Below, piece by piece: positions 1 through 64,000 of a stretch of DNA of 64,000 nucleotides (its first letter is position 1; every line of letters starts with the position of its first letter). The stretch spans positions 302 through 64,301 of the forward strand of contig JBEKER010000002.1 of NCBI GenBank assembly GCA_050013755.1, read 5' to 3'. Made by a program: the position numbers and the translations under genes. The DNA comes from Halobacteriota archaeon (GTDB lineage Archaea; Halobacteriota; Bog-38; Methanoflorentales; Methanoflorentaceae). A model generated the notes under the pieces. It saw only the letters and a list, made by a program, of their open reading frames with translations. It ran no database searches and had not been told where the DNA came from.

Positions 1-467
1 TTCGGGCGCAAACGTTCGCAAATACGATCCGTCAAGCCGTTCTGCTCTAGCGAGGCAGTAGCTGCAAGCCGCGCCGTGTATCACTACTTACTTTAGTCTA
101 GCGTCTAGCCGGGCCTGTTCGACGCTCTCTATTAGCTCTTCCAGCGGTATTGTGTGAATGTAGGCGGCAAAGAGGTTGTAGATAGCCTGTTTCTTGTCAC
201 CTGTGTCGGTCTGATGGTGGATTGCTTGCACGAGAGTTGAATCTGTGCTGCAGGTGATAATCCAACTGCAAGAACGTGTTGAAAGTGAAAGGAAAAAAGA
301 AAGAGGGCGGCAAAACCCCTTCTTGGTTCACTGGTAATCAGTCGCGGAAGGAACCTAGCGAATCGTCAGGCGCGAGGACATCGTTGCGGCGCTCTGGCAT
401 AATCATCATAGCACTCGGCCAATGTTACCGACTCCCTTCAGTGAAGGTAGAATAAGGCGTGTTTCGG

Positions 468-617
468 CTACTCCTTCGCCTTTTCAAGAAGCGCCTTCAC
501 TACGTCGTCTTGAGTCTGGACTTTTTCCCTCTCAGCACTCAGTGTGGCGCGGTACTTCTCGAAATCAGCGTGGGTCTTCTTGCTTACGCTGATGGTCGCC
601 CTGTCCTCGCGTTTCAT
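468..617 (-). CDS. small RHH-like DNA-binding protein (plasmid/virus-type, 49 aa)
   Basis: MKREDRATISVSKKTHADFEK...TQDDVVKALL has the beta-strand plus two-helix pattern. A TTTATC box lies ~25 nt upstream of ATG 617, with a TATGAA(A)CG direct repeat between them. Confidence 0.6.
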   Translation of the reverse strand: MKREDRATISVSKKTHADFEKYRATLSAEREKVQTQDDVVKALLEKAKE

Positions 618-948
618 CTGTCGTTCATACGTTTCATAACTGATAAATAGTTGTGGATTCATGCCACGAGCGGAGATGATCGTGATGTCAATACTAAACG
701 CAGTTTGTGAGAATCCAACGCTGCACCAGATTCACCGCAGCAAGATTTCACTCCACCGAGCAAAAGTGAACTACAGCTACCCAACAATATGATTACCGCA
801 TACGTTCTCAGTGCTTGCCGGGCTACAGGCCCAAATCTTTCAAACAGTGCACGATGGAGCGCTTGCCTTTCTTGTTGTTGTCTCTTCTTCTTGCAAAAGT
901 GAAGCAAGCGAAAGAGAAGTAGAAAACTTCGCTACTAGCTCGAAACCC

Positions 949-995
949 TCGCCTTTACACGGCGAAGGTCGGGCGTTCGAATCGCCTCGAGCCCA
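949..995 (+). mobile_element. att site: 3' half of tRNA-Val(TAC)
   Basis: Anticodon arm TCGCC-TTTACAC-GGCGA, T arm GGGCG-TTCGAAT-CGCCT and acceptor 3' strand CGAGCCCA, followed by a T-run. No D arm or GGGCTCG 5' strand upstream. Confidence 0.85.
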
Positions 996-1039
996 TCTGT
1001 TTTTTTCGATTCGGAGGCTCACACGCTCAGCTTTAAAGC

Positions 1040-1180
1040 TCATTTTTTTAGCCACCGTTCGTCGTATTTCTTCATCCTAGCGTTGCGGGTGCGAATCCAC
1101 CACGCCCATAGTATCAGGCGCGCGGCGCTGAAGGCCACGAGCAGAATGAGAAGAAGAACCACTGCGTTCACTGCGTTCAT
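1040..1180 (-). CDS. small single-TM membrane protein (46 aa), not in ORF track
   Basis: Hand translation: MNAVNAVVLLLILLVAFSAARLILWAWWIRTRNARMKKYDERWLKK*. TATATAAAG box at ~1228-1236. Confidence 0.55.
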   Translation of the reverse strand: MNAVNAVVLLLILLVAFSAARLILWAWWIRTRNARMKKYDERWLKK

Positions 1181-1466
1181 AATTCACTCACATTTTAACC
1201 GTGCTTCTTGGTTTGTTTGCTCATAACTTTATATATTGGCTGCTCAGAATCGCGCCGCAGGTGGGGCCGCCGGAAAAACGAATATCAGCCTATCAAGAAA
1301 AAAAGATAATGAACGATACGCCCAGGGAGATGCCGTATCTGCACACGGCACACAAGGGACCCCTATAGTCCCAACCCAGTTCGCGGTAGCCACATAAGCA
1401 TCGCCAGGTAGCCACCGGCGCATATGAATAATAAAATTAGAGCTATTCGTAACCAGCGCGGAATTG

Positions 1467-1682
1467 TTACAATTCGACTTTATCAGGTTCCACTCTAACG
1501 CTAAGGTGGCCCTGATTGCCGGCTGCGAGTAGTGGCAGGATGTGCGACAACACTTGCTCTGCGCTGAGCGGACGGACTATACCGTTTGGACTGGTTTGTG
1601 TCCAGCCGTTCTTTCCTTTGCGGTAGCTCTGGGTCCCGCCGCGTATAGTCGTGATGTAAATCGTGCATGCAGTGTTCTTCAC
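1467..1682 (-). CDS. hypothetical protein (71 aa)
   Basis: Protein-like composition; co-oriented downstream of the lipoprotein gene. Confidence 0.45.
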   Translation of the reverse strand: MKNTACTIYITTIRGGTQSYRKGKNGWTQTSPNGIVRPLSAEQVLSHILPLLAAGNQGHLSVRVEPDKVEL

Positions 1683-1743
1683 GTTGTTTCCTCATTTCGT
1701 GTGCGTTCGCGCAGCTTATACCTAGGCGCGGCTTCATTTCCTT

Positions 1744-2298
1744 CTACAAGGTTGCGCTCGCATTAGCCACGTTAATGACGTTATCGTATTGCGTGACTGC
1801 GTACACCTTCTCAGATGCGCCTAGTATACCTCTCTCTGTATATGAGTAGGCTTTGTAAACGCTTGGATAATGCCCAGTTGCGTTATAATAGGCGTTACTG
1901 GTGGGGTCGCTCGTGTAATCGGTGCTCCTAAAGCTATAATTGGCTTTGTCAAACGCGGTTAAAAAGCTTGTTGCGTCTTGCGTTGTAGGAAAAGAGCGCA
2001 CAGTGTCGTTCACCGAAACTGCAGCGGTAAGGCCAAAACTGCCATTGCCGGAAGTCTCGAACGTAAAAAGAATATTGGCGCTCGTCGCATTGTTCCAGGT
2101 CACGTTCCACGCACTGATTGTAGTTGATTGATTTCCGTTAATCTCTTGCTTGTACGCATCGATAAGCTTCTCAAGCGTTGGGTCGTGCGCTTGTGGTGCA
2201 GGACTCGTAGCGGGGTTATTTGTGCTATTTGTGCACCCCGCTATTGATAACGAGGCAACCATCACCAGCACCACGATAGCCAACAACTTTTTTATCAT
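1744..2298 (-). CDS. secreted lipoprotein, N-glycosylation-sequon rich
   Basis: Signal peptide with lipobox SIAGC; many N-x-S/T sequons; GGAGG SD upstream. Confidence 0.8.
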   Translation of the reverse strand: MIKKLLAIVVLVMVASLSIAGCTNSTNNPATSPAPQAHDPTLEKLIDAYKQEINGNQSTTISAWNVTWNNATSANILFTFETSGNGSFGLTAAVSVNDTVRSFPTTQDATSFLTAFDKANYSFRSTDYTSDPTSNAYYNATGHYPSVYKAYSYTERGILGASEKVYAVTQYDNVINVANASATL

Positions 2299-2675
2299 CC
2301 CAAGTTCCTCCTGACGGAAAAATGAATCAAAAGTGTAAAAAGGCGGCGTGTCGGTTTAAGCGTGTTGTTTGGCTGCGGTTAGGTTCCCCCCGCACGGTAG
2401 CACTGGGGGCCTGGGCCTCTTCTCCATGACCCGGGCGATTTGCTTCACCAGTCCTTTCTTCGAATCATCATCGCCGCCAGACCCATATCACGCAAATCTG
2501 AGCTGCCACTCGTAGGACAAAAGCGGAAGAGTTAACACCGACGGAGACCTAGCTGGCGGTGAGGTAGGGAGCTCACGTAAAAGCGCATCACCGACTAGAT
2601 AAGCCGATGAGGTGCGATGATTGCTCGATACCACAGCCACCTGCATACGTGATTAATTGATTAAAGCGTGAAACT

Positions 2676-2930
2676 ATGCGCCTCTCTCACTGTACCCAAT
2701 GCGAAGTAAGACTTGGGCCCGGAAACGCCGAGCTCGGCTCTAAAATGTGCAATAAATGCCGCATGCAGCAAGTAGGGATAAGACCACAGACTGACTATGT
2801 TCACACACGGCCACAGACGACTGCCCCTCAAAGATATCGACAACTCGTATGTAAGCTTCGACCGGCAGCCGCACCACAGGGATATCGACAACTCGTATAT
2901 GAGCTTCGGCCGGCACCGCACTGGCATTAG
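2676..2930 (+). CDS. small CxxC...CxxC zinc-ribbon protein with 16-aa repeat
   Basis: CTQC...CNKC; internal 48-bp duplication encoding APQ(R/G)YRQLV(C/Y)(K/E)LRPA. Confidence 0.45.
   Translation: MRLSHCTQCEVRLGPGNAELGSKMCNKCRMQQVGIRPQTDYVHTRPQTTAPQRYRQLVCKLRPAAAPQGYRQLVYELRPAPHWH
2833..2921. repeat. 48-bp tandem duplication
   Basis: GATATCGACAACTCGTAT..AGCTTCG.CCGGCA at 2833 and 2881. Confidence 0.85.
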
Positions 2931-3125
2931 CTCTCGCGTCTGTCCGTCCGACGCTATCTTCCGATAATCGTGCCCAGGAGCGGTTAGTTTCCCACCGCGC
3001 GGGTCGACCTCTTTATTCTGACCGTCCAAGAAATGCACCTATGATGAATTGTCAGCGGTGCGAAAAGTACGCGCATTGCCGGCTGCGTGGCGATAGAGAG
3101 CGCGTTCCGTATTGCGAAGAATATC

Positions 3126-3246
3126 GCCGCCCGCGTTATATCAGAGACTAGTGGCAGTGACCATCTGCCTATTGAAGCTGGTTTAACGCTCGTCGCTTGG
3201 AATGACGGCCGTTTTTACGCTATTACTGACGCCAGAAAAAAGCGAT
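3126..3246 (+). repeat. dispersed repeat copy 1 (hairpin-forming)
   Basis: Aligns by hand to 4132-4193 (~56/64 columns) and gaplessly to 5620-5705 (~64/86). Confidence 0.85.
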
Positions 3247-3253
3247 CACTTGT

Positions 3254-3496
3254 CTATTTTTCTAATGAGAACTGCTCAGGGCCTGCTTCATACTGTTTAA
3301 CATCCATCTCTTTAAGGGTAGTATTGCATATTACCACTGCTTTAAATAGCGCGGAGATACACAGTTCACGTGTTTCTGCCCTTTGTATCTTCTGTAGTTG
3401 CAAGGCTTTGACCTTAAGTGCCTTCTTGTACAGGTGCTGGTAGCGTGCTAGCATCCTGTCATCACTATCGTGCATCCAACTTACTTTGCTTGGCAT
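3254..3496 (-). CDS. hypothetical helical protein (80 aa)
   Basis: ATG 3496 with GGAGGG SD, immediately after the stop of the upstream Zn-finger gene. Confidence 0.55.
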   Translation of the reverse strand: MPSKVSWMHDSDDRMLARYQHLYKKALKVKALQLQKIQRAETRELCISALFKAVVICNTTLKEMDVKQYEAGPEQFSLEK

Positions 3497-3500
3497 ACTG

Positions 3501-3980
3501 CTAGCCCTCCTGCCAAATAACACCGTTCTCTCGTAGCTCGTTTATTAAGTGTAGCTGTATCTTTTTGAGCAGAATAAGGCACTCTGTCTGCTTTCCCTTA
3601 TCTGTCATTGCTTGTAGGTAGTCAGCTCGGACATCGGCCCTAGCACAATTCAAAACGCCCAAGCAGCTGTCTCTTACATTTTCCTCATAGCCTACTTGAG
3701 CAACTTCCTCCCAGAGTTCTGCACGTGTCTGCCCAGTCCACACCGTTACTTCATCCGGGTCAAGTCCTACCCATTTATCCCACTTATCTTGCTGTCCTCT
3801 CGTGCTGTAAAAAAGCTCATCGTAGCGCTCGGACCCACGCTTCTTGGCAGCATACTTACGCTTATACAATCGGTCTTTATCCTGGTGGTTCTGCTTCCAA
3901 GCTGCTATGCGGTCACGGCAAGAAGAGCACGTTTTAAGTGGGCCGGCGTGCTCGTTGTGGCAAGCAGGACAAACTACCAT
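3501..3980 (-). CDS. zinc-finger protein with basic helix (virus/MGE-like)
   Basis: N-terminal CPAC...CSSC followed by a K/R-rich stretch; lower GC than the core genes. Confidence 0.65.
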   Translation of the reverse strand: MVVCPACHNEHAGPLKTCSSCRDRIAAWKQNHQDKDRLYKRKYAAKKRGSERYDELFYSTRGQQDKWDKWVGLDPDEVTVWTGQTRAELWEEVAQVGYEENVRDSCLGVLNCARADVRADYLQAMTDKGKQTECLILLKKIQLHLINELRENGVIWQEG

Positions 3981-4131
3981 TGTAATACTATGCTACTTCA
4001 TACTCTACAATAAGCCTTTCTCATACTCTACAAACAGATTAAAAGAGGGCTGCTGACTCTAACCCAATCCCCTTTGTGCTTGCGTTCTTCATTACCGCGG
4101 GACTTATAGGGGTGTTTCTTATGTCAAGAGA

Positions 4132-4193
4132 GCCGCCCGCGCGATATCAGAGAATAGTGGCAGTGACCTCTGCTATTGAAGCTTTGTTAACGC
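4132..4193 (+). repeat. dispersed repeat copy 2
   Basis: GCCGCCCGCG..ATATCAGAGA.TAGTGGCAGTGACC-TCTGC-TATTGAAGCT...TTAACGC shared with copy 1. Confidence 0.85.
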
Positions 4194-4480
4194 CAGCGTG
4201 TGCGGCTAAAATAGGAAGGCCTGGGTTATGGAGAGACCCAGGCATTTGCTTCACCACTGCCCCTGCAACAATCTGCGGTGTTGCAATAGTAAAGACTCGC
4301 GAAGGCGCATAAATGTTACTAACTGGTACCCGCTGTAACGTACGAAATTTGTAATAAAGTTTCAAATAGGTTTTAGCTATACCTATGGGATGCCTCGGTT
4401 TAGTAGTTCTAAGGCTGCGACCGCCCCCGTTGCATGGTCGATGCTTGGTCCAAATAAGTCTTCCTTATTAGAATTAAGTG

Positions 4481-4516
4481 GGGCGGTTAACAGCCTTAGT
4501 TGCTCCACTTTCACTC
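4481..4516 (+). repeat. direct repeat A, left of DUF4386-like gene
   Basis: GGGCGGTTAACAGCCTTAGTTGC...TCCACTTTCACTC; second copy at 5254-5297. Confidence 0.85.
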
Positions 4517-4538
4517 GCGGTCAATAACGTTTGATGTG

Positions 4539-5306
4539 ATGTGGATGGACGTAGATACTGACCAAAGCTGGAAAGGGCTGTACCACCTTGGTAGGATTCT
4601 TCTAGTCTTGGTGTGTATTGGTGGGCTTACTGCATCAACAATGGGGCGCGCTCTCTACAGCTTGGGCTACCCAAGCAACGCTACGGTATATCTGCAGCTT
4701 GTATCGCAAAAGCAGCTGCTAGCGAACAGCCTTTGGAGCCTCTGGATTCTGATTGATTTCTTGCTTATCGCGCCGTCTATCGCGCTCTATCTCATCTTGC
4801 GACGCGACAACAGGACATTGGCGCTTGTCGGTACTCTGCTTTCATTGTTTTACATCTTCTATGACATTAGCGTCACGGAATTGAATTCCTTGACGCTTGT
4901 CAGTCTTTCCCAGGGGTACGCCAGTGCCACGACCGACGCGCTAAGAGCCACCTACGTCGCGGCGGCAACCTATGGTTATGCCGCCCTTCCTCTCCAGACA
5001 GTCCTCAGCTTCGGGGTCGGCGCGGTAGGGTGGCTTCTTTGGAGCGTGGTCATACTAAAAGAGCATACTTTCCATAGGTGGACAGGGGTCTTCGGCATTA
5101 TCGTCAACGTTATAGGAATCATTGGAGCGGCCGCTCCTCTAGCTCTCACATCTTACATTCTAGGCCTCTGCCAATTCCTCGCTGTCCCGCTTACTGGCTT
5201 GTGGTTCATCATAATCGGAGTTGCATTGTTTCGTTTTAATCAGAAAAATATGCGGGCAGTTAACAGCCTTAGTTGCGACCTGTCCACACTTTCACTCTGC
5301 TTTTAG
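4539..5306 (+). CDS. DUF4386-like multi-pass membrane protein
   Basis: About 6-7 TM helices with WKGLY..G, ALYLILR and FHRWTG..G patterns typical of this family. The last ~17 codons come from direct repeat A. Confidence 0.7.
   Translation: MWMDVDTDQSWKGLYHLGRILLVLVCIGGLTASTMGRALYSLGYPSNATVYLQLVSQKQLLANSLWSLWILIDFLLIAPSIALYLILRRDNRTLALVGTLLSLFYIFYDISVTELNSLTLVSLSQGYASATTDALRATYVAAATYGYAALPLQTVLSFGVGAVGWLLWSVVILKEHTFHRWTGVFGIIVNVIGIIGAAAPLALTSYILGLCQFLAVPLTGLWFIIIGVALFRFNQKNMRAVNSLSCDLSTLSLCF
5254..5297 (+). repeat. direct repeat A, right copy
   Basis: GGGCAGTTAACAGCCTTAGTTGC...TCCACACTTTCACTC. Confidence 0.85.
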
Positions 5307-5312
5307 CTAACC

Positions 5313-5588
5313 ATTACACAGATAGACCCACAATCTTGGCCCGCGAACAACGATTGCCTGGAAGTCGATGAACTCATCCTCGAACTCGCGGACTACAAGA
5401 ATGACTATGCTGATGTGGCTGCCGAAACACTTTCTAGGAAGTGCTCGACCAGTTGGGAAGCTTATCAGTACCTACGAGACCGCGTGCACGATGGCTGGCT
5501 ACCGGACCGTGCACGTCAGCAGTTGCGACAAATTATCAAAAGGATACAAGTGCGATTGCTTCAGCGTCACGAGTACGGCTATGCGTAG
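5313..5588 (+). CDS. helical hypothetical protein (91 aa) lacking ATG (ATT start or pseudogene); not in ORF track
   Basis: Hand translation ITQIDPQSWPANNDCLEVDELILELADYKNDYADVAAETLSRKC...RARQQLRQIIKRIQVRLLQRHEYGYA*; amphipathic helical pattern. Confidence 0.5.
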   Translation: MTQIDPQSWPANNDCLEVDELILELADYKNDYADVAAETLSRKCSTSWEAYQYLRDRVHDGWLPDRARQQLRQIIKRIQVRLLQRHEYGYA

Positions 5589-5619
5589 GAGCAATCATGA
5601 GCGCTTTCTTTGTGTACTG

Positions 5620-5705
5620 CCATCTGCCTATTGAAGTTTGCTTAACGCTCTTCACGGTGAATAACGGGCATTTAGAGGCCAATATTGCAATCGGAAAAAA
5701 GCGAT
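5620..5705 (+). repeat. dispersed repeat copy 3
   Basis: CCATCTGCCTATTGAAG...TTAACGCTC...GAAAAAAGCGAT, collinear with 3161-3246. Confidence 0.85.
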
Positions 5706-5758
5706 TAGGCTATAATGTCATGTGGTGCATGTGAAAAATACTGACCAGGAGGGAGAAC

Positions 5759-6028
5759 ATGATAGAAAATGGGCCAATCTTAACCGGCGGTGATGCAGAA
5801 CTGTTGAGCCGTGCACTTGCAGAAGTCAAGACCAAATTCTATGAGGAGTCCGAGACGAGTCTAGATGATACCCAAGCACTTAATGCACTCCTTTCGAGTA
5901 TCAGAACTGCGGAGAAGGGAGAACAAGAGAAGGAAAGACGTCACGCGTATTTTAACCCCTTGCGTAAGCGCCTTGTCCTGGGCACGCTTGTCGATAGGCC
6001 TGGCGGCGCGGACAGGGGCGAGAGTTAA
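5759..6028 (+). CDS. hypothetical protein (89 aa)
   Basis: AGGAGGG SD before ATG; helical protein-like sequence. Confidence 0.6.
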   Translation: MIENGPILTGGDAELLSRALAEVKTKFYEESETSLDDTQALNALLSSIRTAEKGEQEKERRHAYFNPLRKRLVLGTLVDRPGGADRGES

Positions 6029-6090
6029 ACGCGTCCGGGCCGAACGCTGGATAGGAGCCTTAGCAAGCCCGAATCGTTATACTACAGTCA

Positions 6091-6303
6091 TTAACCGCAA
6101 GGTTCCGTTAACTCCTGCAAGTTTGCCCCCAAGTGGTCCATGTGCGCTCGTATATCCGCAGCCACGGCACGCAAAAAAGGCTCGTCTAGTTGCAAGTCCT
6201 TAAGCTTGTTTAATTGGCCACACGCCCTTTCGACTTCATAAATTAGAGCTTCTTGGCCTGTCCCAAAGCTAGGCTCTTTTGGCTCACGCTCCTGCGTAGT
6301 CAT
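6091..6303 (-). CDS. hypothetical helical protein (70 aa)
   Basis: ATG start; amphipathic helices. Confidence 0.5.
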   Translation of the reverse strand: MTTQEREPKEPSFGTGQEALIYEVERACGQLNKLKDLQLDEPFLRAVAADIRAHMDHLGANLQELTEPCG

Positions 6304-6704
6304 AGGTAATTACTGTGTTTGCACTACTATTAGCCGCTTTCACACGACCATCGACGTAAGCGTTTCGACCATGTACTTGCGGTCAATCGACCCTAACCCG
6401 TTGGGTTGACCCTCGCAACCATCACAGTGTCTGTATCTCCCGTATCAGATTCTGCACCTGCGGATAGGACCGACCCTGCGCTGCGCACGTTTGATACGTG
6501 ACGATTATGGGGGAGGTGACGTAAGAATTCGACTTCTTCCTAAATCTCGCATCTGGTTATCTCGCGCCGCTCGCAGGACTACTACGTGAATCCCCAAACT
6601 GCATATCAGAGAGCGCGGCGCAAGCGAAACGCTTACGTTCTCAAATCCCATAGAAAACTAGTTTTCTGCCACTGGAGGAAACCGGACCTGATAAGGGACC
6701 AACC

Positions 6705-7379
6705 ATGGCGACTGACCTGCCCCATCTGCTGCTGACGGTGCTGCCATTCGCCCTTGCGAGCATGGTAAGTCCGCTGACAATAATCATCGTCATGGCAGTG
6801 CTCAGTGCGACGAAGCGCCGGGCACTCAAGGCGGCCTTGTTTGCGGTAACGTACGCGACGGTCTTTTCGGCGATATGCTTGTTGCTCGTTGCCGTCGGGA
6901 GCGCAGCGACAATCGGCGGAACCCCCTCATCGGCAATCGCGGGCATTGACGTCCTCTTGGGCATCATTCTGCTTTACATAGCCGGTCGCTCGTTGACCAA
7001 GGGGGTGGGCACGCCTCTGGTTCGGTCGTTTGACCCGGATGCGATGAGTGTCGCCGGCGCCGTGTCGATGGGCGTGCTCTTCAGCGCGAGCAACTTCTCC
7101 TCGCTGATTCCAGCGCTTGCGGCAAGCAAGGATATCGGCGTCGCTACGGTGCCGCCCTTTGACAAAACGATCGCCTTTGTTTTTCTGCTCGCCATCGCGC
7201 TGAGCTGGGTCTGGGCGCCCGTCGTCATATATCTCGTTACGCCTAACAACTTCGACAGGTTGCTCGATCCTGTCATCCGCTTCTTGCGCAGGTACGGCGG
7301 TCAGTTGATGGCTGCTGTCTTATTTTTGATCGGCCTGTATCTCATTGTTCGGGGGGTCACCGGTCTTGCTATGCTGTAG
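6705..7379 (+). CDS. GAP/Sap (LysE-superfamily) membrane transporter
   Basis: Six TM helices; LALASMVSP-like N-terminus and ending R.GGQLMAAVLFLIG.YLI.RG, typical of the GAP family. Confidence 0.8.
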   Translation: MATDLPHLLLTVLPFALASMVSPLTIIIVMAVLSATKRRALKAALFAVTYATVFSAICLLLVAVGSAATIGGTPSSAIAGIDVLLGIILLYIAGRSLTKGVGTPLVRSFDPDAMSVAGAVSMGVLFSASNFSSLIPALAASKDIGVATVPPFDKTIAFVFLLAIALSWVWAPVVIYLVTPNNFDRLLDPVIRFLRRYGGQLMAAVLFLIGLYLIVRGVTGLAML

Positions 7380-7678
7380 CGCAGGAACGGTCACGCATGT
7401 GCCAGGTCAGCGCCAGGCTGCGCTCATGAAACGGCTCATCGGGCGGTCAGCAGTTCTTTATAAAAAAGAAACGGGACCCGATTTGGCGTTTTTGCTGAGT
7501 CGGGTTTACATAGTCTTTTGCTGAATGCCTGGATGATGGAACCATGCCACGGCGCTAATATTCACTACTATTGTTGATCTGCTGTGCCTGACGTAGACGT
7601 TAAGAAGTGCATAAGGCGAAGGCAGCTTGTCCATCTCTCGAACTTTTTTCGCTCTTCGACCTGCGCACGCGACGAACG

Positions 7679-8542
7679 CTAGAGCGTACGGCCGCTCAGA
7701 ATGGACCACGCGCAATCGTACACGTCTTCATCGAAGGGGATGTCCTCGTACTCAGGCAAGGTCTCCATCATCATGACGTGCGGATCAGCGTGCTCTATGA
7801 GGCTGGCCTCCCTTTCTTCCCATTCCGGAAAAAGGGTGCCGCAGAATATCCGCTTCATCCCGCTAATAAACTCGCCGATATGCTGGTCGTACCAATTGAT
7901 GGTTTCGCTGAAGACGGGAATTGGTATTTGACGTTGATCCATAACGTCCCGGGTGGCTTCAGTCAACGCCTTCAAAATGGACAATTTCGGCTTTAATCGT
8001 TCGATGATCTCGTAGATAGCTACCGCATCCTCATCAGGGACTTCTACATCAGTCTGCGTCGTGCCGTCGCTCTCTTCTTCTAGCGATGTGCTGATAGGCG
8101 GCACGAGCTGGTCAATAGAGACCCCACGTTCAAATAGTGTAGCGTTACGTTCTACATTGCATCTATAGCATACCTCCTAGAGGTGATCTTTGGCGTGCCG
8201 ACGCTGCATCACGAGAGCTAAGAAGCTCTGTAGGAGGGTAAGCTCTAGGAGCGCCTCGAGGTAGGCGACCTTCGCGTCCATAAGGCACAAGAAGAGGTTG
8301 TTTTCTGCACGCATCATGCTGGCAAATTCACGCCGCTCCTCATCGTCTGGCAAGTCCCGCTCCGTATCACGAATCGCATTCGACCTCATTTCCTTCACAA
8401 TATCTCGAATCTCGCCTGTCGTCAGGAGCGGCTTTCCAAGCAGGCGGTGTTCAGCGTAGTGGTTCGCCAGGAGCAGTCCCTTTTTGTGACCATCCGCCTT
8501 GCGTATCGCCGCCCGGACTCTCCGTTCACCGATTTTTGCCAT
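7679..8542 (-). pseudogene. single 287-codon frame interrupted by one in-frame TAG (8177-8179)
   Basis: ORFs 8177..8542 and 7679..8104 are in the same frame; the 24 linking codons (EVCYRCNVERNATLFERGVSIDQL) are open. Confidence 0.6.
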
Positions 8543-8554
8543 TTAGACTCCTCC

Positions 8555-9214
8555 TCAACGAGCGCCTTTTTCGTCACCGAGCACAGTCTCTAGCCGTTCA
8601 AGGCGCTTTTGCAGATCAGCTACTTCAATCCCCTTAAAGATTGAATTTACGATAGCGACCTCTCGCTCCGCAACGACGCTATCAATTTCACCAGCTTCGT
8701 ACCGCTGTAGGGTTTTAACCTCAAGCTCCACGAGGTCTGCAGCTTTCACGCGTCCGTTGCCGCCCTCGGCGTGTCGCTCCGTTGAGCTCTGCATCGGGCC
8801 GTGTCCTCTACCAAGGGACTGGACAAGATTTCGAGCGGCTTTCCGCGCTTCGACGCCTGCTTCGTCGGTTATCGCTGGCATCACTGCTGCATCTCGTAAC
8901 TGGGCGTCCAGTTTGAGCGCCAAATCAACGAGTTTCGGGGTTGGGATATCCGAAAGGTCACGTTTTTCAAGCTCTTCCATAACGCGCCTGAGTTGGCCGC
9001 CGAAGCGTTCGATGCGTGCCTGCGTCGTCAGCCTATACTCTTCACGTTGGGCGTCAAGTTCGATCGCCGTGAAGTTCTCGAGCTCTTCTTTGTATTCGCT
9101 TTCCCATTGTGCTAACGTTCGCCTTCGGATACCGATCTCTTTTTCGATCGTCCTCAGCGACTTCCCCTGAGCCCGTTGCTCAAGGAACTTCTGTTTCGTT
9201 TCAATATCTTTCAT
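8555..9214 (-). CDS. HTH DNA-binding protein, terminase-small-subunit/satellite-like
   Basis: N-terminal HTH (QRAQGKSLRTIEKEIGIRRRTLAQWE), ELEKRDLSDIPT.KL motif, C-terminal GEID...LQKRLERLE. Confidence 0.7.
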   Translation of the reverse strand: MKDIETKQKFLEQRAQGKSLRTIEKEIGIRRRTLAQWESEYKEELENFTAIELDAQREEYRLTTQARIERFGGQLRRVMEELEKRDLSDIPTPKLVDLALKLDAQLRDAAVMPAITDEAGVEARKAARNLVQSLGRGHGPMQSSTERHAEGGNGRVKAADLVELEVKTLQRYEAGEIDSVVAEREVAIVNSIFKGIEVADLQKRLERLETVLGDEKGAR

Positions 9215-9793
9215 GTGTGTAGTTCCCAGCTGTCATTCAACAGCTTCGCTCGATCACTGACCACGAGAAGGAAGACGCAGACAACCATCCAAAACTATAT
9301 AATCATAGCTCGATAGTTTTCCGTGTCTAACTTCGTGGGAGCAGGCCATGCTTGTCCGTAAGTGAGCGGCCTGCTTTCACTTAAGGGTAAATTAAGCGCC
9401 CTATATAAACGCGACTACGCGATATCAACGCAGCGCCGTTATTCACATTTTTTTATAAAAAAATTAGAATTTTAAATGTTCAAAGACGTTAGAGGCACAT
9501 TCTGACCTGCCGAGCTGCCGCAAAAGCCGCCGTTTGCTAGCTCGCATTGCATGAAATGCACGCGGGTCGAAGTTTTCCTGGTGACAGCTTGCCAGCGTAA
9601 TCACAGATTACTCAACAAACTTCACAAGACTTGCTCCCAACCGACCCCTCACGCCGTGGTCATAATACAGGCGTTTTGACTGCTCCCGTTGAATGACCTC
9701 GCGTATGTCCGAGCAGCTCATCTGAGTCAGTCGCAGGTCGCGGAAATGGCAGAATTTGTTTATAAAAGCTGAGTGCTACTTCAGTGGCAACCT

Positions 9794-10312
9794 ATGCAAA
9801 AGATCAAAGACTTGTCGCCAGATCACAGTGTCAGCATCCTCGAGATAATCAATGATGCCGCGAATGCGTACAAAGGCGCCATCCCGGATGACCGGTGGAA
9901 AGAGCCGTACATGTCCGAGAAGGAACTCGCCAATGAAATAAGAGCTGGCGTTCGATTCTATGGATGGCTTGAAGACGGCTTCTTGCTAGGCATAGCGGGA
10001 ATTCAAAACGTCGGCAGCTACGATCTGATTAGACACTGCTATGTGCGCACCGGCTACCAGAGGCGCGGCATAGGCGGTGCCCTGCTACAACACCTCCTGA
10101 GTCTCGCGCATACCTCTCCGATTCTGGTGGGCACGTGGGAAGACGCAACGTGGGCAGTTCGGTTTTATGAGCGACATGGATTCACGTTGGTTTCGCGCGA
10201 TGAGAAGAATCAGCTCCTGCAAGAATACTGGAACATTCCTAGGAGGCAAATCGAGACGTCGGTTGTGCTTAAGAAAAGACTGACAGATGGCGTTAAACTG
10301 CCTGAGCCGTAA
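9794..10312 (+). CDS. GNAT N-acetyltransferase
   Basis: YVRTGYQRRGIGGALL acetyl-CoA motif; AVRFYERHGF. Confidence 0.9.
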   Translation: MQKIKDLSPDHSVSILEIINDAANAYKGAIPDDRWKEPYMSEKELANEIRAGVRFYGWLEDGFLLGIAGIQNVGSYDLIRHCYVRTGYQRRGIGGALLQHLLSLAHTSPILVGTWEDATWAVRFYERHGFTLVSRDEKNQLLQEYWNIPRRQIETSVVLKKRLTDGVKLPEP

Positions 10313-10468
10313 GCATCCTAACGATCTTTTGCCTGGAAAGCGCAGGCTCAAACTAGCCATCAAAAACACCGCAAATCGCCCTTTCGTCACATGCGCAAGA
10401 GGACAACGTCATGCAAAAAGAGGCGTTAACTGTCGTTCAGTCACAGACAACATAAAAATCGCAATTCT

Positions 10469-11038
10469 ATGTACTCTATACTTGCTGCTTACGTCATCCT
10501 GATCGCGTATTTCGCGATCACCGAAAGCAGACGAAAGGGCCAAGCAGCTACAACGCTAATGGGGGGCCCGTTCGATCAGGCGAGCACGCGGCTCCTGAGT
10601 CTGGCGGTTGTCATAAACATTATCCTTCTCATCGTCGCTCTTGCGCTCAACTACCTCAAACTCGGCGTCATGGTCGACGTTATTGGTTGGATCGGTATCG
10701 CCGTTATGCTCTCCGGCATCACGCTCCGGATGTGGGCAGTTCAGACACTCGGAAGGTTTTACACGCGCACGTTACGCATATCAGAGAGTCAGCGCGTCGT
10801 TCAAGAGGGGCCGTACAAGAACGTGCGTCACCCCGGTTACCTAGGAGTTATCCTGTTATGGGTAGGGGCAGGATTGGCGACCGCCAACTGGATTGTTGCG
10901 GCACTCGTAACACTCACCGTCATCGCGGCGTATCGCTATCGCATTAATGCGGAAGAGCGTATGCTCGTCGCGTCTTTTGGAGAACAGTACGCAGCGTACA
11001 TGAAGCATACATGGAGACTGTTACCATTCGTATGGTGA
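10469..11038 (+). CDS. isoprenylcysteine carboxyl methyltransferase (ICMT/PEMT) family
   Basis: GPYKNVRHPGYLG and EERML...FGEQYAAY motifs. Confidence 0.9.
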   Translation: MYSILAAYVILIAYFAITESRRKGQAATTLMGGPFDQASTRLLSLAVVINIILLIVALALNYLKLGVMVDVIGWIGIAVMLSGITLRMWAVQTLGRFYTRTLRISESQRVVQEGPYKNVRHPGYLGVILLWVGAGLATANWIVAALVTLTVIAAYRYRINAEERMLVASFGEQYAAYMKHTWRLLPFVW

Positions 11039-11069
11039 AGATGTGCGCAACTGTGCGAGTGCCTGCATC

Positions 11070-11281
11070 GAAATGGAACTCGATCTAAACAAGGCTAAGA
11101 ACTGGCACACACTTTGGGCCGTATCCCTACACGCAGATCCACGCGCCAGGACACCTGAACAACGAGGAGATACCTCGCGACCTAGACCGTGCAGCCGAAG
11201 GTGCCGATCCCGGCGCATGCCCAGCACCCCGATGCTTTTCGGAACTTCCACTACAACGTGATTCTTCCTACGACAGGGATC
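11070..11281 (+). pseudogene. frameshifted C-terminal remnant of a beta-CASP/RNase J-like metallo-beta-lactamase
   Basis: Across two frameshifts reads EMELDLNKAKNW / HFGPYPYTQIHAPGHLN / VQPKVPIPAHAQHPDAF, matching the HASGH...PIHTEHP signature. Confidence 0.7.
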
Positions 11282-11636
11282 GAGGTGCTTCTTCGCCAAC
11301 GAAGATGACCCTTAGTTAACGCGCGACAGGATGAAAAGCAGGTCAAGACGAAAGAAAAGGTACAAGGCGGTGACCCTCAATTTTGCGCGCACTAACAGCT
11401 ATGGCGTCGACGCATCGGAACTCAGCATCCCAGCTCAGAATAATGTCATCTTTAACAACGCGACCACAAAAGCCAATCTGAACGAACGAATATAGAGCAG
11501 GACGCATCGTGTGCCGGGGCGGAAATAGGGGGGCCGCTCGGTTTGAAGAGGTGGAGATATGAGGAATGCGGAATTTAATCTGATGGCGGAAGGCGAGCGC
11601 GTTTTATATAAGTTATCAACTTGACGCTCTAACGTA

Positions 11637-12017
11637 TCACAGTCCCGCCAAAGACGTTAAGTTCCCAAAGAAGAGGTTTGCAATGCCAATGCCGAGTAGC
11701 GTCAATACAGCCACCACCACAATGATGATGATGACTATCACCACAAGTGCGATAATTTCAGCGATTGCGAGAACGGCTCCAAAGCGAATGCCAAATCCAA
11801 TAAGTTCCCCAAAGCTGAGGTGCATCAACTCATCGAGTGCGTTGCGTGGTGGCTCAGGTAGCTCATCGCTTGCGCCATACGACGGGATATCTGACTCCTG
11901 AGGTGTGGGCATCGGCGCATTCTGCGGTAGTGGTTCGCCACATCGTCTGCAAAACTCAGCATCTGCGTAGTTAACGGCCATGCATTTTTCACACATCGTG
12001 CGGTCTGCTTCTTCCAT
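11637..12017 (-). CDS. zinc-ribbon membrane protein
   Basis: CEKC...AEFCRRCG plus C-terminal TM helices. Confidence 0.8.
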   Translation of the reverse strand: MEEADRTMCEKCMAVNYADAEFCRRCGEPLPQNAPMPTPQESDIPSYGASDELPEPPRNALDELMHLSFGELIGFGIRFGAVLAIAEIIALVVIVIIIIVVVAVLTLLGIGIANLFFGNLTSLAGL

Positions 12018-12046
12018 ATTACCAGATCCTGCGGATTATTTTCAGC

Positions 12047-12796
12047 TTAACGGTTTTCTTTTTTCGGGCCGAATATCCGAGACCAAAAACCGACTTTAGG
12101 AGCAGGTAATCGCAACGTCAGCAATTCGACTTGCTTCTGCATCGTCTCCTTATCGGCTTTCAATTCAAGCGAGTGGCCCTTCTCAACTTGTAGTGCTGCT
12201 TCGAGGCTTGCTTTGTCCTTTTCTAGGAGTTCAACACGGTGCTGCAGGCCAGTGACAACAACTTTTTTCGATGCTTCTGATTCCCGCAGCGTTTCCGTCA
12301 AAGAGCGGTGGCGTTCTTCAGATTCCTTTAGATTAGCATCGAGCTTCTGCGTAACACTTTCAAGTTCTTCAAGCGAGTACTCTAGCTGTTGGATGCTCGC
12401 AGAACGGTCTGCCTTAATCTGTTGTATTTGCTTCTCACAGTCGGCGCGAATTTGCTGTATCTCAGCATCATGCTCAGCGATAAGGTTTGCAATTCTTTTT
12501 TCGTGTTCGTCGCGCACCCGCTGTACGATCCTTGCGCTTTCCGCACGCTGATTTTGGGCGTTTTTTTCGTATTCCGCGCGTTGCAGTTGCAACGCCTCTT
12601 CAGAACTTGCTTGAAGTGCTTCCATTTCACGTCCGTAGTCGGCTAGTGTTTTTCTCTCTGCGTAGTGCTCTTCGACAATCTGGGCCAGAAACGCTGAGAG
12701 TGATTTACCCTCCGTTGCGGCTTGCTCTTTTAGATGCGATGCCAAGTCGGACGCTAATGCAATCGAATAACGAGTTTTTCCGCTTTCAGGCGCCAT
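12047..12796 (-). CDS. RHH (CopG-like) + long coiled coil + C-terminal amphipathic helix protein
   Basis: TRYSIALASDLASHLKEQAATEGKSLSAFLAQIVEEHY RHH; ~180 aa heptad-rich coil; ends PAPKVGFWSRIFG; GGAGGT SD. Confidence 0.85.
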   Translation of the reverse strand: MAPESGKTRYSIALASDLASHLKEQAATEGKSLSAFLAQIVEEHYAERKTLADYGREMEALQASSEEALQLQRAEYEKNAQNQRAESARIVQRVRDEHEKRIANLIAEHDAEIQQIRADCEKQIQQIKADRSASIQQLEYSLEELESVTQKLDANLKESEERHRSLTETLRESEASKKVVVTGLQHRVELLEKDKASLEAALQVEKGHSLELKADKETMQKQVELLTLRLPAPKVGFWSRIFGPKKENR

Positions 12797-12837
12797 TTAC
12801 ACCTCCTGGTTTGGTCTTTTTCAATCTGAGGCAAGGT

Positions 12838-13001
12838 TGCTGCAAATATCTCTCGATTGTAGCATCAACAAGCCTGTCATGCTGCATGCTTGCAGCACCA
12901 TTAAAACTTCCGAAACGGTCCAAAATAAATTGCTGCACATATGCTGCAGATTTTAATTCTTGTGCTGCAAGAATAACTAAGAGTGCAGCGTCGATGCTGC
13001 A
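12838..13001. repeat. phased array of nine TGCWGCA boxes
   Basis: Boxes start at 12838, 12858 (TGTAGCA), 12880, 12891, 12931, 12942, 12963, 12984 (TGCAGCG) and 12995. Confidence 0.85.
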
Positions 13002-13106
13002 GTTTTCACGTACTTACTCTTCCTGCTGTTTATTGGGGGGGCCAGCGAGGCCACGGTCGCAGCGTCGTGACGAACGGTCGGTGAGGCCTTCACAGGTCGC
13101 AATCTA

Positions 13107-13142
13107 TTAGTATGATTAGTATGCTTAATATGCTTAACATAC
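13107..13142. repeat. four tandem degenerate 9-mers
   Basis: TTAGTATGA TTAGTATGC TTAATATGC TTAACATAC. Confidence 0.75.
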
Positions 13143-13511
13143 TCAAACTCAAAGGGAACGAAGACAAAATGCAAGAAAGATTCGAAGGAGAGAGGTGGGT
13201 AGATTATCTGCTAGGACTTAGCACCGGCAGATATAACGAGAGAGGGCCCTCCAGCTCAACGGTTTCGAAAAGCAAGCGGCGTGCGGCAGCAAAAGTGCGT
13301 TACGCCAATCCTAACAACAAAGAGATAAATACTGCGCCATCATACCGTTTCGTGTCGGTTACTTTTGACATCTTGGGCAGGATGGATGCCGAGCATCTTG
13401 ATTCGTGCTTCTTTTGCGTTATGAATCTGAATGAGTATTTACTAAGCATGAACATTTCAACCGGTTGCTGTTGGGTGTGAATTTGAGGCGCAGCACACGA
13501 GAGAGTCATAC

Positions 13512-14516
13512 ATGACGTTTGCAATTGACGCGAGAGGGCTTGAAAAGGTTTACAAAGGCAACGTCGCGGCGCTAGCCGGCGTCGACCTGGACGTCAAGGC
13601 CGGCGACATCTTTGCATTGCTTGGACCCAACGGTGCGGGCAAGACGACGCTCATGCGCATTTTGACGACCCAGTTCAAACCGACGTCCGGTGAAGCGCAC
13701 ATTTTCGGGCTGGACGTCGTCCGAGAGGGCGCAGAGGTCAGGAAAGTGATAGGCTACGTCCCCCAAGAGACGAGCGTCTGGAGCGATATCAACGGCTACG
13801 AGAACCTCCTCATTTACGCTAAGATATATGGTCTGCCGTCACGGTCACGAAAGGAAGTTATCCATGACATGCTTGAGAGCATGGGGCTGCGCGCTGCTGA
13901 AGAGCAGCTCGTGAAGACCTACTCAGGTGGCATGGTCAGGAAGCTCGAGATCGCGTGCGCGATGCTAATTAGGCCCAAGATTCTATTTCTCGATGAACCG
14001 ACGCTCGGACTTGATCCCGCAGCCAGAATCGCTGTGTGGGAAAAGCTGGCATCCTTCAAAGAGGAGTTTGGCACGACCGTATTTTTCAGCACGCACTACA
14101 TGGACGAAGCGAACGCCTACTCAGACGAGGTTGCAATTATCAACATGGGGAGAATGGTCACCTCAGGCACAGCTGACGAACTTAAGCACTCACTTCGAGG
14201 TGAGCTCATCAAATTCAGCTTGTCCGATCACCGTGTCGATGAGCATACGTTGGGTCGGATACGAGGCCTGGAGCGAGTGAACAGCGTCATTGTTACTGAC
14301 TCCGCCCTCAACGTGACCGTCGAGGACGCAGAAACCGCGCTGCCTTGCGTCATGGATGTACTCAGAAGCGGGGAAATCCATGTCGTGCGAATTACGACCA
14401 CGAAGCCAACGTTGGAAGATGTCTTCTTGTGGTATGCGGGAACGACACGCGCGCCCGGCGCCGCCAGCACAACAGGGCGCGTTGAGGAGGAGGCAGGAGC
14501 TAATCGCCGTGAATGA
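13512..14516 (+). CDS. ABC exporter ATP-binding protein (DrrA-like)
   Basis: Walker A GPNGAGKT, YSGGM signature, FLDEPT. Confidence 0.95.
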   Translation: MTFAIDARGLEKVYKGNVAALAGVDLDVKAGDIFALLGPNGAGKTTLMRILTTQFKPTSGEAHIFGLDVVREGAEVRKVIGYVPQETSVWSDINGYENLLIYAKIYGLPSRSRKEVIHDMLESMGLRAAEEQLVKTYSGGMVRKLEIACAMLIRPKILFLDEPTLGLDPAARIAVWEKLASFKEEFGTTVFFSTHYMDEANAYSDEVAIINMGRMVTSGTADELKHSLRGELIKFSLSDHRVDEHTLGRIRGLERVNSVIVTDSALNVTVEDAETALPCVMDVLRSGEIHVVRITTTKPTLEDVFLWYAGTTRAPGAASTTGRVEEEAGANRRE

Positions 14517-15273
14517 CTCTTTAAGAGTAGTGCTTGCTATGATGGAGCTCGAGCTTCGGCGACTCAGAAATGACCGCACGGAAGTGTACACAAGGGCCGT
14601 TCAGCCCGTGTTGTGGTTGGTGATTTTCGGAACGGTTTTCAGTCAGCTACACGCCATTCCGACCAACGGGATACCGTACGTTGACTACATCACCCCCGGC
14701 GTCATGCTGCAGTCAGTCCTCTTCGTCGCCGTCTTGTACGGCTTGACGCTCGTGTGGGAGCGGGATACCGGTATCTTAAAAAAGCTTCTTGTGGCACCGG
14801 CTCCCCGATATGCGACTGTTATAGGCAGATCGATGTCTTCAGGCGTCAGAGCAATCATCCAGGTAGTAATCATCATACCCGTGGCGCTCCTCCTCGGCGT
14901 GAGCTTCATCCCCAACCCTGCCTACTTCGTGGCAGCGCTCGTAATACTATTCGTCATTTCTGGGGGGTTCGCCGCCCTCTCAATCATTGTAGCATCGTTA
15001 TTGAAAACCAGAGAGCGATTTATGGGAATCGGCCAAGCGCTCATCCTACCGCTTTTCTTTGCCAGCAACGCCCTTTATCCGATAGCGTCAATGCCTCGCG
15101 CCATCCAGATCGTCGCGGTTTTTAACCCGCTGACATATGCCGTTGATGCTGTGCGCGGACTAATGATCACTGGTAATCTGGTACTCCTTCCGCTTGACGT
15201 TGCCGTCATAGCGCTCTTTGATATCCTCATGTTTGCAGTGGCTTCATTGAGCTTCCGGAAGATAATCGAATGA
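14509..15273 (+). CDS. ABC-2 type permease (DrrB-like)
   Basis: WERDTGILKKLLVAP and NPLTYAVDAVR; GTG start after AGGAG SD. Confidence 0.93.
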   Translation: MNDSLRVVLAMMELELRRLRNDRTEVYTRAVQPVLWLVIFGTVFSQLHAIPTNGIPYVDYITPGVMLQSVLFVAVLYGLTLVWERDTGILKKLLVAPAPRYATVIGRSMSSGVRAIIQVVIIIPVALLLGVSFIPNPAYFVAALVILFVISGGFAALSIIVASLLKTRERFMGIGQALILPLFFASNALYPIASMPRAIQIVAVFNPLTYAVDAVRGLMITGNLVLLPLDVAVIALFDILMFAVASLSFRKIIE

Positions 15274-15348
15274 TCAACCTATGATTCCCGCGTCTCGCAA
15301 ACGTTTTTCAGCGATGCTTCCACGGAAAAGCGATACATTTTGAAAAAG

Positions 15349-15376
15349 TGGCACACTTTTGGCACACTTTTGGCAC
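15349..15376. repeat. 11-bp tandem repeat (TGGCACACTTT x2.5), integrase arm-site-like
   Basis: TGGCACACTTT TGGCACACTTT TGGCAC at the island/core boundary before ilvD. Confidence 0.7.
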
Positions 15377-15428
15377 GATCTTAGCAGCGCACTCATTTTT
15401 ATAACTTCAGTGATCATTCTTTAGGCAT

Positions 15429-17099
15429 ATGGAACTAAGGAGCAAGGAGATAACAAGAGGGGTGGCACGCGCACCCCAAAGGGCCCTCTTGAACGCCTTG
15501 GGCATAGGAGAAGAGGATCTCGAACGGCCGTTTGTCGGCATCGCCAATGCCTGGAACGAGATCGTTCCCGGTCACCTTCATCTGCGTGATCTCGCCGAGT
15601 TTGTCAAAAAAGGGATACACTTGGCCGGCGGCATCGCGTTCGAGTTCGGCACCATCGGCATCTGCGACGGCATCGCCATGGGGCACTCCGGCATGCGCTA
15701 TGCCCTCCCATCCCGTGAGAACATCGCCGACTCCGTTGAGCTCATGGCGCAGGCGCACCAGTTTGACGGCTTGGTCATGGTGGGGTCGTGCGACAAAATC
15801 GTTCCCGGGATGTTGATGGCGGCGCTGCGGGTAAACGTGCCGACCATGGTAGTGACCGGGGGGCCGATGCGAGCGGGGTACTACGAAGGCACCGATGTCA
15901 CTCTCGTCTCGACGTTTGAAGGGGTCGGCTGTGTCCAGGCGGGCACCATGACCGAAGCGCACCTTGAGGAGCTCGTTAGCCGGGCCTGTCCCGGGTGCGG
16001 CAGCTGCCAGGGCCTGTACACGGCCAACACCATGGCCTGTATGACTGAGATGATGGGCCTCTCGCTTCCCTATTGTGCGACAACGCCAGCCGTTGATGCT
16101 CGAAGGAGGCGCATTGCTGAAGCTACCGGGAAGCGAATCGTCGATCTCATCGTTAACGGGGTCACGCCATGTGACATCGTGACCGAGGCATCGTTTCGGA
16201 ACGCGATCATCCTCGACATGCTCATCGGCGGCTCGACGAACACGGCGCTGCATCTCCCTGCAATCGCGCACGAGGCAGGCATGTCGCTTCCGCTCACGCT
16301 TTTTGACGAACTGAGTGCACAGACGCCGCACATCACATCCCTGAATCCGAGCGGCCCGTATACCATGAGCGACCTCGACGCCGCCGGCGGCGTCCCCGGC
16401 CTCATGAAACGCGCTCGGACACTGTTGCGCAACGAAATGACCTGCTCGGGCAAGAGCGTTTACGAGATCGCCGATGAGGCACACATCCGGGACGATGCAA
16501 TCATACGCCCCCTCGACGATCCGGTGCACGCGACAGGCGGTATCACGGTGCTGTTCGGGAACCTTGCTCCGGACGGTGCCATCGTCAAAAGCGCCGGCGT
16601 AAGGGACGACATGCTCCGTTATACGGGAAAAGCGCGCGTATTCAACTCCGAAGATGAGGCGATGCGGGCCATTCTGGGCGGATCGGTAAGCGAAGGGCAG
16701 GTTGTGGTCGTGCGCTATGAAGGGCCTAGAGGCGGACCAGGAATGCCTGAAATGCTTGCGCCAACCGCCGCGATATCGGGAATGGGGCTCAGTGTACCCC
16801 TCATTACCGACGGTCGTTTCTCGGGCGGGACTCGGGGCGCCGCGATCGGACACATATCTCCCGAGGCGGCTGAGGGTGGTCCCTTAGGGCTCTTGCACGA
16901 CGCAGATGAGATTACCATTGATATACCCAACCACCGGCTGGCTGTGCAGCTTACTGACGATGTCCTTGCGGCTAGAAAGGCAACATGGACGCCTGTGCGA
17001 AAAGACGTAGGCGGCTACTTGAAGAGATACGCCGCCGCAGTGAGTTCGGCAAGCAACGGAGCGATACTGCGCGCGCCGCGGGAAACACAGGAGCCGTGA
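15429..17099 (+). CDS. ilvD: dihydroxy-acid dehydratase
   Basis: [26 protein letters not shown] and TDGRFSGGT motifs. Confidence 0.97.
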
Positions 17100-17114
17100 T
17101 CCCCGGCGCGTAGT

Positions 17115-19079
17115 CTAGCTGGCCTTGTAGACGTACGCGTCGCCAAATCTCGTCACTGCCGTGTAACCGTTTGATCTTAGGTAACTGTCCAAGCCGGTTC
17201 GATTGCTGTACCCGAAGTTCTCCGACAGGATCACGTACTTGTAAAAGTCTCTGTCGCTTTGAATCGCGGCTTGTAACACAGCGGTGCTATTCGACACCTC
17301 GTCTCGGTACGCCATCGGTGAGGAATCAAACGCAGACGGGTTTGTGGTGTAGAACAGTGCCTCGCGCTGCGAGGAGCTTGCGTTCGCAAACGGGTCGTTC
17401 GGGTTGGGGAGGGCGAAAAACGCCAGTGTCGTATGGTTGCTGGGGATCTGGCCCACGTACCGAATCGCGTTGAAGTCGTCTTGTCCGATCACCGACGAGT
17501 ACTTGTCGGTGCTTATGGCCCCCGCCGCATTAGTCGAAATGACAAGCGCTATGAGCACGACAGCGACAATTCTGCCCGGAGAGATAAGTGCAGATCTGCG
17601 TCCGAAAGATCGCTCGATTATGGAGACCCCGAGACCCGCAGCAGGTATGAGAACCGCTTGGGCATACGCCACGCCGCGCCCGAGGAAGATTTCAGCAGTC
17701 GCTGGAGCAAATGAAAAGTACACGGTTGACAGGGTCCAGCCGACCAGTATACCCAGGATGAATGCGAGCAAGACGAGATGAGAGAGCTCCCACTCTTTGG
17801 TCTCGATCAGAGAGCCTGCGAGTCCTACCAGGGCGAGCGCCGCTATCAAGGGCGTTACGTAGAGGAGGATGTACGTCGGGTCGGGGTACATAATTTGGAG
17901 CGCAATCAGCGGGAGAACAGACTGCATCGCGAACGGCGCCGCCCCGATAGTGAGGAGGGCTGGACTGAAGCCCTCGAACGGCGCCGCCCCGATAGTGATG
18001 AGGGCTGGACTGAAGCCCGTCGGAACGCCGTAAACGATGAAGCGCCAGGCAAAGAGCATAAGCCCGAGCACATACGTCGGAATGGAGGCAATCGTCGTGA
18101 GCGTGTTCTGTCGTTTCATGAGCTGGGCAATCACTACGAACGCGAATATGAAGGGCGTGTAGACCCCATAAAGGATGTGAATGTCAATGGAGAGCCCCAG
18201 CACAAACGCGCCAGCTAGGAACGAACCCGCCTCTCGTGAAGCACACAGATAGAGGCCAAAGAACACGAAATAGGTACCCACGACCTGCATCATCGAGATG
18301 TTCGTCCTCCAGAACAGTTCAAACAGCGGGGACATTGAGCCAAACAAGAAGAGCGCGACGACTTTGCCGGATAGGCTCACATCGAGTCGCTCCAAAACGG
18401 CGAGGAGCATTATGGAGGCCAAAACGCCGAACACGGGGCCGAACCAAATCGCCATGTCGACGACCGACGCGTTACCGATCATCGCAAACGATCCCATGGC
18501 GAACTCGAAGCTTCGCTCGCGGATAACGTCGCCCGCGCCGGCTGCCAAGAATGAAGGTATGCCCGTGAAGCCTGTGTGCACAAAGTAGGCCGCGCGGGTT
18601 GCCCAGTAGAGCGGATCAAAGTAGGGAATCGTGCCTACCGTCGCCGGATACCAGAGCCGTACAACACCCCCGAAAAGGAGCATCGCGATGATTATGATAT
18701 TCTCAGGCTTGAGCAGGGCGGACGCACTGATAGGTGCCTGCTCACGGTTCAAGGCCAGGGCGAAAACGAACATGAGGGTCGTCCAAAGAAAGAGCGGCCC
18801 GACGATGGAGAGAGGACTTCCCGGTATCAGCAGGGCCGTGTACACGACTTCGAGAATGGCGAGGAAGACCACGCTAAAACCAATCGCTGTGCCGATCCTG
18901 CCTGCGACGCTTTGGTCTCCCAAGATGACGAGCGACGTAAAATACCCTGGGAAAAAAAAGAGAACAGCGCCAGCACAGAAGACCTGAATAATAGTCCCAA
19001 TGGGGATTGCGAGCGGTATGCACAGCGCCAGAAAAATGAAATAGGCGACACTGATGGGCCTGAGACTCTGAAAATTCAT
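17115..19079 (-). CDS. GT-C-fold polytopic membrane glycosyltransferase-like protein
   Basis: More than 12 TM helices, YFDPLYW loop, C-terminal soluble domain; lies in a glycan cluster. Confidence 0.7.
   Translation of the reverse strand: MNFQSLRPISVAYFIFLALCIPLAIPIGTIIQVFCAGAVLFFFPGYFTSLVILGDQSVAGRIGTAIGFSVVFLAILEVVYTALLIPGSPLSIVGPLFLWTTLMFVFALALNREQAPISASALLKPENIIIIAMLLFGGVVRLWYPATVGTIPYFDPLYWATRAAYFVHTGFTGIPSFLAAGAGDVIRERSFEFAMGSFAMIGNASVVDMAIWFGPVFGVLASIMLLAVLERLDVSLSGKVVALFLFGSMSPLFELFWRTNISMMQVVGTYFVFFGLYLCASREAGSFLAGAFVLGLSIDIHILYGVYTPFIFAFVVIAQLMKRQNTLTTIASIPTYVLGLMLFAWRFIVYGVPTGFSPALITIGAAPFEGFSPALLTIGAAPFAMQSVLPLIALQIMYPDPTYILLYVTPLIAALALVGLAGSLIETKEWELSHLVLLAFILGILVGWTLSTVYFSFAPATAEIFLGRGVAYAQAVLIPAAGLGVSIIERSFGRRSALISPGRIVAVVLIALVISTNAAGAISTDKYSSVIGQDDFNAIRYVGQIPSNHTTLAFFALPNPNDPFANASSSQREALFYTTNPSAFDSSPMAYRDEVSNSTAVLQAAIQSDRDFYKYVILSENFGYSNRTGLDSYLRSNGYTAVTRFGDAYVYKAS
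17930..18018. repeat. 45-bp in-frame tandem duplication
   Basis: Two 44-nt copies with one mismatch, encoding GFSPAL(I/L)TIGAAPF twice. Confidence 0.9.
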
Positions 19080-19273
19080 ATTTGGGCAGTCTATACTTTT
19101 CCGATTATATATGCTTTATCAAGCATGAGGTGTTACACGTTTACCGCTTGCCGGGGTTTAATGCGGCTAATTTGAGCGCCTCGCGGGCTACGAATGCGTA
19201 GTCGATCGCGAAGGTGAAGGCGCCGCTTTTTACCCAAGCTCTGCAGCGCCGGACGTGAGGCACCGAGTTCGAG

Positions 19274-20701
19274 ATGACCACTAACAGACGGATCTTCAAA
19301 AATACCGCAGCATTAGCCTCAGCGGATATTTTTACGCGTCTGATGCGCTTCGGGCTAGCCGTCGTCATAGCAAGGACGCTCGGTCCTGCGGGATACGGTG
19401 TGTATGCGTTTGCGTTCTCGTTTGCGGAGGTCTATGGCGTCATCTCGGATTTCGGCATGAGTAACCTCATAATCCGCGATACCTCAAGGGAGAAGAAGTA
19501 CCTCGCTCGTTATGTCGGAAACATCTTGTTCGTTGAAACAACGCTTTCCTTGATCGCCTACGGCTTCCTGTTCGTTCTCGTCGGCGCAATGAACCTACCC
19601 CAGGAAAAAGCCGTTATTGTCTATGTCGCCGTTATCTCCTACGTTCTGACGGCTCTCGCGCAGATCGTTCGAGCGACGTTCAAAGCTCACGAGAGGATGG
19701 AGTATGACGCGACACTGAACGTCATTCAACAGAGCGTAACCGTCATCCTTGGCATCGGCGTGCTGTATCTCGGTTACGGATTGATCGCGCTCGCCGTGGT
19801 GTTCGTTTTAGGAAGCTTGATCAACCTCATCACAAGTCTCGCGCTTGTTTCAGTGAAATTCACGCGCCCTGCGTTCAGGTTAAACCGGCGCTTTTTGACG
19901 TATCTGGTCAAGGAGGTCCCCTCGTTCGGACTGATTGTATTTTTCTCGCTTATCTACTACAAGATAAGCACGCTGCTTCTGTCGTTTATCCAGGGGGATG
20001 CCGCAACCGGATGGTTCAACGCCTCGTACGCCATGGCAGTGTCGCTCACCTTTCTGCCTGCAGCGTTCATGGGGGCCCTATTCCCCGTAATATCGACGCT
20101 CCACGTCTCCTCGAAAGACCTTGCAAAGACCGTCTATAACGAATCATTTCGCTACATGGTTATCTTGGGACTTCCGCTTGCATTCGGTACGACCGTGCTC
20201 GCGGATAAGGTCATTGACATCATTTATGGGGCGCCATTTCAAAACTCAATCGTCGTTTTACAAATCGTCATCTGGTCCGTCTCAATCCTGTTTCTCAATT
20301 TCGTGCTCACCACGACGCTGACGTCGATAAATCTGCAGCGCGTCGTTATGTATGCCACGGGACTCGCCGTCACCGTCAACATCATTCTCAACCTCCTCGT
20401 TATCCCGGGATATAGCTACGTCGGGGCAAGCTACGTAATGATAGCGACAGAGCTCACCACTTTTACGATCTGCTTCTATTATGCTTCAAAAAACTTGTGC
20501 GTCATTCGGCTGCACCGGCTTCTGCTCAAACCGCTCATCGGATCATTCGTCATGGCGGTCGTCGTGTATTATCTGAGGCCGATCAACCTGTTCATTATAG
20601 TCGGGGTTGCGGTCTGGGTATATTTCGCTACCCTCCTCGCACTGAGGACGTTCACGAAGCAAGACATGAGCGTCATTAAGAGCATAATCGGCAGAACGTG
20701 A
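19274..20701 (+). CDS. Wzx/RfbX-type polysaccharide flippase (MOP family)
   Basis: RIFKNT...ARTLGPAGYGVY...SDFG; ~14 TM helices. Confidence 0.93.
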   Translation: MTTNRRIFKNTAALASADIFTRLMRFGLAVVIARTLGPAGYGVYAFAFSFAEVYGVISDFGMSNLIIRDTSREKKYLARYVGNILFVETTLSLIAYGFLFVLVGAMNLPQEKAVIVYVAVISYVLTALAQIVRATFKAHERMEYDATLNVIQQSVTVILGIGVLYLGYGLIALAVVFVLGSLINLITSLALVSVKFTRPAFRLNRRFLTYLVKEVPSFGLIVFFSLIYYKISTLLLSFIQGDAATGWFNASYAMAVSLTFLPAAFMGALFPVISTLHVSSKDLAKTVYNESFRYMVILGLPLAFGTTVLADKVIDIIYGAPFQNSIVVLQIVIWSVSILFLNFVLTTTLTSINLQRVVMYATGLAVTVNIILNLLVIPGYSYVGASYVMIATELTTFTICFYYASKNLCVIRLHRLLLKPLIGSFVMAVVVYYLRPINLFIIVGVAVWVYFATLLALRTFTKQDMSVIKSIIGRT

Positions 20702-20705
20702 GCTT

Positions 20706-21896
20706 ATGTCGCGCAACAAAAAAACGGACGACAGAAGAGGCGGGCGTGTGAGAATAACCCTATCGACCTTCGAATACGACCGGAACCTCATCGGCGGTGC
20801 GGGCATTTACGCGCTTGAGCTGAGTCGGTGGCTGGCACCACTCTGCCAGCTCACCGTGCAGAGTTGCGACGCATATACGACTCCACCAGACGCCTTCGCT
20901 GCCGCTTGGTTTGGAGCGGGAGTGCCAAACGTGAGATACCGGCAGCTGCCTCGACCCTTACGAGGCCACGGAGTTGCGGCGTTTTATTACTATGCGCTCG
21001 CTCACGAGCCTTTCGAAGAATGCGACGTGCATCTCATTAACGACCTCTCGCAGGGGGTGGCAATTCATCGCAACGCTCCTCTCGTCCAGATTCTGCACCA
21101 CCTGCCCTCGTCAGAGCTGAAGCAGTTGCCACTGTCAAAATCGCGCATCGCAATCACAATGCTTGCCGCGCTCGAAAAGCGCGCACTAAAACGGGCTCAA
21201 GCAATCATCTGCGATAGCAACGACACGATGGCTCAGGCGCTCGCGCGGTGTCCGGAAAACGCAGAGAAGCTGAGAGTGATACCTAACGGTGTTGACGTGA
21301 ACCTTTTCACACCTGCCGACACACCGACCGAGGGCGCCGTGGCCGAGAAACCGCTCGTTGCGTGTGTCGCGCGGGGACTTGAGGCGAGAAAGGGCATCGC
21401 GTACTTGATCGAGGCGCTCGCGGCGGCCCAGCGCGTCACTCCGGTTGAACTCGTCATCATAGGCAAAGACTCGCAACGATTGAAGCAGCGGATGCTGGCA
21501 CACGCACGCGCGCTCGGTGTGGTCGACGTGGTCACGCTTGTCGATTCTGTATCACTGCACGATCTTATCGCGCTTTATCAGCGCGCCACCGTGACGGTGG
21601 TGCCCTCACTGCTCGAAGGATTTAGCAAGCCGGCGCTCGAATCTATGGCGTGCGGAACGCCTGTGATCGGAACAGCTGTTGGAGCGATCCCAGAACTCGT
21701 CGACGAAAGCTCCGGGGTGCTCGTCACTCCCGGAGACGCAGGCGCTCTCGCTGCCGCGCTGATCGATCTACTCCAGGATGACCGGCGAGTGAAGCGGATG
21801 GGGGCGGCCGCACGGCGACGTGCGGTTACGTTTTTTGCCTGGGATATCGTTGCACAGTGCGTGCTCAGTGCGTGCGAGGAGGCGACCTTACCGTGA
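20706..21896 (+). CDS. GT4 glycosyltransferase (true start possibly GTG 20748)
   Basis: VIPNGVD, RKG and EGFSKPALESMACG motifs. Confidence 0.93.
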   Translation: MSRNKKTDDRRGGRVRITLSTFEYDRNLIGGAGIYALELSRWLAPLCQLTVQSCDAYTTPPDAFAAAWFGAGVPNVRYRQLPRPLRGHGVAAFYYYALAHEPFEECDVHLINDLSQGVAIHRNAPLVQILHHLPSSELKQLPLSKSRIAITMLAALEKRALKRAQAIICDSNDTMAQALARCPENAEKLRVIPNGVDVNLFTPADTPTEGAVAEKPLVACVARGLEARKGIAYLIEALAAAQRVTPVELVIIGKDSQRLKQRMLAHARALGVVDVVTLVDSVSLHDLIALYQRATVTVVPSLLEGFSKPALESMACGTPVIGTAVGAIPELVDESSGVLVTPGDAGALAAALIDLLQDDRRVKRMGAAARRRAVTFFAWDIVAQCVLSACEEATLP

Positions 21897-23090
21897 AGCG
21901 ACCTCTTCATATATTTCTTCGAGCTTCTGGACGTGGACGTCCAAGTCAAAGGCCCTGGCCGATGTCCGCGCGTTTTTGCTCATTTCGCCGAGGAGCTTCG
22001 AATCAGACGCGAGCATTTGTAGAAGCGAAGCGAGCGCCGCAACGTCACCGGGCTGAAACAGGAAGCCGTTGTACCCGTCTTCGATGAGCTCAGGAATTGC
22101 GCCTGTCCGGCTTCCTATGACCGCGATCCCGCGCTGATAGTATTCGGGTATCACGAGTCCGAACGTCTCGGCGTAGATGGACGGCACGACAGCCACATCG
22201 GCGATACTGTAAAGCTGCCGCAGCGCATCAGGGGCTAAAAAGCCATAGAAGACTATTCGCTCGTCATCGCGCGCATCGCGCTGGAAACGCGCCCCATCAC
22301 TGCCCTGACCAACGACGTGCAGTCGCGCATTTTTAAGATCTAAGCCCTTTATGGATTCGATGAGCGAGTGCACCCCTTTGTGTTTTCCCAGACGGCCGAC
22401 GTAGAGTATGTCAAACGTGCCATTGTTCACCTTTGCGACGGGCTCGCTTTCCGGTATGCCAAGGGGAAGCTTCAGCTTTCGTGCGTCTGCGAACAGCCCG
22501 TAGCCGGAAAGGGTGTTAAGCACAAAGTCAGATGGGGCGATAACGACAGCCGGATCGATTCGTTTGTAGAACCAGCGATAGACCCGGCACGGGCTGCGGG
22601 CATTGACGCACGAGGCATTCGCTCTCGTGAGCAAGGTTGTCTTAGGACAGACGAGGTTGTAGTCGTGCACGGTGTGAACCGTGGGAATGCCAAGATCCTT
22701 AGCGGCACTAAAAACAGATGCGGACAACCCTTTAAAATTGTGCACGTGCACGAGGTCTGGCCGCTCACGCTTCAATGCTTCCTTTACAAAGGAGTACGTG
22801 TGTGGATTCCAGATATCGAATGCGTGCCAGAGTGGCTTGATAAACCCGGGTTTGCGTGAATAGTAATAGTTCGAGTAGAGATTTAATGGGTAAAATCGGT
22901 AAATGGCGTCTTTTCGCTCGCCTACTTTGTCGCGAGTTGACGAACCGTTTCGGCCAAAAGGGGCGGCGGTTATCACAGAGATATCGTGACGTTCGCTGAG
23001 CCTTTCTGAGATGTGAGAGACATACAGCTCAGCGCCACCGTGAATGTAGGGCGGATAAAGGTTAGAGACCATGCAGATTTTCACGAACAC
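21888..23090 (-). CDS. GT4 glycosyltransferase
   Basis: YPPYIHGGAE, GRLGKHKG and ETFGLVIPE. Confidence 0.93.
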   Translation of the reverse strand: MFVKICMVSNLYPPYIHGGAELYVSHISERLSERHDISVITAAPFGRNGSSTRDKVGERKDAIYRFYPLNLYSNYYYSRKPGFIKPLWHAFDIWNPHTYSFVKEALKRERPDLVHVHNFKGLSASVFSAAKDLGIPTVHTVHDYNLVCPKTTLLTRANASCVNARSPCRVYRWFYKRIDPAVVIAPSDFVLNTLSGYGLFADARKLKLPLGIPESEPVAKVNNGTFDILYVGRLGKHKGVHSLIESIKGLDLKNARLHVVGQGSDGARFQRDARDDERIVFYGFLAPDALRQLYSIADVAVVPSIYAETFGLVIPEYYQRGIAVIGSRTGAIPELIEDGYNGFLFQPGDVAALASLLQMLASDSKLLGEMSKNARTSARAFDLDVHVQKLEEIYEEVASR

Positions 23091-23155
23091 AACCTCGGAA
23101 ATCTACGATGTAAAAGAGCCGATTGGATGCTTCAGTCTATTCTTTTCAACTGAGC

Positions 23156-24277
23156 TCATATTAAGCCATCGTATACTTCCATGGTGCGGGCAATCGCCTG
23201 AGTCCAGGTAAACTCACTCTTAACCCTCTGATAGCCGTTGTGGCCCATCTTGTCTGCCAGCTCTTCGTTGCTCAGCACCGCTCGTATTGCTTCTACAAGT
23301 CCGTGCAGATCGCCTGGCTGAACTAGGAGCCCATTATAGCGATCTTGGATCACCGACGGGATGCCTCCAACGTTCGTACCGATGACTGGTCTGCCGCAGG
23401 CGTTTGCCTCAGCCAAAACCATCCCGAACCCCTCGGCATCGGTGAGGGTGGGGAGCACAGCGAGATCCGCTCCCCGATAATAAAGAGGCATCTCCTCCTC
23501 GGGTATGAGCCCGGCGAATACCACCCGGTCTTGAACGCCGATACGCCGCGCATAGGCTGCGTAGTGCGAGCGCCAGTTTCCCTCGCCTACAACCACGAGG
23601 CTTACGCTTGGGTCGAGACTTCGGAGCGCACGGATAAGCATGGGGAGCCCCTTGTGCCGGTGGGCTTTGCTTAGCTGGCCGACGAAGAGGATAATGTGCC
23701 CGTCGAGGCCGTACGTATCTCTTATGTGGCCAGAGTCGACCGTCGGATTGAATGTCGCGACGTCCACACCGGGGGGCACGGCGGACGTTTTGCTCAGGTA
23801 ACCTTGGAGAAACGGAGAATGTGCGGCGTAGTGGTGCGAGGTCGTTATGATCCAACTAGCGCGGCGAATGGTGCCCCTTCCCAGGAACCGATAGTAGGCC
23901 CTTACCAAGAGCTTGGTCGTCGCATTTATTCCCACCGCGTCATTGTGGTAGGTCAAGACGAACGGCCTATCACCAGAGACTCGTGCGGCCACGTCAGCCA
24001 TATAGGGAACAGGCAAATGTCCGTTCACCACGTCGGGGTCAACCTCGTCGATAACCCTCTTTATAGATCCATACCAGCGTAAACTGAACGGGGTGTTCGA
24101 TACGGTCGTGAGTCGGGGAAGCGTGAAAACCCTCGGGCCAGACTCGTCGAGCACGCGTGAACAGGTTATGACTGTCGTGTCGACTCCTGCGTTGTGCAAG
24201 CCGACTGCGATTCTGTACGTGTACTGCTGAAGCCCTCCTACGCCGGAATAGTACGGCGAAGCGATTAGCGCTTTCAT
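23156..24277 (-). CDS. GT4 glycosyltransferase
   Basis: Start MKALIASPYY; HRHKG; EGFGMVLAEANACG. Confidence 0.93.
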   Translation of the reverse strand: MKALIASPYYSGVGGLQQYTYRIAVGLHNAGVDTTVITCSRVLDESGPRVFTLPRLTTVSNTPFSLRWYGSIKRVIDEVDPDVVNGHLPVPYMADVAARVSGDRPFVLTYHNDAVGINATTKLLVRAYYRFLGRGTIRRASWIITTSHHYAAHSPFLQGYLSKTSAVPPGVDVATFNPTVDSGHIRDTYGLDGHIILFVGQLSKAHRHKGLPMLIRALRSLDPSVSLVVVGEGNWRSHYAAYARRIGVQDRVVFAGLIPEEEMPLYYRGADLAVLPTLTDAEGFGMVLAEANACGRPVIGTNVGGIPSVIQDRYNGLLVQPGDLHGLVEAIRAVLSNEELADKMGHNGYQRVKSEFTWTQAIARTMEVYDGLI

Positions 24278-24371
24278 AGGAGGTTGCACTCGCGCCTGTT
24301 CAGAAATGAGCTGTAGCCGCCACGTGACCGGCACAGGAAGAAGTTAGACGTAGTCATCTGGGGGCCTTCGG

Positions 24372-25520
24372 TTAGCCGATCAGTTTCGCGTAGGTACCTA
24401 TAATGCTTTTTGAGATGTCCGACCACGCGAATTTCTTTGACATTTCGAATCCGTTTTCAGCCAGTTGTTCACGCAGTGCGCCGTCGCTGACAAGATCAAA
24501 AATAACGTCGGCGATTTCATCGGGCGAGCCGTCGCTGACGAGGAAACCATTGACGCCGTCTTGAACGAGTTCCCGGACGGCGCTCATTTCGTGACTTATG
24601 CTGATCACCGGCAACTTGCACGCATTTGCCTCGATGATAACGAGGCCGAACCCTTCGCGAACGGAAGGGAGGACGAAGACCTTCGATGACTTCATCAACG
24701 CCGTGAGCCCGTCTTGATCGACAAAGCCCGTAAAGGTGACGTTCTCGTCGAGTCCGAGCTTTGACGCCAGGTCTTCGAGCGAGGCTCGCTCCGGACCGTC
24801 CCCGATAATCGCGCACCTAATGGCCGGAATCTTTGTTCGCGCAATCGCGATCGCGCTCAGCAAGAGATCGACGCGTTTTTCACTGATGAGCCTTCCCGCA
24901 AACAGCACGTCTGTTGCGATCGACGCAGGCGCGATCATCGTGATGCGCGCAAGATCGATGCCGACGGGAATGATGTCGATACGTTCGGGTTTGACGTGAC
25001 AGCGTATCAGGTCGTCCCTCGTCTTCGACGATATCGCTACGATACCATCAGGGAGCCGCATCGTTAATCTTTCAACGATTCTGCCTAAGCTTCCGCGGAT
25101 GGGTCCAAGATAGTCCCGCCAATAGGTGTCCCACACCTCGAGCCACGTGACCACTAGTGGTTTTCTTTTTATGATTGAGGCAACTTTGCCCGCGAAGCAT
25201 GGAAAGTAGGGGAATTGATTGCAGTCGATGACGTCGCAATCCGCCTTCAGCAAGGCCGGCAAAACCCTCAAAGAGTAGATGAGGGCCTCGGCAATCGAGC
25301 GGACGCCCTGGTTGTTGTACAGTTCGCGAACCTTGCACACGCCGTGGAGGTGTACGTTGTCCGTGACGATCGTATCAGGTCCCTGCCACCATTTCATGCC
25401 GTAAATGTGCACCTCGTGCTCTCCGTTTTCGGCGAGTTTGCGCGCGAGTTCCCAGAGACGCTTGTCTGCCCCACCCATGTTGTAGGGATAAATTGCATCC
25501 ATCACGTACGCGATCTTTAT
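24372..25520 (-). CDS. GT4 glycosyltransferase whose expected ATG reads ATA
   Basis: (I)KIAYVMDAIYPYNMGGAD...EGFGLVIIEANAC; GGAGG SD 8 nt upstream of ATA 25520. Confidence 0.85.
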   Translation of the reverse strand: MKIAYVMDAIYPYNMGGADKRLWELARKLAENGEHEVHIYGMKWWQGPDTIVTDNVHLHGVCKVRELYNNQGVRSIAEALIYSLRVLPALLKADCDVIDCNQFPYFPCFAGKVASIIKRKPLVVTWLEVWDTYWRDYLGPIRGSLGRIVERLTMRLPDGIVAISSKTRDDLIRCHVKPERIDIIPVGIDLARITMIAPASIATDVLFAGRLISEKRVDLLLSAIAIARTKIPAIRCAIIGDGPERASLEDLASKLGLDENVTFTGFVDQDGLTALMKSSKVFVLPSVREGFGLVIIEANACKLPVISISHEMSAVRELVQDGVNGFLVSDGSPDEIADVIFDLVSDGALREQLAENGFEMSKKFAWSDISKSIIGTYAKLIG

Positions 25521-25873
25521 AGCGCTCGCCTCCCGCCCGGGGCCACCCGCCGCTTCAGCAAGAAAGACGCTATCTCCAGTCCGTCGCTGATGGAACTCAG
25601 CTTGGGTCGATCTGCGCGCTTGCCTTCTGCGCAAACCGACGCCAACGCGAACTGCATCGCCGATCCCTTCCATGGCCGCTTGACATGCAGCACGACTGCG
25701 TCCTTCTCAATGACTTTTTGCTGCGTAGCGTCTTCAGAGTCTGCATCAATGACATATATGACGGTATCGTGACCCTCGTCCGAGAGCACGCGAACAGGAA
25801 TCTTATCAATCACCTGGCCGATAGTCGCCTCTTCGTTGAGGGTCGGAATAAGCACCGCTACCTTAGGTTTCAT
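25517..25873 (-). pseudogene. DPM1/AglJ-like GT2 with in-frame internal deletion
   Basis: N-terminus VLIPTLNEE...DADSEDAT...KG joins directly to the C-terminal RADRPKLSSISDGLEI motif; the central DxD region is absent. Confidence 0.8.
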
Positions 25874-26073
25874 GGATCCGCGTGTCTGCTGTCGAGAAAC
25901 GCCATTAGCTGAAGCTTTGCTTTTTGAGCTTAAGTCTTGCGTTCAGTTTCATCAGGCCAAACAAAGGTCGGTGTGCACACGTTGTTGCGCTATTGTCGTC
26001 TAAGATTAACTATATAGTCCGACTTGTTTATCTTTGATAGAGATCAATACCCCGACGATTTGTTAGAGGCACG

Positions 26074-26814
26074 ATGGATACCGTTGTTTTGTCTGTTTTT
26101 CGGCTGCTGATTGGGGCAGCACTGTTCTTTTTCGTTCCTGGTTTCTTTTTAACTGTTGTGTTGTTTCCGAAAAAACAAGACTTGCGGAGTCTGGAGAGAA
26201 TCTCAGTGGCGGTTATTACCAGCGTTCTTGTTTCAATCGTTGACGGCACTGTTCTTCTGATGACGCTCGGATTAGATTTTACGACGCTCGTACTCTCAAT
26301 GTCTGCGCTGGTGGCGGTGTTCGCGGCGGCAGCGTTCGCGCGGTGGCGGCGCCTTCCGCAGTCTGATCGACTCGTCGTCCGGGGAGCAGGTAACCCAATC
26401 GTGCTACCGGCAGTGGGAGCTGCGATTTGTCTTTGTCTCGCTTTGGTCGGCACGACGCTCCTGTTAGCCCCCCACCCAAACGAAGCCAGTTACAGCGATT
26501 TCTATGTGCTCGATAGCAACAGACAGACCGTCGCCTATCCCACAAACGTGACTGCGGGAACGTCGTCTACTCTAATCCTTGGCATCACCAACCACGAGAA
26601 CACCAGCAATACGTATGCCGGCACCGTGTCGCTAGGCAATTCAACACTCTATCGTTTCGACAATCTGACGCTGATCCAAGGGCAAAATGTTGAACGGCCG
26701 ATACATATCTCATTCACTTCTGTAGGTGAAAAGCAGAAGCTTAACTTCACGCTCGTTGATTCCTTTGATAAGACCTACGAATTGCACCTGTGGGTCAACG
26801 TACGCCCGCCTTGA
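26074..26814 (+). CDS. DUF1616 family membrane protein
   Basis: FFVPGF...LFP, ERISVA, YSDFYVL, GITNHE and YELHLWVNV motifs. Confidence 0.85.
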   Translation: MDTVVLSVFRLLIGAALFFFVPGFFLTVVLFPKKQDLRSLERISVAVITSVLVSIVDGTVLLMTLGLDFTTLVLSMSALVAVFAAAAFARWRRLPQSDRLVVRGAGNPIVLPAVGAAICLCLALVGTTLLLAPHPNEASYSDFYVLDSNRQTVAYPTNVTAGTSSTLILGITNHENTSNTYAGTVSLGNSTLYRFDNLTLIQGQNVERPIHISFTSVGEKQKLNFTLVDSFDKTYELHLWVNVRPP

Positions 26815-26932
26815 TAGATTGCTTCACGCGCCCGACAGCGTCGCTGCTAACGTTAGACTCGACACCGACACGCCAAAGCATTGTTCTTGACGGCAGATAT
26901 TGCCGACAAGCACGGCGCTGTACAAGCTTTGA

Positions 26933-27460
26933 CTATCTGAACGCATCAAAAAGCACTAAGCGCTCCCGCACCAAGTCCGGTATTCTCGCGTTCCCGCCAG
27001 CAGCTTCAATCTCCTGCTCAGTGATATTAAACGTGTGCATTAACGGCGCGTTTTTTGTCTCGTTGTACTCCATAACCCGCGGATCTGAAGGTATCAAGTC
27101 AGTGAGCTGCGTCGCAGTTCTTTCAATTGATTGCTTCGCACCAACGACAATCAACAACACGTCCATCTCTCCTTCGTGAACGCCCATTTCAAGCGCTTTT
27201 CGTATCTGCCGGCAAGCGCTCAAGTGAAGGAGAATTTCGACGCCAAGGTCAGTGGCGATGTTTCGATGATCGCGAAACGACCGCATGGCGTTGCATACGG
27301 CACAATCAACGTGCCGCTGACCGGCGACTTTTGCGGCGTCGACAGCTTGAATTGTCGTGTTGCTTGGCTGCGCAATGGCGTCAAGCTCCCTCAAAAAAGC
27401 CTGAACACTCCCAATGGTGATTTTTCCTGCCACGACGTCATATTGCATGGGTTGACTCAC
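26933..27460 (-). CDS. cgi121: KEOPS complex subunit Cgi121
   Basis: IQAVDA...H...A, EILLHLSACRQIRKALEMG; ATGA overlap with Hel308. Confidence 0.9.
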   Translation of the reverse strand: MSQPMQYDVVAGKITIGSVQAFLRELDAIAQPSNTTIQAVDAAKVAGQRHVDCAVCNAMRSFRDHRNIATDLGVEILLHLSACRQIRKALEMGVHEGEMDVLLIVVGAKQSIERTATQLTDLIPSDPRVMEYNETKNAPLMHTFNITEQEIEAAGGNARIPDLVRERLVLFDAFR

Positions 27461-29637
27461 TCGTCTGTGAGAAACGTCGCATCAGCTCTATCCGTTCGAT
27501 CAAGTCCGCCCCGGTGTTCGCCGAGTTGCGCAAAGACCTCTGCCGCGATCGCAGGCCCAAGAAGTGCCGCCACCGTTTCAAAAGGAGCATTTTTAAGTTC
27601 TTTTCGGCTTGTGAAACCCGCATCGTGCAGTTTTCGGGCGCGGACTCGGCCGATGTTTTTCAGTTGCACGAGATCAAGGAGCTCACGATTGATACCATAC
27701 TGGATGCGCGCTGTGAGCTCCCGGGCTTTTTTCCTTGAAGGAACCTTGAGGTAGGCTGCAAGCTCGGCGAGCGCGTGACTCACCCACTGCACCGTGTCGA
27801 CGAGATTTCTGATGTCGCCTGGCCCGACGTTGTAACCTTCGGTGATATCCTTTTCGCTTACTTCGGTTATCCAGTCGTTGACGAGCATTGCCGTTTTTAC
27901 CTCAGAGAGGAACCAGTCGTAATCGACGTCTCTGAATCGATTAGGAATCTCATCTAGGAACTCATCGAGGTGTTGATTGACAAATTCAGTTACCACGCGG
28001 TAATCCTTGTTTCGCATGAACAGGCGCCTGACGTCCGGGGTTGAACAGATGAGGTGGAGCAGCGATACGTCGCTCACCATCTCGGCGTTGCTCAGTCCTT
28101 TTCGTATCTTCACCGCAGTCAGCGGATCGACGTAGAGCCGCGATACGAGATGCCCAAATGTCGTCGCCTTGACGCGCCCGCTCGAGTCGACAATCATCTC
28201 TTCGTTCTCGAGAAACGCCAAAACGCGGTCGATCGCATATCGCAAGAGGTTCAGTCCCGTCTTTTGCTGAAATCCGAAGAACGTCGCGTCAAAAAACTGT
28301 TCGAGATCAGCCCTCGTGTGTGCGAAACCGTTTGAAATGGTCGAGAGAACGTGCATGCGAAGCGCTGTCTCCGTTCCCAGTTTTGAAATAACGTCTTCGG
28401 CCTCGCTGAGAATATAGTGGTCTGCGAGCGCCTCACACTCACTCGGCGATTTAGCGATGAGAACTGCCTCTCCGTACGCATCGAATCCGGGCCTCCCCGC
28501 GCGACCGGCCATTTGCTTGTATTCGAGCACGGGAATGTCCGTCATGCCGTAGTTCGCGTCGTAGCGCTTATAATCTCTGATAACGACCCTTCGGGCAGGA
28601 AGGTTGAGTCCCGACGCGAGCGTAGGCGTCGAGACGATTACCTTGATAAGGTTGGCGCGGAACCACGTCTCGACGAGTTTCCGGTGGTCGATGAGAAGGC
28701 CTGCGTGGTGAAATGCCGCCCCGTGACTCACGCAGTAGGCGAGCTTCTCTGCAATCCCGGTCTCCCCGTGGATTTTCGCAGCAAGCTCCTTGGAGTCGAA
28801 ATCGCCCTGTGATCGAAGCGTCGTTGCGATTCTCTTTGCAAGGCTTTCAGCATTTCTCCGTGTATTGACAAAGATCAAGCATTGGCCACCTTCTCGCAGG
28901 GTATCGATGGCGAGTGCAATCGCCGGGTCGCTGGCGCCATCTAAAACGGCTTTTTTCACAACGCCGAGCGGTGGCGCGTCGTGTACGAACGCGATAACGG
29001 CGCGCTCAGGAAGATAAAGACCCTCGTGCAGTTCGACGGGCCTCCAGTCACTTCGTACGAGTTGTGCGTCAAGCCAGGTTGCCATATCGTCGGCATTAGA
29101 CACCGTTGCACTGAGCGCGAGAATTTGAGCTGTCGGATTGAGTCTCTTTAACTTCGTCAGCGTTACCTCGAGCGTTGGACCGCGATCTATCGAGTTCAGC
29201 AAGTGGATTTCGTCCGCGACGACGACGGTAAGCGCCTGCATCCACGCAACGCCGTTTCGCAGCAGTGAATCTGCTTTCTCGGAAGTGGTGACTATGATAT
29301 CGTTGCGTCCCAGATTGTCGTCACGAACGTCGTAGTCTCCCGTTGAGATCCCGACTCGCACGCCTGACGCGGCAAACAGCGAGAATCGGTCGAACTTCTC
29401 CGAAGCGAGCGCCTTCAGGGGGACGATATAAAGGCATTTGCCGCCTTTAACGATCGAATTGAGCATCGCGAATTCTGCGAGCAGCGTCTTGCCGGAAGCG
29501 GTGGGCGTCGCGACCACCATACTCGCGCCGTTGAGCAGCCCGCAATCTAGTGCTTCGGCTTGCGGCGGATAGAGCTCCGTGAAGTCCGGCTGAGTATAAA
29601 AACGCTTAATCTTTTCAGGTAAATCCGTTACGTCCAT
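27457..29637 (-). CDS. hel308: Hel308/Hjm Ski2-like DNA helicase
   Basis: PTASGKT, DEIH, LSAT, QMAGRAGR; C-terminal HhH NIGRVRAR. Confidence 0.96.
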   Translation of the reverse strand: MDVTDLPEKIKRFYTQPDFTELYPPQAEALDCGLLNGASMVVATPTASGKTLLAEFAMLNSIVKGGKCLYIVPLKALASEKFDRFSLFAASGVRVGISTGDYDVRDDNLGRNDIIVTTSEKADSLLRNGVAWMQALTVVVADEIHLLNSIDRGPTLEVTLTKLKRLNPTAQILALSATVSNADDMATWLDAQLVRSDWRPVELHEGLYLPERAVIAFVHDAPPLGVVKKAVLDGASDPAIALAIDTLREGGQCLIFVNTRRNAESLAKRIATTLRSQGDFDSKELAAKIHGETGIAEKLAYCVSHGAAFHHAGLLIDHRKLVETWFRANLIKVIVSTPTLASGLNLPARRVVIRDYKRYDANYGMTDIPVLEYKQMAGRAGRPGFDAYGEAVLIAKSPSECEALADHYILSEAEDVISKLGTETALRMHVLSTISNGFAHTRADLEQFFDATFFGFQQKTGLNLLRYAIDRVLAFLENEEMIVDSSGRVKATTFGHLVSRLYVDPLTAVKIRKGLSNAEMVSDVSLLHLICSTPDVRRLFMRNKDYRVVTEFVNQHLDEFLDEIPNRFRDVDYDWFLSEVKTAMLVNDWITEVSEKDITEGYNVGPGDIRNLVDTVQWVSHALAELAAYLKVPSRKKARELTARIQYGINRELLDLVQLKNIGRVRARKLHDAGFTSRKELKNAPFETVAALLGPAIAAEVFAQLGEHRGGLDRTDRADATFLTDE

Positions 29638-30130
29638 GCTGCTCTATGTAACCCATATGAGCAGTCCGATATTAATACCGTTCTCAGCAGTTCTGGCGCC
29701 AGCGGCGCATAAGGCGATGAGGGCCATGCTCGAAGGACCGACGGTCGTTAAGCCGCTTTACACCGGCGCTGCCAGGCATTGGTAAGTGGGCGCTCGCTCA
29801 TTTCGTGTAAAAAGGCATTGCTGGACTACTAAGCATCACAAAAAATAGTCTAAGGTCGTTAGCTCGTCCCTCTTCGCGACATATCCAACGTGTCTCTTTT
29901 CCACAGAACCAACAAGCTCACGATAAGCGTGAGACAACCCATGCATCGACCCTTTCTGTGGAACAACCGAGGTTCCGCTAACGACCTTAGTGATTTAAGA
30001 CCGAGGCAACATATTGTAAAGCCAGTAGCTATTTTAAGATTTATAACAAATTTAGTTTGTTACTCCGCGCACGCCCGCACGAAAGCCGCGGCGGGACCTT
30101 GTGAGCAGGAGTGGGAGGCGCTTTTAAACC

Positions 30131-30616
30131 TCAAAGGACCGTGTTCAGATTACCGATACGTGCCAGAAAGCTTTCGATCTTCTCAACGTACGAGTTGTCT
30201 TCTACGTCTTTGTGCAGAATTTCGACGGTGGCAACCGGGGTTGCCTTGCACAGTTCTTGCATCTCTTCGAACGCGCTCTCCGCCCCTGAGCGATCCTGGG
30301 TGCAAAAGAACGCGACACGAGTGAATCGCTTGCTCTTGCGCGAGATGTACGCTCGTATAGGACTTGATACGGTTTGAACCCATACTGGCGTGCCAATGAT
30401 CGTGAGATCGTAACGCGCAGGATCTTTTTTCGTGGCCTTAATGACCGCGGCCTTTTTCAGGACCGCCTCCTCACGCGAAATGCCGTACCCAGAAAAATCG
30501 CTTCGGTCTTCTCTGGCGACGATCTCCTCGACGTCTCCTGAGAGGGCTCGCGCGATCGTTTCAGCTACCTTTCTGGTGATTCCCGTGCGAGAATAAAAAA
30601 CGACGAGCGTCTTCAT
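30131..30616 (-). CDS. flavodoxin family protein
   Basis: LVVFYSRTGIT..VA, IGTPVW and AFFCT. Confidence 0.9.
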   Translation of the reverse strand: MKTLVVFYSRTGITRKVAETIARALSGDVEEIVAREDRSDFSGYGISREEAVLKKAAVIKATKKDPARYDLTIIGTPVWVQTVSSPIRAYISRKSKRFTRVAFFCTQDRSGAESAFEEMQELCKATPVATVEILHKDVEDNSYVEKIESFLARIGNLNTVL

Positions 30617-30824
30617 TAGACGCTATTACGTGTCGCCAAGCTTAACCGTTTCATCTCCTTTGTGGGAACGACCACCTCGGCCGCAGAAGCCCCGTCACTG
30701 TTGGTGGAGATGGCGAAAGATACAAATGCTGATTGGCCGCCTTTGGATTAGTAGGCTTGAGTAATTTCACGCGAACGCCTGTCAGTCCATGGCTGATATG
30801 CACATCTTTCGAGGTACAAGGAAC

Positions 30825-31436
30825 GTGATCTTTGATCTGCACATTCACTCAAAATACTCGGGCGATTGTACAATGGCGCCCGCCACCATTCTTAAGGTCG
30901 CAAAGAAACTTGGATTAAACGGCATTGCCATCGCGGATCACTTGACTATCAAGGGCGCAGTTGAGACGCGCAGGTTAAACGAGGATCATGATTTTTTGGT
31001 CATCGTCGGCGCTGAAATTGAAACGGCGAACAAGGAGGACCTGATCGGTTTATTTCTTACAGAGGAAATTGAGTCCAGAAACACTGCAGACGTAATCGCC
31101 GAGGTCAAAGCGCAAGGTGGCATTGTTTTTTGGGCGCATCCATTCCGAGTCGGGAAAAACCTATTACGCCCTGAGATGATTAAGCGACTTGATCTCATTG
31201 AGGGCTTCAATTCGAAAACGAGCGCTTCGTGCAACGCGCTTGCGCAACAGCTCGCTCGTCAATTTGATAAACCCGTGATAGGGGCCAGCGACGCACACCA
31301 AGTCGCGGAAATAGGAAATGGCAAAACGTTGATACGTGGCGCTGATTTTGGCGCGACGAGGGAATCGCTTGCTTGCGGGAAGACGCAGATAGTGGATTCT
31401 CACTTGTCCTACGATTACCTGTACGATACGCTTTGA
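30825..31436 (+). CDS. PHP-domain phosphoesterase
   Basis: DLHIHSKYS, ADH, AHPF and SDAH metal-binding motifs. Confidence 0.9.
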   Translation: MIFDLHIHSKYSGDCTMAPATILKVAKKLGLNGIAIADHLTIKGAVETRRLNEDHDFLVIVGAEIETANKEDLIGLFLTEEIESRNTADVIAEVKAQGGIVFWAHPFRVGKNLLRPEMIKRLDLIEGFNSKTSASCNALAQQLARQFDKPVIGASDAHQVAEIGNGKTLIRGADFGATRESLACGKTQIVDSHLSYDYLYDTL

Positions 31437-31877
31437 GAATCAATAGTCCGGTTCGCAAACGGTTTTCGTTTGATAGCAAGAAAACGTTTCGTGCTCCAAC
31501 GGCTCCAGCGTGATAGGGGCTGCACGCATAAAAGCGCTCTGTCTTCTAGGCTGCTTAATTCCGCACATCAATCACGTTTAATAATGAAAAACTACAAATA
31601 GGAGTGAAGTTGAAACGCTATTGATTAAACTTAGCGAGGTGACCAGCCAAATCAGACAATACAGCACAACATCGAAACTGTTTTATTGCGTAAGTATTGG
31701 TCATTCCGACCAAGTAAGCGAGTCGGCCGTCGATTTGGAGATGGCCGGCGCATCTTACACAGTTAGAAAAATAACTTTTTTTGGCAAAGATTGAAGGCCG
31801 CACCAATTTTGTTCGTGCAGCGTTTGCCGTAAATCTGTCGTACTAGTTAGTCGGCTTGATAAACAAAAAAATAGAGA

Positions 31878-31901
31878 GCAGAGAAGTATCTGATTCTCTG
31901 C
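31878..31901 (-). terminator. hairpin + T-tract terminator
   Basis: GCAGAGAA/TTCTCTGC 8-bp stem followed by a T-run on the minus strand. Confidence 0.6.
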
Positions 31902-31919
31902 CCAACTAGCGTGGCAGCA

Positions 31920-32528
31920 TTATGTCAGTACAAATGAGCTCATTATTCGCTGTGCTTGCGCTAAGTACGTGTTATAGTCGCTGGGTACGGACTTGTAAGC
32001 TATCACATAACCAATGTTGTTATTTATTACGAAAGTCTCCATTACTTTGAGCGTCGTGTTAGTGCTACTAGTTGGCGTTGTATTAAGCTGGACGGGGACG
32101 AGCCCTTGAAAAACGATTGTTTGTGCCGGCTTGCCAGAAACTGTCGTGGTGTTGTTTGAAATTTCTTGGTAGTTCGGGTATTTTGTAATGTTGGCCATCT
32201 GAGAGTCTACAAAACTGCCTAAAGTTTGGCCTGCGCTAAGATCAACTGTGCCCACGTTCACGCCATCAACTTTCGAATTTGGATTCAGATAGACGTATAT
32301 CTTCACTTGGGTTGCTGGATCGGTTGTCGTATCTGCTTTGAGCGACGTTGGATACGTGAGATTGAAACCCTTACCACTTGAAAAAGTCGTGTTGTTGCCA
32401 TTGGTCGTCTGTGACGATGGGATCGGAGTCGGAGAAGGGCTCGTATTCGTCGTGCAGCCGGCCGCCGTCGCCGCCAGTGTTATTAGCGCTGCGATCACGA
32501 GCGCCGTAATTAGATTGCGATTATCCAT
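31920..32528 (-). CDS. PsbP/Mog1-fold lipoprotein
   Basis: Lipobox AAGC; GFNLTYP; GYVIAY...YL..AQRIMSSF ending. Confidence 0.8.
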   Translation of the reverse strand: MDNRNLITALVIAALITLAATAAGCTTNTSPSPTPIPSSQTTNGNNTTFSSGKGFNLTYPTSLKADTTTDPATQVKIYVYLNPNSKVDGVNVGTVDLSAGQTLGSFVDSQMANITKYPNYQEISNNTTTVSGKPAQTIVFQGLVPVQLNTTPTSSTNTTLKVMETFVINNNIGYVIAYKSVPSDYNTYLAQAQRIMSSFVLT

Positions 32529-32816
32529 AGTATCAGCTCTCGCGTATATGGAAAGCTTCTAGACAATAAAGGTTTGCCTCCTCACCCAGAGCTGATTCGT
32601 CGCGCGTCATCCACGAGCAACCGATTTCCTGTCGGCTCGCTTCGATGCAGGAACACTCGCGGCCGCTTGTTCAGCCTGGCCCCCCAATAAGTCTTTATTC
32701 GAAAAGGAACTTCAATGATGATGAGCAATCGCAAATCGTTGCACGTTGCGATGTTTCATGGTTTTGGAAGCTGCGCTTGAGATACCCACTTCGCAGCCTG
32801 CCACCAAGGTGGACGC

Positions 32817-33971
32817 ATGGCGAACGCGACAATCAAATTTTCAAAGAGGCTAGACGTGCTGCCGCCCTACCTTTTCGCCCACATAGATACTTTGAAGGCA
32901 GAAAAGGAGGCACAAGGAACCGACGTCATTGATCTTGGAGTGGGGGATCCAGATCAGCCAACGCCGCTTCATATCATAGATTCGCTCGTGCGCGCCGCGC
33001 ACAACAATGCGAACCATCGGTACCCCTCCTCTGAAGGTATGCTATCGTTTAGAGAGGCCGTGAGTGAGTGGTACGCGAAGAAAGACATCGCTGTGGATCC
33101 AGCGCGTGAGGCCTCCGCCCTAATCGGATCGAAGGAAGGCATAGCGCATCTTCCCTTAGCCTTTATCAACCGAGGGGATAAAGTCCTTGTTCCCGATCCC
33201 GCGTATCCCGTATACCGGATAGCAACTATCATGGCCGATGGCAAGCCGATAAGCATGCCACTAACTGCTGACAACGGGTTCTTGCCAAATATTGACAAGG
33301 CAGTGACCGACGCCAAGTTGCTCTTCATCAACTATCCGAACAATCCGACAGCTGCTGTCGCTGACAGTAACTTTTTTAGGGCCATCGTCGACTACGCCTC
33401 TGACAACGATGTTATCGTCTGCCACGACGCAGCGTACTTAGAGTTGACTTATAACGGCTACACAGCTCCGTCGTTTCTCTCCGTACCCGGGGCAATGGAT
33501 GTTGGAATCGAAATCGGCAGCCTGTCCAAAACGTACAACATGACCGGCTGGCGAATAGGGTTTGCAGCAGGAAACGCCGATGTGATAGCCGGCCTCAGAA
33601 AAGTCAAATCGAACCTGGACTCAGGCGCATTCCAAGCGGTACAGGAAGCAGGGATCGCTGCTATGACGGGGCCACAGGACACAGTTGAAGTGCTCAAGAG
33701 CCTCTATTCAGAGCGCAGAGACGCACTGGTCGATGGCCTAAGGAACATTGGCTGGTCCGTGGACAAGCCGAAGGCGACGTTTTATGTCTGGGCTCCCGTT
33801 CCAGACGGAAGCTCATCTCTCGAGTTTTCAATGCGACTTTTAGACGCCGGGATTGTGGCAACGCCAGGCATTGGCTTCGGAGACCACGGGGAGGGCTACA
33901 TCAGATTCGCGTTGACGGTGCCCGTCAGCACCATCGAGGAGGCAGTGACGCGGCTCCAGGAGGTTCTCTAA
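32817..33971 (+). CDS. dapL: LL-diaminopimelate aminotransferase
   Basis: LPPYLF, GSKEGI, NYPNNPT, SLSKTYNMTGWR; operon with lysA and dapF. Confidence 0.9.
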   Translation: MANATIKFSKRLDVLPPYLFAHIDTLKAEKEAQGTDVIDLGVGDPDQPTPLHIIDSLVRAAHNNANHRYPSSEGMLSFREAVSEWYAKKDIAVDPAREASALIGSKEGIAHLPLAFINRGDKVLVPDPAYPVYRIATIMADGKPISMPLTADNGFLPNIDKAVTDAKLLFINYPNNPTAAVADSNFFRAIVDYASDNDVIVCHDAAYLELTYNGYTAPSFLSVPGAMDVGIEIGSLSKTYNMTGWRIGFAAGNADVIAGLRKVKSNLDSGAFQAVQEAGIAAMTGPQDTVEVLKSLYSERRDALVDGLRNIGWSVDKPKATFYVWAPVPDGSSSLEFSMRLLDAGIVATPGIGFGDHGEGYIRFALTVPVSTIEEAVTRLQEVL

Positions 33972-35251
33972 TGGATTTCGGCACGCGCGAACATCTCGGC
34001 GAGAAGAACGGCCGCCTCATCATTGGGGGCGCCGATGCCGTTGAGCTCGCACGGAAGCACGGCACGCCGCTCTATGTAACTGACGAGCGGCGCATCCGGA
34101 GCAACTACCGGCGCTTCGCGGCCGCGTTCCCCGATGCAGATGTATACTACGCCGCAAAGGCGAATGGCCACATAGCGGTCCTGCGCATACTCGCGCAAGA
34201 AGGTGCCGGCGCCGACGTATTCTCCGATGGTGAGCTGTATGCTGCCCTCCTTGCCGGGATCCGACCCGACCGCATCCTCTTCAATGGAAACGCAAAAACG
34301 GACGCCGAACTTGCAATGGCGTGTGAAACCGGGGTGAAGGTGTCCGTTGATTCACCTGATGAGCTCCGAGCGCTCGCACGAATTGCGTCAGATGCAGACA
34401 GAGAGGTTGAAATCGCATTCAGGGTTAATCCTGACGTATCCCCCGCGACGCACCCTAAGATCGCAACGGGTCTGGCACAATCGAAATTTGGAATCCCCCC
34501 CACTCAGGTGCTTGCGTGCTACGCTGACGCGCTCTCACTTGAAGGTGTCCGGCCTGTCGGTATTCATTGTCACATCGGTTCACAGATACTCGAGCTTAGC
34601 CCCTTCGCCGAGATGATGACGCGGATGATGGATCTCGTTGAAAAGCTCAGAAACGACCTTGAGCTCGAACTCGATTTCGTTGACGTCGGCAGTGGACTGG
34701 GCATACCGTACGCCGGGACGGCGCCAACCCCAATCGACCTCGCCAACGTGATTCTGCCGATCTTCACCGAACGTACACGCGCGCTGGGGGTGCGCCCCAA
34801 GCTCGTGCTTGAACCGGGAAGGTACGTCGTCGGTGACGGCGCAATTCTGCTGTGTGCAGTAAGCACCGTCAAGGAGGCGCATAGCACTTTCGTCGGCGTT
34901 GACGCCGGGTTTAACCTTCTGCTTCGCCCGACCTTGTATGAGTCGTACCACGAGGTGATCGTCGCGAATAAGCTCGATAAAACACCCGATCACGTGTACA
35001 CGGTTGTTGGCCCGATATGCGAAAGCGGCGATATACTGGCAAGAGATAGACGTCTTCCACACGTTGAAAAAGGGGATCTAATCGCTATACTCGACACAGG
35101 CGCGTATGGGTTTGCCATGAGCTCTCAGTACAACGGACGCGCGCGCGCAAGTGAAGTCCTTGTTAGCGCGGGTAAAGCAGAAATTATTCGAAGGCGCGAA
35201 ACCTACGACGATCTCTTGATCGGGCAGCGTATTCCGCCGCGCCTGCTATGA
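33971..35251 (+). CDS. lysA: diaminopimelate decarboxylase
   Basis: YAAKAN, HCHIGSQ, EPGR and GPICESGD. Confidence 0.96.
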   Translation: MDFGTREHLGEKNGRLIIGGADAVELARKHGTPLYVTDERRIRSNYRRFAAAFPDADVYYAAKANGHIAVLRILAQEGAGADVFSDGELYAALLAGIRPDRILFNGNAKTDAELAMACETGVKVSVDSPDELRALARIASDADREVEIAFRVNPDVSPATHPKIATGLAQSKFGIPPTQVLACYADALSLEGVRPVGIHCHIGSQILELSPFAEMMTRMMDLVEKLRNDLELELDFVDVGSGLGIPYAGTAPTPIDLANVILPIFTERTRALGVRPKLVLEPGRYVVGDGAILLCAVSTVKEAHSTFVGVDAGFNLLLRPTLYESYHEVIVANKLDKTPDHVYTVVGPICESGDILARDRRLPHVEKGDLIAILDTGAYGFAMSSQYNGRARASEVLVSAGKAEIIRRRETYDDLLIGQRIPPRLL

Positions 35252-35260
35252 GGGTCCGCT

Positions 35261-36100
35261 ATGAGGGCGATAGAGTTCGTCAAAATGCACGGCAACGGGA
35301 ACGACTTTGTCATCATTGACGAGACCGAGAAAGAGACCATCAGAAACAAATCGAGTTTTGCTATTAACACGTGTGATCGTCGGTTTGGCATAGGCGCCGA
35401 TGGGGTCCTTTTCGTATCGCTGCCTGTCGGGGCCGATCTCGGCATGCGATTGCTTCAGCCTGACGGTTCTGAAGCGGAGATGTGCGGAAACGGCATTCGT
35501 TGTCTCGTCATGTACGCCGTCGACGCTGGATATGTGAAGCGTGGCAGCGTCACGGTGAAAACAAAGGCGGGAGTTCGCGAAGTCACTGCTAAGAAAAGCT
35601 CGGTAATTGTCGATATGGGCAAGCCTCGCTTTGGCCGCTCAGTGATACCAGCTCTGGGCACGGGCAGTCAGTTCGTCGAAAATATGCACGGGGTGGTGGT
35701 TTCTGCAGTCAACACTGGCGTCCCGCATGCGGTGATCTTTGACGATCAAGCTGATGTCGACGTGCACGACCTAGCAGTAAAGATTCGGTTTGATCCCGTG
35801 TTCCCTCAAGGAGCTAACGTCGATTTTGTGAAAGTCGATGGTAACACGCTTGTTGTTCGGACGTACGAGCGCGGCGTGGAACGGGAGACTCTCAGCTGCG
35901 GCACCGGTGCTGTCGCAGCCGCAGCTGTAGCGAACCAGATGGGCCTTATAGGCACTCGGGTCACCGTGAAAACGCTAGGCGGTTCTTTGAAGGTTACGTT
36001 GAGGAAAGATCGCGCCCTAATGGAGGGGCCGGCAGAAACGGTCTACAAGGGCATCTATTTCCTGAAAAAGGTTACGCGTCGGAGAGTCCCTGACCCGTAA
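35261..36100 (+). CDS. dapF: diaminopimelate epimerase
   Basis: KMHGNGNDF, EMCGNG and ERGVERETLSCGTG. Confidence 0.96.
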   Translation: MRAIEFVKMHGNGNDFVIIDETEKETIRNKSSFAINTCDRRFGIGADGVLFVSLPVGADLGMRLLQPDGSEAEMCGNGIRCLVMYAVDAGYVKRGSVTVKTKAGVREVTAKKSSVIVDMGKPRFGRSVIPALGTGSQFVENMHGVVVSAVNTGVPHAVIFDDQADVDVHDLAVKIRFDPVFPQGANVDFVKVDGNTLVVRTYERGVERETLSCGTGAVAAAAVANQMGLIGTRVTVKTLGGSLKVTLRKDRALMEGPAETVYKGIYFLKKVTRRRVPDP

Positions 36101-36740
36101 TCTTAAAATACGCGCTTGTCTCGAGCGGCATTAATGAATGCTTCTTCAATATCGCGCGCCGCCGTTCCGAGTGAGTTTTTACGAACTGCAAAACAATGGC
36201 GGAGACGTTATCAAGCAAATACCCAGCAACAGGCAGCACCTCCTGGGTGTCGGTGTCGACATACACCTGATTCGTTAACGTAACGGCTAGGTCATACTTT
36301 TTGGCTAAACCGAGCAGCAAAAGAACTTGATTGGCGAAGGCCTGTCGCGACCTAATTTCCGTGTCTTTTGCCTGTTCGAGCCGATAGTACGTGGTCACCG
36401 CGTCGAAAATGATAAGCCCTACATTTTCCTTCGCTATTTTCCTGATATTGCGCAGCGTAACTCGCTGCTGGTCGAAGCTTTTGACCTCGAAAACGAGCAG
36501 TTTTTGACTGAGCGTTGCAGTATCTGTTGCAGCGATCTGAGCGAAGCGTTCGCTTGGGAATGGATCAGAAGCGATAAATATCACACGCTTTTCGCTTCTT
36601 ATGACGCTCGTAGCTAGCTGTATGCATAGGCTGGTCTTCCCACTTCCCGGCTCTCCATAGATATGCGATACGACTCCTGTCGGAAAGCCGCCGCCGATGA
36701 GAGCATCGATGCCGTGGCAGGTACTTGGATAAAGCGTCAC
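36072..36740 (-). CDS. radB: DNA repair protein RadB
   Basis: Short RecA fold lacking the N-terminal HhH; GEPGSGKT, TNQVY, FKITGQGL. Confidence 0.88.
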   Translation of the reverse strand: MTLYPSTCHGIDALIGGGFPTGVVSHIYGEPGSGKTSLCIQLATSVIRSEKRVIFIASDPFPSERFAQIAATDTATLSQKLLVFEVKSFDQQRVTLRNIRKIAKENVGLIIFDAVTTYYRLEQAKDTEIRSRQAFANQVLLLLGLAKKYDLAVTLTNQVYVDTDTQEVLPVAGYLLDNVSAIVLQFVKTHSERRRAILKKHSLMPLETSAYFKITGQGLSDA

Positions 36741-36854
36741 TGTTCACCTCTTCAGAGCAAATCTAACCTCAAAAACAACGCAAAGCCGTTCGCTATGGCA
36801 TTATAGAGAGTTAGAGTTATAAACTTTCGTTCCGCAATAGAAACAGGAGGGGCA

Positions 36855-37619
36855 ACGATTCACATCGCCCTAGCAACGACGGACTTCGCACTTTACCAGG
36901 ACATCACGAGAGAGCTTCGCGAAAAGAGGCTCAAATTTGTAACTGTTGCGCCAAGCGAAGCTGTAGGACGCGAAGTTGGCGTGGTGATTACTTCTGACAA
37001 GGAGGCGAGCGCGATCTCCTTTCCGAATGTCGTTATCGCGACTGATCCCGAGATGGCGGTCAGCGAAGCGTTACGACGTCTCAGGAACACCGGCGTACCT
37101 GAAAGCGCCGTTATAGGGATCGATCCAGGAAATGAACCCGGCATTGCCGTCGTCGCGAATGGTATCGTTGAGGCGGTGTATCGCGTCCCATTAAGGCAGG
37201 CTTCGAAGATTGTGGAGCGCATTCGGCAGACCTATCCTGATATCCTCGTAAGAATTGGAAACGGAGCACGTCTGACGAGCACGCACTTAGCAAACGCCTT
37301 AATTTCGCACGGCATCGCCGTTGAGTTCGTCGATGAAAGCGGAACCTCGCCATACCTGGGGAAGGGCACGGCAGGAATCGCGATTTCAGACATTGTTGCC
37401 GCAATCAATATCGCATACACGCAAGGCACTCCGGCGGGACATCAAGACGTGCTCCCTTCGAAGGGTGAGATCCGGCGGATTCAAGAGAGGACTCGAGATC
37501 TCTCTGAGGGTCGAACAACAATTTCGCGAAAGCTTGCCCAAAGGGTAGCGAAAGGCGAAATAACGATAAGTCAAGCTCTCGCGGAACACGCCGGGAGCAG
37601 CGAGAATAAAACGTACTAG
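36855..37619 (+). CDS. conserved archaeal RNase H-fold (YqgF-like) protein; apparent ACG start
   Basis: IGIDPG..PGIAV, RIGNG, VDESGTS, DIVAAINIA. The frame is open upstream to ACG 36855, behind an AGGAGG SD. Confidence 0.8.
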   Translation, partial: TIHIALATTDFALYQDITRELREKRLKFVTVAPSEAVGREVGVVITSDKEASAISFPNVVIATDPEMAVSEALRRLRNTGVPESAVIGIDPGNEPGIAVVANGIVEAVYRVPLRQASKIVERIRQTYPDILVRIGNGARLTSTHLANALISHGIAVEFVDESGTSPYLGKGTAGIAISDIVAAINIAYTQGTPAGHQDVLPSKGEIRRIQERTRDLSEGRTTISRKLAQRVAKGEITISQALAEHAGSSENKTY

Positions 37620-38803
37620 CCGTTGAGTCGGTCCCAAGCCTCATGTTCAGCTATCCTCATAACACGCTTAACAGGGATATTTAGCTTCTTGGCAAGCGCA
37701 GTTGCATCGTCAAATTCGGCGGCAACGTTGAGTACAGTCCCGTGCTGGTCTGTCGCAACTTTTACGTTGATCGTGTGGGATTCATTGCCTATGCGCACCG
37801 TTACGGGCTCAAAACGCCTCAGTGTTTTGATTCTATGATGTGTAGGCGTGATTCGCACTCCTAAGCTGCCAGTTTCTTCAATGATCTTCTTTGCAAGTCG
37901 GTGCGTTTCAGCGGGTCGGGCGATCACCTGGATAATGTGACCAGTTCTGCTTTTTTTCCCCGTCGTAGGTATTATTGCCACGTCGAGCGCGCCAATTTCG
38001 AGGAGCCCCTCTATGAGACTTCCGAGCACCTCTCCTGTGACGTCATCAACGTTGGTTTCAAGCACTTGGACGTCATCGAGCAGCAGATCTTCATTAACCT
38101 GGCCGAGTGTGGCACGCAGCACGTTTGCGTGAAGGTAGTCTCGAGACCCAGCGCCGTACCCCACGCGCTCGAGGGTCATTTCCGGCAAGAAAACGTCCGA
38201 AATTCCGGTGAAAAAGGCAAGTATAGCCGCGCCTGTCGGGGTGAGCAGTTCGCCTTCAACAGGCCCTCCTCTGGTTATCAGGTGGTATTTGGAGAGTATG
38301 GCAGCGGTCACGGGAGCGGGTACGGGCAGACGTCCGTGAGCAGTCTCCACAGACCCCCCGCCCACACATATAGGGGCCGTGAATACGGAATTAACCTGCA
38401 GTTGCGAAACAGCAGTGCAGGCGCCGATCACATCTGCAACGGCATCTTGAGCGCCCACTTGGTGGAATACGAGCTCATCTTTGTGAACTCCGTGCACGGC
38501 TGCCTCTGCCTCTGCTAGGATCCCAAATATCGCGCTCGCATCTGCGAGTATCGGTGAACTGATCCCGCACGATTGAATCGCGTCGATGAGTTCTACGTAC
38601 GAACGTGACCCGTCATGCGCGATCACGTTGACGCGCGTTGCCCGTATCCCTGACTTTTGCACCTCGCAGATCTGTACTTCGACGCCGGCGGCAGCTTCCA
38701 TGTTCTCTCGAACGTCGGATGCGTTCGCGCCAAGATCGATGAGGCAACCAGTCACCATATCCCCTGAAGCGCCGGAAAAAGGCTCAAATGCAAGTATCGT
38801 CAT
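37616..38803 (-). CDS. larC: nickel pincer cofactor Ni-insertase LarC
   Basis: GASGDM, HGRLPVPAP, ELLTPTGAA, GYGAG and LETNVDD. Confidence 0.93.
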   Translation of the reverse strand: MTILAFEPFSGASGDMVTGCLIDLGANASDVRENMEAAAGVEVQICEVQKSGIRATRVNVIAHDGSRSYVELIDAIQSCGISSPILADASAIFGILAEAEAAVHGVHKDELVFHQVGAQDAVADVIGACTAVSQLQVNSVFTAPICVGGGSVETAHGRLPVPAPVTAAILSKYHLITRGGPVEGELLTPTGAAILAFFTGISDVFLPEMTLERVGYGAGSRDYLHANVLRATLGQVNEDLLLDDVQVLETNVDDVTGEVLGSLIEGLLEIGALDVAIIPTTGKKSRTGHIIQVIARPAETHRLAKKIIEETGSLGVRITPTHHRIKTLRRFEPVTVRIGNESHTINVKVATDQHGTVLNVAAEFDDATALAKKLNIPVKRVMRIAEHEAWDRLNG

Positions 38804-38877
38804 GGGTATGCAGCTAGAGCTGTTTTAGCCACCCTTATATATCACCATGGTATCATATAAACTTAGGTTCTGATCGT

Positions 38878-41094
38878 ATGCCGCAAGAGGCCCAGCTAAA
38901 AGTCGCCAAAGCCTATCCGAACGATTCTGGAAGGGGTATCGCTCGACTTGACCCAGACACACTTCTGAAGCTTCAGCTGTCTCCTGGAGAGATCATCGAG
39001 ATCGTTGGCAAGACTAGTACCGCCGCAAAAGTCTGGCGGGCCGATCGTCAGGATTGGCACGAGGGCATCATACGGATAGACGGTTTCATTCGTCAAAACG
39101 CAGGCGTCGGAATGGGGGAGCGTGTTCTTGTGCGCAAGCCAAAGGTCAACGAAGCGCAGAAAGTTGTGCTTGCCCCTCCTGAAGGGAGTGTTGCCCAACC
39201 GCTTGCCGAGATGACCGAGAGCGTGCACCGTCAGCTGCTCAAGCGCCCTATGGTTCAGGGAGACGTCGTGCCCATTATGAGCGTCGCGTCGCATCCGCTC
39301 TTGCGGGTGCCGGGTCAAGCCGTGCCCCTCATCGTCGTCAATACTAGTCCGTTGGGCGTGGTATTCATCACTGAGCGGACCCAACTCGATCTAAGGGATA
39401 AGCCCGTCAAAGGGTTTGAATCCGTGCGCGCTACGGGCATTTCGTACGAAGATATCGGAGGTCTCAGCGACGAGATACAGCGCATACGAGAGATGATCGA
39501 ACTTCCTGTGAAGCATCCCGAAGTATTCCAAACCCTTGGCATAACGCCACCGAGCGGCGTGCTGCTTTACGGGCCTCCTGGTACCGGCAAGACGCTCATT
39601 GCAAAAGCCGTTGCGAATGAATCGGGCGCAACGTTCTATTCGATAGCGGGACCTGAGATTATGAGCAAGTACTATGGGGAGAGCGAGCAAAGGCTGCGTG
39701 AAATCTTCGAGGAAGCTCGCGAGCGCACTCCCTCGATTGTATTTATCGATGAGCTTGATTCAATCGCGCCGAAGCGCGAAGACGTAACCGGAGAAGTCGA
39801 GCGACGTGTTGTCGCGCAGCTGCTTACCATAATGGATGGGCTTGAAGAGCGGGGCGAAATAATAATAGTCGGAGCGACAAACAGGGTTGAAGCGATTGAT
39901 CCTGCTTTGAGGCGTCCGGGGCGATTTGATAGGGAGATTGAAATATCGGTGCCGGATTATAGCGGCAGAGAGGAGATACTTCAGATTCACACGCGGGACA
40001 TGCCGCTCGCCAGCGACGTTAAGCTTGAAGCGCTAGCGAGCATCACCCACGGCTTTGTGGGAGCAGATCTCCTCTCGCTCACGAAAGAGGCGGCGATGCG
40101 TGCCTTGAGGAGATACATGCCAGACATCGACCTCGAAAAGGAGATTCCGGCAGAGACTCTCACTAAAATGAAAATCACCGAAGAGGACTTTAGTGAAGCG
40201 TTTCGAGAAATTCAGCCGAGTGCCCTCCGTGAGATTCTTGTCGAAATTCCTGATACCACCTGGAGCGACGTAGGCGGGCTTGAGGAAGCTCGGCAGGAGT
40301 TGATCGAAGTGATAGAATGGCCTATAAAAGAGCCCCGATCATTCAGAAGAATGGGCATTAAGCCGCCTAGGGGCATCTTGCTGTTCGGGCCGCCAGGAAC
40401 TGGCAAGACCCTCATCGTCAGAGCGGTGGCTAATGAAACTGAAGCGAACTTCATAAGCGTGCGGGGCCCTGAGCTGATGAGTAAATGGGTCGGCGAATCA
40501 GAGCGCGCAGTAAGGAGCGTTTTTAAGAAGGCGCGACAAGTGGCGCCTGTTGTTGTTTTTCTCGACGAACTCGATGCGCTCGCCCCGGTGAGAGGCGTAG
40601 AGGACACGTCACGGGTCTCTGAACGAGTCGTGAACACTCTGCTGACGGAGCTTGACGGCTTACAAGATCTCAAGGACATTGTCGTGATCGCCGCTACGAA
40701 CCGGCCTGACATAGTGGATCCCGCGCTGTTACGCTCAGGACGATTCGACCGAATGATACTGCTTGGTGCGCCTCAGAAGAGTGCGCGAGTATCAATCTTG
40801 AATATCCACACGCGGACAATGCCTCTCTCCGATGACGTTGACATTGAAGAGCTTGCGGATCTTACGGAGTGGTACGTGGGCAGCGACCTAGAGACTCTCT
40901 GCAAAGAAGCGGCAATGCTCGCGTTACGAGAGGCAATGGACATAAGTTCCATTGAAATGCGGCATTTTAGAGAAGCACTCAAAAAAGTACGGCCAGCGAT
41001 TGACGAACACACGATGCAATACTACGAGCAGATAAAACAGAAATTTACAGGGGGGCGACCTGCTGAGCCGACGACGCACATAAGCTATCAGTGA
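38878..41094 (+). CDS. cdc48: CDC48/VAT AAA+ ATPase
   Basis: Two AAA modules with GPPGTGKT; C-terminal HbYX-like SYQ. Confidence 0.96.
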
Positions 41095-41143
41095 GCGCCG
41101 GGCACAAGAAACCCTTTATATGATAACTACATAGCAAGCAAAG

Positions 41144-41404
41144 ATGAAGAAGGAGATATTCGCTAAGAATCTGTCTAATAAGCAAGTAATGGGGAGCGAT
41201 GGTACAGACATCGGCACGCTCTATGACCTCATTATAGATGGGAGCACAGGCGATATCCTCGACCTCAAAGTGAAGCCCGATCCCGATCTGAACCTGCAGG
41301 AGTTTAGGACAGAAAACGACTTCATATTCCTACCATTTGACGCTGTCAGGGCGATAAAGGATTACATCGTCGTCGATAGAAAGTTAATCAAACAGCCGTT
41401 GTGA
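41144..41404 (+). CDS. PRC-barrel protein (CdpB2-like cell-division family)
   Basis: FAKNLSNKQVMGSDG..IG.L...AIKDYIVV. Confidence 0.8.
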   Translation: MKKEIFAKNLSNKQVMGSDGTDIGTLYDLIIDGSTGDILDLKVKPDPDLNLQEFRTENDFIFLPFDAVRAIKDYIVVDRKLIKQPL

Positions 41405-41954
41405 TCAAAAGAAACGCTGCAGCGCCCGTTTGAGACGAGTGTCGTAGACTGTACTGAAAATTGTCGCTTTGGCTCGTGGTTTTTTTCGTGATTGATTCAG
41501 ATCGCTGACGTGCAGTGGCATTACCGCGTGTGGCGCAAACTGAGATAAAAAGAGGCACGCGTACTAATCCATAAAGCTTTGCGGCACGTATTCGGACTAA
41601 AAAGCGGTTGTAAAGCCTTTCCGTAAGCTGATTCCGCATCGAAGCGCTTAAAAGGCCCATATCAAGCATCGCGTTTGCAAAGTTTTCGATGGGTAGGAAG
41701 TAGTTATCGGACGTGCAAGACTATTGACCCGACAGGATGCGACTAGATGAAAAGAGCAGCGTATTCGGTATCTCGCGCGCCATACGGTTTTTTTTTCGGT
41801 TGCGGCTGCCGGATGCCCGATAACCCTCAAATCTCCTGCCAAGACAATCGAACAGCATAGCATCTGTCGTTCGCGAACAAGACTGCAAGCAGCGGTTTAA
41901 GGTATTACTGACTTAGAAATAGAGAGCACAAAAAAGCCAGAGCAGAGGAATGGA

Positions 41955-42783
41955 ATGCAAGTCGACGATTTAATGAGTGGGCCTGTATACACAGTTTCAC
42001 CTGATGATACTGTCAGTCACGTGAAAAACGTGATGCTTAAGCACAAAGTGGGCAGGGTAGTAGTGGCGTATCAAGTGGCTCTTGTCGGCGTTATTGCCAA
42101 ATACGACCTCGCGAAGATGCTCGAGTCGTCAGCCGCGGGTTGGCGAAGGAGCCATCAAGATCGCGCCTTAGCCAAGACCGTAATGTCTGAGTCACTGCTT
42201 TACCTGAAACGTCAATCGTGAATGCGGCCCAAGAGATGATAGCAAACGGGATCGGCTGCCTCCCAGTAGTAAAAGAGGGCGAACTAGTTGGCGTCTTCAC
42301 TGAGACTGATTTGGTAACTATTTTGGAACCACAGACTCGAGAGTGCAGATCAAGACTATAATGACCGATTCATTTCTCACGTGCCACCGCCACCATTCTA
42401 TCAACCACGTGTTGCGCGACATGGAAACCAACCACGTTTTTCGGACGATCGTTCAGGAAGGGAACGGTGTTCGTGTTGGCATCATTACGCATACCAATCT
42501 GACTTTTGCCAAAGAGCCGTTTGTGAGTTCAAAAGACGTTGTGATGGTGAGAAAGGCCGAACACGCAGGCGCGCAAAAAAATCGATACGTGCGAAAAGTG
42601 CTCGAAGTTGCAGAAGACATCATGTCAGAGCCGCTCATAACGATCGGCAGTGATTCAAGAGCAGTGGCCGCCGCCCGATTGATGGTTGCGAAACGAATAG
42701 ATGCCATTCCTGTCGTCAGAGAGGGGTCGGTCGTGGGCGTTATATCGAAAACCGACATCGTTAAGAGGATTAGGATAAGGTGA
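41955..42783 (+). pseudogene. 4-CBS-domain protein with two frameshifts (~42191, ~42317)
   Basis: Middle frame VTALPETSIVNAAQEMIANGIGCLPVVKEGELVGVFTETDLV links ORFs 41955..42221 and 42343..42783. Confidence 0.8.
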
Positions 42784-42819
42784 CTGTCTGTTTGGCTTGA
42801 TCAACGACGGGAGTAACTA

Positions 42820-43607
42820 ATGCGATTCGACAACTACGCCTCAAGCACAGCATCAGATCTAGCTACGCGGGCGTACCTCATCGATAAAACTGATCGAATA
42901 TCCCACGCCCTAGATCTCATGGAAAAACACAAAGTCAATCAACTGCTCGTCACGAACGAAGGGGAGATCTTCGGCGTTTTAACGAAAAAAGGGATTGCAC
43001 GCACACTGGGGGCAAGTGGCGACGTCATTAAGCCAGCGTCATCACTTCACGTGACCAAAGCAGTTGATGAGACGCTCACCACCGTAAGCGGCGCACTGAC
43101 TACAGGCGAGATCGGCCTCCTGATGAAAACTTCTGAGGTATTGGTCGTCGTCTGTGACCAATCTACAGGGTGGATAACGTTTAACGAGATCGTCAAAGCC
43201 AGCAGACCAGTCGGATCTGCAGGCGAAATCAAGGATCCGCCCGTACGTGTTCGCCTTTCGACCGAGTAACCCACGTGAGGCGAAGGATGATCGACGAAGA
43301 AGCGTGGTGGATGATGGTCGTTGATGACAACAAGCTCGTTGGCATTATAACCGAGAATGACATCGCGAAGGCAATGAGCCAATTTAGGGATGTAGTGAAA
43401 ACCCACTATCAAGATTCACGGATAAGGAAACTCGTCGTCGATGATATTATGGTCACTGACATCGTATTTGTGAGAACTAGTACTCCGTGCGATGAAGCGG
43501 TAGATCTAATGCTGAAACACGACGTCGAGGGTGTGCCCGTCTTTGATCAAACGGATGCGATAGTCGGGATGATTACTCAAAATACTATCCTTCGCAAGCT
43601 TGAGTGA
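42820..43607 (+). pseudogene. 4-CBS-domain protein with one frameshift (~43245)
   Basis: ...KDPPV / TCSPFDRVTHVRRRM... joins the two track ORFs. Confidence 0.8.
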
Positions 43608-43662
43608 AACGAGATCAGCAACAGCCCTCTGCAGACTGCCCGCTTAACAAAGGCGCTGTCTG

Positions 43663-44721
43663 CTACTGCGGCGTGATGCCACCCGTGCAGTCGATTACTC
43701 CTGAGGCTCCGATCTCGCCACTGATTTTAAACCGACAGCCGGTTAACATCTGAGTTACCTCCACGGCAGTTACGGTGTGAAGCGTAAGCTTGCTTATTGC
43801 AATTCTAGAACGTCCCTCTGCTAGCGCCAGCCAGATAACCAACTGGTCGCCCAGATGCACGTCGAACGCTGCCCCTTTCGATAATTGCGTTAGAAGCCGC
43901 GCTGCCCCCTCTCGTCCAACGAGCTCAGCAGGCTTGCCTCGCGCGCCTAATGCATCCCCTGCTAATCTGCCTCCAGTTGACGTCTCCGCCCAGAGTACTA
44001 TGCCGCTTCCAGTAGATGGGTTTTCTTCTCTTTGATCAGAATCTCGCTCGATGCTTACATTTGGATAACCCGCGCGCGTGCAGCTTTGTGTTGCTGCTTC
44101 CGCTTGGCGTTTTGCGACGTGAGCTGGGAGATTGCGCGAGTGTGATATCCCCCTAATACCTCGTAGAGATCCCGTGCTGACGACATTAATAGCAGTTAGT
44201 CTTTCTACGGGCGTGACGACGGCCGTTAGGACCCCCCCGCCGCGAGGATAGAATCCCCTCTTTATGAGGCGCAATTCGTAGAAAAATCCCATGGTAGCTA
44301 GTACAGGATTTAAGACATTGATCACGTAGTCGACTTGCGGTGCTAAAGGATTGTTTGTGCCACCGAAGAGGGTAACAGAAGAGGGTTGATCGGCGAATGC
44401 GAGCACGGGCAGAAGTGCTTGCAGCATGAGTGTAGTACTGCCGGCCGTTTTTGCATCAAAGCTATAAATCCCGCCGCGCCTCCGCCCTGGAACGAAAGTT
44501 ACTTCAGACGAGCCGAGGTCGAGCCCGTCTACCTTCGCGTTTGCGACCTCCGCTAAGGCTCGCATCGCCGTCAAATGTTGAGGTCGCAGTCCGGGGTTTG
44601 CCCGGTTGACCCTCACGTTCTTGATTGCGACGGACTCGCCCGTCAAGGCTGAAAGCGCTATGCAAACGCGCAGCACTTGGCCTCCCCCCTCACCTATGCT
44701 GCCGTCAATCTTTATCATCAC
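43663..44721 (-). CDS. rtcA: RNA 3'-terminal phosphate cyclase
   Basis: IDGSIGEGGGQVLR, GLRPQH, GFYPRGGG and HLGDQL. Confidence 0.96.
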   Translation of the reverse strand: MMIKIDGSIGEGGGQVLRVCIALSALTGESVAIKNVRVNRANPGLRPQHLTAMRALAEVANAKVDGLDLGSSEVTFVPGRRRGGIYSFDAKTAGSTTLMLQALLPVLAFADQPSSVTLFGGTNNPLAPQVDYVINVLNPVLATMGFFYELRLIKRGFYPRGGGVLTAVVTPVERLTAINVVSTGSLRGIRGISHSRNLPAHVAKRQAEAATQSCTRAGYPNVSIERDSDQREENPSTGSGIVLWAETSTGGRLAGDALGARGKPAELVGREGAARLLTQLSKGAAFDVHLGDQLVIWLALAEGRSRIAISKLTLHTVTAVEVTQMLTGCRFKISGEIGASGVIDCTGGITPQ

Positions 44722-45347
44722 TATTTACGTAAGCTGAAAATATGAAAAACTGCTGGTGAGTTGCACCTCGGGGAACATGAATCTCAACTCGACCAACATC
44801 GGCTCAACAAAGCGCTGGCGGCGGGTGCAGATTACAGCAAGCAGTTGACGTGCAGTAAACCGCCAAGCAAGTATTATTTAGTACTTGGTCCTTCTACTAC
44901 TACCCGAGTTTTGACTGCCGGCACGGCAGTCGATTGTTGTCGGAGCAAAGCATGGGACGACAGGACACGACTACAGTTTGTAAACTTTGTCAGCGCAGCT
45001 TCGAAAAGTCAGAAGTAGGTCGAATCAAAATCCTTAGGCGCGAAAAAAAAGGAGAAAGTGCTCTCTGGATCTGCTCTCACTGCGCAGGGCGAATTAAGTT
45101 CGCAGAGCACTAAGGCGCTGAGTATCCCCGGCGCAAGTCAAGCCACGCCAGTCTTATGCACGTCTGTCGTGAGCAGATGGAGGGACCGTGTCTGCGTTTT
45201 TTGTCCCGCGCATGTCGACCCAAATCAGTTTTCGGCTGACCTATCTGAGCTCTTCTGACATCGTAACGAGGCCGCCAGCGTGCTCTCTGATGGCATTAAT
45301 GAGCTCAGCTCGGTTGGCTGCGATCAATACGTATTTATGCCCTTGTT

Positions 45348-46118
45348 GTGTTCTATGAGCATGTGAGGGTTGTTTTACTCACGGGTGAAGAAAAACAGCG
45401 TGAGCGCTTCCTTGTCGAACTTGCTCGTCGCTACAAGGTGGCGATGCTCCGCGAAGAACACGAGGTTAAACCGGCGTCATTCACGAGAAAAATCGCGAGC
45501 GACCTGCTTTCGATACAGTCACCCACGAGATACGTTCTGACGCAGCGCGCTATTGATGCAAATGAGATCGCCCGAGAGCTCGATCAGTTAGCGGAACGAG
45601 AAGACATTGATTTTGCGGTTGTTGTAGGCAGCGCGCTTACATCAAGAATTACATCCTTTCACGAGGTTTACGAGGCGCGAGTAGGGCCTTCTATGAACTT
45701 CGGACAACAGTTTGAGTCGCTTGCGACTGCACCGGAATGGATAACGCTCGGTGCACTCGTAAGAGCCGTGCGAGCACACCCTGATATTCACAAAGCAGGA
45801 GCGATACTTACGTTCACCGGAGTTGTCCGCGGAGAAGCGTTAGCGCTTGAATTTGACATCTACGAAGGGGAAGCCCAGCAGCGAATCTCTTCAATCGCGC
45901 GCGATTTGATGGCAATAGAGGGCATAATCGACGCAAAGATATACCACAAATCAGGCCGTGTCAATAGAGGCGAGGACATCGTGTACATCGTCGTTGCGGC
46001 GGCCCATCGACAAGAAGGCTTTAAGGCACTGAGGGATGCAATAGAACGAATCAAGAAAGAAGTTCCCATTTGGAAAAAGGAACTTACTGAACGGGGTGAC
46101 AAATGGGTAGGAATATGA
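45348..46118 (+). CDS. moaE: molybdopterin synthase catalytic subunit with degenerate MobB-like N-terminal domain
   Basis: GAILTFTGVVR, AAAHRQEGF, IKKEVPIWKKE; start may be GTG 45363. Confidence 0.85.
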   Translation: MFYEHVRVVLLTGEEKQRERFLVELARRYKVAMLREEHEVKPASFTRKIASDLLSIQSPTRYVLTQRAIDANEIARELDQLAEREDIDFAVVVGSALTSRITSFHEVYEARVGPSMNFGQQFESLATAPEWITLGALVRAVRAHPDIHKAGAILTFTGVVRGEALALEFDIYEGEAQQRISSIARDLMAIEGIIDAKIYHKSGRVNRGEDIVYIVVAAAHRQEGFKALRDAIERIKKEVPIWKKELTERGDKWVGI

Positions 46119-46215
46119 GGGCGGCACGCGCTAATGACGCGTTCACGATAACGCGCTCGCGTTTCATTCGAGGGGCACTTATTCTTTCTGCCAGCTATGC
46201 ACGAGGGGGCTCATC

Positions 46216-47538
46216 ATGAGGCTTTTCGGAACGAACGGTGTGCGGGGGATAGTAAACCAGGATGTTACTGCAGAGCTCGCCCTGCGGCTGGCGATGAGCC
46301 TGGGAACACTTACGAGGGGCACTGTGGCGGTCGGACAGGATACGCGCGTGTCCGGTAGTATGCTCAGTCACGCGGCCATCGCCGGACTGCTCGCAACGGG
46401 TTGCAAGGTCATAAATCTCGGCATAGCGCCGACTCCTGCGGTGCAGTACTTCGTGCGCGACAACGCCGACGCGGGAATCGTGATCACGGCATCGCACAAT
46501 CCGCGAGAATACAATGGGCTAAAACTGATTGCGGGAGACGGAACGGAATTCGCAAGTGAAGGAGAACTTGCTGTTGAAGACGTATATTTCAAAGGCGGCC
46601 TCAGGCTTGCTGACTGGCGCGAGACCGGTGAACTTTCGGACACCAACGTGATACCCGCTTACATTGAGGGTACTATGAGAAAGGTGAACGCCCCCGACAT
46701 TAGAAAGCGCGGGTTCGTTGTCGCCGTCGATACTGGCTGTGGGGCGGGCAGCATTGTAACGCCCTTCTTGTTAAGCAAGCTCAACTGCAAAGTCACGACG
46801 ATTAATGCGCAGATCGACGGCACCTTCCCGAGTAGAAATCCAGAACCGACAGAGGATGTGCTTAGCGATCTTGGAAAGATCGTCCTCTCGAACGGCGCCG
46901 ATTTGGGCGTTGCACACGATGGAGATGCCGATAGAGCGGTTTTTATCGACGAGAAGGGGAATTTCGTCAATGAAGACGTACTACTTGCAATTATCGTCAA
47001 GCACGTTCTCTCCAAGAAAGTAGGCCCCGTCGTCACACCCGTCAGCTCATCGCAGCGGATAGTCGACGTGGCTGAAGCAGCCGGCGGTCACGTCATATGG
47101 ACTCCTGTGGGGAGCATCTACGTCGCGAGGATGATGATGCAAGTGAATGCTGTGATTGGGGGAGAGGGCAATGGGGGCATCATCTTCCCTGAACATCAAT
47201 ACTGTCGAGATGGAGCGATGACGGTAGCGAAGGTACTTGAGATAATGACCGAGCGTGGCAAGAAAATCTCTGAGCTCGTCAAAGAAATTCCCAAACGATA
47301 TATGGACAAGACGAAAGTCACCTGTCGCGATCGGGATGCAACAATGCAACAAATCCGTTCATCGGTCGAAGGAAACATCGACACAACCGATGGCGTAAAG
47401 ATTTGGTATGACGACGGTTGGCTGCTGATACGCCCTTCGGGGACTGAGCCAATCATCCGAATTTTTGTCGAAGCTGAAACGAAGCGAAGAGCCAGGGACC
47501 TCCTAGAAGCAGGTAAGCAACTGACCAAGGGCTGCTGA
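46216..47538 (+). CDS. glmM: phosphoglucosamine/phosphomannomutase
   Basis: FGTNGVRG, TASHNP, DGDADR and RPSGTEP. Confidence 0.9.
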   Translation: MRLFGTNGVRGIVNQDVTAELALRLAMSLGTLTRGTVAVGQDTRVSGSMLSHAAIAGLLATGCKVINLGIAPTPAVQYFVRDNADAGIVITASHNPREYNGLKLIAGDGTEFASEGELAVEDVYFKGGLRLADWRETGELSDTNVIPAYIEGTMRKVNAPDIRKRGFVVAVDTGCGAGSIVTPFLLSKLNCKVTTINAQIDGTFPSRNPEPTEDVLSDLGKIVLSNGADLGVAHDGDADRAVFIDEKGNFVNEDVLLAIIVKHVLSKKVGPVVTPVSSSQRIVDVAEAAGGHVIWTPVGSIYVARMMMQVNAVIGGEGNGGIIFPEHQYCRDGAMTVAKVLEIMTERGKKISELVKEIPKRYMDKTKVTCRDRDATMQQIRSSVEGNIDTTDGVKIWYDDGWLLIRPSGTEPIIRIFVEAETKRRARDLLEAGKQLTKGC

Positions 47539-47578
47539 TGTTAGAGCGAGGAAATCGAATTATCCGGTCTGGTGAGAG

Positions 47579-48526
47579 ATGAGCCTAGAGGAGCTTTTGA
47601 TTCTTGATGCGGAGGCCGAAGCACACGAACGCAGTCTAGAGTTTTTTGTAACGGGTTGCAGCGGGTTTATCGGTACCCACTTGGTCGGTCGTCTCCTTAG
47701 TAACGGACACATCGTCACTGGCTACGACCTAGTCCAACCACAGTACGCTCACCCAAATTTTGAGTTTATAGAAGGGGATATCCTCGATTTGGAGAGACTC
47801 CAGGCGAGTATCGTCAAACCTGACGGCATCTTTCATCTCGCAGCGCAAACCAAGGTGCCTGATTCGACGCGCGATCCGGCTTACGACTTCCGCGTCAACG
47901 CGCGCGGCACGTTCAACGTCTTGTCTTGCGCCTCGGACGCTCGGTTCATTTATGCCTCGACGAGCACCGTCTACGGAACCGCTTCCGTGCCGACTGCAGA
48001 AGGTCATCCTCTACGTCCTGTATCCTTTTACGGTGCTTCCAAAGCCGCTGGTGAGCTTTATTGTTCTGCGTTTAACGGCATCTTGGGACTGCCTACGATT
48101 TCTCTTCGTCTTTATAATGTCTATGGGCCAGGCAATGCCAAAGGCGTCATGTATGACCTTATAAGGAAGCTGCAGAGGGACGGTAGCGCCCTTGAAATCC
48201 TCGGCACAGGACTCCAGAAGAAAGATTACGTGTATATAGATGACGTGATTGACGCCTTCGTACTTGCTTATGATAAAGGGATCCCTGGCGACGCGTACAA
48301 CATCGGCAGCGGGAGCGCCACCACCGTCAACGAGATTGCCGAACGTATCTGCAAGTTGATGGGCCTGGGTCCCGATGTCTATCGCACTGGCGGCAAGTCC
48401 TGGGAAGGCGACATTGAGTCAACGCAGGCTGACGTATCGCTTTTTGCCTCGTTTGGCTGGGAGCCTAAAATCGATATGAAAACGGGCTTACAGCACCTTT
48501 ATAAATGGATTCAGGATCAACAGTGA
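47579..48526 (+). CDS. NAD-dependent nucleotide-sugar epimerase (GalE-like)
   Basis: TGCSGFIG, YGASK and NVYGPG. Confidence 0.92.
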   Translation: MSLEELLILDAEAEAHERSLEFFVTGCSGFIGTHLVGRLLSNGHIVTGYDLVQPQYAHPNFEFIEGDILDLERLQASIVKPDGIFHLAAQTKVPDSTRDPAYDFRVNARGTFNVLSCASDARFIYASTSTVYGTASVPTAEGHPLRPVSFYGASKAAGELYCSAFNGILGLPTISLRLYNVYGPGNAKGVMYDLIRKLQRDGSALEILGTGLQKKDYVYIDDVIDAFVLAYDKGIPGDAYNIGSGSATTVNEIAERICKLMGLGPDVYRTGGKSWEGDIESTQADVSLFASFGWEPKIDMKTGLQHLYKWIQDQQ

Positions 48527-48603
48527 CGAGCACCACGCAAATAGCATTGGTGGCCGCGCAATCTGTGCTCGCCAAGCTCTAGGATAAAAGAAATAAAGCG
48601 GCA

Positions 48604-48624
48604 AGTCCAGCTAAGTGCTAGACT
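48604..48624 (-). terminator. conserved hairpin terminator (copies also at 49516-49538 and 50031-50053)
   Basis: (G)AGTCTAGC-N5-GCTGGACT(C) with a G.U pair on the minus strand, then a T-tract, downstream of each PGF-CTERM gene. Confidence 0.7.
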
Positions 48625-48648
48625 CAGCTGCGTATGTGGCTAAGAAGC

Positions 48649-49299
48649 TTACTGCCTACGCCGCAGCACCAAATACGCAACAACCAACAGGCCTGCCACT
48701 CCGTACACCGCCTCAAATCCGGGCAAGCCAAGGAACCCTCCGCTCGCTGTTGGTGACGCCGTCGCAGTCGTCGTTGAGGACGGCGGTATCAACACACCAT
48801 TGATGAGGTCAATTACGCCGTTTGTCGCATTAATATCCGCTTTGGTTACCGTCGCGTTGTCAACCTTTAATGTGGTGCCGTTTACCGAGTAGGGTAAGGA
48901 CAAACCGTTCACTGTCGTGAGGGTACCACTACCGGTAAAGTTGTTCTCGAGCAGCTTCGCGGGGATGACGTGATAAAGCAACAAGTTCGTTAGCGCCGTT
49001 GAGTTATTTTGCAAATCTGCGAGAGTGGATGCGTTAACCTTGGCAAAAGCAGCGTTGTCTGGTGCGAAGACTGTGAAGTTCCCCGGACCGCTCAACACGT
49101 CGGTAAGGTTTGCCTTCTTCAGCAGGCTTACAAGCGTTGTCAAGTTCTTGTTGTTCTCTGCAATTTGTGCTATGGTCTGGGTAGGTTTAGCTGTCGCAGT
49201 CGTGGTCTGCGTTTGCGCGAAAGCTATACTCGACGCTCCGACGACAGAGAGAATCACTAAGGCCGCCACCATAGCAGAAAAGAGCTTCTTACTGACCAT
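48649..49299 (-). CDS. fasciclin (FAS1) surface glycoprotein with PGF-CTERM anchor
   Basis: Signal peptide; TVFAPDNAAF, LLYHVI, NGVID; LPGFEAVYG-TM-RRR. Confidence 0.93.
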   Translation of the reverse strand: MVSKKLFSAMVAALVILSVVGASSIAFAQTQTTTATAKPTQTIAQIAENNKNLTTLVSLLKKANLTDVLSGPGNFTVFAPDNAAFAKVNASTLADLQNNSTALTNLLLYHVIPAKLLENNFTGSGTLTTVNGLSLPYSVNGTTLKVDNATVTKADINATNGVIDLINGVLIPPSSTTTATASPTASGGFLGLPGFEAVYGVAGLLVVAYLVLRRRQ

Positions 49300-49375
49300 T
49301 TTTCACCTCTAAAATTGACTTAAGCTTCCTTTAATTTATGACTTCACATAGGCAATAAACTTTGCTTTTTATCCA

Positions 49376-49490
49376 CTAGCTGCGCCGCATCACCAAGTAC
49401 GCAACGGCCAACAATCCCACTACACCGTACACCGCCTCAAAGCCCGGCAAGCCAAGGCCCCCACCCGTGGTCGGCACTGAGCCGTCTCTC
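49376..49490 (-). pseudogene. orphan PGF-CTERM tail
   Basis: DGSVPTTGGGLGLPGFEAVYGVVGLLAVAYLVMRRS* with no start codon; ~71 nt identical to the tail of 50076..50708. Confidence 0.85.
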
Positions 49491-49559
49491 GAATAATGGA
49501 AGAAAAAATAAAGGCGAGTCCAGCAAAGAGCTAGACTCACACGGATTGTGCCTAGAGCG

Positions 49560-49841
49560 TTACTTCCTGCGCAGCATCACCAAATACGCAACAACCAACA
49601 GGCCTGCTACTCCGTACACCGCCTCAAATCCGGGCAAGCCAAGGAACCCTCCGCTCGCCGTGGCTGACGCCGTCGCCGCCCCTGTCGTCGCCGTTTTAGT
49701 CGCGTTCGCCGTCGCCGTTTTAGTCGCGTTCGCCGTCGCCGTGCTCGTCTGCGTTTGCGCGAAAGCTATACTCGACGCTCCGACGATAGAGAGAATCACT
49801 GCGATTGCCACTACAGCAGAAAAAAGCTTCGTACTGACCAT
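49560..49841 (-). CDS. miniature PGF-CTERM glycopeptide (signal + T/A repeat + anchor)
   Basis: Same leader and tail as its neighbours; 24-bp tandem repeat at 49687-49742 encoding TATANATK. Confidence 0.85.
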   Translation of the reverse strand: MVSTKLFSAVVAIAVILSIVGASSIAFAQTQTSTATANATKTATANATKTATTGAATASATASGGFLGLPGFEAVYGVAGLLVVAYLVMLRRK

Positions 49842-49929
49842 TTTTCACCTCCAATATAGACCAAGCTTTCGTAGAATCATGATTTCACATGCGCCTTAAA
49901 CCTTGCCTCTCGCGTTTCTAGGCGCAACT

Positions 49930-49980
49930 TACTAAGCAAACAGTCCTGCTACCGCGTACAATGCTTCACAATCAGCAAGT
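49930..49980 (-). pseudogene. degenerate PGF-CTERM tail remnant
   Basis: Reads LADCEALYAVAGLFA*, against LPGFEAVYGVAGLLV in the intact genes. Confidence 0.5.
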
Positions 49981-50075
49981 TAACCCGGGCTGACTATGTT
50001 TCGTGGAATCAGAAAAAAAGAATAAAGTGCGAGTCCAGCCAAGTGCTAGACTCACTACAAATAGAGTACAGGTTG

Positions 50076-50708
50076 TTACTGCCTGCGTCGCATCACCAAG
50101 TACGCAACGGCCAACAATCCCACTACACCGTACACCGCCTCAAAGCCCGGCAAGCCAAGGAATCCTCCGCTCGCTGTTGCTGAAGCCGTCGTAGTCGTCG
50201 CGTTCGCCGGCGGCACTAATACGCTGCTGATCTCGTCAATGACGCCGTTCGATGCGTTAATGTTCGCTTGCGTTATAGTCGCGCCGTTGCTGAACGTCAC
50301 CTGGGTGCCGTTGACAGTGTATGAGATCGAGTTTCCTGCGAGCGTCGTGACATTGCCACTCTTCGTAAAGTTGACTGTGCCGTTTATGACGTGGTTTAGC
50401 AGAATCTGTGTAAGCGCCGGCGTGTCATTCTTCAAGTCGGCGATCGTCGTGTTGTTGAGCTTTTCGAAAGCAGCGTTGGTCGGTGCGAGAACAGTGTACT
50501 TTGCCGTCGTGTTGTTCAGCACCTCCGTCAGGTTGGCTTGCTTGAGGAAAGTCACTAACGTTGACAAGTCTGCGGTATTAACTGCCGTCTGAGTGATCGT
50601 ACTGGTCGAAGTGGTCGTCGCTTGTGCGAAAGCGACACTCGACCCTCCAACGATTGAAAGGATCATCGCGGTTGCCACTACAGCAGAAAAGAGCTTCTTA
50701 CTGACCAT
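50076..50708 (-). CDS. fasciclin (FAS1) surface glycoprotein with PGF-CTERM anchor
   Basis: YTVLAPTNAAF, LLNHVI, NGVID; LPGFE tail. Confidence 0.93.
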   Translation of the reverse strand: MVSKKLFSAVVATAMILSIVGGSSVAFAQATTTSTSTITQTAVNTADLSTLVTFLKQANLTEVLNNTTAKYTVLAPTNAAFEKLNNTTIADLKNDTPALTQILLNHVINGTVNFTKSGNVTTLAGNSISYTVNGTQVTFSNGATITQANINASNGVIDEISSVLVPPANATTTTASATASGGFLGLPGFEAVYGVVGLLAVAYLVMRRRQ

Positions 50709-51114
50709 TTTTCACCTCCAAAATAGTTTGAGTTCTTCTACGAGATTTGCTATGCAATAAATTTTGCTTTTTCGCCTATACCGTCTCCTGTTGTCTCAAG
50801 ACGATCCCTTTTGATCCTCCAACGGCTCGTGAAAATTCGGCCGCCTTAGCACCTCAAAAATCGCTCGAGCGAGACGTCACTTTTTAAACAAGCTGAAGCA
50901 ATAAAGTCTTTTTGGTCTGACTTGTGGCGCGGCAAAAAAGATCATTACGCGCTCGAATTGCGCTAATATTGCATCTTGGTTATTTTCCAATTGCCCCCTA
51001 AAGATGCTGTGCTGGCACAAGTTCAGTCAGAAATGCCGCTTAATGCGTGACTGACAGCACAAATAGCATATTGTTTTATATCTGCACCGAGAAAAGAAGT
51101 GCGGAGAAGTTGAC

Positions 51115-51525
51115 ATGTCTTGGAAGGAAATAAGCCCGTTGAGCAATATCCGTAGCAGGATGGATGGGCTCTTGGAGGATGACCACGACGAGTACGTAGG
51201 CCCAATGACCTCAACGCCGCCCGTCGACCTCATCGACCTCCCTGGGGAAATCGTTATTTTGGTTGATCTTCCAGGAGTTAGCAAGGACGACGTCAGGCTT
51301 GAAGGCAGCAGCGACATGGTGGAAATCACGGCGGAACGAGCTTCAAAATATGAGGATGATGAACACCTCATAAGAGAACGCGCGCCTCGCGAATATTACC
51401 GCTCAATCAAGCTCCCTACGAACATCGATGATGCTGCCGCTCGCGCAAGCTTCTTCAATGGCGTGCTCGAAGTTCACCTGCCAAAGATTGGAATCGCTGA
51501 CAAGAAGCTTATTTCTATCGAGTAA
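51115..51525 (+). CDS. small heat shock protein Hsp20
   Basis: DLPGVSKDD...ASFFNGVLEV.LPK; C-terminal ISIE. Confidence 0.93.
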   Translation: MSWKEISPLSNIRSRMDGLLEDDHDEYVGPMTSTPPVDLIDLPGEIVILVDLPGVSKDDVRLEGSSDMVEITAERASKYEDDEHLIRERAPREYYRSIKLPTNIDDAAARASFFNGVLEVHLPKIGIADKKLISIE

Positions 51526-51691
51526 GCGATTTAGGCTGAAGCGGATTGACGGCATCAGACAGGTCTTCTCTTCATCTTGTACTCGGTGGGGGTAACTCTC
51601 ATCATGCGCCGTCACATCGGGGTATAAGCCATTTAGACGATAAATATTCCTTCTGGGTACTGTCAATGAGTGCAAGCCGCGTGCGATTCGC

Positions 51692-52447
51692 ATGAGAATT
51701 GAAGCATTTACGGTCGACAATGTCCCTCGAGTGCAAGGTGGCGACGACATGACAGATTTTTTGCTGGACGCTGACCTTCGCGATGGGGATGTCGTTGTCA
51801 TTGCCTCAACGATTATCTCAAAGGCTGAAGGTTTGATGAAGAGTTTGGAAACTTTCTCCCCCAGTGAGCGGGCTTGTAGAATTGCTGAACGACTTCACGA
51901 GGATCCCCGCTTCATCGAAGCCGTGCTCGGCGAAACTGCTGAGATCCTGATCGAGACACCGTTCTTTCTTGTTGTGAGCAAGTTTGGTCAGGTCTGTGTC
52001 AATGCGGGGTTGGATCGCTCAAATGTGGCCGAAGGTTTTGTTTTGCTCCTTCCAGATGACCCCTCTGAAAATGCACGTCAGCTGCGCGATCGAATAAAAG
52101 ACCGATTCGGCAAAAACGTGGCTGTGATAATCACTGATACTTGCGGTAGATCTTTTCGCGAAGGACAAACCGGCGTCGGCATAGGGTTTGCTGGAATTGC
52201 GGCGATGAAGGACTGGCGCGGCGTGAAAGACCTTGAAGGGAAAGCGCTAGAAATAACCAATGAAGGTGTTGGTGATGAAGTAGCCGGTCTGGCCAACCTG
52301 ATGATGGGGGAGGGCGCGGGGGGTACCCCGATCGTTATCGTGCGGGGTATCAGCTATGAGGCTCGTGACTGTTTAGTGTTTCGCTCTGAAGAAACGGACA
52401 TAATAAGGCAAGCAATTCGGGATGCAAATAGACAGAGCAAAGCGTAG
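51692..52447 (+). CDS. cofE: coenzyme F420-0:L-glutamate ligase
   Basis: SKAEG, NAGLDRSN, DTCGRSFREG and MGEG. Confidence 0.95.
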   Translation: MRIEAFTVDNVPRVQGGDDMTDFLLDADLRDGDVVVIASTIISKAEGLMKSLETFSPSERACRIAERLHEDPRFIEAVLGETAEILIETPFFLVVSKFGQVCVNAGLDRSNVAEGFVLLLPDDPSENARQLRDRIKDRFGKNVAVIITDTCGRSFREGQTGVGIGFAGIAAMKDWRGVKDLEGKALEITNEGVGDEVAGLANLMMGEGAGGTPIVIVRGISYEARDCLVFRSEETDIIRQAIRDANRQSKA

Positions 52448-52570
52448 CCAGTGCAATCGGCAGCACAGTGTCTCCCGGCTCGTCCAAATATATGCCCCGT
52501 TTGGTGTGTAATCGCAGGTTGCACGAATTCGGCACTTAAAGTTCCGTAACTCGCAGCGGGGTATACAAAT

Positions 52571-53074
52571 TTGGAATTCACTCAGCGGTCACAACGCGAT
52601 AAGCTAGTAGTGAGAGAGGCAACCTTAGACGATTTGCAATGTATTTTGGAGCTGTACGCCCAACTCTTCTCAAACACGGATCAAGCTTCAGAGAACAGAA
52701 CAGAGCTGCTCTCCGCACATTATGATGCATTTTCGGAAATCAAGCGAAGCCCGGACAGCTATGTGTTTGTTGCCGAATCAGCTGGGGCTGTTGTCGGAAC
52801 TATAGCGATCTCAATAATCCCAAACCTGTCACACGGTGGTAGGCCTTGGGGAGTTATTGAGAACGTCGTGGTAGATGAACGAGCTAGAAAGTCGAGCATT
52901 GGTGCAACATTGATGCGACACGCAATAGATCTTGCACGAGCTCAGGGGTGTTTTCGGGTGATTCTCTCAAGCAGCGTGCACAGAGAGGGTAGCCATGAGT
53001 TCTACCAGAGACTCGGTTTAGAAGCCTTTGGCTACAGTTTTAACATGCACTTCCCACCGGATGGAAAGACCTAG
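52571..53074 (+). CDS. GNAT N-acetyltransferase
   Basis: IENVVVDERARKSSIG; HEFYQRLG. Confidence 0.88.
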   Translation: MEFTQRSQRDKLVVREATLDDLQCILELYAQLFSNTDQASENRTELLSAHYDAFSEIKRSPDSYVFVAESAGAVVGTIAISIIPNLSHGGRPWGVIENVVVDERARKSSIGATLMRHAIDLARAQGCFRVILSSSVHREGSHEFYQRLGLEAFGYSFNMHFPPDGKT

Positions 53075-53174
53075 GCGTGGCCTTATAGGCGTGCAGTAGC
53101 TTACTCCGTTCAAGGCTGGCACCTTCGCAATGTTGCTCTGCGCTCCAAGATATGTTTTTCGCGCAAAAACAGAG

Positions 53175-53246
53175 CGTCCCGGCCGGGATTTGAACCCGAG
53201 TCTTGAGCTCCGCAGGCTCATAGGATATCCACTACCCCACCAGGAC
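53175..53246 (-). tRNA. tRNA-Arg(GCG)
   Basis: Acceptor GTCCTGG/CCGGGAC, anticodon arm TGAGC-CTGCGGA-GCTCA, T loop TTCAAAT. Confidence 0.95.
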
Positions 53247-53284
53247 TCGCGTATCTCTATGTGGTTAAGGGTATAAATCGGTAT

Positions 53285-54424
53285 TCAATCTGAGGATTGG
53301 GCCCCTTCGACGTATCTCGCTATATCACTACCGACTTCTGAGGTGGTCGAGGTGCCTCCAAGGTCAAACGTGCGCACTTTACGTCCGCGCAGGTTGCGTT
53401 GAATAGCGTTCATAACACCGTTTGCAGCTTGTATCTCACCAAGACTCTCAAGGAGCATTGCCCCTGCCCAAATCGTAGCAATCGGGTTGACCTTATTGAG
53501 TCCCTTATACTTTGGCGCCGATCCGTGAATCGGTTCAAACATTGACGTTCCTTCTGGGTTTATGTTGCCGCCCGGAGCAAGCCCTAGCCCCCCTTGCACC
53601 ATAGCCCCTAGATCTGTTATGATATCGCCGAACAAGTTCGGAGCTACAACGACGTCAAACCATTCAGGATTCTTCACTAGCCACATTGTCATTGCATCGA
53701 CGAGGTTAAAATCTGTCTTAACGTGTGGATAACGCGCGGCCATTTCGGTGAATATTTGACGCCAGAAGCCATAAATGTCCGTCATCGCATTCATCTTGTC
53801 GACGCTCGATACGTGCTCCCCCCTTCGAGTTGCTAGCTCAAAAGCGTACCGCATCACGCGCTTGGTGCCCTCAGCTGATATTAGCCCCAGCTGATAGGCT
53901 ATTTCGTCGCTATCAGAGTTGATGTCAAGGCCGAACTTTACGCTGTATAGGTTACGTATCACATCTGCATCGCGGTGGGCGCTGCCTTTCTTGACACGGC
54001 CCCCCACCCCCACGTAGAGGTCTTCAGAATTCTCGCGCACTACCACATAATCAATATCGTCAGGGCCCTTGCCTCGAATTGGTGTTTCTACACCCTCTAG
54101 CAGCCTGATAGGACGGAGATTTATGTATTGATCGAAGTAGAACCTCAGTGCGAAGAGTATTCCGCGCTCGAGGATCCCAGGGGGGACGCGAGCGTCGCCG
54201 ACCGAACCGAGGTAAATAGCGCGATAGCCGCTCAGCTCTTTGAGTGCACCCTCTGACAAAAGCTCTCCCGTTGCGAGGTAATGCTCTGCTCCGTGCGGGT
54301 ACTCTTTCCACTCGATATCGAACCCGTAAATGCGGCCGGCTGCTTCGAGAGTCCTTTTCCCTTCGGCGATGACCTCTGGTCCGACGCCGTCTCCAGCGAT
54401 TATCGGGATTTTGTACGTCTTCAT
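53285..54424 (-). CDS. leuB: 3-isopropylmalate/3-methylmalate dehydrogenase
   Basis: [18 protein letters not shown] and FEPIHGSAP; ATG 54424. Confidence 0.85.
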
Positions 54425-54464
54425 TTTGGCTTCACCATAAGTGTTTAGGAAGGAGTAAAATAGG

Positions 54465-55007
54465 TCACCACGACAACTCTGTCTCAGTTTCGCGGCGCTC
54501 ACGCTTTTCAAGCTGCGTGCCGCTTTTTACGTATTCGACGAGTCCCCCGGCTTCTATGATTCTCTTTATAAACGGCGGAAAAGGCGTTATCGCGTACTCC
54601 TTTTTCCTAGTCTCATCGTAGATGCTGCCCTTTTCCAAATCGACGTGCAGAATATCTCCGTCCTCGATTTCGGTTGTGTCGCATTCGACGACAGGTAGTC
54701 CGATGTTTATGGCATTTCGAAAAAAGATCCGTGCGAACGAACGCGCAATCACGATGCTGACGTTATCTTTTAAAGCTAAAGGCGCGTGCTCTCTTGAGGA
54801 GCCACAGCCAAAGTTCTCCCCAGCGACGATAATGTCGCCTTTGGTGACTTGGTGAGCAAAGTCGGGGCGGACGTTTTCGAACGCGTGCTTTGCGAGATCT
54901 TGTGACGAGTTGAGCACGAGATACTTGCCTGGAACGATGGCATCTGTGTCGATGTTATCGCCAAACTTCCAAGCCCTGCCCGTAATACCCCCTTTTGGTC
55001 GTGTCAT
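54465..55007 (-). CDS. leuD: isopropylmalate isomerase small subunit
   Basis: [12 protein letters not shown] and [11 protein letters not shown]; could instead be the homoaconitase paralog. Confidence 0.8.
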
Positions 55008-55016
55008 GTTCCACTC

Positions 55017-56261
55017 CTAATGCGACCTCGGATCGGTTATTACGCCGTCGATCGCGGACGCTGCAGCCGTCGCCGGTGAACAGAGGTACACTGAAGCCCC
55101 AGGGCTTCCCTGTCTTCCCACGAAGTTTCTGTTTGAAGTGCTTAGACCCACCTCGCCGGGACCCAGTATCCCAAATGACCCCCCCATACACGGCCCACAA
55201 CACGGGGCCTCTACGAGCGCGCCACTGTCGGTAAAGGTATCCATAAGGCCCGTTTTAAGCGCTTTCTGGTACTCGGTCCTTGAAGCCGGAATGATGATCA
55301 ACCGGACTCCACGTGCCACTGTCTCGCCTTCCAATAACTCCGCAGCTGCTTTTAGATCTTCGTACCGACCATTTGTGCACGAACCAATAAAGACCTGATC
55401 TATATGCTGCCCTGCGACGTCCGTGACAGGGACTACGTTGTCGACTCGGTGGGGCTTAGCGACCATCGGCACCATCTCAGTCGCAGCATAGCGTCGCACA
55501 TTTTTTATCGCATCATCGTCTGAGCGCAGGGTAAAGTCTCCGCCGATTGCTCGTTCTTCTAAGAATGTGGCTGTCGTTTCGTCGGGGGCGATTATCCCCG
55601 TTTTTCCACCCATCTCGATTGCCATGTTGCACACGGTCATCCTATCTGCGATGTCCATGTGCTTGACAGTGTCTCCGCGAAACTCACACGCCTGGTATGT
55701 GGCGCCGTTTATGCCGATGTCGCCAACGATAGTGAGTATCAGATCTTTGGCAGACACACGCCGTCCAAGTTTTCCATTAATATCAAACGCGAGGGTCTCT
55801 GGCACTTTGAACCAGAGCTTTCCCGAAGCAAGGGCCACCCCCATATCGGTTGAGCCAACACCGGTCGCAAACGCTCCTAAGGCCCCGTACGTGCAGGTAT
55901 GTGAGTCTGCACCGATGACGAGTTCCCCTGGAAGCACGTGCCCCTTTTCGACCATGACCTGGTGGCACACCCCCTCTTGCACATCATAGTTGAGGATCCC
56001 CTGTCTTTTTGCAAACTTCCGAAGCTCTAAGTGGTTGACTGCGGCGTCGATCGAGTCAGCAGGTACCTGGTGGTCAAACAGCATGATTACTTTGGTAGGG
56101 TCCCATACCCGGTCGGTTATCTCGTAGAGGGTTTTTACTGCAAGAGGTCCCGTAATATCATGAATCATAGCGACATCTATTGCAGCTTCGACAAAGTCGC
56201 CCGCTTTCACGGCTCTTCCCACAGATTTCGAGAATATCTTCTCGGAAATGGTCTGCCCCAT
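55017..56261 (-). CDS. leuC: isopropylmalate isomerase/homoaconitase large subunit
   Basis: [21 protein letters not shown] and SNRNF. Confidence 0.8.
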
Positions 56262-56503
56262 GCTCGATTTGCCTCCTACACAAAAAACAACGCGTAGGCC
56301 GCTCTCATAACACGCGAAGAAAGTATAAAAAATATTTCATCGCGGAAAAAGGTTGCGCGCACGGCAACCGTGCGACCATGGTGCCCTGTTCTAACAACGG
56401 GGCTTCTTACCTGCCACTGTCTTGTTGGGCTTCCTACGCGCCGGTATCTTGTTTGACAAAGTTATTAAGATAGGGGCGTGTACTACGGTAAGTGCAAGGA
56501 AAT

Positions 56504-57907
56504 ATGGACGCTCTCTCCGACGACCTGGCGAGCATCTACGAGCGCCTCACCACTACAATCTCAAGAGAGGAGTTCGCGGCAAGGGTGCAGCAGAAGGTGA
56601 AGGACATGTCGGGCTTGTGTGACGAGAAGACGGCGGCCCTGCTCGTCGCCCACGAGCTCGGTATCGACACGGTCGTGCAGATCGCACAAATTGATGGACA
56701 AACGAGAACTGTCGCATTTGTTGGCAAGCTTACGCGCGTCTCACCGACACGAGAGTTCTCCCGCGACGGCGATGTAGGATACGTCGCCAATCTTGTCGTG
56801 TCGGACGCAACGGGTTCAATTCGCGTAGTTTTGTGGAATGACCTCGCACAACACGTCGAAGAGCTTCAAATTGGGCAGACTCTGAAGATTGCCGGAGTCG
56901 CGAGGGATGGGCCATATGGCATAGAAGTAAATGCGCGGGAAATTGAGGTCGATGAATCGGTCGCTAAAACCGAAATGGAGCTTCCTAAGGACCCTGAGGG
57001 TATCGCCGGGCTCATCGCAGGGCTAAACGGGGTTGACGTAAGCGGGGTTATACTCGAGGTTGACCCGGTGCGTACTTTTTCTAAGCGCGATGGTTCCGTT
57101 GGAAAGGTCACAAACGTGACGATAGGCGACGAAACGGGAAGAGTGCGCGTGACGCTTTGGGACGATATTGCTGAGAATGTGGCTGATTTTGTTTCGGGAG
57201 ACGTGCTCGACATCAAGAACGGGTATACCCGCGAGCGGTACGGACGGCTCGAAGTGCACGTAGGCAATCGGGGATCCCTCCAAAAAGGGACGGGGCATAT
57301 TGAGTTTGTTGAGAAGATCATTCCTATCCGGGACGTCCAGGTGGAAATCCCATGTACCGTCGCAGGAATCATCGAAGAAGTTGGCGCGCTCCGCGAATTC
57401 ACGAGAAATAACGGCAGCGCAGGAAAAGTCAGAAACGTAGCGGTGAGCGACGAGACTGGTAAAATACGAGTCGCCCTTTGGGGCGACAAAGCGCTAGCGA
57501 TCTCCGAAGAGGATACACAGAGCCAAATCACACTGCGCGATTGCATGCCGAAAAATGGGCTCAACAATCAGCTCGAACTGAGTGTAGACTGGAGAAGCGG
57601 CCTTTGCTTAGCGAATAAGAGCGGGCGCGCCCAAAAAGAGCACGAGGTCCTGCAAGAAGGTGCTGATGCTGGCATTACCGGGACTGTAATATCATCAGCT
57701 ATGGCCGTATGTGTCGACAATGGGGTCGACTACGTGACTTTTGACAAAGCATTCGACAATCTCGCGCTCGTCGTCGGGGATGAGGTTATAGTTGTCGGTA
57801 CCAAAACGAACGACAAGTTTGAGGCGAAAAGCATATCAAAACCGCCCCAGGACGTGGCTTTGCGAAAGCTCGAGACAATCAAGCGAAGGCTCAGTGAGCT
57901 TCAATGA
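56504..57907 (+). CDS. rpa: replication protein A (multi-OB-fold ssDNA-binding protein)
   Basis: Three repeats of the (S/G)D(A/E)TG.IR..LW OB-fold signature; upstream of radA. Confidence 0.9.
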   Translation: MDALSDDLASIYERLTTTISREEFAARVQQKVKDMSGLCDEKTAALLVAHELGIDTVVQIAQIDGQTRTVAFVGKLTRVSPTREFSRDGDVGYVANLVVSDATGSIRVVLWNDLAQHVEELQIGQTLKIAGVARDGPYGIEVNAREIEVDESVAKTEMELPKDPEGIAGLIAGLNGVDVSGVILEVDPVRTFSKRDGSVGKVTNVTIGDETGRVRVTLWDDIAENVADFVSGDVLDIKNGYTRERYGRLEVHVGNRGSLQKGTGHIEFVEKIIPIRDVQVEIPCTVAGIIEEVGALREFTRNNGSAGKVRNVAVSDETGKIRVALWGDKALAISEEDTQSQITLRDCMPKNGLNNQLELSVDWRSGLCLANKSGRAQKEHEVLQEGADAGITGTVISSAMAVCVDNGVDYVTFDKAFDNLALVVGDEVIVVGTKTNDKFEAKSISKPPQDVALRKLETIKRRLSELQ

Positions 57908-58026
57908 TTCATTTGATGGACAGAAATACGACAACACTTTCGCTCTGCATTCAAAAGTCTTTAGAGGGCAACAAGTGATTAGCGTTCACGACTTCACAGG
58001 TTGCGAAAAAAGGGGGGGTTGAGTAG

Positions 58027-59001
58027 ATGGAAGAGGTAGAAGAAATTGATGGTTTTGGCATAGAAGACCTGCCAGGCGTAGGCCCTGCTACCGCAGAAAA
58101 GTTAAAAGAAGCTGGTTTTAACTCAGTGGAATCAGTTGCCGTAGCATCCCCTTCAGAGTTATCAAACGCGGCGGATCTCGGTGAGGCTACCGCCTCCAAG
58201 ATCATAATAGCGGCGCGCCAAGCTGCAGACATTGGCGGTTTTGAGACGGGCGACGTCATTCTTGAAAGAAGGCGACACGTAGGCAAACTAACGACCGGGA
58301 GCAAGGCTTTTGACGAGTTGCTTGGCGGGGGTGTGGAGACCCAAGCAATTACCGAGCTTTACGGAGAATTCGGCTCAGGGAAGACGCAAGTTGCGCATCA
58401 GCTTGCGGTGAACGTTCAGCTCGCGCGTGAAAGCGGCGGCCTTGACGGATCGTGCATACTAATTGACACCGAGAATACCTTTCGACCGGAGCGCATCAGT
58501 CAGATCGCTGCAGGTCTCGAACTCGATCTCGATGGCGTACTGAGAAACATCCACGTCGCGAGAGCACATAATTCCAATCATCAAATACTGCTCGTCGAAG
58601 CGGCAAGCGAGCTATCAGAACAACTTAAGGCGACTGAGCGTCCCGTAAGACTTCTTATCGTAGACTCGCTAACTGCCCATTTTAGAGCTGAATATGTTGG
58701 GAGAGGTACGCTTGCAGACAGGCAGCAAAAGCTGAACAAGCACCTGCACGACCTTATGCGTTTTGGAACGTTGAATAATGCAGTCGTGCTCGTCACTAAT
58801 CAAGTGCAGGCAAAACCTGACGCCTTTTTCGGCGATCCAACCCGCCCGATCGGTGGCCACATATTGGGGCACACTGCGACTTTCAGGTTGTATTTGAGAA
58901 AATCGAAAGGAGGCAAACGCATAGCACGCCTTGTAGACTCTCCGAACCTAGCTGAAGGTGAAGCGATATTTTCGGTGGAGACTGAAGGAATACGCGACTA
59001 A
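58027..59001 (+). CDS. radA: recombinase RadA
   Basis: Hh[21 protein letters not shown] and [13 protein letters not shown]. Confidence 0.97.
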
Positions 59002-59044
59002 ACGAGCACAAGCTCAAGCGTTTCGCTGTTGTCCTTAGCCACCG

Positions 59045-59737
59045 TTGACCGTGACCTTGATCAAAGCTGTAGCATTTGATATCGACGGCACGTTAACCTT
59101 TCGCGACCGCTCACTGGAGCTGGCCGCCGTTGAATCCATTCGACAGCTAACCGTCCCTGTTGTTTTAGCGACGGGCAACATTTTGTGTTTTGCTACTGCG
59201 CTAGCGGTCACAATCGGCAACATCTCAGCCGTGATAGCTGAAAACGGAGGGATCGTTACTGACGGCAAATCAAAGATTGTCAGCGGCAATATTGATGCAT
59301 GTCGCCGAGCAGCCCGAGAAATCGAAGGTAGCGGTGTGCTGGCGCTTAAAAAAATCAACTCTGGAGAACGCGTCACCGAGATTGCCTACAGCAGGGACAC
59401 CTTGTCGGTCTCAGACATAGAATTGTTTCGCAAGCTAGTCGCACAGTGCTGTAACGACGTTACCGTCGTTGATTCGGGGTTCGCCCTCCACATCAAGGAC
59501 GCGCACGTCAATAAGGGCGTCGGCTTGGCTAAAGTTGCGGAACTATTCGACATTCCCCTCGACAAATTTGCAGCGTTCGGCGATGGAGAAAATGACGTAA
59601 CAATGTTGGAGATGGCTGGTACGGGAATTGCCGTCGGCAACGCAGATCCTAAGGCACAAGCTGCCGCAAGTTACGTTGCCAAGCAACCGTACGGCTTAGG
59701 CGTCGTCGAAGGGCTTAGATATCTCCAGTTACTGTAA
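59045..59737 (+). CDS. phosphoglycolate phosphatase (HAD, TA0175-type)
   Basis: DIDGTLT, LATGN and GDGEND. Confidence 0.88.
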   Translation: MTVTLIKAVAFDIDGTLTFRDRSLELAAVESIRQLTVPVVLATGNILCFATALAVTIGNISAVIAENGGIVTDGKSKIVSGNIDACRRAAREIEGSGVLALKKINSGERVTEIAYSRDTLSVSDIELFRKLVAQCCNDVTVVDSGFALHIKDAHVNKGVGLAKVAELFDIPLDKFAAFGDGENDVTMLEMAGTGIAVGNADPKAQAAASYVAKQPYGLGVVEGLRYLQLL

Positions 59738-59884
59738 CTGCCCTGGCGGCCTGCGAACGCCTGCGAGGTTTCGTGCTTACCGCTAATCCACTTACTACCA
59801 ACGCAGACCCGCCATACTTTGTCTCGCAAATCTATCCTGATCACAGCTGTAAAATGGCGATGAGAGGCTTGCGGCGGTTTGTTA

Positions 59885-61159
59885 TCAGAGTTCAAAGTAC
59901 TGCTTGACGATTTTATAGGCACAGAACTCGCCACACATAGTGCAGGTGTTTGCATCTGAGGGCGTTCGTTCTTTCCGTACCTGCATTGCCTTCTGTGGAT
60001 CTAAAGCAACCTTAAATTGTTTTGCCCAATCGAGTTCGTTGCGCGCTTCTGCCATCTTAAGGTCATCATCCCGGTCGCCAAGCTTAATCATGTCTCCAAC
60101 GTGAGCCGCAATACGCGCTGACACTACCCCGAGGTGCACGTCTTCCGGATATGGAAGCGCAAGGTGCTCTGCGGGAGTGACATAACAGATGAAATCAGCG
60201 CCATATGAAGACGAAAGAGCCGCGCCAATCGCCGCCACGATATTGTCGTAGCCAGGCGCGACGTCCGTCACGAGAGGTCCGAGCATGTAGAAGGGCTTCT
60301 CGCCCGTTAAGCGCTTCTGCAACACAACGTTGGCTTGAATCTCGTCGACCGGTATGTGTCCTGGTCCTTCTACTATCGTTTGCACGCCAAAGTCATGTGC
60401 TTTATCAGAGAGCTCGGCATTTATGATTAGCTCTTGAATCTGTGCCCTATCAGTAGAATCGTGCACAGCGCCCGCGCGCATGCCGTTTCCCATGCTGAGA
60501 GTGACCTCGTGTCGCTTGAGGATTTCCAGGAGGTAATCAAATTCGCTAAACAACGGGTTTTCTTTCTCGTTGTGTGCCATCCAGGCCGACATAAAGGCCC
60601 CCCCTCTTGAGCAGAGGCCGGCGTGCCGTCCCTGAGCCTTGAGTCTTTGGAGTGTAGTCCAGTTTATCCCCGTGTGAATTGCCATAAAGTTGGTGCCGAG
60701 TTTTGCTTGTTCTTCGGTAACTCTAAAGAGATCATCCTCTCGCATATCAACTATTGAGCCGGAATCGCGTGCTGCTTCAATAAACGCTTGATAAAGCGGT
60801 ACGCTTCCGACGGAGAGGGAAGTTGCTTGGATAACCTTGCGTCTGATTTCATAGAAGTCGCCAGCGGTCGAAAGCTCCATTATGGAGTCGGCGCCAGCAG
60901 CCTCAGCGACTTTTGTCTTTGCGACTTCGAGATCGACATCAGCTATGTCTGACGACGTCCCCACAGAAGCATTAACCTTCGTTTTAAGCCCCTTGCCAAT
61001 ACCGATGGGCTTAGTGTCCCGATACGGGCTTACTGGAAGTACGATCCGTCCATTCGCAATTCCGCGACAGATAAACTCTGGCGTGACTCCCTCAGCAGAG
61101 GCGACAACCTTCATCTCATCAGTGATAATTCCTTGCTTTGCGCGATCAACTAGCGTCAT
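59885..61159 (-). CDS. ThiC-family radical SAM enzyme, BzaF/BzaB-type (5-hydroxybenzimidazole synthase) more likely than ThiC
   Basis: VNASVGTSSD, MELST, GNGMRAG and IQELIIN, against the ThiC forms NANIG, MDLS and GDGLRPG; C-terminal CTMCGEFC. Confidence 0.8.
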   Translation of the reverse strand: MTLVDRAKQGIITDEMKVVASAEGVTPEFICRGIANGRIVLPVSPYRDTKPIGIGKGLKTKVNASVGTSSDIADVDLEVAKTKVAEAAGADSIMELSTAGDFYEIRRKVIQATSLSVGSVPLYQAFIEAARDSGSIVDMREDDLFRVTEEQAKLGTNFMAIHTGINWTTLQRLKAQGRHAGLCSRGGAFMSAWMAHNEKENPLFSEFDYLLEILKRHEVTLSMGNGMRAGAVHDSTDRAQIQELIINAELSDKAHDFGVQTIVEGPGHIPVDEIQANVVLQKRLTGEKPFYMLGPLVTDVAPGYDNIVAAIGAALSSSYGADFICYVTPAEHLALPYPEDVHLGVVSARIAAHVGDMIKLGDRDDDLKMAEARNELDWAKQFKVALDPQKAMQVRKERTPSDANTCTMCGEFCAYKIVKQYFEL

Positions 61160-61426
61160 GATTCACTCCGTGTTCTTTCGGTCTGGCGATAGCGGTGGTG
61201 ACGGACAATCTGTTAAGTGGCGATTACAGATTTCTTTCGCTTAAAATGTTTTGGTCGCTTGTTCTTGGATATAGTCTTATGGCTAAAAAGCTCATTTTTT
61301 CATAAATATTTTGCTATAATATTAAAAAAAATATTCGCTAAATAATAATATTGCTTCGTTTAAAAGAATTCAACGCTCGTAGATAAATAAAAGTTGATCT
61401 TTGTCAAATTTTAATGATTTAGCTCG

Positions 61427-62074
61427 CTATTTCTTGTACTTCCCGAGCAGTGCGTGAGCTTCGTCCCAATTGTAATCATAAATATGCATTGAATTGCCAA
61501 CCGTGCACAAAGTCCCCAACTTCAATCCTGTAGGCTCCAACATCTCTTTCTTGATTAATGAGAGAAACGCGTTGATGTTAGCTTCATACGCTTGAAAAAC
61601 GTCCCAGCTGCGATACATAATATGGACATCAAGCCTTTCATTAGGGTGGAGGTACACCCAAATTCGTTGAAAACAAGGCTGGTCTTCGTCTTTAAGACAA
61701 TCAATTTGAGGAATCCACGTGATTGCCTGAATGCGCTTGGATCCAACCCGTTTCTTCAGAAGCTGGTCCCGTATCCAGGACAGCTGATCGATTCCGTGGC
61801 CTTCAATCAGTCGTTCTAGATACGTGTACTCAAAGTTGTGTTGATGCAGATAGGCGCGATCGAACTGCTTCTTGTACTCCTCCACTCGTGCTTTCGTACA
61901 AAACGCATCACCTTTGTGCCAACCAAAACTAGGCTTGTCGATTTCGATCATGCCCATGAGAATTTGGCGCGCTTTAAGTCCGTACTCCGTGTCGACGACG
62001 TTGCCAAATTCCATGATGTGCCTGACTGCTTTGTACCACGCCTCGGGGAGAGTCAGCGTTGTTATAGACATCAT
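61427..62074 (-). CDS. thyA: archaeal-type thymidylate synthase (ThyA-like)
   Basis: YTY..RL, DQL, catalytic PC, RSWD...AN and SMHIY. Confidence 0.8.
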   Translation of the reverse strand: MMSITTLTLPEAWYKAVRHIMEFGNVVDTEYGLKARQILMGMIEIDKPSFGWHKGDAFCTKARVEEYKKQFDRAYLHQHNFEYTYLERLIEGHGIDQLSWIRDQLLKKRVGSKRIQAITWIPQIDCLKDEDQPCFQRIWVYLHPNERLDVHIMYRSWDVFQAYEANINAFLSLIKKEMLEPTGLKLGTLCTVGNSMHIYDYNWDEAHALLGKYKK

Positions 62075-62185
62075 CTTTTTGCATCACCTTGGGCGTCTCT
62101 AAGATCGAGGATGCACGTACGTACACGCCTGCGCGTTCTGAATGTGCATCTTCAGGTGCTTCCATCACTGAGCGCTAAGGAAAAA

Positions 62186-62323
62186 AGCCTCGGGAGGGAT
62201 TTGAACCCCCGGCCTATTGATAACTTGCTCGGCAATGTATGTGTTCCCACATATCGGTGCATTAGGCGCATTGTTGCGTCCCAGTTACAAGTCAATCGCT
62301 CTTCCAGGCTGAGCCACCGAGGC
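62186..62323 (-). tRNA. tRNA-Thr(TGT) with 64-nt intron at 37/38 (intron 62222-62285)
   Basis: Acceptor GCCTCGG/CCGAGGC and anticodon stem ATTGA/TCAAT. BHB motif: CTTG/CAAG helix with TAA and TTA bulges. Confidence 0.93.
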
Positions 62324-62410
62324 GCGTAAAAGCGCTTTTTTGTATATGCTCCCCGCTACTTATACGTTTTCAGTGAGCGGCCACAAAGGAATTGGGCTGA
62401 CGAGCGGACG

Positions 62411-63631
62411 CTAACATGCCTCTTGGCGGTCTTTTGCGTCGATAAGCGCCTGGACCCCGGGCAAGATGTCCCCGGCTAAGAAATCTATGCAAGCTTTACC
62501 TCCGGTCGAAACGTGAGTGATGTGTTTGTCAACGCCAATGTTCCGTGCTGCAGCCGCGATGTGCCCCCCACCCAAAATCGAGAACTTTGCTTGAGCCGCC
62601 GCTTGGAGTGTTTCATTGGTGCCAAGTGCAAATGCTTTTTGTTCGAAGACTCCGGCGGGCCCATTTATTACCACGGTTCCTGCAGCTTTGAGCTCAGCTG
62701 AATACGCTACAATCGTCTCTATGCCAATATCGTGAATTAGATAGGCCTTTGGTAGCGCTGAAATTGGCGTCTCAAGACGCTTGCCGTTATCATTTAGCGC
62801 GACATCGAGAGGGGTCACAATTTTGCTGTCGTACTTGTCAAGCAATCGCTTGCATATTTCGAGATAGTTTCCGTATCCCGACGACTTTATGTAATCGAGG
62901 CTTGGGGGTCCTATGTCGACTCCTGATGCCGCCAAAAAAATGTTTGCCACTAGCCCTGTGACGAGCACCTTGTCCACGCTGCCTTTTGAAAGAACGTGCT
63001 CGATAACTTTGATGCTGTCGTCTGCTTTCGTCCCTCCAAGCATGAACAATCGCGGCCGCGGGGAAGTTGTAAGCGCCTTTGTCAGCATGTCCACCTCTCG
63101 TTCCATCAGTTTGCCAGCGCCTGACGTCAAGGTGCGCGGAAAAGCCACGATTGACGTTTGGGCGCGGTGGGCTGTGCCAAATGCGTCGTTGAGGTACAGA
63201 TCGCAAAGCAGGGACAATTGCGTGACGAGATGCGTCTTCGTGAGATCTTCAACGGGGGCGGTGAGCATTTCTTCGGAGCTAAAACGGACGTTTTCGAGGA
63301 GCACCACGTCTCCGATCCCCATTTCTTTCACGAATTGTCGCACATTGCGTCCGTAAATATCGTCGACATACGTTACGTCCTTGCCAATGAGCGAGGAGAG
63401 CTTTTCGGCATGCTGCTCCATTGTGGTGAAATCTCGCTTTCCGGGCCGTGACTGATGTGCGAGCAGCACGGTCTTAGCATCTTCCAAAGCTGCAATCGTC
63501 GGGACGTGGCCGCGAAAACGTACGTCATCTAGAATCTCTCCGTTGGGGCCGATTGGTGAATTCAAGTCAACGCGCACAAGAACCACTCGCCCGTGCGTGT
63601 CGAGATCGTCAATCGTAAGAAATGGCGGCAT
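62411..63631 (-). CDS. pgk: phosphoglycerate kinase
   Basis: RVDLNSP, HQSRPG, LLENVRF, NDAFGTAHR and STGG. Confidence 0.96.
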   Translation of the reverse strand: MPPFLTIDDLDTHGRVVLVRVDLNSPIGPNGEILDDVRFRGHVPTIAALEDAKTVLLAHQSRPGKRDFTTMEQHAEKLSSLIGKDVTYVDDIYGRNVRQFVKEMGIGDVVLLENVRFSSEEMLTAPVEDLTKTHLVTQLSLLCDLYLNDAFGTAHRAQTSIVAFPRTLTSGAGKLMEREVDMLTKALTTSPRPRLFMLGGTKADDSIKVIEHVLSKGSVDKVLVTGLVANIFLAASGVDIGPPSLDYIKSSGYGNYLEICKRLLDKYDSKIVTPLDVALNDNGKRLETPISALPKAYLIHDIGIETIVAYSAELKAAGTVVINGPAGVFEQKAFALGTNETLQAAAQAKFSILGGGHIAAAARNIGVDKHITHVSTGGKACIDFLAGDILPGVQALIDAKDRQEAC

Positions 63632-63678
63632 AGCCAAGCTTATGTCGAAATGTACGATATAAACGTATCTAATTATGG

Positions 63679-64000
63679 CTAAAAAGGCCTCAGCGAGAGT
63701 TTTGCACCCGTTGCGAAGCTAACGTTGGCTAGTGATACGCAGGCGACACTGTGGAAGGTATCGATCGCGGCGAAGCTCTGCGTGCAGCAGTATTCATCGG
63801 AGACCAGAACCACGCTCGGCAGAGCGAGTCGTAACTCTCCAAGCCATGGTATAGCGGGCTGTTGTGCCACGCCGACTATCCACTCGAGCTTGACCGGTTC
63901 TAAGGGTGGCGTTCCACCTAAGAGTAGCGGTTGATCATACTCCTGGTTGTTGTCGCCTTTCGTGATGTATCCGGCGTTAGGAGCCGTTTGAGTTGAGTCT
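63679..64000 (-). CDS. signal peptidase I (S26/Sec11-type), 3' part only
   Basis: Hand translation APNAGYITKGDNNQEYDQ...PVKLEWIVGVA..IPWLG; the gene runs off the window end. Confidence 0.85.
   Translation of the reverse strand, partial: DSTQTAPNAGYITKGDNNQEYDQPLLLGGTPPLEPVKLEWIVGVAQQPAIPWLGELRLALPSVVLVSDEYCCTQSFAAIDTFHSVACVSLANVSFATGAKLSLRPF

Follow-up and report, generated by a model that had tools for sequence, protein, structure and literature searches.

The closest described systems are bacterial. RocS in Streptococcus, RicO in Staphylococcus and the plasmid protein pSK1 Par have their parts in the same order in the available descriptions: a sequence-specific head, a coiled coil, a conserved module which precedes the tail and a MinD-like amphipathic helix. 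The same descriptions give no dedicated NTPase for them. RocS is a tether between DNA and membrane; its single weak helix binds the membrane only with oligomerisation, and it shares the module and the helix with pSK1 Par, according to the part of the report used here (PMC11500499). In the excerpts available, pSK1 Par is a single-protein plasmid partition system and RicO bridges the membrane and specific DNA sites; RicO recognises a specific motif and has one copy of it upstream of its own gene.

The site stbS of plasmid R388 has two sets of five short repeats with an 11-bp cycle, on one face of the DNA. It is placed in the promoter of the StbA system, which is autoregulated and achieves segregation without an NTPase of its own, in the sections of the preprint considered here (bioRxiv 10.1101/2022.04.29.490116). 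In Archaea, SegB and HpaB (PMC13722703 for the latter) are centromere-binding proteins with a ribbon-helix-helix (RHH) fold and specific sites next to their own operon. As far as these partial sources go, both are small and their N-terminal peptide drives a ParA-type ATPase of the same operon.

The RHH fold of the head described below is shared by the CopG, Arc and MetJ repressors and by MatP; CopG is also related to it by sequence profile. Repressors of the CopG/Arc/MetJ type have 45–100 residues and 2–5 sites; they bind one dimer per short palindromic box, cooperatively and on the same face. MatP has a coiled coil in addition to the RHH fold, and its role is to organise a chromosome domain: it binds many dispersed matS sites and is anchored via a protein partner. 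ParR, of the ParR/parC system of plasmid R1, is also an RHH protein and works with the ParM actin encoded alongside.

The window, by which we mean the whole stretch of 64,000 nucleotides analysed, contains a gene, from a methanogen of peat bogs, which resembles these systems in different ways. Our main reading of its product is DNA binding with membrane tethering and no ATPase; we give a probability of about 45% to this whole chain, up to and including tethering. An earlier note on this DNA had compared the protein with pSK1 Par, a comparison which is apt in view of the module and helix of Par and RocS. It differs from the three bacterial proteins in several features: its host is an archaeon, its head is an RHH domain unrelated to theirs, its family has expanded into paralogues of differing specificity, and it has a single target, a phased array of 5+5 boxes at the promoter of its own gene, whereas their sites are dispersed near the origin in the accounts at hand. 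It also has no DUF536 domain (PF04394) before the tail. The last 90 or 117 residues gave no match to DUF536 at E ≤ 10, and this family is absent from the list of the 25 families which 39 members match most often. A cluster combining RHH and DUF536 in the ESM Atlas has a score of only 0.79.

StbA, as described in the same part of the preprint, has a helix-turn-helix head and neither a long stalk nor an amphipathic tail. Its repeats are contiguous and direct, whereas the boxes of the window stand at helical turns 0, 1, 3, 5 and 6 and include inverted members. SegB and HpaB are without stalk or membrane tail in their partial descriptions, and no repressor of the CopG/Arc/MetJ type has an amphipathic tail or a stalk of 180 residues. 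Unlike ParR, SegB and HpaB, the gene of the window has no linked NTPase gene.

The protein and its neighbourhood

The features of the locus are the following:

11637..12017, minus strand: co-oriented downstream gene, 126 aa, after a gap of 29 nt (ORF list)
12047..12796, minus strand: gene of the RHH, long-helix and amphipathic-tail protein, 249 aa, ATG start, stop codon 12047–12049 (ORF list)
12050..12106, minus strand: LPAP break, KVGFWSRIFG tail and basic end PKKENR, residues 231–249 (AF2, motif)
12107..12280, minus strand: conserved C-terminal module, residues 173–230, ..VVTGLQH..DKE.LQKQ.EL.TLRL, conservation 0.75
12110..12646, minus strand: predicted single long helix, residues 51–229 (AF2, pLDDT 96–98)
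12656..12778, minus strand: ribbon-helix-helix head, residues 7–47 (profile, AF2, Foldseek)
12800..12807, minus strand: Shine-Dalgarno-like aggaggtg (read from the sequence)
12827..12897, no strand: proximal box set, starting at 12891, 12880 and 12838 (exact), 12858 (one mismatch) and a degenerate fifth at 12827 (two mismatches)
12898..12915, minus strand: TATA-like spacer element TTTCGGAAGTTTTAATGG, conserved in 14 orthologous upstream regions
12931..13001, no strand: distal box set, starting at 12931, 12942, 12963 and 12995 (exact) and 12984 (one mismatch)

The division of the protein into an N-terminal RHH, a long helix and an amphipathic tail, as the earlier note had it, is borne out. The head belongs to the ribbon-helix-helix (CopG/Arc/MetJ) superfamily, both by profile and by predicted fold. 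The N-terminal profile of the family finds CopG in the PDB (1b01, E = 6e-4) and also 9kkd (1.4e-3). Pfam RHH_1 matches 11 of the 39 family members (best 6.4e-7), and two divergent members exceed the curated cut-offs: P0090 with RHH_1 (26.6 vs 20.5) and P0061 with RHH_5 (27.6 vs 26). The window protein alone is below threshold, its best match being RHH_4 with E = 0.56. In the AF2 model residues 7–15 are extended and are followed by helices 16–28 and 33–47. In Foldseek the top matches are to RHH proteins, among them CopG bound to DNA (1ea4_H, TMt 0.85, rmsd 1.3 Å over 42 columns), Arc (TMt 0.88, rmsd 0.7–0.8 Å), ParG and MatP; their E-values are weak (0.04–0.3) because the query is mostly stalk. 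The β-strand of the head has the sequence RYSIAL, in which R9, S11 and A13 are the probable DNA-contacting residues.

The helix has 179 residues and would measure about 26 nm if straight. A heptad pattern is most evident from residue 93 or so onwards: in a register-based test the occupancy of a/d positions is 0.545, as compared with 0.435 ± 0.029 in shuffled sequences, and none of 500 shuffles reaches it. A Fourier test for a 3.5-residue periodicity gives a weak signal. The predicted helix and its heptad occupancy are consistent with a central coiled coil. PADLOC matches the stalk to ZorA3 (5.6e-5), which we read as a compositional match between coiled coils. The automatic JGI name "chromosome segregation ATPase" was rejected, as the protein has no ATPase domain. 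In the ESM Atlas the nearest clusters are unnamed, with scores up to 0.90.

The most conserved part of the family is the tail segment (0.83 in residues 230–243), which is retained even in members with very different heads. The adjoining C-terminal module comes next, above the RHH (0.63) and the middle of the helix (0.48–0.59). It is common to proteins with other heads and to many fragments. Its invariant residues S176, G183, Q185, D215, K216 and Q222 point to a particular protein as partner, and not just to lipid.

KVGFWSRIFG had been given as the end of the protein, but six residues, PKKENR, come after it. AF2 gives a break at 230–236 and a short helix at 237–241, with low confidence (pLDDT ~50). 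The segment VGFWSRIFG has an Eisenberg moment of 0.48 and a mean hydrophobicity of 0.43, and the canonical tail is present in 33 of the 57 homologues which we collected. The earlier note also pointed out a resemblance to the MinD membrane helix: the tail follows the pattern G-F-(W/L)-x-R-(I/L)-F-G seen in the E. coli tag. In the alignment of K-V-G-F-W-S-R-I-F-G with that tag, taken from the available part of its report (PMC5471200), the two share G, F, R, F and G. The changes W/L and I/L are conservative and basic residues flank the tail of the window protein. It differs from MinD in that no ATPase is attached and a Pro-Ala-Pro break precedes it. In the genome, which is 67% complete, the motif is found only in the window protein and is absent from six ORFs of the CbiA family. 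The motif and its conservation give membrane binding about an even chance. One orthologue clade has lost the tail by a compensated frameshift with the gene still intact; in this clade a single cluster represents 54 sequences from 98 contigs.

The product of the downstream gene resembles a zinc ribbon at its N-terminus and is hydrophobic at its C-terminus; its match to Pfam DZR (22.7 bits) is under the cut-off of 27.3. The gene is found downstream in 22 loci, only with the orthologue group of the window gene, and the other paralogue loci have no neighbour in common. The flanks of the window gene are ordinary chromosomal genes (GNAT, ICMT, ABC transporter, glycosyltransferases). We scanned 21 ORFs between 1744 and 21896 and found no ParA- or ParM-like one, in agreement with the earlier note, so that no cognate NTPase was found in the same operon; nor is there a recurrent NTPase neighbour in the loci examined. 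The genome, as far as it is complete, has six matches to the CbiA/ParA superfamily, all on other contigs. A search of 11500–13600 against Rfam gave no match, and RNA folding of 13030–13115 gave z-scores of about 0 on both strands. Assembled metatranscriptome contigs from four runs in two studies have 90–99% identity with the region, so they come from relatives. One of them, of 1242 nt, spans 11836–13075; these contigs show neither transcripts, starts nor strand.

The box array and head specificity

Nine TGCWGCA boxes upstream of the gene had been reported and are found at 12838–13001, seven of them exact. The other two have one mismatch, TGTAGCA (12858–12864) and TGCAGCG (12984–12990), and both align with box columns of the orthologues. 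The spacings are 20, 22, 11, 40, 11, 21, 21 and 11 bp, with 157 bp from first to last, as claimed. Phasing on one face of the helix also holds: with a 10.5-bp period the Rayleigh R is 0.925 for the seven exact boxes and 0.934 for all nine. The corresponding p values are 0.002 and 0.00025, for a null of random non-overlapping placement with the best period taken within 10–11 bp. A tenth box, TGCAACA (one mismatch), is found 11 bp nearer to the gene in most orthologues; its position in the window (12827–12833) has two mismatches.

There are 18 exact boxes in the window (10.6 expected), of which 7 lie within 164 bp. The whole assembly of 1,411,129 bp has 312, and the array is its sole cluster of at least three boxes with gaps of up to 60 bp. 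Other stretches of 164 bp have at most two boxes each, and the Poisson probability of seven or more is 1.6e-14 per stretch. In the 14 orthologous upstream regions the box columns are 92% conserved, as compared with 51% outside them. The element TTTCGGAAGTTTTAATGG between the two sets is probably a promoter, and similar elements ("tttcga..cttttaa") are found with other box classes too. The purine-rich aggaggtg lies 6 nt 5' of the ATG, and the orthologues are likewise purine-rich there. Autoregulation is likely to be at least part of the job of the array, because it overlaps the TATA-like element and extends almost to the start codon.

As a test, the earlier note had asked whether homologues carry upstream arrays of their own, phased at about 10.5 bp. 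This is the case in the 44 non-redundant upstream regions examined. The usual layout has two sets of about five boxes at 0, 11, 32, 53 and 64 bp, one on either side of a TATA-like element, with inverted members among the boxes. Among 140 gaps of up to 45 bp between neighbours in the same orientation, 47 are of 11 bp, 35 of 21 bp and 22 of 32 bp; a further 24 are within 1 bp of these values. At least three boxes in each of the two sets are found in 32 of the 44 groups. Eight have the proximal set alone and four have fewer than three proximal boxes, so the family does not always need a large two-set complex. In 24 genomes from the order, the double box TGCWGCAN4TGCWGCA was found at only 8 sites (none for the reversed-pattern control). 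Seven of them immediately precede a family gene; at the eighth there is a relic array without a gene.

The sequence of the box changes together with the β-strand of the head, as the second half of the same test had asked: each paralogue class has its own box. For each of the 44 groups the box was matched to the three putative DNA-contacting residues of the β-strand, which align with the β-strand of CopG. Class R-S-x pairs with TGCWGCA (R-S-A/S/T heads, 21 groups, mean 3.8–6.7 boxes), H-S-I with TGCAGG (2 groups, mean 10), K-T-T with ATACAG (5 groups, mean 7.6) and R-N-T with ATACAC (16 groups, mean 5.0). All other combinations of class and box have means of at most 1. Individual loci agree: L015, with an H-T-S head, has 8 ATACAG boxes, and L021, with H-S-I, has 11 TGCAGG. 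Altogether five box variants with a single core, T-R-C-A-S-N, pair with changes at the three positions. Head and array have been exchanged together between paralogues, as a cassette, on bodies which are otherwise 81–83% identical. From this covariation it is very probable that the head recognises the boxes; it also supports, indirectly, a reading of the groove by the β-strand. In the RHH superfamily the major groove is read by the antiparallel β-ribbon of an obligate dimer. In the class with R-Y-S heads, loci which bear a tail average 6.5 exact boxes (13 groups), and the clade with the frameshifted tail averages 3.4 (5 groups, representing one evolutionary event).

Distribution of the family

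All members of the family come from a single lineage of uncultured methanogens. Of 1.84e9 representatives, 151 were found at E ≤ 1e-3. The relatives sit on single contigs of 2.1–2.3 Mb. The loci are chromosomal and not plasmid-borne, which does not agree with the replicons of partition proteins. A trait which does agree with such proteins is the presence of iterated repeats, 9–10 phased boxes, upstream of their own gene; by their position, these repeats appear to regulate it. A genome may have up to 12 matches, and there are numerous C-terminal fragments with stop codons. The loci are not consistently close to Orc1/Cdc6, and proximity to an origin is not convincing: the distance to the 433-aa Orc1/Cdc6 is 80 kb in genome G017, and 254 kb and 727 kb in G019. 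Chromosomal loci, no relatives among viral contigs and no consistent proximity to Orc1/Cdc6 disfavour a plasmid-partition reading. So do the tail-less clade, which keeps the gene, and the eight groups with a proximal set alone.

Proposed mechanism and alternatives

In the mechanism which we propose, the protein would be a dimeric CopG-type RHH binder with a stalk of some 180 residues, for the most part a coiled coil, which ends in the strongly conserved module and the MinD-like amphipathic helix. One RHH dimer would occupy each 7-bp palindromic TGCWGCA box through R9, S11 and A13. The two five-box sets would stand at whole helical turns (about 0, 11, 32, 53 and 64 bp), so that all bound dimers would lie on one side of the DNA. 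Since the sets flank the TATA-like element and run to the ribosome-binding region, their occupancy should repress the gene; the zinc-ribbon membrane-protein gene downstream would probably be repressed too. Up to ten stalks in a one-sided row would bring together as many as twenty tails of weak membrane affinity, with an avidity that may suffice to hold a single chromosomal locus at the cytoplasmic membrane. This would be an ATPase-free tether between DNA and membrane, working like RocS, RicO and pSK1 Par on an unrelated RHH head, in which head and array form an exchangeable specificity cassette. It is on bacterial lipids that MinD-like helices have been validated; the host here is archaeal, with ether lipids.

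For plain RHH repressors such as CopG, MetJ and Arc, too, it is normal to have several sites phased on the same face. The protein might be just an autorepressor, with a cooperative multi-box operator which keeps its own level and that of the downstream gene constant. The stalk would then serve only for oligomerisation, and the C-terminal module and tail would bind a protein, for example a ParA/MinD-type ATPase encoded elsewhere, a part of the divisome or replisome, or a protease. We find this rather unlikely. The array does overlap the TATA-like element and leader and is the only multi-box site in the genome, the tail-less clade survives, and the invariant polar residues of the module would be uncommon in something that is only a coiled coil or an anchor in lipid. 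ORFs of the ParA/MinD superfamily (261–269 aa) are present elsewhere in complete relatives, and centromere-binding proteins commonly touch their NTPase by short terminal peptides, such as the N-terminus of HpaB in the available part of its report (PMC13722703). However, the tail matches the membrane tag of MinD position for position, with basic residues flanking it. The loci examined have no linked partner gene, their only recurrent neighbour being the zinc-ribbon membrane protein of one group, and a 26-nm stalk with ten sites exceeds the needs of feedback control. That membrane-protein gene, co-oriented and conserved in 22 loci, might suggest instead a regulator gated by the membrane: the conserved amphipathic tail would park or release the repressor according to the state of the membrane, the operon would answer to envelope stress, and the array on promoter and leader would be a switch of high cooperativity. 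This is very improbable, since the downstream gene is kept only in the orthologous locus group, while the other paralogue loci share no neighbour, and each paralogue apparently controls only itself, which is odd for a stress response.

The cassettes might also be domesticated or decaying units of maintenance and immunity from archaeal plasmids or viruses, in which array and head set incompatibility or immunity and the chromosomal copies are remnants. The many paralogues in one genome, the stop-bearing fragments, the swapping of heads and arrays between similar bodies and the orphan relic array would fit such an origin. The divergent specificities inside one genome resemble incompatibility groups, and the layout in two sets of five equals that of stbS in R388, as far as the latter is described in the part of the preprint used. 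We consider it improbable, because no relative was found in 2.9 million viral contigs, neither the window protein nor its neighbours (11 ORFs) have a match in PHROGs, and there is no adjacent integrase in the genomes G000, G017 and G019. Furthermore, the flanking genes are ordinary chromosomal ones and the orthologue of the window gene holds the same locus across species, with 79–91% identity.

Returning to the tether, a role in segregation or in chromosome organisation is speculative. An extended version, also unlikely, is that we have here the first archaeal single-protein, NTPase-free system which is at once centromere and tether. A cassette would consist of the 5+5 phased array and the RHH-stalk-tail protein, and each would pin one chromosomal locus, or one copy of the chromosome, to the membrane. 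The methanogen is probably polyploid; growth of the envelope would then distribute the genome copies. The paralogues would be orthogonal through their three-residue recognition code, and the exchange of head and array would create new, compatible anchoring specificities.

We have found no DNA-to-membrane pinning protein of the bacterial type described for Archaea, and to our knowledge little is known about chromosome organisation and segregation in Archaea without SegAB- or ParAB-type systems. The combination of a DNA-binding head, a stalk and an amphipathic helix has emerged recently as a bacterial way of joining DNA to the membrane (RocS, RicO, pSK1 Par). If our reading is right, the same design has been rebuilt in methanogens on an unrelated RHH head, a convergence across domains and a concrete candidate for archaeal cell biology. 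Whatever its function, the family is a natural specificity series for the RHH recognition code, which can be tested directly by a few point mutants because the five box variants pair with three β-strand positions. The swapping of head and array as a cassette shows the co-evolution of a cis site with its trans factor.

The box array and its architecture

The window gene and the elements upstream of it are the following:
12047..12796, minus strand: ORF of 249 residues
just upstream of this ORF, minus strand: Shine-Dalgarno-like aggaggtg
12838, 12880, 12891, 12931, 12942, 12963, 12995: exact TGCWGCA boxes
12858 (TGTAGCA), 12984 (TGCAGCG): boxes with one mismatch
12898-12915: conserved spacer element 'tttcg(a/g)..ttttaa', between the box sets

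The earlier note had described nine boxes, all on one face of the helix. Their steps are exactly as it gave them (20, 22, 11, 40, 11, 21, 21 and 11 bp, 157 bp in total), with seven exact boxes and two with one mismatch. Both imperfect boxes align to box columns in 14 orthologous upstream regions, in which identity is 92% in box columns versus 51% outside. In most orthologues one more box, TGCAACA, lies 11 bp gene-ward of the array and makes ten; its counterpart in the window, at 12827, is degenerate. Across the 1.41-Mb assembly, which is 67% complete, TGCWGCA occurs 312 times, and this array is the only cluster of at least three: any other 164-bp stretch has at most two, and seven would arise with a Poisson probability of 1.6e-14. 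Phasing at 10.5 bp gives a Rayleigh vector of 0.925 with the seven exact boxes alone and of 0.934 when the two imperfect ones are included, consistent with the single face; compared with boxes placed at random without overlap, and taking the best period within 10–11 bp, p = 0.002 and 0.00025. The array is real and far exceeds chance.

Of 142 loci, we kept the 78 that begin with an RHH and have 200 nt or more of upstream sequence; they form 44 non-redundant upstream groups. The homologues were found to have phased arrays of their own, with class-specific boxes. Neighbouring boxes in the same orientation with gaps up to 45 bp (n=140) are mostly separated by 11 bp (47), 21 bp (35) or 32 bp (22); a further 24 gaps fall within 1 bp of these values and 12 are different. 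When one mismatch is allowed, a distal and a proximal set appear, each of about five boxes at offsets of about 0, 11, 32, 53 and 64. Classes with asymmetric boxes have three in one orientation, followed by two inverted. Both sets have at least three boxes in 32/44 groups and at least four in 18/44; the proximal set is found alone in 8/44 and holds no more than two boxes in 4/44. The spacer between sets measures 60–85 bp, and we read its conserved element as a putative promoter. The proximal set extends to 15–50 nt from the start codon.

A double box with an 11-bp step is found at eight places across the 24 genomes of the order (none with a reversed-pattern control); at seven of them a family gene follows directly. 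The remaining place (L143, G011:C23, 1892-1929) has three TGCWGCA boxes with gaps of 11 and 20 and then a spacer-like 'atttcggg', with no adjoining family gene, and probably represents what is left of a cassette since lost.

Beyond the window array, the stretch 13046-13107 lies in a G+C-rich region (13020-13110) and occurs once in the genome. It has no Rfam match, and the predicted folding of both strands is no better than that of shuffled sequences. RNA library X2 gives several 60–61-nt contigs there, on both strands and with raised depth; contig ends from three RNA runs fall at 13035-13047, adjoining a G7 run.

Covariation of boxes and heads

The commonest upstream hexamers vary by class in step with beta-strand positions 1, 3 and 5 of the head, which align to the CopG strand. 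The covariation that the earlier note proposed to look for is present.

Head classes (beta-strand positions 1-3-5), number of groups, box and mean copies
R-S-A: 14 groups, TGCWGCA, 5.5
R-S-S: 4 groups, TGCWGCA, 3.8
R-S-T: 3 groups, TGCWGCA, 6.7
K-T-T: 5 groups, ATACAG, 7.6
H-S-I: 2 groups, TGCAGG, 10
R-N-T: 16 groups, ATACAC, 5.0 (range 0–9)

Non-cognate boxes have means of at most 1 in every head class; since kin are not independent, the covariation is a pattern over about six classes and not 44 trials. Two loci removed by the filter agree with it: L015 (H-T-S, sister genus) has eight ATACAG and L021 (H-S-I) has 11 TGCAGG. The exceptions are L011, an R-N-T head with ATGCAC; the L112 and L020 groups, down to one or two proximal boxes; and L012, with three boxes of ATACAC type. 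All variants share the core T-R-C-A-S-N. From covariation, footprint conservation and array uniqueness we strongly infer that RHH dimers read the boxes. The position of the array suggests that this predicted binding represses the window gene.

Heads may differ between proteins which are otherwise similar. L001 and L018 are 81% identical past the head and 28% within it; for L090 and L005 the values are 83% and 23%. L090, from a metagenome contig, is an orthologous locus with the same zinc-ribbon neighbour, yet it has an R-N-T head and ATACAC boxes, despite a body 83% identical to its R-S-A orthologue. Here the replacement of a head together with its array can be seen at an unchanged locus. These comparisons argue that head and array travel together as a cassette.

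Other combinations are also found. L012 (G009:C2) encodes P0073, of 550 aa, which joins the family RHH head and the initial portion of the stalk to a MoxR-type AAA+ ATPase (AAA_3, 5.8e-54). P0073 is grouped with the carriers of the conserved C-terminal module (residues 173-230 of the window protein), but it lacks the conserved tail and, in its detailed description, the module as well. L025 carries this module with an N-domain of no recognised type. In L016 (G020:C10), P0061 and P0127 the RHH head and a short stalk lead into proline-rich repeats of the EPEPQPT type, and module and tail give way to another C-terminus (..GLFKSRAPREKQA).

Stalk, tail and putative membrane contact

The window protein by itself has no significant Pfam match (best RHH_4, E=0.56). 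A profile of family residues 1-52 finds CopG (1b01, E=6e-4) and the CopG-family entry 9kkd; RHH_1 matches 11/39 members, an RHH-type HicB-like antitoxin model matches 14/39, and divergent members exceed curated RHH cut-offs. Family-level sequence evidence for the head is stronger than that from the window protein alone. An AlphaFold2 model (39-sequence alignment, mean pLDDT 86.8) predicts:
residues 7-15: extended segment
residues 16-28 and 33-47: two helices
residues 51-229: single long helix, pLDDT 96–98
residues 230-236: break
residues 237-241: short helix, low confidence

The top Foldseek matches, stalk included, are RHH proteins, none with an E-value down to 1e-3: CopG-DNA (TMt 0.85, rmsd 1.3 A), Arc (0.88), StnY, AtaR, KacA, ParG and MatP. 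Heptad a/d occupancy in residues 51-229 is 0.545, versus 0.435 ± 0.029 in shuffles (0/500 reach 0.545), and peaks from about residue 93 onward. The N-terminal RHH and the coiled coil of about 180 aa are both borne out.

Conservation is highest at the C-terminus, rather than in the head.

Conservation along the protein
residues 221-230: 0.92
residues 231-240: 0.84
residues 181-190: 0.81
RHH head: 0.63
residues 61-70: 0.29

The protein does not end at KVGFWSRIFG, as had been thought: six further residues follow. The likeness of this segment to the MinD membrane-targeting helix holds at the level of sequence pattern, with G, F, R, F and G identical in the E. coli MinD tag (PMC5471200). Among 57 homologues found without use of the tail, 33 have the canonical P-x-P..G-F-W-x-R-x-F, 10 an extended variant and seven a variant or broken tail. 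The other seven (L005/L006 clade) are tail-less: their end is frameshifted and comes back in frame afterwards. This end, ..LPAQGRFLVSDIR(S/P)EK.. where the tail would be, is fixed throughout L005, L006 and L076-L078 (orthologues from G019, G023 and metagenomes), and the arrays there have fewer exact boxes. Among heads with an R-Y-S beta-strand (the RYS class), exact boxes average 6.5 with the tail (13 groups) versus 3.4 without it (5 groups); this is only a hint that tail loss goes with fewer boxes, because the tail-less clade is one evolutionary event.

By design and published analogues, up to ten dimers could align on one DNA face, with as many stalks, each about 26 nm long, pointing in one direction. 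Up to twenty weak amphipathic helices would be presented in the same way, as a putative membrane contact. In published work, a single amphipathic helix is insufficient in RocS and oligomerisation is required (PMC11500499), RicO bridges specific DNA sites and the membrane, and TubY has a head that binds DNA and a tail that binds lipids, along with a tetrameric coiled coil. R388 stbS has the same cis layout: within the promoter of its protein lie two sets of five repeats, on an 11-bp cycle and a single face, and the system does not depend on an NTPase of its own. RocS, RicO and pSK1 Par share the trans layout, but the head in our family is RHH and DUF536 was not detected. SegB and HpaB, RHH centromere binders of archaea, are small and act with a ParA-type partner. 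No archaeal protein of such design was found in full-text literature outside subscription journals and supplements. The main interest lies in a clean recognition code, in cassette evolution and in a testable candidate for archaeal DNA-membrane tethering.

Distribution and genomic context

A word-based search gave the 57 homologues; an exhaustive profile search of 1.84 billion representatives gave only 151 at E<=1e-3, among them many fragments. C-terminal patterns confirmed 32 loci over 185,579 species genomes, all in uncultured archaeal MAGs whose titles suggest fen, bog and peat. Of 241 metagenome relatives the best 80 were retained; the viral contigs searched had no relatives. In the order 17/24 genomes have a match (15/17 in the window's genus, 1/6 in the sister genus). 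A genome can have as many as 12 matches, and many of these are C-terminal pieces that contain stop codons; the genome of the window has a single copy.

The window gene is flanked by ordinary chromosomal genes (GNAT, ICMT-type methyltransferase, ABC transporter, glycosyltransferases). It and its neighbouring ORFs have no PHROG match, and no integrase adjoins the family loci in G000, G017 or G019. ParA/MinD-superfamily ORFs occur only elsewhere in the genomes. Distances to the main Orc1/Cdc6 are 80 kb for the G017 orthologue and, in G019, 254 kb for the orthologue and 727 kb for a paralogue. The sole recurrent neighbour, 29 nt downstream, is a 126-aa protein whose N-terminus resembles a zinc ribbon and whose C-terminus is hydrophobic, present in 22 loci, all of the window orthologue group. 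Elsewhere in the window three small co-oriented ORFs (7679-9214, minus strand; 219, 121 and 141 aa) match neither PHROG nor PADLOC; the 219-aa ORF has a helix-turn-helix-like start (HTH_3, 20.5 bits, cut-off 23), followed by a charged helical part.
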